Virus record (IMG/VR): IMGVR_UViG_3300045988_004930
Length of the DNA: 5,581 nt
Source: a virus
Reading direction: 5' to 3' (one strand)
The translations under genes were made by a program, and so were the position numbers. Below are positions 1-5,581 of the stretch, one piece after another; within the stretch, counting starts at the first letter, position 1; each line of letters opens with the position of its first letter. Under the pieces are notes generated by a model. That model was given only the letters and a program-made list of their open reading frames with translations, did not search any database and had not been told where the DNA came from.

Positions 1-99
1 CAGCACCACAGACGCAACCGTAAACTATACGGATGATGAAACAAAGGGCATGGACGCAACAACGCCTAACCTTGAGTACATCCTTCAGAACGCATACAC
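1..99. repeat. Terminal redundancy, left copy (circular-genome assembly overlap), identical to 5483-5581
   Basis: Base-by-base comparison: cagcaccacagacgcaaccg...cagaacgcatacac at 1-99 equals 5483-5581 (99/99). The reading frame of the capsid ORF is continuous across the implied junction. Confidence 0.95.
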
Positions 100-1171
100 A
101 GGCGGCAGACCGCTGCCGGTAAATAAGTACCACGACTACTTCACGAGCTGCCTGCCGAGTCCGCAGAAAGGCAATACAGTAACGCTACCACTGAACGGAC
201 CTGCAAAAGTAAGGATGTACGACGACAGGAACTTAACCATTCCATTCCAAAGAACGATAGACTTCGAAAACGGCACGGGCTACAACGCGGCAATGTACAA
301 CACGGGCTACGACGGACAAGACTACAAAAACAGCGTCGCAATAGTGACCGGAAAAGATCAAGACGAAGATAGGGCAGCGTCAGCATACCTAGGAGCAGAC
401 CTCAGCAGCACAAGCGCAACAACCATAAACGAACTGCGTCAGGCATTCCAGGTACAAAAGTACTACGAGCAGTTAGCACGCGGAGGCAGCCGTTACCGCG
501 AGATGATTTATTCGCTGTTCCATACCAAAATCAGCGATAAAACGGTACAAATTCCTGAATATCTGGGCGGCACGCGCATTACCATCAACATGAGTCAAGT
601 CATTCAGACCAGCGGAACGACGACAGAGAGTCCGCAGGGCAACGCGGCAGCAATCAGTGTCACACCGTACAACGGCAGCATGTTCACAAAAAGCTTCGAA
701 GAGCACGGCTATGTTATCGGCGTATGCTGCATCCGACATGACCATACCTACCAGCAGGGCTTGGAGCGCATGTGGAGTCGCAAGACTAATCTGGATTTTT
801 ATTATCCCGTCTTCGCAAACCTGGGCGAGCAAGCTATCCTGAAAAAAGAGCTGTACCTCACTGGTACAAGCACCGATGAACAGGCCTTTGGTTATCAGGA
901 AGCATGGGCAGAGTACCGAATGAAGCCAAACCGCATCAGCGGCAAGTTCCGTTCGAATGCAACGGGGACGTTGGACAGCTGGCACTACGGCGACAACTAC
1001 ACGGAGACTCCGAGCCTGAGCCAGGCATGGATGAAGGAGGGAGATTCCGAGATTCAGAGAACTCTGGCCGTAGACAACGAGCCTCAGTTTATCATGGACA
1101 CCGTCATCGACAATACGTCTGTAAGACCTATGCCTATGTACAGCATTCCGGGTCTCGTGGACCATCACTAA
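2..1171 (+). CDS. Major capsid protein VP1 (F-like), C-terminal part. Continues from 4956-5482 across the circular junction, for 565 aa in total.
   Basis: Frame is open from base 2 (STTDATVNYTDDETKGMDATT...), so the ORF-track start at 50 is only an internal Met. The same peptide is encoded at 5483-5581. Stop TAA at 1169-1171. Size and sequence style are typical of Microviridae VP1. 4956 and 50 are in the same frame modulo the 5,482-nt unit. Confidence 0.93.
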   Translation, partial: STTDATVNYTDDETKGMDATTPNLEYILQNAYTGGRPLPVNKYHDYFTSCLPSPQKGNTVTLPLNGPAKVRMYDDRNLTIPFQRTIDFENGTGYNAAMYNTGYDGQDYKNSVAIVTGKDQDEDRAASAYLGADLSSTSATTINELRQAFQVQKYYEQLARGGSRYREMIYSLFHTKISDKTVQIPEYLGGTRITINMSQVIQTSGTTTESPQGNAAAISVTPYNGSMFTKSFEEHGYVIGVCCIRHDHTYQQGLERMWSRKTNLDFYYPVFANLGEQAILKKELYLTGTSTDEQAFGYQEAWAEYRMKPNRISGKFRSNATGTLDSWHYGDNYTETPSLSQAWMKEGDSEIQRTLAVDNEPQFIMDTVIDNTSVRPMPMYSIPGLVDHH

Positions 1172-1235
1172 AGTTTTTCGTTATTGTTATCCTAAAATAG
1201 CAATAATATAACGTAACAACGACAAAAATAAGAAT

Positions 1236-1270
1236 CCTCAGCTGAGAGTGTCAGCTGAGGCCTCAGCTGA
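1236..1270 (+). repeat. Three copies of the palindromic 8-mer TCAGCTGA (1238-1245, 1251-1258, 1263-1270) forming mutually exclusive hairpins
   Basis: cctcagctga-gagtg-tcagctgagg-cctcagctga. 1236-1245 pairs perfectly with 1251-1260 (10 bp, 5-nt loop). Alternatively 1251-1258 pairs with 1263-1270 (8 bp, loop ggcc). Each unit contains CAGCTG. Confidence 0.85.
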
Positions 1271-1283
1271 AGAAAGGGGGAAA

Positions 1284-1313
1284 GCCCGGGGCAATACCCC
1301 GGGCTATTTTATT
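1284..1313 (+). terminator. Candidate intrinsic terminator or mRNA-stabilising hairpin downstream of VP1
   Basis: gcccgggg (1284-1291) / caata loop / ccccgggc (1297-1304) is a perfect 8-bp all-GC stem, followed by the T-rich tail tattttatt. It lies after the capsid stop, as with the leaky hairpin terminators of phiX174-type phages. Confidence 0.55.
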
Positions 1314-2120
1314 ATGGGATTAGCAGCAATCGGCAGCGCGCTACTCGGAATCGGCAAACAACTACTTCCAACGATCGCCGGAGGATTCATAAACAAATTC
1401 ATAGGCGGAAACCTGATGGAGAGCAACGGGGGGAGCAGTCAGCACAACGAAAGCACAAGCCAGGGAGGCGGCCAAAGCAGCAGCGCCAGCGGCGTAAACC
1501 GAGAACAGAACCTACAAGACTGGAACAGCATGCTAAGTGCAATTCAAGGCAATATGCAAAGCCAACAGAAGTTTAACCGTCGAAGCATGTTCGAACAGAT
1601 GGGCTATAACACCATGGCGGCAATCACTCAGGGTGTATATAACCAAATAAGCAACAACGCAGCAATGTCCTACAACAGCGCACAAGCAGCCAAAAACAGA
1701 GCTTGGCAAGAGCAAATGAGCAATACATCTTATCAGCGAGCTGTGGAAGACATGCGAAAAGCCGGCATCAACCCTATCTTAGCGTATCAGCAGGGCGGAG
1801 CAAGCACTCCGGGAGGTGCACAGGCTACCATCAGCGGCGCGAGCATGGGTCTCCCAAGCAGTAGTGCGGCAACAGCAAGCGCTCTCGGAGTAAGCCAAAA
1901 CCACAACAACACATGGAGCAAAAGCGAAAGCAACTGGTACAACGCAGCACAAGCGGTTGGAGACGCTACAAGCTGGTCGCACACAAGCGCAGACAAAGCG
2001 TTAAAGGCGTTCGAAAACGTCCTGGGCCAGCTGGGAAGCCTCACAAACAACAATTCCAAAGACAGATCAACGAAAGACAAAGACGGCTTTGGAGGAAGCC
2101 AAGGAGGAAAATTTAAATAA
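1314..2120 (+). CDS. VP2 minor capsid / DNA pilot protein (268 aa)
   Basis: Hydrophobic N-terminus MGLAAIGSALLGIGKQLLPTIAGGF, a G/S/Q/N-rich low-complexity body, and the conserved gokushovirus VP2-type segment SYQRAVEDMRKAGINPILAY. The ORF-track start at 1248 is GTG and lies inside the hairpin cluster. ATG 1314 is the first ATG and follows the hairpins. Stop TAA at 2118-2120. Confidence 0.82.
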   Translation: MGLAAIGSALLGIGKQLLPTIAGGFINKFIGGNLMESNGGSSQHNESTSQGGGQSSSASGVNREQNLQDWNSMLSAIQGNMQSQQKFNRRSMFEQMGYNTMAAITQGVYNQISNNAAMSYNSAQAAKNRAWQEQMSNTSYQRAVEDMRKAGINPILAYQQGGASTPGGAQATISGASMGLPSSSAATASALGVSQNHNNTWSKSESNWYNAAQAVGDATSWSHTSADKALKAFENVLGQLGSLTNNNSKDRSTKDKDGFGGSQGGKFK

Positions 2121-3139
2121 TGGGGTGTAACAAACCGTTAATCCGGTTTTATGTACCTCACGATAGAGAGGCGAGTGGGCGAGTGTACTCACTCGCTTCT
2201 TTTAACAAGATTCATAAAACCAAAATGAAGTATGAAGACCTGATGTACCGTAAAGATGTAATGATGATACCGTGTGGACAATGCACAGGATGCAAACTAC
2301 GCAAACGCAAAGACTGGGCAACACGAATGGAGCTGGAAGCATACGGCCACAACAAAGAAAGCATCTGGTTCATCACACTGACCTATGATGACAACCATGT
2401 GCCAACACAGGACACGGAAACAGGGGAAATCTTCAAGGGAGGCGTGAATGTATGGAGAGACGCCTCAGAGCGTCCTAGAACGGTGCAAACTTTAAGCGTG
2501 GAGGATGTCCAGTTATTCATGAAAAGGCTTAGAAAGGCCGTCAGCGAACCTCTCAGGTACTTTCTGGCAGGAGAGTACGGGGACAACACCTCAAGACCAC
2601 ACTATCACATGATATTGTACGGATGGAATCCAGACGACTTAAAGCCGATTCATAGGCTGTCAAGGTTTGGACACTACACGAGCGATAAACTGGTCAAAGT
2701 CTGGGGACAAGGAACAGTTGACATAGCTCAAGCAACGCCAGAAACGTATAACTACGTAGCTGGATATGTGACCAAGAAGCTGTACGGAAACGACAGAGAC
2801 AAGTATAAGAAAATGGGACTCATGCCGCCATTCTGCGTAATGAGCCGAAAGCCAGGACTCGGAGACGAATGGTTCCAAAAGAACCAAGAGAGGCTATGGC
2901 AACTTGGATACATCCAGCTGACAAACGGCAAGAGAGCAGCCATTCCAGAATATTACTGGCGAAAGCTGGAAGCTGAAAATCCTGAAAAGGCGTGGAGAAT
3001 CAAGCAGTATCGACAAGAGAAAGCCATTGCGTCCCTAATCGAAAGAAACATGGAAACTGACAAACGGTATGCCGAACAAATGGCCGATAAAGAAGCAATC
3101 ATGAAGAAGAAGATGTCCAAAGCAAAGGGCGTTTTTTAG
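2120..3139 (+). CDS. VP4 replication initiation protein (phiX174 gpA-like HUH rolling-circle endonuclease, 339 aa)
   Basis: Motif I FITLTYDD. HUH motif RPHYHMILYG (HYH codons at 2600-2608). Two-tyrosine motif YNYVAGYVTKK (2747-2779, YxxxY as in phiX174 A protein). N-terminal IPCGQCTGCKLRKRKDW cysteine cluster. SD aaggagga at 2101-2108. The ATG overlaps the VP2 stop (TAATG). Confidence 0.95.
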   Translation: MGCNKPLIRFYVPHDREASGRVYSLASFNKIHKTKMKYEDLMYRKDVMMIPCGQCTGCKLRKRKDWATRMELEAYGHNKESIWFITLTYDDNHVPTQDTETGEIFKGGVNVWRDASERPRTVQTLSVEDVQLFMKRLRKAVSEPLRYFLAGEYGDNTSRPHYHMILYGWNPDDLKPIHRLSRFGHYTSDKLVKVWGQGTVDIAQATPETYNYVAGYVTKKLYGNDRDKYKKMGLMPPFCVMSRKPGLGDEWFQKNQERLWQLGYIQLTNGKRAAIPEYYWRKLEAENPEKAWRIKQYRQEKAIASLIERNMETDKRYAEQMADKEAIMKKKMSKAKGVF

Positions 3140-3148
3140 CTCTGGTGT

Positions 3149-3197
3149 CACTCAGCCAAGTAACTATCAAGTATATATACTTGGCTGAGTGTTTTTT
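3149..3197 (+). terminator. Rho-independent terminator after rep
   Basis: cactcagccaagta (3149-3162) pairs perfectly with tacttggctgagtg (3178-3191). This is a 14-bp stem with a 15-nt loop (actatcaagtatata), followed by TTTTTT (3192-3197), 10 nt after the Rep stop. Confidence 0.8.
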
Positions 3198-3207
3198 AGG
3201 TTTATCA

Positions 3208-3250
3208 GCACGCGCACGCACGCGCACGTAATCGCGCACATGCGCGCGCG
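3208..3250. repeat. Alternating purine-pyrimidine CG/CA tract (Z-DNA-prone) with tandem CACGCGCACG x2 and internal inverted repeats
   Basis: Perfect R-Y alternation at 3208-3230 (23 nt) and 3233-3250 (18 nt). CACGCGCACG occurs at 3209-3218 and 3219-3228. aatcgcgc (3230-3237) is the reverse complement of gcgcgatt (3246-3253). The tract is followed by the AT-only run atttttattatattattattta. Confidence 0.85.
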
Positions 3251-3278
3251 ATTTTTATTATATTATTATTTACTTGTT

Positions 3279-3293
3279 GTAGTCGTAGTAGTA
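3279..3293. repeat. Short trinucleotide repeat (GTA)5 with one variant unit, preceded by a (TTA)-rich tract at 3251-3272
   Basis: gta gtc gta gta gta read directly at 3279-3293. Confidence 0.8.
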
Positions 3294-3298
3294 GGGAG

Positions 3299-3474
3299 TG
3301 TTGAAATGTTGAATACTATAAATTTTTATCCTTGGAACGATATTTTGTGATTAATTTTGATGTTGATAATTTTGTGGAAAACTTGTTAAATTGTTGAAAG
3401 TGTAGCAATATGCACAAAACCATTTGTGCAACTTTTTGTGGAAAACCTGTTGAAAGTGTTGAAAGTGTTGAAAA
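3299..3474 (+). repeat. Iteron-like array: eight same-orientation TGTTGAAA-type 8/9-mers plus a duplicated 18-mer TTTTGTGGAAAAC(T/C)TGTT
   Basis: TGTTGAAA 3299, TGTTGAAT 3307, TGTTGATA 3361, TGTTAAAT 3384, TGTTGAAAG 3392, then a perfect tandem TGTTGAAAG TGTTGAAAG TGTTGAAAA at 3448-3474. The 18-mer occurs at 3370-3387 and 3434-3451 (17/18 identical, 64 bp apart). Confidence 0.9.
3411..3430. promoter_or_regulatory. Perfect palindrome TGCACAAA-acca-TTTGTGCA (candidate operator, recombinase core or DNA hairpin)
   Basis: The 8-bp arms are exact reverse complements around a 4-nt spacer. It sits between the two 18-mer copies. An extra half-site, ATGCACAAAA, recurs at 3597-3606, just upstream of the -35 box at 3612. 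Confidence 0.6.
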
Positions 3475-3483
3475 AGCAATTAA

Positions 3484-3633
3484 GGCCGTCCGGCGAGCGA
3501 AACCGGAAAGTCACGTCATGCTCTTCGTACGGCGCACCGCGCCTAGCGCATGACCTTTTAGATGAACGGAGATGCAAAACAATTCGATTGGGAAAAATGC
3601 ACAAAAGAGGCTTGACGAGCCTCTTTTTTTTTT
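3484..3633 (+). ncRNA. Candidate small structured RNA (or ssDNA complementary-strand origin): GC-rich hairpin block plus intrinsic terminator
   Basis: 3484-3555 is about two-thirds G+C (48/72) inside AT-rich flanks. Hairpin A is tccgg 3489-3493 / ccgga 3503-3507. Hairpin B has an outer stem gtcatgc 3515-3521 / gcatgac 3548-3554 and a nested stem ggcgc 3531-3535 / gcgcc 3539-3543. The terminator hairpin is at 3603-3627, followed by T10. There is no credible ORF and the upstream promoter is only weak (TTGTTA 3383-3388, 17 nt, CAATAT 3406-3411). This call is a hypothesis. Confidence 0.25.
3603..3633 (+). terminator. Strong rho-independent terminator (possibly bidirectional)
   Basis: aaaagaggct (3603-3612) pairs perfectly with agcctctttt (3618-3627) around the 5-nt loop tgacg. 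The T run extends to 10 T (3624-3633). The upstream A-tract gives a U-tract on the opposite strand too. Confidence 0.8.
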
Positions 3634-3640
3634 ATATACT
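3612..3640 (+). promoter_or_regulatory. Near-consensus sigma70-type promoter for the small-gene/VP3/VP1 operon
   Basis: -35 TTGACG (3612-3617, 5/6), exactly 17-nt spacer, -10 TATACT (3635-3640, 5/6). The predicted transcription start is near 3647. The next SD-preceded gene starts at 3827. Confidence 0.55.
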
Positions 3641-3826
3641 AAAGGCAGTTAAACAGCTCAGAAGTACATTTAACGAATTCCATTTTTACAAAAATAACTT
3701 TACGAAAGAGGTGAATTGCTCTGACCATCCAAAAAATCAAAACGCTGTTTAACAACATCCAGAAAATCCTTGCAATGCTGGACAAAATCTACCATGCCGT
3801 AACAAACAACGGACAGGAGACTTAAC

Positions 3827-4057
3827 ATGATGGAGACCAAACCGTGGAATGTAAGAGATCAGACCGACGAGAACCTTATGCAGGAGTTGACGAAAATCTA
3901 CAAAGCGATAGACGCCGCATACAGTATGATTCGAAAGGCCGCAACAATCGAAGACGCAAAGTATTATATTGACCTTGCGTTCCGAAAAAAAGCACTCGCC
4001 AGCAACATTGAGGTGGAAATCCTCAGAAGGGAAATCAACCATGGCAAAGAGGAGTAA
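3827..4057 (+). CDS. Hypothetical small protein, 76 aa, predicted helical. First gene of the post-IGR operon.
   Basis: ATG 3827 is preceded by SD aggag (3815-3819, 7-nt spacer). The ORF is uninterrupted and its 3' end overlaps the next gene by 17 nt. I recognise no family. Confidence 0.6.
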   Translation: MMETKPWNVRDQTDENLMQELTKIYKAIDAAYSMIRKAATIEDAKYYIDLAFRKKALASNIEVEILRREINHGKEE

Positions 4058-4160
4058 AGTACGCAAGTCGAAAGACGCAAAAATCTACAACAAGACCGCA
4101 CGCAAAACCAAGGCTATTAACCTTGGCAGCGGCGCAATGAGAGGAGGCATCCGACTGTGA
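4041..4160 (+). CDS. Small basic DNA-binding / packaging protein (J/VP8-like, 39 aa)
   Basis: MAKRSKVRKSKDAKIYNKTARKTKAINLGSGAMRGGIRL is extremely K/R-rich and has the C-terminal MRGGIRL-type ending that I recall from small DNA-binding proteins of gokushovirus-like genomes. The ORF-track start at 3969 is TTG without an SD, so ATG 4041 is preferred. Confidence 0.68.
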   Translation: MAKRSKVRKSKDAKIYNKTARKTKAINLGSGAMRGGIRL

Positions 4161-4183
4161 GCGCAGTATACGCAGGAGTAACA

Positions 4184-4255
4184 ATGGCATGCCTCGCAGC
4201 AGGCTTTGTCTTCATCATCTTCTCAATCGACATCATCAAAAACTGGTTTAAGTAA
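4184..4255 (+). CDS. Unannotated micro-ORF: 23-aa hydrophobic peptide MACLAAGFVFIIFSIDIIKNWFK (candidate membrane or lysis peptide)
   Basis: ATG 4184 has SD aggag (4174-4178) 5 nt upstream. Stop TAA 4253-4255 is embedded in the SD (taaggaga) of the next gene. It fills what would otherwise be a 105-nt gap in a tightly packed operon. It falls below the length cutoff of the supplied ORF track. Confidence 0.45.
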   Translation: MACLAAGFVFIIFSIDIIKNWFK

Positions 4256-4265
4256 GGAGACAAAC

Positions 4266-4502
4266 ATGAACGTATACGGAATTTTCGATAAATGCGTGAT
4301 GGGTTATATCACCATCTTCACCGAACGTGACGACAAAGTAGCCGAACGCAATTTCAGAATCGCGCTGACCGACGAGCGAAACATCATGAGCAAAACTCCA
4401 AGCGATTATCGGCTGGTGCGTCTGGCAAAATTCGACGAGAAAACGGGCCTGTTTGAGAATGAAAAGGAGAACATCTTCGATGGCGTATCGCTCAGTAAGT
4501 AA
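4266..4502 (+). CDS. Small conserved Microviridae nonstructural protein (78 aa, possibly the VP5/protein C analogue)
   Basis: ATG 4266 has SD aaggaga (4254-4260). The sequence MNVYGIFDKCVMGYITIFTERDDKVAERNFRIAL...PSDYRLVRLAKFDEKTGLF matches the pattern of a small protein I recall as recurrent in gut microviruses (YxIxDxK...ND..A.R.F....PEDY.L..IG.FD..TG). The ORF-track start at 4206 is TTG and would run through the micro-ORF. Confidence 0.72.
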   Translation: MNVYGIFDKCVMGYITIFTERDDKVAERNFRIALTDERNIMSKTPSDYRLVRLAKFDEKTGLFENEKENIFDGVSLSK

Positions 4503-4959
4503 CTTCAGGGAGACCGCAACAGCAAAGGCCACCGAAGCCGGAGAGACCGTGAGGCGCACATACCTCTGGGAACTCAACGAAAAAGGCGAAAAGGTGCTGA
4601 CGCTTGACCAGGTCATCGACCAGCAGGCGGAAATCGACAGCTATCTGGAAGAGACCAAGCTAGAAAACATCATCCGACGGGCATCCATCGACCCTGACCT
4701 TGCGGCCAGACTGGTACCGGACATAGGCAATGGGCTCCAAGACGCAACCGAGATGCCAGAAAACCTGATGCAGCTTCAGAACATCATGCTGCGGGCCGAG
4801 CAAATCTGGGATGAAATCCCGAAGGAAATCAAGCTCAAATTTGACAATGACATCGATAAATTCGTAGCAAGCTTCGGCACTGTCGACTGGGCAAAAAATC
4901 TGGGCATTTATCAGGAAAAGCCGCCTGAAGAGCCTAAAAAGGAGGAAGCCACTGAATGA
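4480..4959 (+). CDS. VP3 internal scaffolding protein (159 aa)
   Basis: The C-terminal segment RAEQIWDEIPKEIKLKFDNDIDKFV matches the conserved VP3 motif style (F..LP.EIR..F.NDP..F), with an acidic tail. ATG 4480 has SD aggag (4465-4469, 10-nt spacer). The ORF-track start at 4453 is TTG. Stop TGA 4957-4959 overlaps the VP1 ATG (ATGA). Confidence 0.8.
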   Translation: MAYRSVSNFRETATAKATEAGETVRRTYLWELNEKGEKVLTLDQVIDQQAEIDSYLEETKLENIIRRASIDPDLAARLVPDIGNGLQDATEMPENLMQLQNIMLRAEQIWDEIPKEIKLKFDNDIDKFVASFGTVDWAKNLGIYQEKPPEEPKKEEATE

Positions 4960-5581
4960 ACAGAAACAAAGACGCGGGGTTTAATCAGGTTCCGAGACTG
5001 GACATTACGCGAAGTCGCTTCAAACGGCGGCAGGACGTCAAGCTAACCATGAACGCGGGCCAGCTTATTCCGTTCTACGTGGATGAAGTGCTCCCGGGTG
5101 ATACCTTCAGCATCGACCAAGCAGCAATTATCCGAATGACAACTCCTATCTTCCCGGTTATGGACAACTGCCACATGGATATTTACTACTTCAACGTACC
5201 GTGTCGTATCATCTGGGACCACTTCAAACGGTTTATGGGCGAAAACGATGCTGGGCCGTGGACACAGACTCAGGAGTACACCATTCCGCAGGTCAAAGTG
5301 ACCGGAACACCAGAAAAACCGGCACCTTATGAGGGCAGCATCATGGACTACATGGGCATTCCTACCAAGGTGAGCAAAGGAGCTGATACTGCATTCAGCG
5401 TAAATGCATTACCATTCAGAGCCTACGCTATGATTTGGCAGGAGTGGTTCCGCGACCAGAACGTGGACAATCCGGCAATCAACAGCACCACAGACGCAAC
5501 CGTAAACTATACGGATGATGAAACAAAGGGCATGGACGCAACAACGCCTAACCTTGAGTACATCCTTCAGAACGCATACAC
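4956..5581 (+). CDS. Major capsid protein VP1, N-terminal part (open at the window end, continues at base 100 of the circle)
   Basis: Hand translation gives MNRNKDAGFNQVPRLDITRSRFKRRQDVKLTMNAGQLIPFYVDEVLPGDTFSIDQAAIIRMTTPIFPVMDNCHMDIYYFNVPCRIIWDHFKRFMGEN..., with no stop through 5581. This is the classic Microviridae VP1 N-terminus. SD aaggagg at 4939-4945. It is absent from the ORF track because it has no stop inside the window. Confidence 0.93.
   Translation, partial: MNRNKDAGFNQVPRLDITRSRFKRRQDVKLTMNAGQLIPFYVDEVLPGDTFSIDQAAIIRMTTPIFPVMDNCHMDIYYFNVPCRIIWDHFKRFMGENDAGPWTQTQEYTIPQVKVTGTPEKPAPYEGSIMDYMGIPTKVSKGADTAFSVNALPFRAYAMIWQEWFRDQNVDNPAINSTTDATVNYTDDETKGMDATTPNLEYILQNAY
5483..5581. repeat. 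Terminal redundancy, right copy (identical to 1-99)
   Basis: 99/99 identity to 1-99, read directly. Confidence 0.95.

What the first reader, a model, noticed from the sequence alone, without database searches (positions are those of the whole stretch)
3140..3826. A 687-nt noncoding region of discrete modules (about one eighth of the genome) in an otherwise overlapping, tightly packed microvirus
Gene junctions elsewhere overlap (TAATG, ATGA, 17-nt and 23-nt overlaps). From the Rep stop (3139) to the next SD-preceded ATG (3827), however, there is no credible ORF. The two track ORFs there use non-ATG starts, lack an SD, and run through tandem repeats and terminators. The region is built of discrete modules in a fixed order: a terminator hairpin, an alternating CG/CA block, (TTA)/(GTA) low complexity, eight iterons with a duplicated 18-mer, a perfect palindrome, a GC-rich hairpin block, a terminator overlapped by a promoter, and a leader of about 180 nt. 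That much ordered non-coding sequence in a 5.5-kb ssDNA phage suggests it has a function. Candidates are an origin, a regulatory switch, an RNA gene or an integration site. I do not recognise the arrangement as a described Microviridae element.
Basis: partly seen in the sequence, partly recalled or inferred. Interest (0 to 1): 0.72.

Follow-up and report, generated by a model that had tools for sequence, protein, structure and literature searches.

The report
Bacterial-origin-like DNA cassette in a microvirus
The long gap between genes in this small gut phage holds a conserved 215-base cassette that is built like the place where bacteria start copying their chromosome. The phage may therefore borrow the host's own replication starter protein, which has not been described for this virus family.

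Summary
The window is a circular gokushovirus genome of 5482 nt. The gap at 3140-3826 is real and modular, but it is not all non-coding. Positions 3721-3825 hold a conserved 34-codon gene that starts with CTG here and with ATG in most relatives.

The core is a cassette of about 215 nt (3251-3477). It occurs once in at least 176 gut gokushovirus genomes whose Rep proteins share only 33-96% identity, and it always lies next to the Rep gene. It is direct after Rep in 117 genomes, inverted before Rep in 54, and flipped in place in 5.

Its order is: a 22-nt A/T-only run, then TAG trinucleotide repeats, a 4-nt gap (GGAG), two tandem 9-mers, and eight more same-strand TGT(T/G)GA(A/T)AA units around a hairpin. 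This matches the published bacterial origin unwinding system (DnaA-trios, spacer, tandem DnaA boxes) in order, strand and spacing.

The same repeat units form arrays in unrelated large phages. That points to a host protein, most likely DnaA. The match is sequence-based only, and the window's two trio-proximal boxes are weak.

Best reading: a DnaA-dependent, oriC-like module that acts on the double-stranded replicative form. I found no description of this in Microviridae.

The parts
3149..3197 (+). Terminator-like hairpin after Rep/VP4: arms 3149-3167 and 3173-3191, followed by TTTTTT
   Evidence: Inverted repeat I1, 19 nt, 89% complementary; sequence checked. Relatives keep the stem through paired changes: CAGCC/GGCTG here against CCGCC/GGCGG in L003.
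3205..3253 (+). Alternating CG/CA block with a terminator-like hairpin at 3230-3253 and a T-run. It forms the left GC-rich flank of the cassette.
   Evidence: The same kind of block flanks the cassette in relatives and stays in place when the cassette is inverted.
3251..3272 (.). A/T-only run of 22 nt, a candidate DNA unwinding element
   Evidence: Longest A/T-only run in the genome. It lies directly on the far side of the trio block from the boxes, as AT-rich unwinding regions do in Firmicutes origins.
3273..3294 (+). Trinucleotide block C TTG TTG TAG TCG TAG TAG TAG. It is DnaA-trio-like: read 3'->5' it gives GAT GAT GAT.
   Evidence: It is the most conserved stretch of the 21-sequence BLAST-derived alignment. 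In a box-anchored sample that does not select on this block, 40 of 59 genomes carry it exactly, and most of the others with a full-length cassette differ by whole TAG units or single bases.
3295..3315 (+). 4-nt gap GGAG plus tandem box-like units TGTTGAAA (3299-3306) and TGTTGAATA (3307-3315), offset 8 nt. This gives a box-to-trio spacer of 12 nt.
   Evidence: Same layout as B. subtilis, S. aureus, Listeria and C. botulinum in Table S2 of PMC8287927. The composite pattern is unique in the window and occurs in 2 of 2000 dinucleotide shuffles.
3361..3474 (+). Array of eight same-strand TGT(T/G)GA(A/T)AA-like units starting at 3361, 3373, 3384, 3392, 3437, 3448, 3457 and 3466. Their reverse complement is TT(A/T)TC(C/A)ACA, a DnaA-box variant.
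   Evidence: All 4 exact TTWTCMACA matches in the genome lie here, on one strand. So do 7 of the 13 one-mismatch matches; two more are the trio-proximal units 3299-3315, giving 9 of 13 for the whole cassette. The consensus comes from PMC3322544.
3411..3430 (.). Central perfect hairpin TGCACAAA-ACCA-TTTGTGCA
   Evidence: In other clades a different hairpin (TTCGTCA-nnn-TGACGAA) sits at the same place.
3481..3560 (+). GC-rich module: a variable first hairpin, then a near-invariant 40-mer CGTCATGCTCTTCGYACGGCGCACCGCGCCTASCGCATGAC (stem GTCATGC/GCATGAC)
   Evidence: 45 distinct sequences carry it. It has the same orientation as VP4 and the cassette in 46 of 46 genomes. Only one sequence shows compensatory stem changes. 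Folding energy is not better than shuffles. Function not resolved.
3603..3640 (+). Hairpin 3603-3627 with T-runs on both strands (bidirectional terminator-like), overlapped by promoter-like TTGACG (3612-3617)-17-TATACT (3635-3640)
   Evidence: 10 of 12 promoter matches. The region aligns with close relatives.
3705..3825 (+). SD sequence AAAGAGGTG (3705-3713) and a small gene at 3721-3825: CTG start, 34 codons plus a TAA stop, product LTIQKIKTLFNNIQKILAMLDKIYHAVTNNGQET
   Evidence: The peptide is conserved across the family. It starts with ATG in most clades and with CTG (27) or TTG (1) in the window's clade. Variable columns are 13/4/24 by codon position.

Best explanation
The heart of the region (3251-3477) is a self-contained cassette that copies the architecture of a bacterial chromosome origin.

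Reading the + strand 5'->3' it holds:
- an A/T-only unwinding stretch;
- a run of TAG trinucleotides (DnaA-trios);
- a 4-nt G-rich gap;
- two tandem DnaA-box-like 9-mers;
- eight more same-orientation boxes around a small hairpin.

Proposed mechanism. In the double-stranded replicative form, host DnaA binds the box array. From the two trio-proximal boxes it polymerises onto the TAG strand and melts the adjacent A/T run. The opened DNA is then used to load the host helicase, so that the replicative form can be copied by the host machinery in a plasmid-like, carrier-state fashion. Alternatively, or in addition, the opened DNA gives the phage Rep access.

Terminators on both sides (3149-3253 and 3603-3627) keep transcription out of the cassette. 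The rest of the 'gap' consists of a second conserved GC-rich module of unknown role, a promoter and a small CTG-initiated gene.

Shown here: the anatomy, its conservation, orientation-independence, the match to the published origin layout, and the presence of the same repeat units in unrelated phages.

Inferred: DnaA binding, unwinding and any replication outcome.
For: 1. Layout match. Table S2 of PMC8287927, reversed to 5'->3', gives:
- B. subtilis TAGTAGAAGTAATAGTAG-GGCC-TGTGGATT-TGTGGATAA
- C. botulinum AAATAGTAGTAGTAGTAGTAG-GGCT-TGTTGATA-TGTTAATAA
- window 3274-3315 TTGTTGTAGTCGTAGTAGTAG-GGAG-TGTTGAAA-TGTTGAATA
The order, strand relation, 4-nt gap, 8-nt box offset and spacer of 12 are the same.

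2. Rarity. The composite pattern is unique in the window and occurs in 2 of 2000 dinucleotide shuffles. It is present in 114 of 179 family cassettes, against 3 hits elsewhere in those genomes.

3. Published rule. 129 of 175 family cassettes satisfy the published BUS search rule, an 83-fold enrichment over the rest of the genomes.

4. Boxes. All 4 exact matches to the low-GC DnaA-box consensus TT(A/T)TC(C/A)ACA in the genome lie in the cassette on one strand. In the family the units vary mostly at the two positions that this consensus leaves free. TTTTCAACA is used as a DnaA box in the literature.

5. The longest A/T-only run of the genome abuts the trios.

6. The trio block varies mostly by whole TAG units.

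7. A host factor is implied. The cassette is about 70% identical between genomes whose Rep is about 34% identical. The same units form arrays of up to 11 in at least 16 large non-microvirus contigs. One (L150) has AT-rich/TAGTAGTAG/GGGC/boxes in the same order, and L147 and L164 have the units next to canonical TTATCCACA-type boxes.

8. The orientation is free relative to the genes: 117 direct, 59 inverted, including exact in-place flips. This fits a double-stranded origin.

9. Gokushoviruses are known to persist as cytoplasmic circles without integrating.
Against: - No binding or replication data exist; everything rests on sequence.
- The window's own two trio-proximal boxes have 3 mismatches each to TTATCCACA, so the window fails the published rule. 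Only 4 of its 10 units are exact to the relaxed consensus.
- The dominant family unit TGTTGAAAA has A where canonical boxes have an invariant C. The host, and therefore its DnaA specificity, is unknown.
- The composite pattern was defined after I had seen the sequence.
- The first IMG/VR sample was selected with the trio block itself.
- TAG repeats are low-complexity and could be conserved for another reason. The flanking TTGTTG is also invariant but is not a consensus trio.
- The cassette always sits next to the Rep gene, which a purely host-driven element does not require.
- SpV4, Chp2, phiMH2K and phiHBP1 lack it, so it is not needed for basic gokushovirus replication.
- No rolling-circle phage is known to me to need a DnaA-type origin.
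Confidence: 0.5

Rival explanations
1. The cassette is the phage's own rolling-circle origin. Rep/VP4 binds the repeats as iterons and nicks in or near the invariant AACTTGTTGTAG block or the central hairpin, as HUH Rep proteins do in geminiviruses, circoviruses and plasmids.
For: The cassette always lies directly beside the Rep gene, on one side or the other, in 176 genomes. It has direct repeats around a hairpin. The relatives' AACTTG shares six bases with the phiX174 origin core CAACTTG^ATA (my own knowledge; alignment). It is the most conserved non-coding DNA of the genome.
Against: The repeats are the same in lineages whose Rep is only 33-42% identical, whereas Rep-specific iterons normally change with Rep. 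The same units occur in large phages that have no VP4. SpV4, Chp2 and phiMH2K have homologous Rep but no such element. An inverted cassette would reverse the packaged strand in a third of the genomes. Beyond six bases there is no similarity to the phiX origin. The pMV158-like TACTACGAC on the - strand (3283-3291) is not conserved in the family.
Confidence: 0.12
2. The repeats do bind host DnaA, but as a sink or regulator and not as an origin. Many replicative-form copies soak up DnaA and shut down host initiation, or they tie phage gene expression to the host's DnaA level.
For: There is a dense same-strand box array. In several large phages 3-4 units sit just upstream of a small gene, like an operator. 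In the 54 'before VP4' genomes the cassette lies upstream of the Rep gene.
Against: A sink needs neither the trios nor the A/T run, yet these are the best-conserved part and keep the exact spacing to the boxes. In most genomes the cassette lies between terminators, downstream of Rep, and not at a promoter.
Confidence: 0.13
3. The units are binding sites for some other protein that only resembles DnaA in its site, such as a host nucleoid or regulatory protein or a small phage protein. The likeness to the origin layout would then be coincidental.
For: The dominant unit TGTTGAAAA differs from the canonical box at a normally invariant position. The host is unknown. Two small conserved genes of unknown function (3721-3825 and 3827-4057) co-occur with the cassette and have no family hits.
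Against: The small proteins are acidic and helical, and there is no sign that they occur in the large phages that carry the same arrays. The match to the origin layout includes order, strand, gap length, box offset and the A/T run. Canonical DnaA boxes sit next to the units in L147 and L164.
Confidence: 0.15
4. The cassette is a complementary-strand (single-strand) origin. The C-poor, weakly structured strand with a hairpin would be read on the incoming virion DNA by host primase or RNA polymerase, as in G4, M13 or plasmid sso elements.
For: The cassette + strand is only 7.5% C, so it would stay largely unpaired around the hairpin. ssDNA phages need such a site. The whole region folds better than shuffled sequence as ssDNA (z = -3.1), mostly because of the flanking hairpins.
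Against: A single-strand origin is strand-specific, but the cassette is inverted relative to the genes in 59 of 176 genomes. There is no similarity to known sso elements, and the classical gokushoviruses lack it. The GC module 3481-3560, which is never found inverted, is a better candidate for this role.
Confidence: 0.05

Closest known systems
Basal unwinding system (BUS) of bacterial oriC: DnaA boxes, spacer, DnaA-trios and an AT-rich region (Richardson 2016/2019; Pelliciari 2021, PMC8287927)
   Same: The order and strand relation of the A/T run, the TAG (3'-GAT-5') trios, the 4-nt gap and the tandem boxes offset by 8 nt are the same. The spacer of 12 nt matches B. subtilis, S. aureus, Listeria and C. 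botulinum. C. botulinum even uses TGTTGATA/TGTTAATAA boxes.
   Different: The cassette sits in a 5.5-kb ssDNA phage, not next to dnaA/dnaN. The window's proximal boxes are 3 mismatches from TTATCCACA. Ten boxes all point one way. The cassette is flanked by GC-rich hairpins. Neither binding nor unwinding has been shown.
DnaA-box-containing origins of plasmids and phages (pSC101, F, P1, RK2) and the DnaA-dependent 'ABC primosome' hairpin sites (my own knowledge)
   Same: They are mobile replicons that recruit host DnaA through box clusters near an AT-rich region.
   Different: Those origins also carry iterons for their own initiator, and none is described with a trio block. The ABC primosome site is a hairpin with a box in its stem, which is not seen here.
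Intergenic region of filamentous phages M13/f1 (my own knowledge)
   Same: It is a long modular non-coding region in a small ssDNA phage. It is bracketed by a terminator and a promoter and holds the replication signals.
   Different: The M13 signals are the gpII nick site, RNA-polymerase-primed hairpins and a packaging hairpin. There is no sequence or layout similarity to the region here.
phiX174 30-nt origin in gene A (my own knowledge)
   Same: It belongs to the same virus family and has a related Rep. Relatives share AACTTG with the origin core.
   Different: The phiX origin lies inside the Rep gene, has no repeats, and has no other identity to this cassette. The classical gokushoviruses lack the cassette.
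dif-type attachment site of enterobacterial gokushoviruses (Kirchberger and Ochman, bioRxiv 10.1101/743518)
   Same: It is a functional non-coding element in a gokushovirus intergenic region. The same study shows persistence of cytoplasmic circles.
   Different: That element is a single 28-bp XerCD site with prophage copies in host genomes. Here there is a 215-nt repeat cassette and no integrated copy was found.

Membership tests
Bacterial origin basal unwinding system (BUS) | At least three consecutive DnaA-trios (3'-[G/A]A[T/A]-5', with a middle A) | tested here: met
   TAG TAG TAG at 3286-3294, plus TAG at 3280-3282.
Bacterial origin basal unwinding system (BUS) | A DnaA box with at most 2 mismatches to TTATCCACA within 0-16 bp of the trios (the published search rule) | tested here: not met
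   In the window the two proximal units TGTTGAAAT and TGTTGAATA each have 3 mismatches. The rule is met in 129 of 175 related cassettes. It is met in the window only with the low-GC consensus TTWTCMACA at 1 mismatch or fewer.
Bacterial origin basal unwinding system (BUS) | Strand and order: on the trio strand 5'->3', trios, then a short gap, then box(es) in the TGTGGATAA sense. Firmicutes have tandem boxes and a spacer of about 12. | tested here: met
   Window 3274-3315 compared with Table S2 of PMC8287927. Composite pattern found in 2 of 2000 shuffles.
Bacterial origin basal unwinding system (BUS) | An AT-rich unwinding region on the far side of the trios | tested here: met
   A 22-nt A/T-only run at 3251-3272, the longest in the genome.
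Bacterial origin basal unwinding system (BUS) | DnaA binds the boxes, oligomerises on the trios and separates the strands | not testable with these tools
   This needs the host DnaA protein and footprinting or strand-separation assays.
DnaA-box cluster | At least three boxes (TTWTNCACA, 1 mismatch or fewer) spaced less than 100 bp apart on average | tested here: met
   The starts 3361, 3373 and 3437 (within 1 mismatch of TTATCCACA) and 3466 (TTTTCAACA) fall within 114 nt. Only one such site lies elsewhere in the genome. The criterion is as quoted.
Rep (HUH) rolling-circle origin of Microviridae or RCR plasmids | A nick-site consensus (phiX CAACTTG^ATATTAATAAC, or pC194/pMV158-type sites), and repeats that co-vary with the Rep lineage | tested here: not met
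   Only AACTTG is shared, and the window itself has TTACTTG. TACTACGAC is not conserved. The repeats are unchanged across Rep identities of 33-96%. The element is absent from SpV4, Chp2 and phiMH2K. The nick-site sequences are from my own knowledge.
Single-strand origin (sso / G4- or M13-type) | Strand-specific: it must lie on the packaged strand in one orientation | tested here: not met
   The cassette is inverted relative to the genes in 59 of 176 genomes. For the GC module 3481-3560 the result is inconclusive: it always has the gene orientation but no known sso motif was established.
Invertible promoter switch (inverton) | Both orientations occur among near-identical genomes, with flanking inverted repeats | tested here: not met
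   In-place flips have sharp ends between GC-rich flanks. However, the flipped cassettes are only 77-80% identical to the nearest direct ones, while the flanks are 90-94% identical.
XerCD/dif attachment site | Integrated copies in host chromosomes flanked by dif | tested here: not met
   The composite cassette pattern hit only one 5.7-kb free microvirus contig among 185,579 species genomes. A scan for a dif motif was not run.
Described RNA families / tRNA | A match to an Rfam covariance model or a tRNA fold | tested here: not met
   No hit in 3140-3826 at E <= 1. No tRNA or tmRNA.

The most novel reading that the evidence does not exclude
[quoted passage not shown] With it, their double-stranded replicative form is opened and copied by the host initiator DnaA, like a mini-chromosome. 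This would give a plasmid-like carrier state without integration. Unrelated large phages of the same hosts use the same box arrays.
Probability: 0.35. Interest if true: 0.8.

Novelty: new variant of a known kind. Interest (0 to 1): 0.7.

Why it matters
Microviridae are among the most abundant phages of the human and animal gut. How the gut gokushoviruses replicate and persist is almost unknown, and most have no cultured host.

If this cassette is a DnaA-driven origin, three things follow. First, a rolling-circle ssDNA phage would carry a second, host-initiator-dependent way to replicate or be maintained. That offers a concrete mechanism for the long-term, non-integrated persistence seen experimentally in gokushoviruses. 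Second, the cassette would be a compact natural test case, about 215 nt long, for the DnaA-trio model outside chromosomes. Third, it gives a sequence handle for host prediction, because the box type and spacer can be compared with host origins.

The work also corrects the annotation. A conserved micro-gene with a non-ATG start is hidden in the 'gap', and several GenBank 'hypothetical protein' features drawn over the cassette are spurious.

Tried and rejected
- RNA gene. Rfam at E <= 1 and tRNA scans found nothing in the region. The GC block folds no better than shuffled sequence on either strand.
- Degraded protein gene. The ORFs that relatives annotate over the cassette or GC block (MG945138 1336-1569, MG945391 1294-1524) have no start codon or no conservation. 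The alignment has indels that are not multiples of three.
- Canonical DnaA boxes only. My first idea, TGTGGATAA, holds only in close relatives. The family consensus is TGTTGAAAA, so the claim was re-based on the low-GC consensus TTWTCMACA.
- Spo0A boxes (TGTCGAA). The C is never present.
- pMV158-type nick site. TACTACGAC is present on the - strand of the window (3283-3291), but its two variable bases are not conserved in the family.
- Cas12a-repeat mimic. ACTTGTTGTAG resembles the 3' end of Cas12a repeats, but the family consensus does not keep the stem.
- pAD1-type TAGTARRR iterons. This is a resemblance from memory only and was not pursued.
- Host or plasmid origin of the cassette. There was no match in 72,556 plasmids and no bacterial copy in the genome collection.
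- Host identification. Table S1 of PMC8287927 holds no BUS identical to ours, and the Bacteroidales entries were uninformative. The Bacteroides fragilis gokushovirus phiHBP1 lacks the cassette.
- Generality. SpV4, Chp2 and phiMH2K have no box cluster.
- Coupled inversion of the GC module and the cassette. An apparent 5-genome signal was an artefact of missing VP4 hits and disappeared on re-analysis.
Full report
WHAT THE WINDOW IS

The 5581 bases are one circular gokushovirus genome of 5482 nt, read with a 99-nt terminal redundancy. All genes are on the + strand:
- VP1: 4956 through the wrap to 1171
- VP2: 1314-2120
- VP4/Rep: 2120-3139
- a 76-aa ORF: 3827-4057
- a basic 39-aa ORF: 4041-4160
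- a 32-aa hydrophobic ORF: 4157-4255
- VP5: 4266-4502
- VP3: 4480-4959

The closest GenBank records are gut gokushoviruses from human, monkey and pig faeces, with about 80% identity over the whole genome.

CHECK OF THE OBSERVATION

- a hairpin at 3149-3191 with a T-run
- a CG/CA block at 3205-3250 with a second hairpin
- a low-complexity TTA/GTA stretch
- a repeat array
- a perfect palindrome at 3411-3430
- a GC-rich block
- a terminator hairpin at 3603-3627 overlapped by TTGACG-17-TATACT

Two corrections are needed. There are ten repeat units, not eight. The last part is not a leader. Positions 3721-3825 encode a 34-residue peptide, LTIQKIKTLFNNIQKILAMLDKIYHAVTNNGQET, behind a strong Shine-Dalgarno (SD) sequence, AAAGAGGTG, 7 nt upstream of a CTG. 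In most relatives the same gene reads ATG-GCA-CTG... (MALISIKDVKQAI..ILEKLDEIYHAL..) behind AAGGGGGT. In the window's own clade the ATG is lost, and the first codon after the SD sequence is CTG in 27 distinct sequences and TTG in one. Variable alignment columns fall 13/4/24 at codon positions 1/2/3. This is a real gene that ATG/GTG/TTG ORF lists miss. The non-coding span is therefore about 3140-3704.

CONSERVATION

The region matches 44 GenBank gokushovirus records. The widest-conserved part is 3262-3477. It aligns even with genomes that otherwise match the window only patchily, at 66-70%.

Two pattern scans of IMG/VR plus an nhmmer profile found the cassette once per genome in about 180 microvirus-size contigs. 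The Rep proteins of these genomes are 33-96% identical to the window's. The cassettes stay about 70% identical at the DNA level across the deepest splits.

The cassette is always next to the Rep gene, in three arrangements:
- just after Rep's stop, on the gene strand: 117 genomes, including the window
- between VP2 and Rep, just before Rep's start, inverted: 54 genomes
- after Rep but inverted: 5 genomes

In the last class exactly the cassette is flipped between unchanged GC-rich flanks. For example, L025 1145-1356 corresponds to L059 3261-3049, with flanks 90% identical and the cassette 76% identical. The flipped cassettes form their own subtype: about 90% identical among themselves and 77-80% identical to the nearest direct ones. 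This is an old event, not a working switch.

Downstream of the cassette, relatives have a slot of 199-963 nt. In some it carries extra genes: peptidase M15 in MG945694, KX513877 and MG945233, and a 59-aa ORF in MG945138. The window is near the minimum, at 244 nt.

The classical gokushoviruses SpV4, Chp2 and phiMH2K and the Bacteroides phage phiHBP1 have no such cassette. It is therefore an accessory module of a gut clade and not part of the basic replication kit.

ANATOMY OF THE CASSETTE

On the + strand it reads:
- ATTTTTATTATATTATTATTTA (3251-3272), the longest A/T-only run of the genome
- C TTG TTG TAG TCG TAG TAG TAG (3273-3294)
- GGAG (3295-3298)
- TGTTGAAA TGTTGAATA (3299-3315)
- a variable AT-rich spacer
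- units at 3361, 3373, 3384 and 3392
- the hairpin 3411-3430
- units at 3437, 3448, 3457 and 3466

The strand is only 7.5% C.

The pooled logo of 1356 units from 136 cassettes is T-G-T-[T 81%, G 15%]-G-A-[A 90%, T 6%]-[A 84%, T 12%]-[A/G/T]. Its reverse complement, TT(A/T)TC(C/A)ACA, is the DnaA-box consensus given for Mollicutes (PMC3322544). TTTTCAACA is also used as a DnaA box for Lawsonia and, in the DoriC-derived table, for Chlamydophila.

In the window all 4 exact matches to this consensus, and 9 of the 13 one-mismatch matches, lie in the cassette on one strand. Family cassettes carry 1-7 exact boxes, with a median of 4.

COMPARISON WITH THE BACTERIAL ORIGIN UNWINDING SYSTEM

The published system consists of one or two DnaA boxes, a short spacer and at least three DnaA-trios (3'-GAT-5') on one strand, followed by the AT-rich unwinding region.

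Table S2 of Pelliciari et al. lists the elements 3'->5'. Reversed to 5'->3' they give:
- B. subtilis: TAGTAGAAGTAATAGTAG-GGCC-TGTGGATT-TGTGGATAA
- S. aureus: TAGTAATAGTAGTAG-GTGC-TGTGGATT-GGTGGATAA
- C. botulinum: AAATAGTAGTAGTAGTAGTAG-GGCT-TGTTGATA-TGTTAATAA
- window: TTGTTGTAGTCGTAGTAGTAG-GGAG-TGTTGAAA-TGTTGAATA

The order, the strand relation, the 4-nt gap, the 8-nt offset of the tandem boxes and the resulting spacer of 12 are all those of Firmicutes origins. The clostridial boxes even carry the same T at the fourth position.

I defined a composite pattern: at least 3 trios, a 3-5 nt gap, then an 8-mer plus a 9-mer within 2 mismatches of TGTKGAWA(A). It occurs once in the window (at 3286), in 2 of 2000 dinucleotide-preserving shuffles, in 114 of 179 family cassettes, and only 3 times elsewhere in those genomes. 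I defined this pattern after seeing the sequence, so the numbers describe the feature and are not a formal test.

The published rule itself requires a box within 2 mismatches of TTATCCACA. It is met by 129 of 175 family cassettes, an 83-fold enrichment inside the cassette. It is not met by the window, whose two proximal boxes have 3 mismatches each.

In a sample anchored on the boxes, which does not select on the trio block, 40 of 59 genomes have the exact trio block. Most of the others with a full-length cassette differ by whole TAG units or single bases. This is what a trinucleotide-register function predicts.

A HOST FACTOR IS IMPLIED

Three lines of evidence point to a host protein:
- The units do not change with the Rep lineage.
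- The 18-mer GTTGAAAACCTGTTGAAA also occurs in at least 16 large viral contigs of 15-175 kb with GC content from 30% to 45% in the seven contigs measured. There it belongs to intergenic arrays of up to 11 same-strand units (L148, L156, L160, L166).
- One 39-kb contig (L150) has AT-rich/TAGTAGTAG/GGGC/boxes in the same order. L147 and L164 have the units next to canonical TTATCCACA, TTATCAACA and TGTGAATAA boxes.

In the contigs whose flanks were examined, the neighbouring genes are unrelated to microvirus genes. They include a YonO-like RNA polymerase and a weak DnaD-like or replication-initiator hit. Unrelated phages that share one short site in arrays next to AT-rich DNA are best explained by a conserved host protein. 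DnaA is the obvious candidate.

MOST LIKELY MECHANISM

Shown: the anatomy, the conservation, the orientation-independence, the layout match and the shared units.

Inferred: in the double-stranded replicative form DnaA fills the box array. From the trio-proximal pair it extends onto the TAG strand and opens 3251-3294. The opened DNA is used to load the host helicase and replicate or maintain the circle as a plasmid-like element, or to help Rep act.

Orientation-independence fits a duplex origin. It argues against a single-strand origin on the packaged strand. Terminators on both sides would shield the element from transcription.

The carrier state seen for enterobacterial gokushoviruses, where cytoplasmic circles persisted without integration, is the kind of biology such a module would serve. 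That link is speculation.

I put about 0.5 on the cassette being a DnaA-binding, origin-like module and about 0.35 on it actually firing replication.

RIVALS

- A Rep-specific rolling-circle origin remains possible because the cassette always adjoins the Rep gene, and because the block TTGTTGTAG is invariant although it is not a consensus trio. The unchanged repeats across very divergent Reps, the arrays in Rep-less phages and the cassette's absence from classical gokushoviruses speak against it.
- A DnaA sink or regulator would not need the trios and the A/T run.
- Another, unknown binding protein cannot be excluded while the host is unknown.
- An RNA gene, an attachment site, an inverton and a decayed gene were tested and found unsupported.

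THE SECOND CONSERVED MODULE

The block 3481-3560 is shared by 45 distinct sequences. It has a variable first hairpin and a nearly invariant 40-mer, CGTCATGCTCTTCGYACGGCGCACCGCGCCTASCGCATGAC. The 40-mer can form the stem GTCATGC/GCATGAC around an inner GGCGC/GCGCC hairpin.

It always has the orientation of the genes and of the cassette. Other clades carry a different GC-rich module at this place. Only one sequence shows compensatory changes, and the fold is not unusually stable.

Its role is open. A strand-specific signal, such as a Rep nick hairpin or a complementary-strand origin, is a reasonable guess that I could not test.

NOVELTY

Full-text searches found no paper that links DnaA boxes, DnaA-trios or iterons with Microviridae or gokushovirus intergenic regions. 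The plasmid collection has no similar sequence.

The building blocks are known from bacterial chromosomes. Finding them as a portable, invertible cassette in a rolling-circle ssDNA phage, and as arrays in other gut phages, is a new context. I rate it a new variant of a known kind.

Noticed in passing
window 3721-3825 (SD sequence at 3705-3713): A conserved 34-codon gene with a CTG start lies directly upstream of the 76-aa ORF at 3827. It starts with ATG in most relatives. The product (..ILxxLDxIYHA..) has no PHROG hit.
   Followed up: yes
L148, L156, L160, L166, L150, L147, L164, L178 and others (IMG/VR contigs of 15-175 kb): Arrays of up to 11 same-strand TGTTGAAAA(C) units occur in the intergenic DNA of large, unrelated phages. 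L150 has AT-rich/TAGTAGTAG/GGGC/boxes in the same order as the microvirus cassette. L147 and L164 mix the units with canonical DnaA boxes.
   Followed up: partly
L145, L149, L152, L159, L176, L146, L153 (about 10-60 nt upstream of a reverse-strand gene): Three or four TGTTGAAAAC units sit just upstream of a small gene on the other strand. In the one contig translated (L145) its product is a ~51-aa Zn-ribbon-like protein (MPFGSYINKIRVKRCPYCG..). The arrangement looks like an operator.
   Followed up: no
window 3481-3560: A near-invariant 40-mer, CGTCATGCTCTTCGYACGGCGCACCGCGCCTASCGCATGAC, is shared by 45 distinct genomes from very different Rep lineages. It is always in the gene orientation. Its function is unknown.
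   Followed up: partly
L025 1145-1356 (Rep-start coordinates) against L059 3049-3261; also L074 and L108: The ~212-nt cassette is inverted exactly in place between unchanged GC-rich, partly palindromic flanks. The flipped cassettes form a distinct subtype.
   Followed up: yes
window 1172-1313: A second non-coding region lies between VP1 and VP2. It has about 2.8 copies of a CCTCAGCTGAG-type palindromic repeat (1236-1270) and a strong GC hairpin terminator (1283-1305). It gives a weak Rfam anti-hemB hit (24 bits, against a gathering score of 49.5) that looks like a generic terminator match.
   Followed up: no
window 1-99 and 5483-5581: There is an exact 99-nt terminal redundancy. The window is a complete circular genome of 5482 nt.
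   Followed up: yes
window 4157-4255: A 32-aa, strongly hydrophobic ORF (MSAVYAGVTMACLAAGFVFIIFSIDIIKNWFK, GTG start) overlaps the stop of the basic 39-aa ORF. It may be a small membrane protein.
   Followed up: no
MG945138 1336-1569, MG945391 1294-1524, MG945136 1021-1254, MG945233 1320-1529 (GenBank features): These 'similar to hypothetical protein' features are drawn over the cassette or GC module. The two I translated lack a start codon or any conservation and look spurious.
   Followed up: partly
L160 6133-9033 (match orientation): A 966-aa protein matches Pfam RdRP (PF05183, E = 1e-11), which suggests a YonO-like single-subunit RNA polymerase. It lies in a 118-kb phage contig that carries two of the box arrays.
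   Followed up: no
L003 (MG945138) 1567-1746; L014, L016, L017: The slot between the cassette and the micro-gene varies from 199 to 963 nt among relatives. It carries cargo such as a 59-aa ORF with its own promoter, or a peptidase M15 gene.
   Followed up: partly

Follow-up and report, generated by a model that had tools for sequence, protein, structure and literature searches.

The module at 3251-3474 of the window (the whole 5,581-nt stretch of viral DNA that we analyzed, IMG/VR record IMGVR_UViG_3300045988_004930) probably mimics, in compact form, a host chromosome origin with a basal unwinding system (BUS), and would act on the double-stranded replicative form. It is laid out like the BUS of a bacterial oriC (Table 1). 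Judged by their letters, its repeats are variants of the DnaA box, TGTKGAAAA (the reverse complement of TTTTCMACA), and the array most likely binds the host initiator DnaA rather than a viral Rep or Xer recombinases. The anatomy of the module, its conservation and its match to real origins are established. It is intergenic, between VP4 and small phage ORFs, so it is not an oriC beside dnaA/dnaN.

Table 1. Features of the module and its flanks (window coordinates)
Feature	Position	Strand	Remarks
GC-rich alternating purine-pyrimidine tract (CGCGCACGCACGCGCACG...)	3200..3250	+	with hairpin 3230-3253; fold z = -5.2
Candidate DNA unwinding element	3251..3272	.	22-nt A/T-only run, longest in genome
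Invariant ACTTGTTG block	3272..3279	+	directly 5' of trios; specific to the phage module
Five DnaA-trios, TAG TCG TAG TAG TAG	3280..3294	+	5'-TAG-3', equal to the consensus 3'-GAT-5'
G-rich spacer GGAG, 4 nt	3295..3298	+	'gg..' consensus in 111 modules
Trio-proximal tandem boxes	3299..3315	+	8-nt TGTTGAAA abutting 9-nt TGTTGAATA
AT-rich spacer, variable sequence	3316..3360	.	poorly conserved in alignments
Second array, four same-orientation boxes	3361..3400	+	TGTTGATAA at 3361, TGTGGAAAA at 3373, TGTTAAATT at 3384, TGTTGAAAG at 3392
Inter-array palindrome/hairpin TGCACAAA-ACCA-TTTGTGCA	3411..3430	.	between second and third arrays
Third array, four abutting boxes	3437..3474	+	TGTGGAAAA at 3437, TGTTGAAAG at 3448, TGTTGAAAG at 3457, TGTTGAAAA at 3466
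GC-rich multi-hairpin element GTCATGC...GGCGC-ACC-GCGCC...GCATGAC	3480..3560	+	adjoins module
TGTT[GA]A[AT][AT] words	starts 3299, 3307, 3361, 3384, 3392, 3448, 3457, 3466	+	

The array at 3299-3474 belongs to a circular gokushovirus genome of 5,482 nt. An earlier note on this DNA had described it as eight words in one orientation within 176 bp and proposed counting such words genome-wide against expectation. The count bears the array out: all 8 plus-strand TGTT[GA]A[AT][AT] words of the genome lie inside 3299-3474, where 0.4-0.6 are expected, and the minus strand has a single match genome-wide, at 2207. The expectation comes from first-order Markov resampling, which preserves dinucleotide frequencies; the mean was 0.38 words in the intergenic region (687 nt) and 0.64 in the AT-rich segment 3260-3480, and the maximum was 5. 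If the motif is instead defined as 9-mers with at most one mismatch from TGTTGAAAA or TGTGGATAA, then 9 of 10 plus-strand matches fall within 3299-3474, the minus strand has 0, and the resampling mean for the segment is 0.65.

Some details of the array are corrected. The three-unit tandem at 3448-3474 is perfect, with a period of 9 nt, for the 8-mer TGTTGAAA, but it is not perfect for the 9-mer as had been stated: the units are TGTTGAAAG, TGTTGAAAG and TGTTGAAAA, and 26 of 27 bases match. Two 18-mers with 17 of 18 positions identical do lie 64 nt apart (3370-3387 and 3434-3451) and flank the palindrome. However, their quasi-palindromic core, TTTTGTGGAAAAC, does not stand as an element of its own; most relatives have TTTGTTGAAAAC there, which is another iteron, and therefore the window has 10 units, not 8. 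The functional unit also reaches left to 3251, beyond the 3299-3474 of the earlier note.

We found the module, as a single copy each time, in at least 114 microvirus genomes; these are gut microviruses, and they are diverse (VP1 is 37-86% and VP4 30-96% identical to the window's). In several phages the genes have diverged beyond a megablast match, and all that megablast does match is parts of the module (3251-3561 or 3360-3474). The earlier note would have dropped its reading if repeat number and spacing varied among relatives. Both are kept across the 111 unique modules that we compared, which have a mean of 8.6 same-orientation boxes (range, 4-10) and 0.1 inverted boxes. Both TGTGGAAAA and TGTGGATAA fit TTWTNCACA, and together they make up 164 of the boxes in these modules; position 4 of the box interchanges between G and T at homologous sites. 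Close relatives have a perfect DnaA box (TGTGGATAA) at 3373, and several distant relatives have TGTGGAAAA, one mismatch from the consensus, at the place of the trio-proximal boxes. GTAGTAGTAG is invariant in the 111 modules, and TAGnnG stays in frame among relatives. ACTTGTTG is at least 90% conserved in the same modules, despite being outside the search pattern; it is found only inside the module, where two copies lie about 109 nt apart, a distance that is kept among relatives. The inter-array palindrome keeps its position while its sequence differs by clade: 66 of the 111 modules have a perfect stem of 6 bp or more, and there are at least four unrelated stem sequences. Finally, the module lies on the gene strand in 103 of the 114 genomes and is inverted in the other 11; that it can face either way with respect to the genes is consistent with action on double-stranded DNA.

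A BUS consists of DnaA boxes, a GC-rich spacer, DnaA-trios and an AT-rich DNA unwinding element (Pelliciari 2021, PMC8287927). We took the orientation rules and the BUS strings from the supplement of that paper and reversed the strings to read 5' to 3'. In B. subtilis, the order is an AT-rich region, TAGTAGAAGTAATAGTAG, GGCC and the abutting 8- and 9-nt boxes TGTGGATT-TGTGGATAA; in C. acetobutylicum, ...TAATAGTAGTAG, GGAG and TGTGGATT-TGTTGATAA; and in C. botulinum, (TAG)6, GGCT and TGTTGATA-TGTTAATAA (PMC8287927). The window reads AT-rich, TAG TCG TAG TAG TAG, GGAG, TGTTGAAA, TGTTGAATA. It thus agrees with these systems in element order, polarity, 4-nt spacer, abutting boxes of 8 and 9 nt, and a box-to-trio distance of 12 nt. 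The spacer is identical to that of C. acetobutylicum, the trio motif and its polarity are those of all three species, and the trios also match those of C. difficile (PMC7561715). Both the window and the B. subtilis and clostridial systems have an AT-rich flank and further upstream boxes. The window differs in that the system sits in a 5.5-kb single-stranded DNA virus and not beside dnaA, is compressed to about 225 bp, has all of its boxes in one orientation, and has the extra invariant ACTTGTTG block.

The published rules for recognizing a BUS can be applied piece by piece. A box should lie 0-16 bp from the trios with at most two mismatches to TTATCCACA or to a species-specific box (Pelliciari 2021, PMC8287927). 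Unlike the boxes of published BUS, those next to the trios in the window fit the E. coli consensus poorly: TGTTGAAAT and TGTTGAATA each differ from TGTGGATAA at three positions and from the R. albus-type TGTTGAAAA at one. Counted against the E. coli consensus as TTATCCACA, the mismatches are again three each, and only the Ruminococcus-type motif accepts these boxes; that motif was itself predicted computationally, by Ori-Finder/DoriC and the BUS program. There should be at least three consecutive trios with a central A, and 3'-GAT-5' is preferred beside the box (PMC8287927); the three box-nearest trios of 3280-3294 are all TAG. The spacer averages 4 bp in published BUS, and the upstream box is most often 12-13 bp from the trios (PMC8287927). 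In the window, GGAG is 4 bp and the distal box is 12 bp away (the 8-nt proximal box plus 4). As for polarity, the 5'-TAG-3' trios are on the strand that reads TGTGGATAA and lie 5' of the box, as they do in the R. albus-type oriC. In B. subtilis, clostridial and R. albus origins, the AT-rich region lies where the window has its A/T run (3251-3272). Among all 40-mers of the genome, 3251-3290 forms the weakest duplex (dG of -40.4, as compared to a genome mean of -54.5 with a standard deviation of 4.1).

The module also matches origins of the Ruminococcus albus type. The oriC boxes of R. albus 7 are given as TGTTGAAAA-ACC-TGTTGAAAA, and a proximal box from Butyrivibrio as TGTTGAAA (Pelliciari 2021 supplement, PMC8287927). 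We identified R. albus-type origins in the dnaA-dnaN intergenic regions of four contigs (L208, L226, L234 and L258); the DnaA of L226 falls within the 90%-identity cluster of R. albus DnaA. All four have the order AT-rich, TAG TAT TAG TAG TAG, TGTG, TGTTGAAA-ATGTTGGAAA, same-orientation boxes and ATGTTGAAAAACCTGTTGAAAATGTTGA. The window has the same TGTTGAAA(A) dialect, the same order of elements and a single box orientation. In both, the five-trio run has a deviant second trio (TAT in the R. albus-type origins and TCG in the window). The TGTTGAATTGTT motif of the second array also occurs in the R. albus-type oriC, and GAAAA(A)CCTGTTGAAAnTGTTGA arrays lie at corresponding ends. Across the phage modules, the BUS ends and distal arrays are 81-88% identical to the R. 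albus-type oriC over 43 nt, at both ends. In particular, the third array matches the dnaA-proximal terminal array GAAAAACCTGTTGAAAATGTTGA with 87% identity over 31 nt in the window and 88% over 43 nt in the relative L118. The R. albus-type oriC differs in being about 450 bp, in its TGTG spacer, in lacking ACTTGTTG, and in that many of its internal boxes are more degenerate. Because these origins were found with the R. albus motif, the choice of this group as the closest host carries an ascertainment bias. A search with the canonical-box pattern TAGTAGTAGNNNNTGTGGATW found no microviruses, so the microviral modules are specific to the TGTKGAAA dialect. There are also AAGGAGG Shine-Dalgarno sites upstream of VP1 and VP4. 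From the box dialect and these strong sites, the host group is likely to be Ruminococcus-like Firmicutes; Bacteroidetes are disfavored because the Shine-Dalgarno sites are strong.

If the module is a mimic of the host origin, then host DnaA would first bind the ten same-orientation boxes (TGTKGAAAA, the Ruminococcus-type dialect). In a BUS, DnaA-ATP occupies the boxes, forms an oligomer on the trios and pulls the strands apart. By analogy with the B. subtilis and clostridial oriC, a DnaA oligomer would then extend from the tandem boxes at 3299-3315 across GGAG onto the TAG trios of one strand at 3280-3294, and would melt the 22-nt A/T run at 3251-3272, the weakest duplex of the genome. What would happen next is speculative. 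The host helicase might be loaded at the open bubble and the replicative form then be copied in the theta mode. Alternatively, the bubble might give the viral HUH nuclease VP4 access to single-stranded DNA; a candidate site for VP4 is ACTTGTTG, next to the trios. These data do not separate the two options. Three features fall outside what the BUS model explains: ACTTGTTG, which does not vary, the palindrome that separates the arrays, and a spacing fixed at about 109 nt.

The best of the alternatives, although an unlikely one, is that DnaA binds the array as a sink or a switch and not as an origin: replicative forms with about 10 boxes each would titrate DnaA, as datA does, and thereby block or retime initiation on the host chromosome, or else DnaA would gate phage transcription or a switch between replication stages. 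The evidence from the boxes is the same as for an origin mimic, and a sink would suit their high number, their tight packing and the presence of the module in either orientation. But a pure sink needs no trios, 4-nt spacer, polarity or adjacent weakest-duplex A/T run, and all of these are conserved. As for gating of transcription, the sole strong promoter-like site (3612-3640) is about 140 nt from the nearest box.

We also considered whether the repeats are iterons for a phage protein, either Rep (VP4) or VP5, in a rolling-circle origin like those of RCR plasmids and CRESS-DNA viruses. In those origins, as in the window, direct repeats lie close to a hairpin and next to the Rep gene, and here the hairpin is within the array. 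In addition, the invariant, phage-specific ACTTGTTG resembles the core of the phiX174 nick site, CAACTTG; it is possible that ACTTGTTG is where VP4 nicks. VP5 matches a "DNA binding protein" PHROG family and could in principle bind the repeats. However, iterons in RCR plasmids and CRESS-DNA viruses normally co-vary with their Rep, and the nick site is in a conserved loop; the window has neither. TGTKGAAAA units are found throughout the 30-96% range of VP4 identity, including in genomes with a VP4 as distant from that of the window as 30-55% identity, and the loops of the inter-array hairpin vary (ACCA, AACC, AAA, TTAG, T...) with no conserved nick-site sequence. Furthermore, the repeats share their dialect, their order and spacing, and the trios with a bacterial origin, and the 11 genomes with inverted modules have no copy of ACTTGTTG on the gene strand. 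These results count against the earlier suggestion that Rep binds the array, and we consider iterons for a phage protein to be rather improbable.

The origin of phiX174 is a 30-nt site inside gene A that is nicked by protein A, and it has no iterons, DnaA boxes or trios. phiX174 belongs to the same virus family, VP4 is a homologous HUH initiator, and the two may share an ACTTG core beside an AT-rich stretch; in contrast to the phiX174 origin, which is inside the Rep gene, the element in the window is intergenic and invertible. The earlier suggestion of an origin architecture unlike the phiX174 paradigm is supported in general terms by the one-orientation iterons and the easily melted region. 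Likewise, the reading of the array as an origin-type platform survives as a conserved array of this kind beside such a region, but its Rep and Xer specifics fail. A point against the origin mimic is that rolling-circle microviruses, judged by phiX174, are not known to need DnaA. Other mobile replicons (P1 oriR, pSC101, F, R6K and the DnaA-box hairpin or "A site" primosome) recruit host DnaA via DnaA boxes; replicons of the P1, pSC101, F and R6K type combine a few DnaA boxes with iterons for their own initiator, and none of these systems is known to have DnaA-trios. In the window, by comparison, the whole unwinding grammar of a chromosome is copied, and the carrier is a rolling-circle phage with single-stranded DNA. 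Apart from Pelliciari 2021, the BUS of B. subtilis and Clostridia is reportedly described in Richardson 2016 and 2019.

It is very unlikely that the array is a cluster of promoters, with TTGAAA serving as -35 boxes or UP-like elements for the downstream genes. TTGAAA is near the -35 consensus, but of sigma-70 hexamer pairs 16-18 nt apart, the array has just one weak case (TTGATA-18-TAAATT at 3363-3392, a 9/12 match), and over the window as a whole, promoter-like sites number 3, fewer than the 5.3 of shuffled sequences. Conservation spans the full 8-9-mer TGTKGAAAA unit rather than TTGAAA alone, the units abut with a period of 8-10 nt, which leaves no room for -10 partners, and in the 11 genomes with an inverted module the array faces away from the genes. 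Hardly credible at all is a Xer-type site (dif, difSL or difH) for lysogeny: the XerD arm of dif in E. coli ends in TGTTAAAT, and 3369-3399 matches difSL at 21 of 31 ungapped positions (of the difSL sequence used, the two arms were compared with the published ones), but the units are all direct repeats, with 0.1 inverted boxes per module, whereas dif-type sites have two inverted arms around a 6-11 bp center (PMC5357621), and relatives do not keep the quasi-palindrome of the 18-mer. Nor did an exact scan of 185,579 species genomes (one per species) for the invariant 20-mer CTTGTTGTAGNNGTAGTAGTAG find a prophage junction. Just one of its 26 matches carries the module, and this is a binned but free 5.7-kb microvirus contig; the other 25 are without the module and are mostly in high-GC or repeat-rich DNA that is consistent with coding (for instance, in Glycomyces).

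In the literature that we searched, no paper links gokushoviruses or the Microviridae with DnaA or the DnaA box, and none addresses the initiation of gokushovirus replication or the means by which these integrase-less phages persist in gut bacteria. Among the listed matches that name DnaA-trios and phage, no title or abstract concerns phage genomes. A host-origin-like DnaA module would give a concrete answer on gokushovirus replication: a protein, its sites, the strand that is bound and the place of opening. It would also be a case of a rolling-circle virus with single-stranded DNA that depends on or manipulates the host's chromosomal initiator, which is undescribed in the literature searched. 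A stronger proposal is that this phage lineage captured or convergently built a working copy of the host origin, with DnaA initiating the replicative form; we hold this to be possible, with the chances somewhat against it. If it is correct, the phage might replicate by the theta mode as a mini-chromosome, which would give these integrase-less gut microviruses a carrier state like that of a plasmid, coupled to the cell cycle of the host. Alternatively, melting driven by DnaA might be what allows VP4 to nick, at the invariant ACTTG/TTG next to the trios; should the module contain the nick site, then the genomes with inverted modules would package the opposite strand. A working copy would also make the box dialect a host fingerprint for uncultured microviruses: comparing boxes and trios to bacterial origins could assign hosts to gut microviruses from sequence alone, and here it points to Ruminococcus-like Firmicutes.

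Several other readings of the region were rejected. Spo0A boxes (TGTCGAA) do not fit, as position 4 is never C among the units counted in the 111 modules. Matches to a Bacteroidetes promoter (TAnnTTTG at 3352 and 3367) lie in the poorly conserved spacer. The overlapping ORFs (3189-3350, 3351-3479 on the minus strand, 3410-3553 and 3426-3752) seem to be spurious, given that conservation is repeat-like and not codon-like; ORF 3426-3752 has no PHROG match. A permissive Rfam scan of the whole window found nothing in the intergenic region, and a scan for tRNAs and tmRNAs found none. An anti-hemB match at 1235-1312 is weak, far below the gathering score, and is most simply explained as two terminator-like hairpins.

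On the far side of the AT-rich element, cgcgcacgc of the 3200..3250 tract is kept in at least 60% of the 111 modules, and we infer that the tract may be a GC-rich boundary. On the other side, the multi-hairpin element at 3480..3560 appears to be a module separate from the array and is a candidate single-strand (complementary-strand) origin. It is nearly invariant in 54 genomes, none of which has an inverted module, and it shows compensatory changes in L085 (GTTGTGC/GCACAAC). Beyond microviruses, textbook box-plus-trio modules are also present in many double-stranded DNA phage contigs, which hints that origin mimicry is widespread in phages.

The window holds the whole of a circular, 5,482-nt gokushovirus genome, plus a terminal redundancy of 99 nt; every gene is on the + strand. 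Its nearest GenBank relatives are faecal gokushoviruses of human, pig, and monkey, which have no annotated feature in the long non-coding stretch. An earlier note had reported an eight-copy repeat array there, and the array is real: every one of the genome's eight + strand matches to TGTT[GA]A[AT][AT] falls within 3299-3474. This is far above the 0.4-0.6 expected from first-order Markov resampling of the local AT-rich sequence, which preserves dinucleotide frequencies. The duplicated 18-mer and the palindrome are present as described. The tandem of a 9-mer does have three copies but is not perfect, with 26 of 27 bases matching because of a final A in the third copy. Within the 18-mer, the TTTTGTGGAAAAC core is another repeat unit (TTTGTTGAAAAC in most relatives), so the window has ten units, with consensus TGTKGAAAA.

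Features of the non-coding module and its surroundings in the window
Feature	Position	Strand	Remarks
VP1	4956 across junction to 1171	+	
Paired hairpins	1235-1312		VP1-VP2 gap
VP2	ends 2120	+	
VP4	2120-3139	+	HUH initiator
Non-coding stretch	3140-3826		about 690 nt, 3' of VP4; contains repeat array
Terminator-like hairpin	3149-3191		3' of VP4
GC tract	3200-3253		adjoins A/T run
A/T-only run	3251-3272		longest in genome
ACTTGTTG block	3272-3279		next to trios
Second copy of block	3380-3387		reads ACTTGTTA
Box arrays	3299-3315, 3361-3400, 3437-3474		
Duplicated 18-mer	3370-3387 and 3434-3451		
Palindrome	3411-3430		between box arrays 2 and 3
Multi-hairpin element	3480-3560		immediately 3' of box array
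Hairpin + T10	3603-3637		
Promoter-like site	3612-3640		TTGACG-17-TATACT; just 5' of small ORFs
Small ORFs	3' of non-coding stretch	+	include 39-aa basic peptide, DNA-binding protein VP5, scaffold protein VP3
39-aa basic peptide	4041-4160	+	MAKRSKVRKSK...

Read on the other strand, the unit is TTTTCMACA, which appears to be a DnaA-box variant. TGTGGAAAA conforms to TTWTNCACA, the relaxed consensus; at the 3373 position, close relatives have a perfect DnaA box (TGTGGATAA), and homologous sites among relatives carry either G or T at box position 4. The invariant TAG repeats are putative DnaA-trios (5'-TAG-3' is the same as the consensus 3'-GAT-5'). Published unwinding modules, which are printed 3'->5' and are reversed here to 5'->3', comprise an AT-rich stretch, TAGTAGAAGTAATAGTAG, GGCC, TGTGGATT, and TGTGGATAA in B. 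subtilis; ...TAATAGTAGTAG, GGAG, TGTGGATT, and TGTTGATAA in C. acetobutylicum; and (TAG)6, GGCT, TGTTGATA, and TGTTAATAA in C. botulinum (supplement of Pelliciari et al. 2021, PMC8287927). The C. difficile trios, in reverse complement, are TCATAGTAGTAATAGTAGTAGGTG (PMC7561715). The + strand of the window reads AT-rich run, ACTTGTTG, TAG TCG TAG TAG TAG, GGAG, TGTTGAAA, TGTTGAATA, with the same element order and strand polarity as the B. subtilis and clostridial modules. It also shares with the published modules the 4-nt spacer (GGAG is identical to that of C. acetobutylicum), a proximal box of 8 nt that abuts one of 9 nt, and 12 nt from the upstream box to the trios. Clostridial origins themselves have T at box position 4.

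The origin boxes of Ruminococcus albus 7 are TGTTGAAAA-ACC-TGTTGAAAA (Pelliciari 2021 supplement, PMC8287927), and TGTTGAAAA is exactly the phage unit; the window's boxes nearest the trios match the E. coli consensus poorly, and the box dialect ascribed to Ruminococcus was itself predicted by computation. A metagenome search with the R. albus 21-mer gave 104 loci, four of which (L208, L226, L234, and L258) have it between dnaA and dnaN; the DnaA of L226 is in the same 90%-identity cluster as that of R. albus. On the strand opposite dnaA->dnaN, these four origins read [AT-rich], TAG TAT TAG TAG TAG, TGTG, TGTTGAAA-ATGTTGGAAA. Beyond the proximal boxes lie about 330 bp of same-orientation TGTTGRWW boxes, including TGTTGAATTGTT and terminating in ATGTTGAAAAACCTGTTGAAAATGTTGA. 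The phage module squeezes the parts of these real origins, in the same order and orientation, into about 225 bp. Over 43 nt the unwinding ends are 81% identical for the window and up to 88% for relatives; the terminal arrays reach 87% across 31 nt in the window and 88% across 43 nt in one relative. Strong AAGGAGG ribosome-binding sites 5' of VP1 and VP4, together with the origin match, would fit a Firmicutes host, an assignment that carries ascertainment bias because the search used an R. albus motif.

Two other observations touch on hosts and related replicons. L055 (CAVKUS010000079.1, 5,739 nt), a free microvirus-sized contig with the module, is binned in a genome labelled 'Bacteroides sp. 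CAG:545', which is probably a binning artefact rather than host evidence. Five metagenome contigs (L183, L192, L252, L232, and L248) carry the R. albus-type 21-mer TGTTGAAAAACCTGTTGAAAA in tandem arrays with a 24-nt period and up to 5 copies. Neither a DnaA nor a DnaN homologue was detected on them, and the arrays may be plasmid or phage iteron origins in the same box dialect.

Parts of the module are the sole genome stretches that megablast matched in several gene-diverged gokushoviruses. A pattern scan of IMG/VR found it in at least 114 microvirus genomes, once in each, with proteins 37-86% (VP1) and 30-96% (VP4) identical to the window's. Alignments, first with 16 relatives and later of 111 unique modules, keep the order AT-rich run, invariant ACTTGTTGTAGnnGTAGTAGTAG, 4-nt G-rich spacer, two abutting units, variable spacer, four units, palindrome of variable sequence, and four final units. 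Wherever its position was inspected, the module adjoins VP4, either directly downstream or between VP2 and VP4; among the matches listed, it is on the gene strand in 103 and inverted in 11. The least stable 40-mer of the window genome is 3251-3290 (dG -40.4 vs. a mean of -54.5, sd 4.1).

If the module works as its likeness to origins suggests, host DnaA would sit on all ten boxes of the double-stranded replicative form. An oligomer nucleated at 3299-3315 would spread onto the TAG-trio strand and open the A/T run. Helicase could be loaded at the bubble and the replicative form copied in theta fashion, which, if true, might permit plasmid-like persistence; or the bubble could give VP4 access for nicking. 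Because the module can lie either way round with respect to the genes, it more plausibly acts on duplex DNA than on the single strand that is packaged. Alternatively, the array could be a DnaA sink or switch, which is possible but would not account for the conservation of the trios, the spacer, the polarity, and the flanking weakest duplex.

The repeats are unlikely to be iterons for Rep (as the earlier note proposed) or for VP5: they show no co-variation with VP4 and copy a bacterial origin, and the inter-array palindrome, whose stems are of at least four unrelated kinds, lacks a conserved loop. A promoter cluster, with the repeats as -35 boxes, was also judged unlikely. The suggested Xer/dif site fails, as the inverted arms that define dif (PMC5357621) are absent (means of 8.6 same-orientation and 0.1 inverted units across the 111 modules) and a scan of 185,579 species genomes for exact copies of the invariant 20-mer turned up no prophage junction.

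The ACTTGTTG block is phage-specific, and the R. albus origin lacks it. It is at least 90% invariant in the 111 modules and confined to the module, where its two copies are about 109 nt apart, a distance that is fixed in relatives. It was never found on the gene strand of inverted-module genomes. It resembles the phiX174 nick core CAACTTG and is the obvious candidate for the VP4 nick site. If so, inverted-module phages would package the other strand.

The DnaA box-trio unwinding module is a known mechanism class; its putative occurrence as a cassette conserved among rolling-circle ssDNA phages appears to be new. In the literature searched, no paper brought together gokushovirus and DnaA, or Microviridae and 'DnaA box'. 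Judging by titles and abstracts, among the matches listed for gokushovirus and 'origin of replication' none was on a gokushovirus origin, and among those listed for DnaA-trios and phage (15 of 16) none concerned phage genomes. Textbook origin-type modules also occur in large dsDNA phage contigs from IMG/VR (L097, L119/L143, L175, L176, L286, L295-L297, L321, L329, and others). These comprise an AT-rich stretch, TAGTAGTAG, a 4-nt spacer, TGTGGAAA-TGTGGAAAW or TGTGGATAA-TGTGGATAA, and further boxes. Prim-Pol, RecT, or PD-(D/E)XK genes lie near the module in three contigs from the first scan. In the second scan, which used canonical boxes, 18 of 51 hits had at least three boxes within 300 nt, and a DnaA or DnaN homologue was detected on none of the 51 contigs. 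Origin mimicry may be common among phages.

Several structures accompany the boxes. The palindrome is constant in position and differs in sequence across clades, with stems TGCACAAA/TTTGTGCA, TTCGTCA/TGACGAA, ACTTTAC/GTAAAGT, and TGTTAAA/TTTAACA; R. albus-type origins likewise have palindromes just 5' of the terminal box array (CGGGATATCCCG in L226, reverse-complement view). The alternating purine-pyrimidine GC tract (CGCGCACGCACGCGCACG...CGCGCACATGCGCGCGCG) folds into a strong hairpin (fold z = -5.2) and may be prone to Z-DNA; its cgcgcacgc motif is retained in at least 60% of modules. Among 54 microvirus genomes, none with an inverted module, the GC-rich multi-hairpin element (CCGG...CCGG; GTCATGC...GGCGC-ACC-GCGCC...GCATGAC) hardly varies; VP4 in these genomes shares about 40-96% identity with that of the window. 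In one of these elements (L085), two pair changes are compensatory (GTTGTGC/GCACAAC). The element could be a single-strand (complementary-strand) origin or a structured RNA.

Elsewhere, the two GC-rich hairpins between VP1 and VP2 are made of CCTCAGCTGA repeats and give a weak, sub-threshold Rfam match to anti-hemB; the second resembles a terminator (AGCCCGGGG...CCCCGGGCT followed by a T-run). The hairpin with T10 overlaps the best promoter-like site in the window. The strongly basic 39-aa peptide matches phrog_10695 (E 6e-9) and is probably a DNA-packaging protein, the counterpart of phiX174 J; its DNA is 84-86% conserved in the otherwise unmatched gokushoviruses MT135259 and MG945388.

Follow-up and report, generated by a model that had tools for sequence, protein, structure and literature searches.

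The complementary-strand origins described for single-stranded DNA (ssDNA) coliphages are the phiX174 PriA primosome assembly site, the G4 primase origin and the M13/f1 RNA-polymerase origin. These sites are non-coding intergenic hairpins on the packaged strand, which host rather than phage factors recognise; they are not strictly essential, and the types are little alike in sequence. In Microviridae, the packaged strand has the sense of the genes. For the gokushoviruses, we know of no replication signal that has been defined.

Conserved intergenic hairpins have been proposed as possible negative-strand origins in other Microviridae (PMC9865509, sec. 3.8); the same work, which cites the phiX174 PriA site, puts forward the hairpins of the reekeekee- and roodoodoo-microviruses as negative-strand origins with reservations (PMC9865509). 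In rolling-circle plasmids, the elements ssoA, ssoU, ssoT and ssoW, as well as ssoL, are folded, orientation- and host-specific ssDNA signals (PMC5703833; PMC4598088), and they are modular (PMC5703833). The "A site" of the ABC-primosome is an ssDNA hairpin whose stem contains a DnaA box (Masai and Arai, as described in PMC6127211), and it supports ssDNA-to-dsDNA conversion in vitro (PMC6127211). The basal unwinding system of bacterial chromosome origins, which combines DnaA boxes, a GC spacer, DnaA-trios and an AT-rich DUE (PMC8287927, PMC7561715), is recognised by at least three DnaA-trios (3'-NAN-5', consensus GAT) within 16 bp of a DnaA box that has at most 2 mismatches (PMC8287927).

In this regard, we analysed a GC-rich non-coding block in the virus record IMGVR_UViG_3300045988_004930. 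The window, that is, the whole stretch of 5,581 nt that was analysed, is a circular gokushovirus genome of 5482 nt. The original prediction read positions 3484-3633 as one three-hairpin module, either a small RNA (sRNA) or a complementary-strand origin. We found this "module" to be composite. Positions 3484-3556 are best explained as a cis-acting DNA element, not a gene, and 3565-3640 are a gene remnant and a terminator fused to the next promoter. The 40-nt hairpin in the first part is conserved, shows compensatory pairing, keeps a fixed position and is exchanged as a module independently of Rep lineage; it is retained when the neighbouring cargo gene is lost, and it has no promoter of its own.

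Structure of the GC-rich block

The 72 nt at 3484-3555 contain 66.7 % G+C, compared with 28.5 % and 31.7 % in the flanks, which agrees with the GC-rich block originally reported. The hairpins described for it are all present, and those at 3489-3507 and 3515-3554 appeared in both the RNA and the DNA centroid folds. A terminator scan likewise recovered the terminator-like hairpin with 11 pairs (3603-3627; its T10 run extends to 3633); the 1-kb region holds 6 terminator-like sites versus 1.0 ± 1.0 in shuffles. The features of this part of the window are as follows.

3489-3507, + strand: hairpin 1, TCCGG/CCGGA with a 9-nt loop, the variable leader of the cassette
3515-3554, + strand: core hairpin (the "type 1" block), outer stem GTCATGC/GCATGAC, inner stem GGCGC/GCGCC, loop ACC, asymmetric internal loop TCTTCGTAC/TAGC
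3565-3615, + strand: cargo-gene remnant, the last 16 codons (NGDAKQFDWEKCTKEA) with the stop TGA at 3613-3615
3603-3633, + strand: intrinsic terminator of the deleted cargo gene, stem AAAAGAGGCT/AGCCTCTTTT, then T10
3612-3640, + strand: predicted promoter of the downstream genes, -35 TTGACG, 17-nt spacer, -10 TATACT, 10/12 positions

The nested hairpin at 3515-3554 had been described with a 7-bp outer stem, a 5-bp inner stem (GGCGC/GCGCC) and a 3-nt loop, all of which we found, and with one extra base pair, which did not hold up: of 66 relatives, 37 do not form this C-G pair after the mismatch (alignment columns 45-68). By thermodynamics alone, neither 3470-3640 (z = -1.36 as RNA, -1.86 as DNA) nor the 87-nt module by itself (z = -0.61) is structured more than chance; only the entire intergenic region 3140-3640 is significantly structured (z = -2.8, 0/100 shuffles). 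The second hairpin was judged real because of its conservation and compensatory changes, not its folding energy.

Compensatory substitutions, examined part by part, support the 40-nt hairpin narrowly and the terminator stem, but not hairpin 1. Across 66 distinct relatives, hairpin 1 is paired in 78.8 % of cells, with one pair unpaired in 30/66, and no covariation beyond shuffles was found. Its breaks are many and uncompensated, and its variants include CCGA, CCAG and 2-nt indels; the structure is not maintained in the relatives. Protein coding across the block was rejected on account of the 2-nt indels in hairpin 1, the wholesale replacement of the block in sister genomes, the lack of a third-codon pattern in the core and an in-frame TAG (3551-3553) that is TAC in ~40 % of relatives.

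The spacer and terminator of a deleted cargo gene

The single three-hairpin module is contradicted by nearly all relatives, which place a strong promoter and a 200-500 nt cargo ORF between the second hairpin and the terminator. The cargo ORF encodes 60-75 aa in relatives, and L095 holds an intact one of 65 aa, ending TGDAKQFDWAKCTKEA. By comparison, the spacer 3565-3615 of the window is the decayed end of a deleted 65-aa cargo gene, and this remnant has neither a promoter nor a ribosome-binding site. Cargo deletions also occurred independently, with differing breakpoints, in L020, L074, L072 and L035.

The terminator stem covaries among relatives (GAGGC/GCCTC, GAGGG/CCCTC, CAGGGC/GCCCTG, GGGGG/CCCCC, TAGGC/GCCTA, GGGGAC/GTCCTC), with at least seven distinct complementary versions, and it is gone in several cargo-less genomes. 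Its loop is the -35 hexamer TTGACG of the downstream promoter. TTGAC[AG], with a TAnnnT/C hexamer 17 nt further on, is kept in all relatives, and in L013, L016, L083 and L098 the promoter is kept even without the terminator stem. We predict that 3612-3640 is a sigma-70-type promoter.

A conserved hairpin among exchangeable blocks

The core hairpin is near-invariant, with 26 distinct versions in 158 microvirus loci, many of which have a single IMG dataset as their source or appear in more than one collection, so that the counts are not independent. It has 0-3 mismatches of 40 in genomes whose VP4 (Rep) identity runs from 96 % down to ~40 %, and its identity is 90-96 % versus ~70 % in the flanking non-coding DNA. 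It is the most conserved non-coding 40-mer, and across phages with Rep ~40 % identical, it is more conserved than any gene.

Compensatory changes occur at three pairs of the outer stem, namely 2-39 (TA, TG, CA and CG, so that both single-step intermediates are present), 3-38 and 4-37. Furthermore, a distant homologue of the core, the type 5 block, has its outer stem fully replaced (GGCCGC/GCGGCC) and retains the AAAGTCAC leader, the CTTCG loop and TAGCGC. Outside the compensated pairs, variation falls mostly at unpaired positions; the most polymorphic positions, 14 and 32, both lie in internal loops, and pairing between them was ruled out, as C.C is among their commonest combinations. The unpaired bases CTTCG, ACC and TA-N-CGC are invariant. 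Judged from these patterns, pairing in the core is under selection. The compensatory support comes from few lineages and one distant homologue, uncompensated single mismatches occur in L080/L084, L081, L082, L083/L085, L094 and L098, and formal covariation in 66 relatives was not above shuffle controls because the stems hardly vary. The loops are conserved as much as the stems, and thus duplex-DNA recognition or recent horizontal spread could explain part of the conservation.

The core was absent from 185,579 bacterial genomes, and a blastn search of 72,556 plasmids found no homologue. Its inner 21-mer gave 7 chance matches in the bacteria, all in high-GC genomes and without the outer stem; a host-derived or prophage sequence was rejected on this ground. 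The core is intact in genomes in which the cargo gene and its promoter are deleted, the window included, and it is retained in genomes without the terminator stem.

The site of the core can hold any of at least six exchangeable hairpin blocks, of which the core is one. Several of the alternative blocks share its layout, a small GC hairpin followed by a larger nested hairpin, and they are alike in architecture and unlike in sequence. Their folding z-scores are -3.8 for type 2, -6.6 for type 3 and -6.8 for type 7, and type 2 shows covariation of its own. Where VP4 is 89-92 % identical, type 2 or no block is present (L113, at 92 %, is without any block), whereas genomes with VP4 only ~40 % identical carry type 1. 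This decoupling of block type from Rep favours a host-factor site and speaks against a Rep-specific (+) origin. The block site lies between an origin-like non-coding region and the downstream promoters, and it is the only stretch with two terminators upstream (3149-3197 and 3230-3260) and promoters downstream. On our reading, 3263-3600 would be non-transcribed or covered by read-through only.

Origin-like surroundings

Upstream of the core, the window carries motifs that resemble a bacterial origin.

3149-3197, + strand: post-Rep hairpin (3149-3191) and terminator T1 with its T-run, invariant loop CTATCAAG
3251-3279: AT-rich stretch that precedes the TAG repeats
3280-3316, + strand: origin-like module, TAG TCG TAG TAG TAG, GGAG spacer, box-like TGTTGAAAT and GTTGAATAC
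3361-3474, + strand: TGTKGAAA repeat array, 11 matches versus 3.3 expected
3373-3381 and 3437-3445, - strand: two consensus DnaA boxes (TTTTCCACA) within the TGTKGAAA array
3411-3430, + strand: conserved hairpin TGCACAAA/TTTGTGCA, loop variable, immediately 5' of the second DnaA box

The repeat TAG TCG TAG TAG TAG fits the DnaA-trio consensus, with a 4-nt spacer to the proximal box. This pattern is unique in the window and was matched by 0/200 shuffles. At the origin-like site, (TAG)≥3 occurs in 76/88 core-bearing genomes versus 2 occurrences in the other 455 kb, and every hairpin-block type has this module, with DnaA-trio and DnaA-box motifs, beside it. The proximal box of the window, TGTTGAAAT, differs from TGTGNAWAA at 2 positions and from TGTGGATAA at 3; in 17/76 core-bearing genomes, and in many with other block types, it is TGTGGAAAA. 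Across 88 genomes, the 260 nt upstream of the core have the motif TTWTNCACA at a density of 7.08 per kb, versus 0.11 per kb elsewhere, and the perfect TTATCCACA occurs 49 times in these 260 nt and 0 times elsewhere.

In a sister lineage (13 genomes), two inverted DnaA boxes form an ssDNA hairpin with a pair probability of 0.96-0.99. The boxes of the window are direct repeats that lie mostly outside predicted stems and pair only partially; the equivalent boxes in its lineage have a mean pair probability of about 0.3-0.5.

Comparison with described origins

The core shares with the coliphage complementary-strand origins its intergenic, non-coding position and its presence as a hairpin on the packaged strand, and the blocks at this site are as little alike in sequence as the coliphage types; like these, the core would be recognised by host rather than phage factors and would not be strictly essential. 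Unlike them, it is one of several exchangeable types and adjoins DnaA-trio/DnaA-box motifs; to our knowledge, such motifs do not accompany the phiX174, G4 or M13/f1 origins. It also differs in having no sequence or covariance-model similarity to these origins, and its role is a predicted one. The host is probably not E. coli; the SD-rich leaders and extended -10 promoters may point to a Firmicutes-like one.

The proposed likeness to the sso elements lies in cassettes that are exchanged independently of the Rep gene and are dispensable at a cost. Membership of the ssoA type itself was rejected, since both of its defining motifs, RSB and CS-6, are missing in comparison with the pT181, pE194 and pC194 sequences. 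Specifically, RSB TTATGCCGAGAAAAYTT is present in these three plasmids and gave 0 matches at ≤ 3 mismatches in the window, and CS-6 (TAGCGW) is absent from 3140-3830. The CS-6 of ssoA sits in a terminal loop; the TAGCGC at 3544-3549 lies in the internal loop and 3' arm, and its third base varies (G, C or A). In size, the element has 72 nt, whereas real ssoA extends well beyond the span from RSB to CS-6, which is about 50-67 nt in pT181, pE194 and pC194. We also observed a short TA-N-CGCA motif that seems common to the block types and resembles CS-6; it is short, variable and was found post hoc, and for these reasons we did not rely on it.

With the A site, the locus has in common DnaA boxes at a distance of 40-150 nt from the hairpin, on the packaged strand, and the paired inverted boxes of the sister lineage reproduce the A-site hairpin exactly. 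In the window, by contrast, both consensus boxes point the same way and are for the most part unpaired, and the GC hairpin has no DnaA box. The reekeekee- and roodoodoo-microvirus hairpins are likewise intergenic and conserved in sequence, with compensatory substitutions, but they belong to other clades and have other sequences, and neither modular exchange nor DnaA motifs are reported there (PMC9865509).

For the surroundings, as opposed to the hairpin, the nearest known counterpart is the bacterial basal unwinding system. The order AT-rich stretch, (TAG)n, 4-nt spacer and box is that of C. difficile oriC2 (5'-CACC CTA CTA CTA TTA CTA CTA-3', other strand), and the polarity of the module is that of the E. 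coli DUE-GC-TGTGGATAA. Unlike the bacterial origins, this module is located in a 5.5-kb ssDNA phage, its trio-proximal box has 2-3 mismatches and its DnaA sites are predicted ones; the bacterial origins have no equivalent of the GC hairpin cassette.

The core as a candidate complementary-strand origin

We tentatively favour the reading that the core is a host-specific single-strand initiation signal, i.e. a complementary-strand origin, modular in the manner of the sso cassettes. The core has the feature to be looked for in such a signal, a stable and selected hairpin in non-coding DNA. On the packaged (+) strand, the 40-nt hairpin would stay folded while SSB coats the remaining DNA. The priming machinery of the host (primase, a PriA-type or DnaA-type primosome, or RNA polymerase) would then recognise it through the invariant unpaired bases CTTCG, ACC and TA-N-CGC, and complementary-strand synthesis would start. 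Hairpin types would be swapped by recombination, as are the sso cassettes of rolling-circle plasmids. We infer both that the hairpin works in the single-stranded state and that it has a role in priming.

This half of the original prediction agrees with all our results. It is favoured by the hairpin on the packaged strand, the DnaA motifs and the exchange of blocks relative to Rep, and it is weakened by the unconserved hairpin 1 and by a rival hairpin, the post-Rep one at 3149-3191. The latter is universal in the clade, and its stems covary. Its loop, CTATCAAG, is found in 112/123 genomes on stems from at least three unrelated sequence families, and this hairpin is an equally good or better candidate for the complementary-strand origin.

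A wider proposal, possible but doubtful, is that 3250-3556 as a whole is a captured bacterial-type DnaA-dependent origin. It would consist of the AT-rich element, DnaA-trios on the packaged strand, the box array and an exchangeable host-specific hairpin; host DnaA would be recruited, and the hairpin swapped with the host. We know of no member of the Microviridae that recruits DnaA.

Alternative explanations

The core might instead serve recombination, with the 40-mer and the terminator-promoter hairpin as left and right junctions of a hypervariable cargo cassette that is shuffled by homologous recombination or template switching, an arrangement resembling the promoter-stem-loop cassettes reported for T4-type phages. 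Hypervariable DNA with many unrelated cargo ORFs does lie directly downstream, several independent deletions break just after the core, and the same core occurs with differing upstream repeats and cargos. One metagenome contig appears to join two strains at the core, and the core is common to Rep lineages ~40 % identical, which implies horizontal exchange. However, this explanation accounts for the spread of the core and not for its invariant sequence and pairing, and it leaves unexplained why non-homologous hairpins always occupy the same slot. We consider it rather unlikely as the function of the core; it is compatible with a complementary-strand origin, and such recombination may be a by-product of one.

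The conservation of loops as well as stems fits base-specific recognition, and this raises the question of a duplex protein-binding site in the replicative form (an operator, an insulator or a cruciform-forming inverted repeat) that would regulate the adjacent promoters or limit the spreading of DnaA oligomers or unwinding out of the origin-like region. GGCGC-N3-GCGCC has the typical shape of a palindromic operator, a strong promoter follows the element by 20-50 nt in most relatives, and the element stands where the DnaA-box array ends. However, the -35 lies at a variable distance, from about 21 to >50 nt, the element survives deletion of the cargo promoter, and there is no conserved phage regulator because the cargo genes vary. 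Moreover, the stems swap complementarily (wholesale in type 5) while the unpaired motifs stay fixed, which fits a folded single strand better than two half-sites, and the alternative blocks have a common architecture rather than a common sequence. A duplex site is therefore improbable as the main explanation.

The other half of the original prediction, an sRNA of about 120-200 nt made of stem-loops that end at the terminator 3603-3633, is in our view highly unlikely. The hairpins and a strong intrinsic terminator do lie on the coding-sense strand, where T.G wobble intermediates are tolerated. Microvirus terminators are leaky, as established for phiX174, and read-through RNA could include the element. 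But the sRNA reading fails at its promoter, as none is conserved upstream. The weakness of the upstream promoter evidence had been recognised at the outset, and we agree: the sole candidate in the window (3363-3392, 9/12) loses its -10 in relatives, and L018, L015 and L070 have no positionally conserved upstream promoter. Two terminators precede the hairpin, and relatives place a 10-12/12 promoter, an SD and a protein-coding ORF between the hairpin and the terminator; the spacer of the window is the remnant of such a cargo ORF. The hairpin is also retained in genomes without the terminator stem, and the terminator overlaps the promoter of the next operon. The block is thus not an sRNA gene, because its "terminator" is that of a neighbouring gene now deleted and also serves as the next promoter. 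The Rfam comparison proposed along with this idea gave no match for 3484-3600 (Rfam 15, even at E ≤ 10) and no gathering-score matches in 8 related genomes, and ARAGORN found no tRNA or tmRNA.

Equally little probability attaches to a viral-strand (+) origin, in which the core would be recognised and nicked by the Rep protein VP4. The core is the most conserved non-coding 40-mer, and HUH nucleases often nick in hairpin loops. Nevertheless, Reps 89-92 % identical go with another block or none and Reps ~40 % identical with the same block, and the most polymorphic positions, 14 and 32, are in the internal loops. Positions 3271-3300 are a better candidate, being nearly universal and having AACTTG beside the trios. 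The 18-mer CAACTTGATATTAATAAC, which we take to be the phiX174 viral-strand origin, had 0 matches at ≤ 3 mismatches in the window.

Least probable of all, to the point of being barely credible, is an integration attachment site (dif-like, XerCD-type or another attP): although some gokushoviruses integrate via dif motifs in non-coding DNA (PMC7062461), and a 16-kb contig (OGYO01000869.1) joins microvirus DNA to ICE-like genes with two core copies flanking the microvirus unit, the core is absent from the bacterial genomes searched, the sequence 3' of it is not conserved among relatives, no match to the degenerate 28-bp dif consensus (XerC and XerD arms) was found in the window at ≤ 3 mismatches, and integration at the core in that contig was rejected, as the ICE junction lies 135 nt upstream of the core and the two copies have different flanks on either side, as a mixed-strain or chimeric assembly would give.

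Implications for gokushovirus biology

In the human gut, gokushoviruses dominate among the ssDNA phages, and hardly any can be grown in culture. Our analysis removes a false lead, in that there is no sRNA gene at 3484-3633, and it pins down a short element of 40 nt that is one of several interchangeable hairpin modules beside DnaA-trio/DnaA-box-like motifs. Should the hairpin types prove to be priming signals specific to a host, they could mark the host range of uncultured microviruses and provide parts for synthetic microvirus genomes. If DnaA is really used, it would represent a new mode of replication initiation for an ssDNA phage.

Genome setting and relatives

Positions 1-99 of the window recur at 5483-5581, which gives a circular genome of 5482 nt. 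Its long ORFs lie on the + strand only:

4956 across the junction to 1171, + strand, VP1 ORF
ending at 2120, + strand, VP2 ORF
2120-3139, + strand, VP4 (Rep) ORF

The window shares ~80% nucleotide identity with gokushoviruses of human, monkey and pig faeces, and the GC-rich block lies inside a 690-nt non-coding region that separates the VP4 stop from the ORF following at 3827. Relatives came from intergenic-region matches (44 GenBank phage records) and from 40-mer pattern scans (~90 IMG/VR contigs and 54 metagenome contigs, nearly all microvirus-sized). Since many of these loci (L numbers) derive from a single IMG dataset and some contigs occur in each of the two collections, locus counts are not numbers of independent lineages. 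Elsewhere in the genome, the VP1-VP2 intergenic region (1235-1312) contains two hairpins and a terminator (CCTCAGCTGAG..., GCCCGGGG...CCCCGGGC, TTTT); its sub-threshold Rfam match to the anti-hemB sRNA (24.1 bits against a gathering threshold of 49.5, E = 0.021) is most likely a mere terminator resemblance.

Folding and conservation of the core hairpin

The 72-nt GC-rich block in an AT-rich context was confirmed, with 66.7% G+C at 3484-3555 and 28.5% and 31.7% in the flanks. Both hairpins were recovered in RNA and DNA centroid folds, and the terminator was also found in a terminator scan. The stems of the nested hairpin (3515-3554, here called the core) fold as originally described, but the extra C-G pair found no support among relatives. 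The fold of 3470-3640 is unexceptional (z = -1.4 with RNA and -1.9 with DNA parameters), with z = -0.6 for the GC module by itself, so the significance of this anatomy must come from relatives. The sole region better than all 100 shuffles was 3140-3640 as a whole (z = -2.8).

Hairpin 1 (3489-3507) is not structurally conserved, since 21% of cells are unpaired across 66 distinct relatives and the breaks are uncompensated. The core exists in just 26 distinct versions among 158 loci, with 0-3 mismatches in genomes whose Rep is 96% to ~40% identical to that of the window, and it keeps 90-96% identity where adjacent non-coding DNA keeps ~70%. Because the core hardly varies, a formal covariation test on the 66 distinct relatives gave no core signal above shuffle controls. 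Among the variants, pair 2-39 occurs as T-A, T.G, C.A and C-G, one lineage has switched both pair 3-38 (C-G to T-A) and pair 4-37 (A-T to G-C), and a handful of single mismatches are uncompensated. A covariance model of the core detected a distant homologue, the type 5 block (L204, E = 9e-4; L123, E = 7e-3), in which the entire outer stem is swapped for GGCCGC/GCGGCC and the leader AAAGTCAC, the loop CTTCG and TAGCGC are kept. These comparisons suggest that core pairing is maintained and that the unpaired bases are invariant. No counterpart of the core was found in the bacterial genomes and plasmids searched.

Cargo slot, terminator and downstream promoter

The hairpins and the terminator had been read as a single unit at 3484-3633, a view we abandon because a promoter and a small cargo ORF intervene in nearly all relatives. 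There, 20-50 nt after the GC block, stands a strong promoter (TTGACA-17-TATAAT, in many cases with an extended -10; 12/12 in L015 and 10/12 in L018), followed by a Shine-Dalgarno sequence, a variable 60-75-aa ORF and then the terminator. This cargo slot (window 3556-3615) is hypervariable, holding many unrelated 60-75-aa ORFs (L001, L002, L018, L029, L095 and others), each preceded by a strong promoter and a Shine-Dalgarno sequence of its own, and it has been deleted repeatedly. The window lacks the cassette and retains 16 codons, as 3565-3615 encodes NGDAKQFDWEKCTKEA-stop, which corresponds to the C-terminal end of the 65-aa cargo ORF that L095 has intact (…TGDAKQFDWAKCTKEA). Independent deletions with differing breakpoints were found in L020, L035, L072 and L074. 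Genomes that have lost the cargo gene together with its promoter still carry the core, which is therefore not merely an upstream element of the cargo promoter.

The cargo stop TGA sits within the -35 of the next promoter:

3612-3640, + strand, predicted promoter (10/12) formed by the terminator loop TTGAC[AG] and a hexamer

The terminator stem covaries (GAGGC/GCCTC, GAGGG/CCCTC, CAGGGC/GCCCTG, GGGGG/CCCCC, TAGGC/GCCTA, GGGGAC/GTCCTC) around the invariant loop, and the hexamer TAnnnT/C lies 17 nt downstream. In the cargo-free genomes L013, L016, L083 and L098 the stem is lost and the promoter retained, as is often so without cargo. Thus, in 3603-3640 a terminator and the promoter of the genes downstream are fused, and this stretch is not the 3' end of a hairpin RNA.

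Further downstream lies a small conserved ORF (3715-3825, ending …LTIQKIKTLFNNIQKILAMLDKIYHAVTNNGQET-stop) with synonymous-type variation among relatives. The window offers no ATG, GTG or TTG as its start codon; KT264790 has an in-frame GTG in the alignment, and ATT 3715 or CTG 3721 is found downstream of the SD-like AAAGAGGTG. A perfect 10-nt inverted repeat, GTTAAACAGC / GCTGTTTAAC (3648-3657 and 3744-3753, arms 86 nt apart), covers the 5' leader and start of this ORF, and its first arm is kept in nearly all relatives.

Interchangeable hairpin blocks

Close relatives (VP4 89-92% identical) carry an entirely different block at the position of the core, and scanning for the upstream repeats recovered further block types. 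Several share one layout, a small GC hairpin followed by a larger nested hairpin. Folding far beyond chance was seen in several types (z = -3.8, -6.6 and -6.8 for types 2, 3 and 7), and the type 2 block has a compensatory change of its own. Genome L113 (IMGVR_UViG_3300045988_012026, VP4 92% identical) has neither hairpin block nor cargo promoter, and its upstream repeat array runs directly into the cargo ORF. L113 is a natural and viable deletion or else an assembly artefact; in the former case, it bears on whether the hairpin block is essential. Since close relatives have a different block or none, block type is decoupled from Rep lineage, a pattern that speaks for a signal recognised by a host factor and against a viral-strand origin specific to Rep. 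By these comparisons the hairpin behaves as a cassette whose exchange depends on neither Rep nor the cargo gene.

One metagenome contig, OGYO01000869.1 (L236 and L264; 16,174 nt), joins more than one microvirus genome unit to ICE-like genes (topoisomerase, CD1107-like mobile-element protein, NlpC/P60, TraG/VirB4-like ATPase, TrbL_2). The junction, 135 nt upstream of one core copy, has TGTTGAAAA-like repeats on its ICE side, and the junction DNA had no match in the plasmids searched. A mixed or chimeric assembly is the probable explanation, but the contig could be a clue to a Firmicutes host or an integration event.

Origin-like surroundings

A constant module lies upstream of every block type, and in the window it reads:

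3251-3279, + strand, AT-rich stretch
3280-3294, + strand, DnaA-trio consensus TAG TCG TAG TAG TAG, a pattern unique in the genome
after the TAG trios, + strand, spacer GGAG (4 nt), then the box-like TGTTGAAAT and GTTGAATAC
3361-3474, TGTKGAAA repeat array with two consensus DnaA boxes (3373-3381 and 3437-3445)

At least three consecutive TAG are present at the trio site in 76 of the 88 core-bearing genomes, with 2 occurrences in the other 455 kb. In the same genomes TTWTNCACA is 64-fold enriched upstream of the core (7.08 vs 0.11 per kb elsewhere), and perfect TTATCCACA occurs 49 times upstream of the core and 0 times elsewhere. The trio-proximal box of the window is imperfect (2-3 mismatches); many relatives carry TGTGGAAAA. 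The same order of AT-rich stretch, trios, short spacer and box is found in the published basal unwinding system (PMC8287927) and in C. difficile oriC2 (PMC7561715), and the polarity equals that of E. coli DUE-R1, as checked on the MG1655 sequence. In a sister lineage (VP4 ~42% identical), inverted DnaA boxes TGTGGAAAA ... TTTTCCACA are paired with probability 0.96-0.99 in the ssDNA fold:

L015 ~1847-1880, inverted DnaA-box hairpin, also in L010, L019, L025 and L037, 61-86 nt upstream of the core

This predicted fold places a DnaA box in a hairpin stem, as in the A site of the ABC primosome, through which ssDNA becomes duplex in vitro (PMC6127211); the boxes of the window's lineage are direct repeats mostly outside predicted stems. 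No link between Microviridae and DnaA boxes was found in the literature searched. On sequence grounds, the surroundings resemble a bacterial origin and show the hallmarks of replication control, and the module of DnaA trios and DnaA boxes, just outside 3484-3633, is the most interesting finding.

An alternating CG/CA tract (3207-3253, CACGCGCACGCACGCGCACG ... CGCGCACATGCGCGCGCG) immediately precedes the AT-rich stretch. It is Z-DNA-prone and forms a hairpin with a T-run after it; most lineages and block types retain the tract, but the L013/L015/L019 group does not. The nearly universal 3271-3282, placed where the AT-rich stretch gives way to the TAG trios, reads TACTTGTTGTAG (AACTTGTTGTAG in most relatives). 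Its AACTTG resembles the CAACTTG of the phiX174 viral-strand origin, and it is a candidate Rep nick site where DnaA would unwind.

The hairpin directly after the Rep stop (3149-3197) has a loop, CTATCAAG, invariant in 112/123 genomes, on stems of 10-16 bp from at least three unrelated sequence families, which exceeds a terminator's needs. The complement of this loop, CTTGATAG, is on the non-packaged strand and resembles CTTGATA, the core of the nick site in phiX174 and in replicons of the pC194 type.

Interpretation of the core hairpin

The core hairpin is found on the packaged strand, where it marks the promoter-proximal boundary of the genome's predicted least-transcribed part. Among known kinds of element, a single-strand initiation signal fits best, and we tentatively propose a complementary-strand origin, by analogy with those of phiX174, G4 and M13. 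The origin idea of the original prediction thereby survives as the leading hypothesis, though unproven. The complementary-strand origins of these three phages are mutually unrelated. The sso types of rolling-circle plasmids, a further analogy, are modular (PMC5703833), as are the phage hairpin blocks, and similar hairpins of other microvirus clades have been cautiously proposed as complementary-strand origins (PMC9865509). Membership in ssoA was rejected, as the window lacks RSB and CS-6, both of which were verified in pT181, pE194 and pC194. Caution is warranted because L113 lacks the block, because the loop conservation would also fit duplex recognition, and because 3149-3191, universal in the clade, is an equally good candidate for the complementary-strand origin.

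A recombination junction of the cargo cassette is unlikely, and would be compatible with a complementary-strand origin. Less likely still is a duplex operator or insulator, with which the loop conservation would agree. An sRNA gene made of the stem-loops and the terminator, originally ranked about level with the origin, is now very improbable: the terminator belongs elsewhere, two terminators (3149-3197 and 3230-3260) lie upstream of the block, and an Rfam check of the window and relatives gave no relevant family there. The upstream promoter evidence proved as weak as had been stated, as the sole window candidate (9/12) loses its -10 in relatives and no positionally conserved promoter was found upstream of the core in three relatives examined. 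Equally improbable is a Rep nick site in the core, given the decoupling of block type from Rep lineage, and an attachment site is scarcely credible.

The core element appears to be undescribed so far. It belongs to a known kind, the intergenic hairpin signals of ssDNA phages, and forms no new class; as a complementary-strand origin, the GC hairpin would act as a single-strand initiation signal.

Follow-up and report, generated by a model that had tools for sequence, protein, structure and literature searches.

The junction between the genes for J and VP5 in the gokushovirus genome IMGVR_UViG_3300045988_004930 carries, at positions 4157–4255, what is best explained as a genuine accessory protein-coding gene of one gokushovirus lineage, whose product would act as a late effector that permeabilises the host membrane or helps lysis; to this reading, taken as a whole, we assign a probability of roughly 0.5. 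That the gene, here called the micro-gene, yields a real translated membrane peptide is very likely, judging by its sequence and its conservation, and a role in lysis or egress is our best guess at its function, a tentative one drawn by analogy. The window (the whole 5,581-nt stretch of DNA that was analysed) represents a circular unit of 5482 nt, positions 1–99 being equal to 5483–5581, and holds VP1, VP2, VP4, two small ORFs, J, the micro-gene, VP5, and VP3; VP4, VP5, VP3, and J are confirmed by Pfam or PHROGs, and the remaining genes were assigned by the position of their ORFs and the annotation of relatives. The micro-gene is a stand-alone ORF of the late operon, with the J-like DNA-binding gene on one side and VP5 on the other, and rather than being overprinted it overlaps its neighbours by 4 nt only. 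The J-like product, a basic protein of 39 aa with 90–100% identity across relatives, is analogous to phiX174 J and Chlamydia-phage ORF8. An Rfam scan of the window returned no match in the micro-gene region, its sole match being a sub-threshold anti-hemB at 1235–1312 (24 bits against a gathering score of 49.5).

Table 1. Features of the micro-gene and its surroundings in the window.
Feature	Positions	Strand	Remarks
39-aa basic J-like protein, upstream neighbour of the micro-gene	4041..4160	+	phrog_10695, E=6e-9
AGGAGG Shine-Dalgarno (SD) site, 9 nt 5' of GTG 4157	4142..4147	+	made of the Arg-Gly-Gly codons of the J-like gene
GTGA start/stop overlap	4157..4160	+	GTG, micro-gene start; TGA, J-like stop; putative translational-coupling junction
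Micro-gene	4157..4255	+	GTG start to TAA stop, 32 codons; product (M)SAVYAGVTMACLAAGFVFIIFSIDIIKNWFK
Predicted hydrophobic membrane-spanning core, roughly residues 3–24	4163..4228	+	small-residue stripe [G/S]7-x3-A11-x3-A15
AGGAG (4174–4178) and ATG 4184, internal start	4174..4186	+	not conserved
Motif I-D-I-I-K-N-W adjoining the membrane core	4226..4246	+	family pattern I-[DN]-I-[IV]-K-x-W
Micro-gene stop fused to VP5 SD (TAAGGAGA, 4253–4260)	4253..4268	+	then 5-nt spacer CAAAC and VP5 ATG at 4266
78-aa VP5, downstream neighbour of the micro-gene	4266..4502	+	Pfam PF20577 Phage_ORF5, E=1e-17; phrog_1670, E=7e-23

The ORF was first described in a sequence-only reading as a 23-codon frame opening at ATG 4184, and direct reading of the letters agrees with that description as far as it goes: ATG 4184–4186 leads to TAA 4253–4255 and specifies MACLAAGFVFIIFSIDIIKNWFK, AGGAG stands at 4174–4178, 5 nt upstream of the ATG, and the stop merges with the SD site that serves the 78-aa gene (TAAGGAGA, ahead of ATG 4266). 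The choice of start has to be given up, the conserved one being GTG 4157, which is GTG, ATG, or TTG in 42/42 carriers of the gene. With it goes the idea that the short ORF exactly fills the gap before VP5: there are indeed 105 nt from the stop of the basic gene (4160) to ATG 4266, but the ATG ORF covers 72 of these 105 nt, and the "exact" filling belongs to the longer ORF 4157–4255 only. The GTG sits in CTGTGA (c4155 t g4157 t g a4160), and among 72 genomes the junction at the J stop reads CTGTGA in 58, TTATGA in 12, CTATGA in 1, and CTTTGA in 1; because only those four junctions occur, the overlapping codon is always GTG, ATG, or TTG. A GAGG(A/G)GG-like sequence is found at the upstream SD position in all 72 genomes, with the first Gly codon being GGA or GGG in 70 of them. 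The internal start fares differently, as codon 10, which is ATG 4184 here, is ATG in 17, ACG in 5, and GTG in 1 of the 23 genomes with the 32-aa form, an SD-like motif precedes it in just 5/23, and in some 38-aa forms (L003, L030) the first in-frame ATG comes no earlier than codon 26; in this genome it may still be used, giving a 23-aa isoform. At the 3' end, the junction of stop and SD in the same 23 genomes is TAAGGAG (20), TGAGGAG (2), or TAAAGAGG (1), and in the 38-aa form, of which MNIMIAVGTGATIIAMCSAAFALIAMGIDIIKNWRKSK is an example, the micro-gene stop overlaps the VP5 start as ATGA and the W-R-K codons (TGGAGGAAA) make up the VP5 SD site.

An ORF of 28–42 aa, in frame from the overlapping start codon, is present in 42 of the 72 related genomes, and 41 of the 42 copies are intact, one (L016) being frameshifted. 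The ORF measures 87, 99, 102, 117, or 129 nt, so that all internal length differences are multiples of three, and unlike the ORF the spacer 3' of its stop varies by 1–3 nt. The natural 28-aa form is a deletion variant. In the 30 close relatives that have no micro-gene, VP5 starts at the same overlapping GTG/ATG codon; NTGA start/stop overlaps mark both ends of the cassette, and removing the DNA between them gives the exact J–VP5 junction of these non-carriers. By this distribution the micro-gene is dispensable. A small gene is seen to be gained and lost in a genome of about 5.5 kb by slotting into an existing start/stop overlap. The J–VP5 junctions of all eight distant gokushoviruses and of the one Clostridia prophage relative that were inspected have no micro-gene; the distant clades were sampled from a phage collection, the best 120 matches of a VP5 protein search were all close relatives, and the genomes were ordered by a VP4 tree that serves as a rough guide only. 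The synteny looked for in the sequence-only reading is accordingly found in part, with the same position between the J-like gene and VP5 in 42 carriers and no ORF in 30/72 close relatives, and its suggestion of a general gokushovirus feature does not survive, since the gene belongs to part of one gut clade and is missing from these relatives and from all distant ones inspected.

The product is also less hidden than had been supposed. The gene is unannotated, as that reading expected of length-limited ORF callers, in the nine GenBank phage records of close relatives that were inspected, but the exact 32-aa product of 4157–4255 is deposited as DAW91177.1 ("MAG TPA: hypothetical protein [Microviridae sp.]"; P0032 in our set). 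Its homologues comprise DAG79969.1 and relatives, as well as 38-aa clusters from Logan, ENA, and JGI assemblies; profile matches to the family go down to E=8e-18, and every one comes from a contig of microvirus size, about 5–6 kb. In contrast to the present analysis, the deposited records carry no function, membrane-topology note, or comparative analysis. Beyond the family, no significant relative emerged from a profile search against 1.84 billion protein representatives; its one match there, to a stretch of a 2829-aa protein (E=1e-6), we take as low-complexity. Neither the 32-aa nor the 38-aa form matched any Pfam-A family at E up to 1, PHROGs gave chance-level matches only (E=0.03–0.24), and NCBIfam and PDB sequence searches found no similarity; by these searches the micro-proteins are an orphan family confined to this gokushovirus clade.

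Selection on the protein is visible in the micro-gene frame, where pN/pS is 0.41 and 0.46, as against 0.82–1.78 in the other two plus-strand frames and 0.58–1.11 in the three minus-strand frames. Its synonymous divergence (pS 0.35–0.40) equals that of the neighbouring genes, and an excess of distinct synonymous variants is found solely in this frame (p=4.5e-5 and 2e-3). The constraint is looser than on the J-like gene (pN/pS 0.05) or VP5 (0.10–0.12). Frame conservation, the check proposed for the shorter ORF, thus comes out in favour of the gene, with 41/42 carrier copies intact and pN/pS below 1 in this frame. When the gap sequence was shuffled 20,000 times, a frame of at least 28 codons from GTG with a Kyte-Doolittle 19-residue mean of at least 1.6, that is, an open and membrane-hydrophobic ORF, arose by chance in 0.05–0.1% of the shuffles, and conservation in relatives is a weightier argument against chance than this test. 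As read from the alignments, purifying selection preserves not only the reading frame but also the hydrophobicity and the C-terminal motif.

What is conserved has the form of a single membrane helix. The Kyte-Doolittle 19-residue mean is 2.28 in this genome and 1.86–2.57 over all variants, the Wimley-White sum is favourable in every variant, and by these predictors all variants are hydrophobic enough to span a membrane. AlphaFold2 predicts a single helix over residues 3–31 (pLDDT 93.7). The N-terminal side is uncharged in all variants bar one (+1), and the C-terminal side is net positive in most, being 0 or -1 in about a third. Among 37 sequences, A11, A15, and F17 are conserved in at least 90%, as are I24 and D25, and I26, K28, and W30 are invariant; the motif containing the latter is common to the 32-aa and 38-aa forms. 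Since the purine-rich tail codons of the 38-aa form double as the VP5 SD site, part of the C-terminal conservation could be at the nucleotide level. Proline is absent from the 42 genomic variants and 39 database homologues inspected. A lipoprotein signal at "MAC" was considered and rejected, as T-M-A-C is not a canonical lipobox ([LVI][ASTVI][GAS]C) and relatives have Phe or Ala in place of the Cys. The core of the sequence-only reading, a small gene for a hydrophobic single-helix peptide wired into the translation signals of the operon, is therefore upheld by conservation, hydrophobicity, and AlphaFold2.

Several known systems invite comparison. Protein E of phiX174, the lysis protein of the Bullavirinae, inhibits MraY with the help of SlyD and so lyses the host by a block of lipid I synthesis. 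Its 91 residues include an essential proline (Pro21) in the N-terminal membrane helix and a long, basic C-terminal domain, and its reading frame is overprinted on that of the external scaffolding protein, gene D. The micro-protein would resemble it as a small, late-expressed microvirus protein whose active part is one membrane-spanning helix, but it has 32–38 aa, is encoded between genes, contains no proline, and has no Pfam match to any E family, and on sequence grounds it is not an E-family member. Among the lysis proteins of ssRNA phages, Lys of phage M inhibits MurJ, MS2 L is pore-forming or depolarising, and single-helix lysis proteins are known from metagenomes; MS2 L-like proteins have a basic N-terminal domain and a Leu-Ser motif. 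The micro-protein has neither of these two features, comes from another virus realm and genome type, and has no sequence similarity to this group, yet it shares with it a tiny size, one (predicted) membrane helix, the character of a de novo orphan, and a presence or position that varies between relatives (PMC13114773, PMC10610835), and these small proteins, which are usually membrane-helix peptides and have repeatedly arisen de novo (PMC13114773), offer what we regard as the best functional analogy. Single-gene lysis proteins, a class defined by function and not by homology, lyse the host when expressed alone; they are small and have one or two membrane helices, and the micro-proteins, at 32–42 aa, have one predicted helix. 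Holins, by comparison, usually have 60–150 aa and mostly at least two membrane helices, and their genes adjoin an endolysin gene; holins and pinholins of tailed phages are, like the micro-protein in its predicted topology, late membrane proteins with a hydrophilic C-terminal end facing the cytoplasm, but the micro-gene clade (63 genomes) has no endolysin or peptidase. The filamentous-phage minor coat proteins pVII and pIX, at 32–33 aa, match the micro-protein in size and hydrophobicity, come from an ssDNA phage as well, and have starts that likewise overlap the upstream stop. They belong, however, to the structure of a virion whose assembly takes place at the membrane, whereas gokushovirus capsids are put together in the cytoplasm, and the micro-gene is dispensable. 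Type I toxins (TisB, Hok, Fst, Ldr), which are encoded by chromosomal or plasmid genes under antisense RNA control, are also single-helix peptides, of 20–50 aa, that depolarise the inner membrane, and the micro-protein matches none of their families in NCBIfam or Pfam and its region has no Rfam match.

The absence of an assigned lysis gene from gokushoviruses, on which the sequence-only reading had built its case, is confirmed by the literature (PMC7062461, PMC9431446), in which gokushoviruses are said to lack a peptidoglycan-synthesis inhibitor (PMC7062461) and the lysis protein of Chp1 is given as "Unknown" (Table 3 of PMC9431446). We envisage that ribosomes terminating on J would reinitiate at GTG 4157, the GTGA overlap and the AGGAGG 9 nt upstream being the arrangement expected for translational coupling, and that the peptide would insert into the cytoplasmic membrane of the host, its N-terminus probably lying outside and its Lys/Trp-bearing C-terminus at the cytoplasmic face, and may pack on itself or on a host membrane protein by way of the [G/S]7-A11-A15 stripe. 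Expressed late, it would permeabilise the membrane or assist lysis, possibly in the manner of the small lysis proteins of ssRNA phages, either through membrane depolarisation that lets host autolysins act or through a block of a membrane step in cell-wall precursor supply, and its part would be to enhance virus release or set its timing, not to act as the sole lysis factor. Because neither phiX174 E nor any Pfam, PHROG, NCBIfam, or PDB entry resembles the protein, it is by analogy that a lysis function is suggested. The only hint of a host is to Clostridia, and to lyse a host with a thick wall would take more than a membrane peptide.

No better candidate emerged from the clade. An M15 peptidase, present in sister clades, was rejected as the lysis enzyme, as tblastn with a sister-clade query found no match in the 63 clade genomes (best E=2.2). 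Over 58 genomes, the micro-gene is the only conserved membrane-type ORF on the plus strand, a non-coding artefact aside; this rival holin-like ORF (window 3189–3350, in 52/58 genomes) was discarded, as it shows more than 90% nucleotide conservation with no wobble pattern, stops in several genomes, and indels that are not multiples of three, as befits non-coding DNA. Since 30 of the 72 relatives have neither the micro-gene nor any substitute, be it a replacement membrane ORF or a peptidase, the micro-gene is not essential for release in this clade, and its patchy distribution argues against a universal missing gokushovirus lysis gene. What lyses the hosts of non-carriers is something else, which is probably present in this genome as well and may be a moonlighting or non-membrane lysis factor. 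A more ambitious version of the proposal, which we consider doubtful, makes the micro-protein the first single-gene lysis or viroporin-type effector of a gokushovirus, 32–38 aa long and born de novo at the J–VP5 coupling junction, that would kill or permeabilise its host (possibly of the class Clostridia) by membrane oligomerisation or a block of cell-wall precursors, with non-carriers using a second hidden factor.

Many small membrane proteins of bacteria and phages act by exclusion or by modulation of host membrane proteins, and it is possible, if rather unlikely, that the micro-protein does the same, either excluding superinfecting phages by blocking the entry of related phages' DNA at the membrane or modulating or inhibiting a host transporter, protease, or sensor. 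Carriage in 42/72 genomes suits a gene for conditional competition or host interaction better than one for core release, and non-carriers evidently finish their life cycle; moreover, conservation is higher in the motif and the small-residue stripe than over most of the helix, a pattern suggestive of a specific partner and not of generic membrane damage. Against this, the position of the gene is neither early nor of the lysogeny type, since it is coupled to J and VP5 within the late morphogenetic operon; Pfam, PHROG, and NCBIfam searches returned no homology to a known exclusion protein; and nothing found in the window points to a temperate lifestyle, there being no integrase and no dif-like site at up to three mismatches (the latter a weak test, made with the E. 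coli and B. subtilis dif cores).

Less probable still is that the ORF is mainly a translational device, relaying or tuning the flow of ribosomes from J to VP5, with a peptide of little or no function. Its location exactly at the coupling junction invites such a view, as do the start of VP5 at the same overlapping GTG or ATG in non-carriers, its own ATG with TAAGGAG or the ATGA overlap in carriers, the double use of the W-R-K codons of the 38-aa form as VP5 SD site, and the ease with which the ORF is gained and lost. A relay ORF would, however, be expected to have a pN/pS near 1 and an unconstrained composition, and the values of 0.41–0.46, the significant synonymous excess in this frame alone, the membrane-level hydrophobicity of every variant, and the invariance of I26, K28, and W30 even in the 32-aa form, in which the VP5 SD follows the stop, all speak against it. 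That the insert is a non-functional stretch, held open by chance through the close kinship of the genomes, is very unlikely: the family is young and narrow, a 28-codon open frame occurs in 21–26% of gap shuffles, two antisense frames are likewise open in most 38-aa-type genomes, and one copy (L016) is frameshifted, but 41/42 copies are intact despite a substantial pS of 0.35–0.40, no indel within the ORF departs from a multiple of three, synonymous variants are in excess in this frame alone, and the hydrophobicity is conserved, the combined chance of such a hydrophobic open frame being about 0.1%. As to the origin of the gene, a duplication of the 5' end of VP5, hinted at by shared first codons and a chimeric ORF (P0035), was discarded, as each micro-ORF aligned locally with its own VP5 5' region no better than shuffles did (median z 0.6).

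How gokushoviruses, which are among the most abundant ssDNA phages of guts and oceans, leave their hosts is an acknowledged gap, lysis being listed as unknown in reviews and genome papers unless a peptidase has been acquired. The micro-gene is now a defined candidate in this regard, with exact coordinates, its true start, variants of 32, 38, and 28 aa, and deletion genomes. Should a step in the cell wall or membrane prove to be its target, the peptide would offer a new "protein antibiotic" lead; failing that, it would still be a rare case of an accessory micro-protein among viruses that, as a family, are described as nearly free of accessory genes (PMC9239249).

The window is a circular gokushovirus genome with a unit length of 5482 nt (1-99 recur at 5483-5581), all of whose genes lie on the + strand, and its nearest GenBank records are uncultured gut gokushoviruses (human, pig, monkey) at 80-84% nucleotide identity. 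Between the basic J-like gene and VP5 the sequence-only reading had proposed a hydrophobic 23-aa ORF, and direct inspection bears out the elements that it described: an ATG at 4184 and a TAA at 4253-4255, an AGGAG (4174-4178) 5 nt 5' of that ATG, a stop codon fused to the Shine-Dalgarno (SD) sequence of VP5 (TAAGGAGA, serving ATG 4266), and a 105-nt gap separating the flanking genes. The gene itself stands, but its start was placed 27 nt too far downstream: the frame stays open 5' of ATG 4184 up to a GTG at 4157 that overlaps the basic gene's TGA (CTGTGA) and has AGGAGG (4142-4147) 9 nt 5' of it, and the gap is filled by the 32-codon ORF from this GTG, not by the ORF from the ATG.

We compared the window with 9 GenBank relatives and 62 IMG/VR relatives retrieved via VP5 (n = 72), delimiting the junction of each genome by the stop of J and the start of VP5. 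An ORF separates J and VP5 in 42/72 genomes (the carriers), in frame from the codon overlapping the J stop in 42/42, this codon being GTG in 40 and ATG and TTG in one each. Among the 23 genomes with a 32-aa form, the codon at the proposed ATG is ACG in five and GTG in one, and an SD-like motif lies 5' of it in 5/23 only; in some 38-aa forms the first in-frame ATG comes at codon 26. Since that ATG is poorly kept among relatives and the overlapping start is kept in all carriers, the conserved gene is 4157-4255; the internal ATG and its AGGAG may yield an extra 23-aa isoform in the window genome. The 38-aa form occurs in 15 genomes, and forms of 33, 42 and 28 aa in one each, the last being an in-frame loss of 30 nt between two repeat copies inside the ORF; one carrier copy, with a 1-nt insertion within a G-rich run, is a frameshifted pseudogene unless the insertion is an assembly error. 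In L134 (350-840), a 2108-nt contig (ENA ERZ19243459), a 134-nt tandem duplication runs from the 3' portion of the micro-gene into the 5' portion of VP5, with the microhomology ATCACAA at the joint, and gives a chimeric 45-aa ORF (VP5 residues 1-18, then the C-terminal 27 of the micro-peptide) with an intact VP5 downstream; coverage is low (3.7x), and the duplication may be an assembly artefact.

Features of the window, with family assignments where available
Feature	Coordinates	Strand	Remarks
VP1	4956 wrapping to 1171	+	
VP2	1314-2120	+	
VP4	2120-3139	+	REP_ORF2-G2P (family scan)
Non-coding region	3140-3826		~690 nt, between VP4 and 76-aa ORF
76-aa ORF	3827-4057	+	
Basic J-like gene, 39 aa	4041-4160	+	phrog_10695
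Micro-gene, 32 codons	4157-4255	+	GTG start, TAA stop
VP5	4266-4502	+	Pfam Phage_ORF5, E=1e-17
VP3	4480-4959	+	Chlamy_scaf (family scan)

Among carriers, length differences within the ORF are all multiples of three, and the spacer that follows the stop differs by 1-3 nt. In the ORF frame, pooled Nei-Gojobori pN/pS comes to 0.41 (32-aa set) and 0.46 (38-aa set), against 0.82-1.78 in the two other + frames and 0.58-1.11 on the minus strand (three frames), and with each distinct variant counted once, a synonymous excess is confined to the ORF frame (41% observed vs 20% expected, p = 4.5e-5; 33% vs 19%, p = 2e-3). Synonymous divergence (0.35-0.40) equals that of the flanking genes, so that no added nucleotide-level constraint is required to explain the pattern. 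The micro-gene is clearly under more relaxed selection than J (pN/pS 0.05) or VP5 (0.10-0.12), as would be expected if hydrophobic character outweighs residue identity. Shuffling the gap at constant composition produces an equally hydrophobic open frame in about 0.1% of cases. The Kyte-Doolittle 19-residue mean is 1.86-2.57 across every variant (classical threshold 1.6), and the Wimley-White octanol sum is favourable in each; the N-terminal side is uncharged (+1 in one variant), and the C-terminal side mostly carries a net positive charge, with 0 or -1 in about one variant in three. AlphaFold2, given the family alignment, predicts a single unbroken helix over residues 3-31 (mean pLDDT 93.7), in which I26, K28 and W30 are invariant and conservation reaches at least 90% at A11, A15, F17, I24 and D25, the motif I-[DN]-I-[IV]-K-x-W adjoining the membrane core.

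Within the non-coding region, 3260-3480 shows >90% nucleotide conservation over 59 genomes, above coding DNA, and recurs at 77-88% identity in gokushoviruses not alignable elsewhere; it contains two DnaA-box-like motifs, TGTGGA(A/T)AA, three GTTGAAAGTGT repeats and a hairpin (3411-3430), matches nothing in Rfam, and probably acts as a replication origin or in regulation. A two-helix-like, hydrophobic 53-aa 'ORF' (3189-3350, +; …FLLYYYLLVVVVVVGSVEML…), present in 52/58 relatives, was rejected as a gene: with stops in several genomes, no wobble pattern and indel lengths not divisible by three, it is an artefact of conserved non-coding DNA. The region also holds a hairpin 3' of VP4 (~3145-3190, read by eye), a GC-rich palindrome (3230-3253) and a strong terminator-like hairpin (3603-3627; AAAAGAGGCT…AGCCTCTTTT, then a T-run) overlapped by a promoter-like TTGACG-17-TATACT (3612-3640) just 5' of the late operon. 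A second small conserved gene of ~36 aa (IALTIQKIKTLFNNIQKILAMLDKIYHAVTNNGQET; 3715-3826, +), ending at the start of the 76-aa gene, is homologous to ATG-started 32-38-aa ORFs in distant gokushoviruses, e.g. MALISIKDVKQAIRIMMQILEKLDEIYHALHDSINEKE in KX513868. Its first codon in the window's clade is ATT, ATC, ACT or ACC, an in-frame CTG (codon 3), 7-8 nt past a GAGGTG/AGGAGG SD, is the sole conserved candidate for the start, and an in-frame ATG comes at codon 21 only; judged from these codons, a non-canonical start is possible. Between VP1 and VP2, a repeat-rich hairpin region (1235-1312, +; cctcagctgag…cctcagctga, then gcccggggcaataccccgggc) gives a below-threshold Rfam match to anti-hemB (24 bits vs a gathering score of 49.5) and is probably merely a terminator-like structure.

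For the micro-peptide, our leading and tentative reading, at a probability of about 0.35, is a role in lysis or egress. The literature agrees with the earlier claim that gokushoviruses have no assigned lysis gene, and excepts those that have acquired a peptidase (PMC7062461, PMC3394797, PMC9431446, PMC11499846), and ssRNA-phage lysis proteins are typically small single-helix peptides, re-invented repeatedly (PMC13114773, PMC10610835). An M15 peptidase is carried by sister clades, which have the J-like gene and the conserved non-coding element in common with the window's clade, and was found in 0/63 genomes of that clade. It lies at 2011-2403 in KX513868 and at the 5' ends of two other relatives, L136 and L137, and no holin-like or membrane ORF was found beside it in these three. 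Across 58 near-complete genomes, the non-coding artefact excepted, no conserved + strand ORF besides the micro-gene has a membrane-grade segment, whichever frame is read. Against this, 26 near-complete non-carriers, which are nonetheless abundant viruses, have no micro-gene, no peptidase and no other membrane ORF, so that release in the clade must be independent of the micro-gene, and neither phiX174 E nor any other characterised lysis protein proved homologous to the peptide. Our estimate weighs the favourable context against this dispensability and lack of homology; the function first proposed seems plausible, though weakened by the gene's dispensability. Gokushovirus relatives with 42-50% VP1 identity lie in 36-118 kb Clostridia/Christensenella MAG contigs (L144, L145, L148, L149, L153), those at 44-50% in contigs of 38-118 kb; they appear to be integrated prophages and hint at a Clostridia-class host for the window lineage. 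A further point against the lysis reading is that, if the host wall is thick, lysis by a membrane peptide would take the help of host autolysins.

Another membrane-level role, excluding competing phages or modulating a host membrane protein, is only slightly less probable. A small-residue stripe, [G/S]7-A11-A15, along one helix face suggests a packing surface for self-association or host membrane protein binding, and the peptide matches no toxin family. That the ORF is mainly a translational relay is improbable: hydrophobicity is kept in every variant. The wiring of the junction is close. An Arg-Gly-Gly stretch of J codons, in which the first Gly is GGA/GGG in 70/72 genomes, forms the SD site of the micro-gene; the 32-aa form has its stop codon fused with the VP5 SD (TAAGGAG 20/23, TGAGGAG 2/23, TAAAGAGG 1/23), and the 38-aa form has a stop that overlaps the VP5 ATG as ATGA, the codons TGG AGG AAA of tails beginning W-R serving as the VP5 SD site. 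Absence of any function is very improbable, the frame-specific synonymous excess standing beside a single frameshifted copy.

VP5 in the 30 non-carriers starts at the same J-stop-overlapping GTG or ATG and the 38-aa stop overlaps the VP5 ATG, so NTGA motifs flank the cassette; removing what lies between 'GTGAA' and 'ATGAA' would turn a carrier into the observed VNTNVYG-type non-carrier, an easy putative route of loss or gain. In a rough VP4 neighbour-joining order 21 genomes with the 32/33-aa form make one unbroken block and the 38-aa form is scattered among non-carriers, and a crude tree of flanking DNA is likewise patchy; the pattern, on these crude trees, fits stable inheritance in one subclade and recurrent loss or recombination outside it. 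In eight more distant gokushoviruses VP5 is either directly coupled to the J-like gene or adjacent to it, or a J-like gene is missing at that place; none of the eight has an intervening membrane ORF. The junction of the closest prophage relative (L144, a long Clostridia MAG contig) has none either, for which reason the ancestral state is 'absent'. One of the eight, Dulem virus 114, has an unrelated 83-aa ORF at this position.

Database searches show a narrow family. A profile search of 5.8 billion proteins gave 39 clusters of 32-45 aa, whose contigs on record are microvirus-sized or shorter fragments, save one of 12 kb, and an exhaustive search of 1.84 billion representatives gave five family members and one spurious long protein; the exact 32-aa peptide is already deposited as a 'hypothetical protein' (DAW91177.1). 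Its closest functional likeness is to the smallest ssRNA-phage lysis proteins. The homology, the essential proline in the membrane helix and the overprinting that mark phiX174 E are all absent, as is the endolysin association of holins. The micro-peptide is outside every described family, belonging demonstrably only to an unnamed group of 32-38-aa hypothetical proteins from the same gokushovirus clade, and it takes its place among the small phage membrane peptides, already a known kind.
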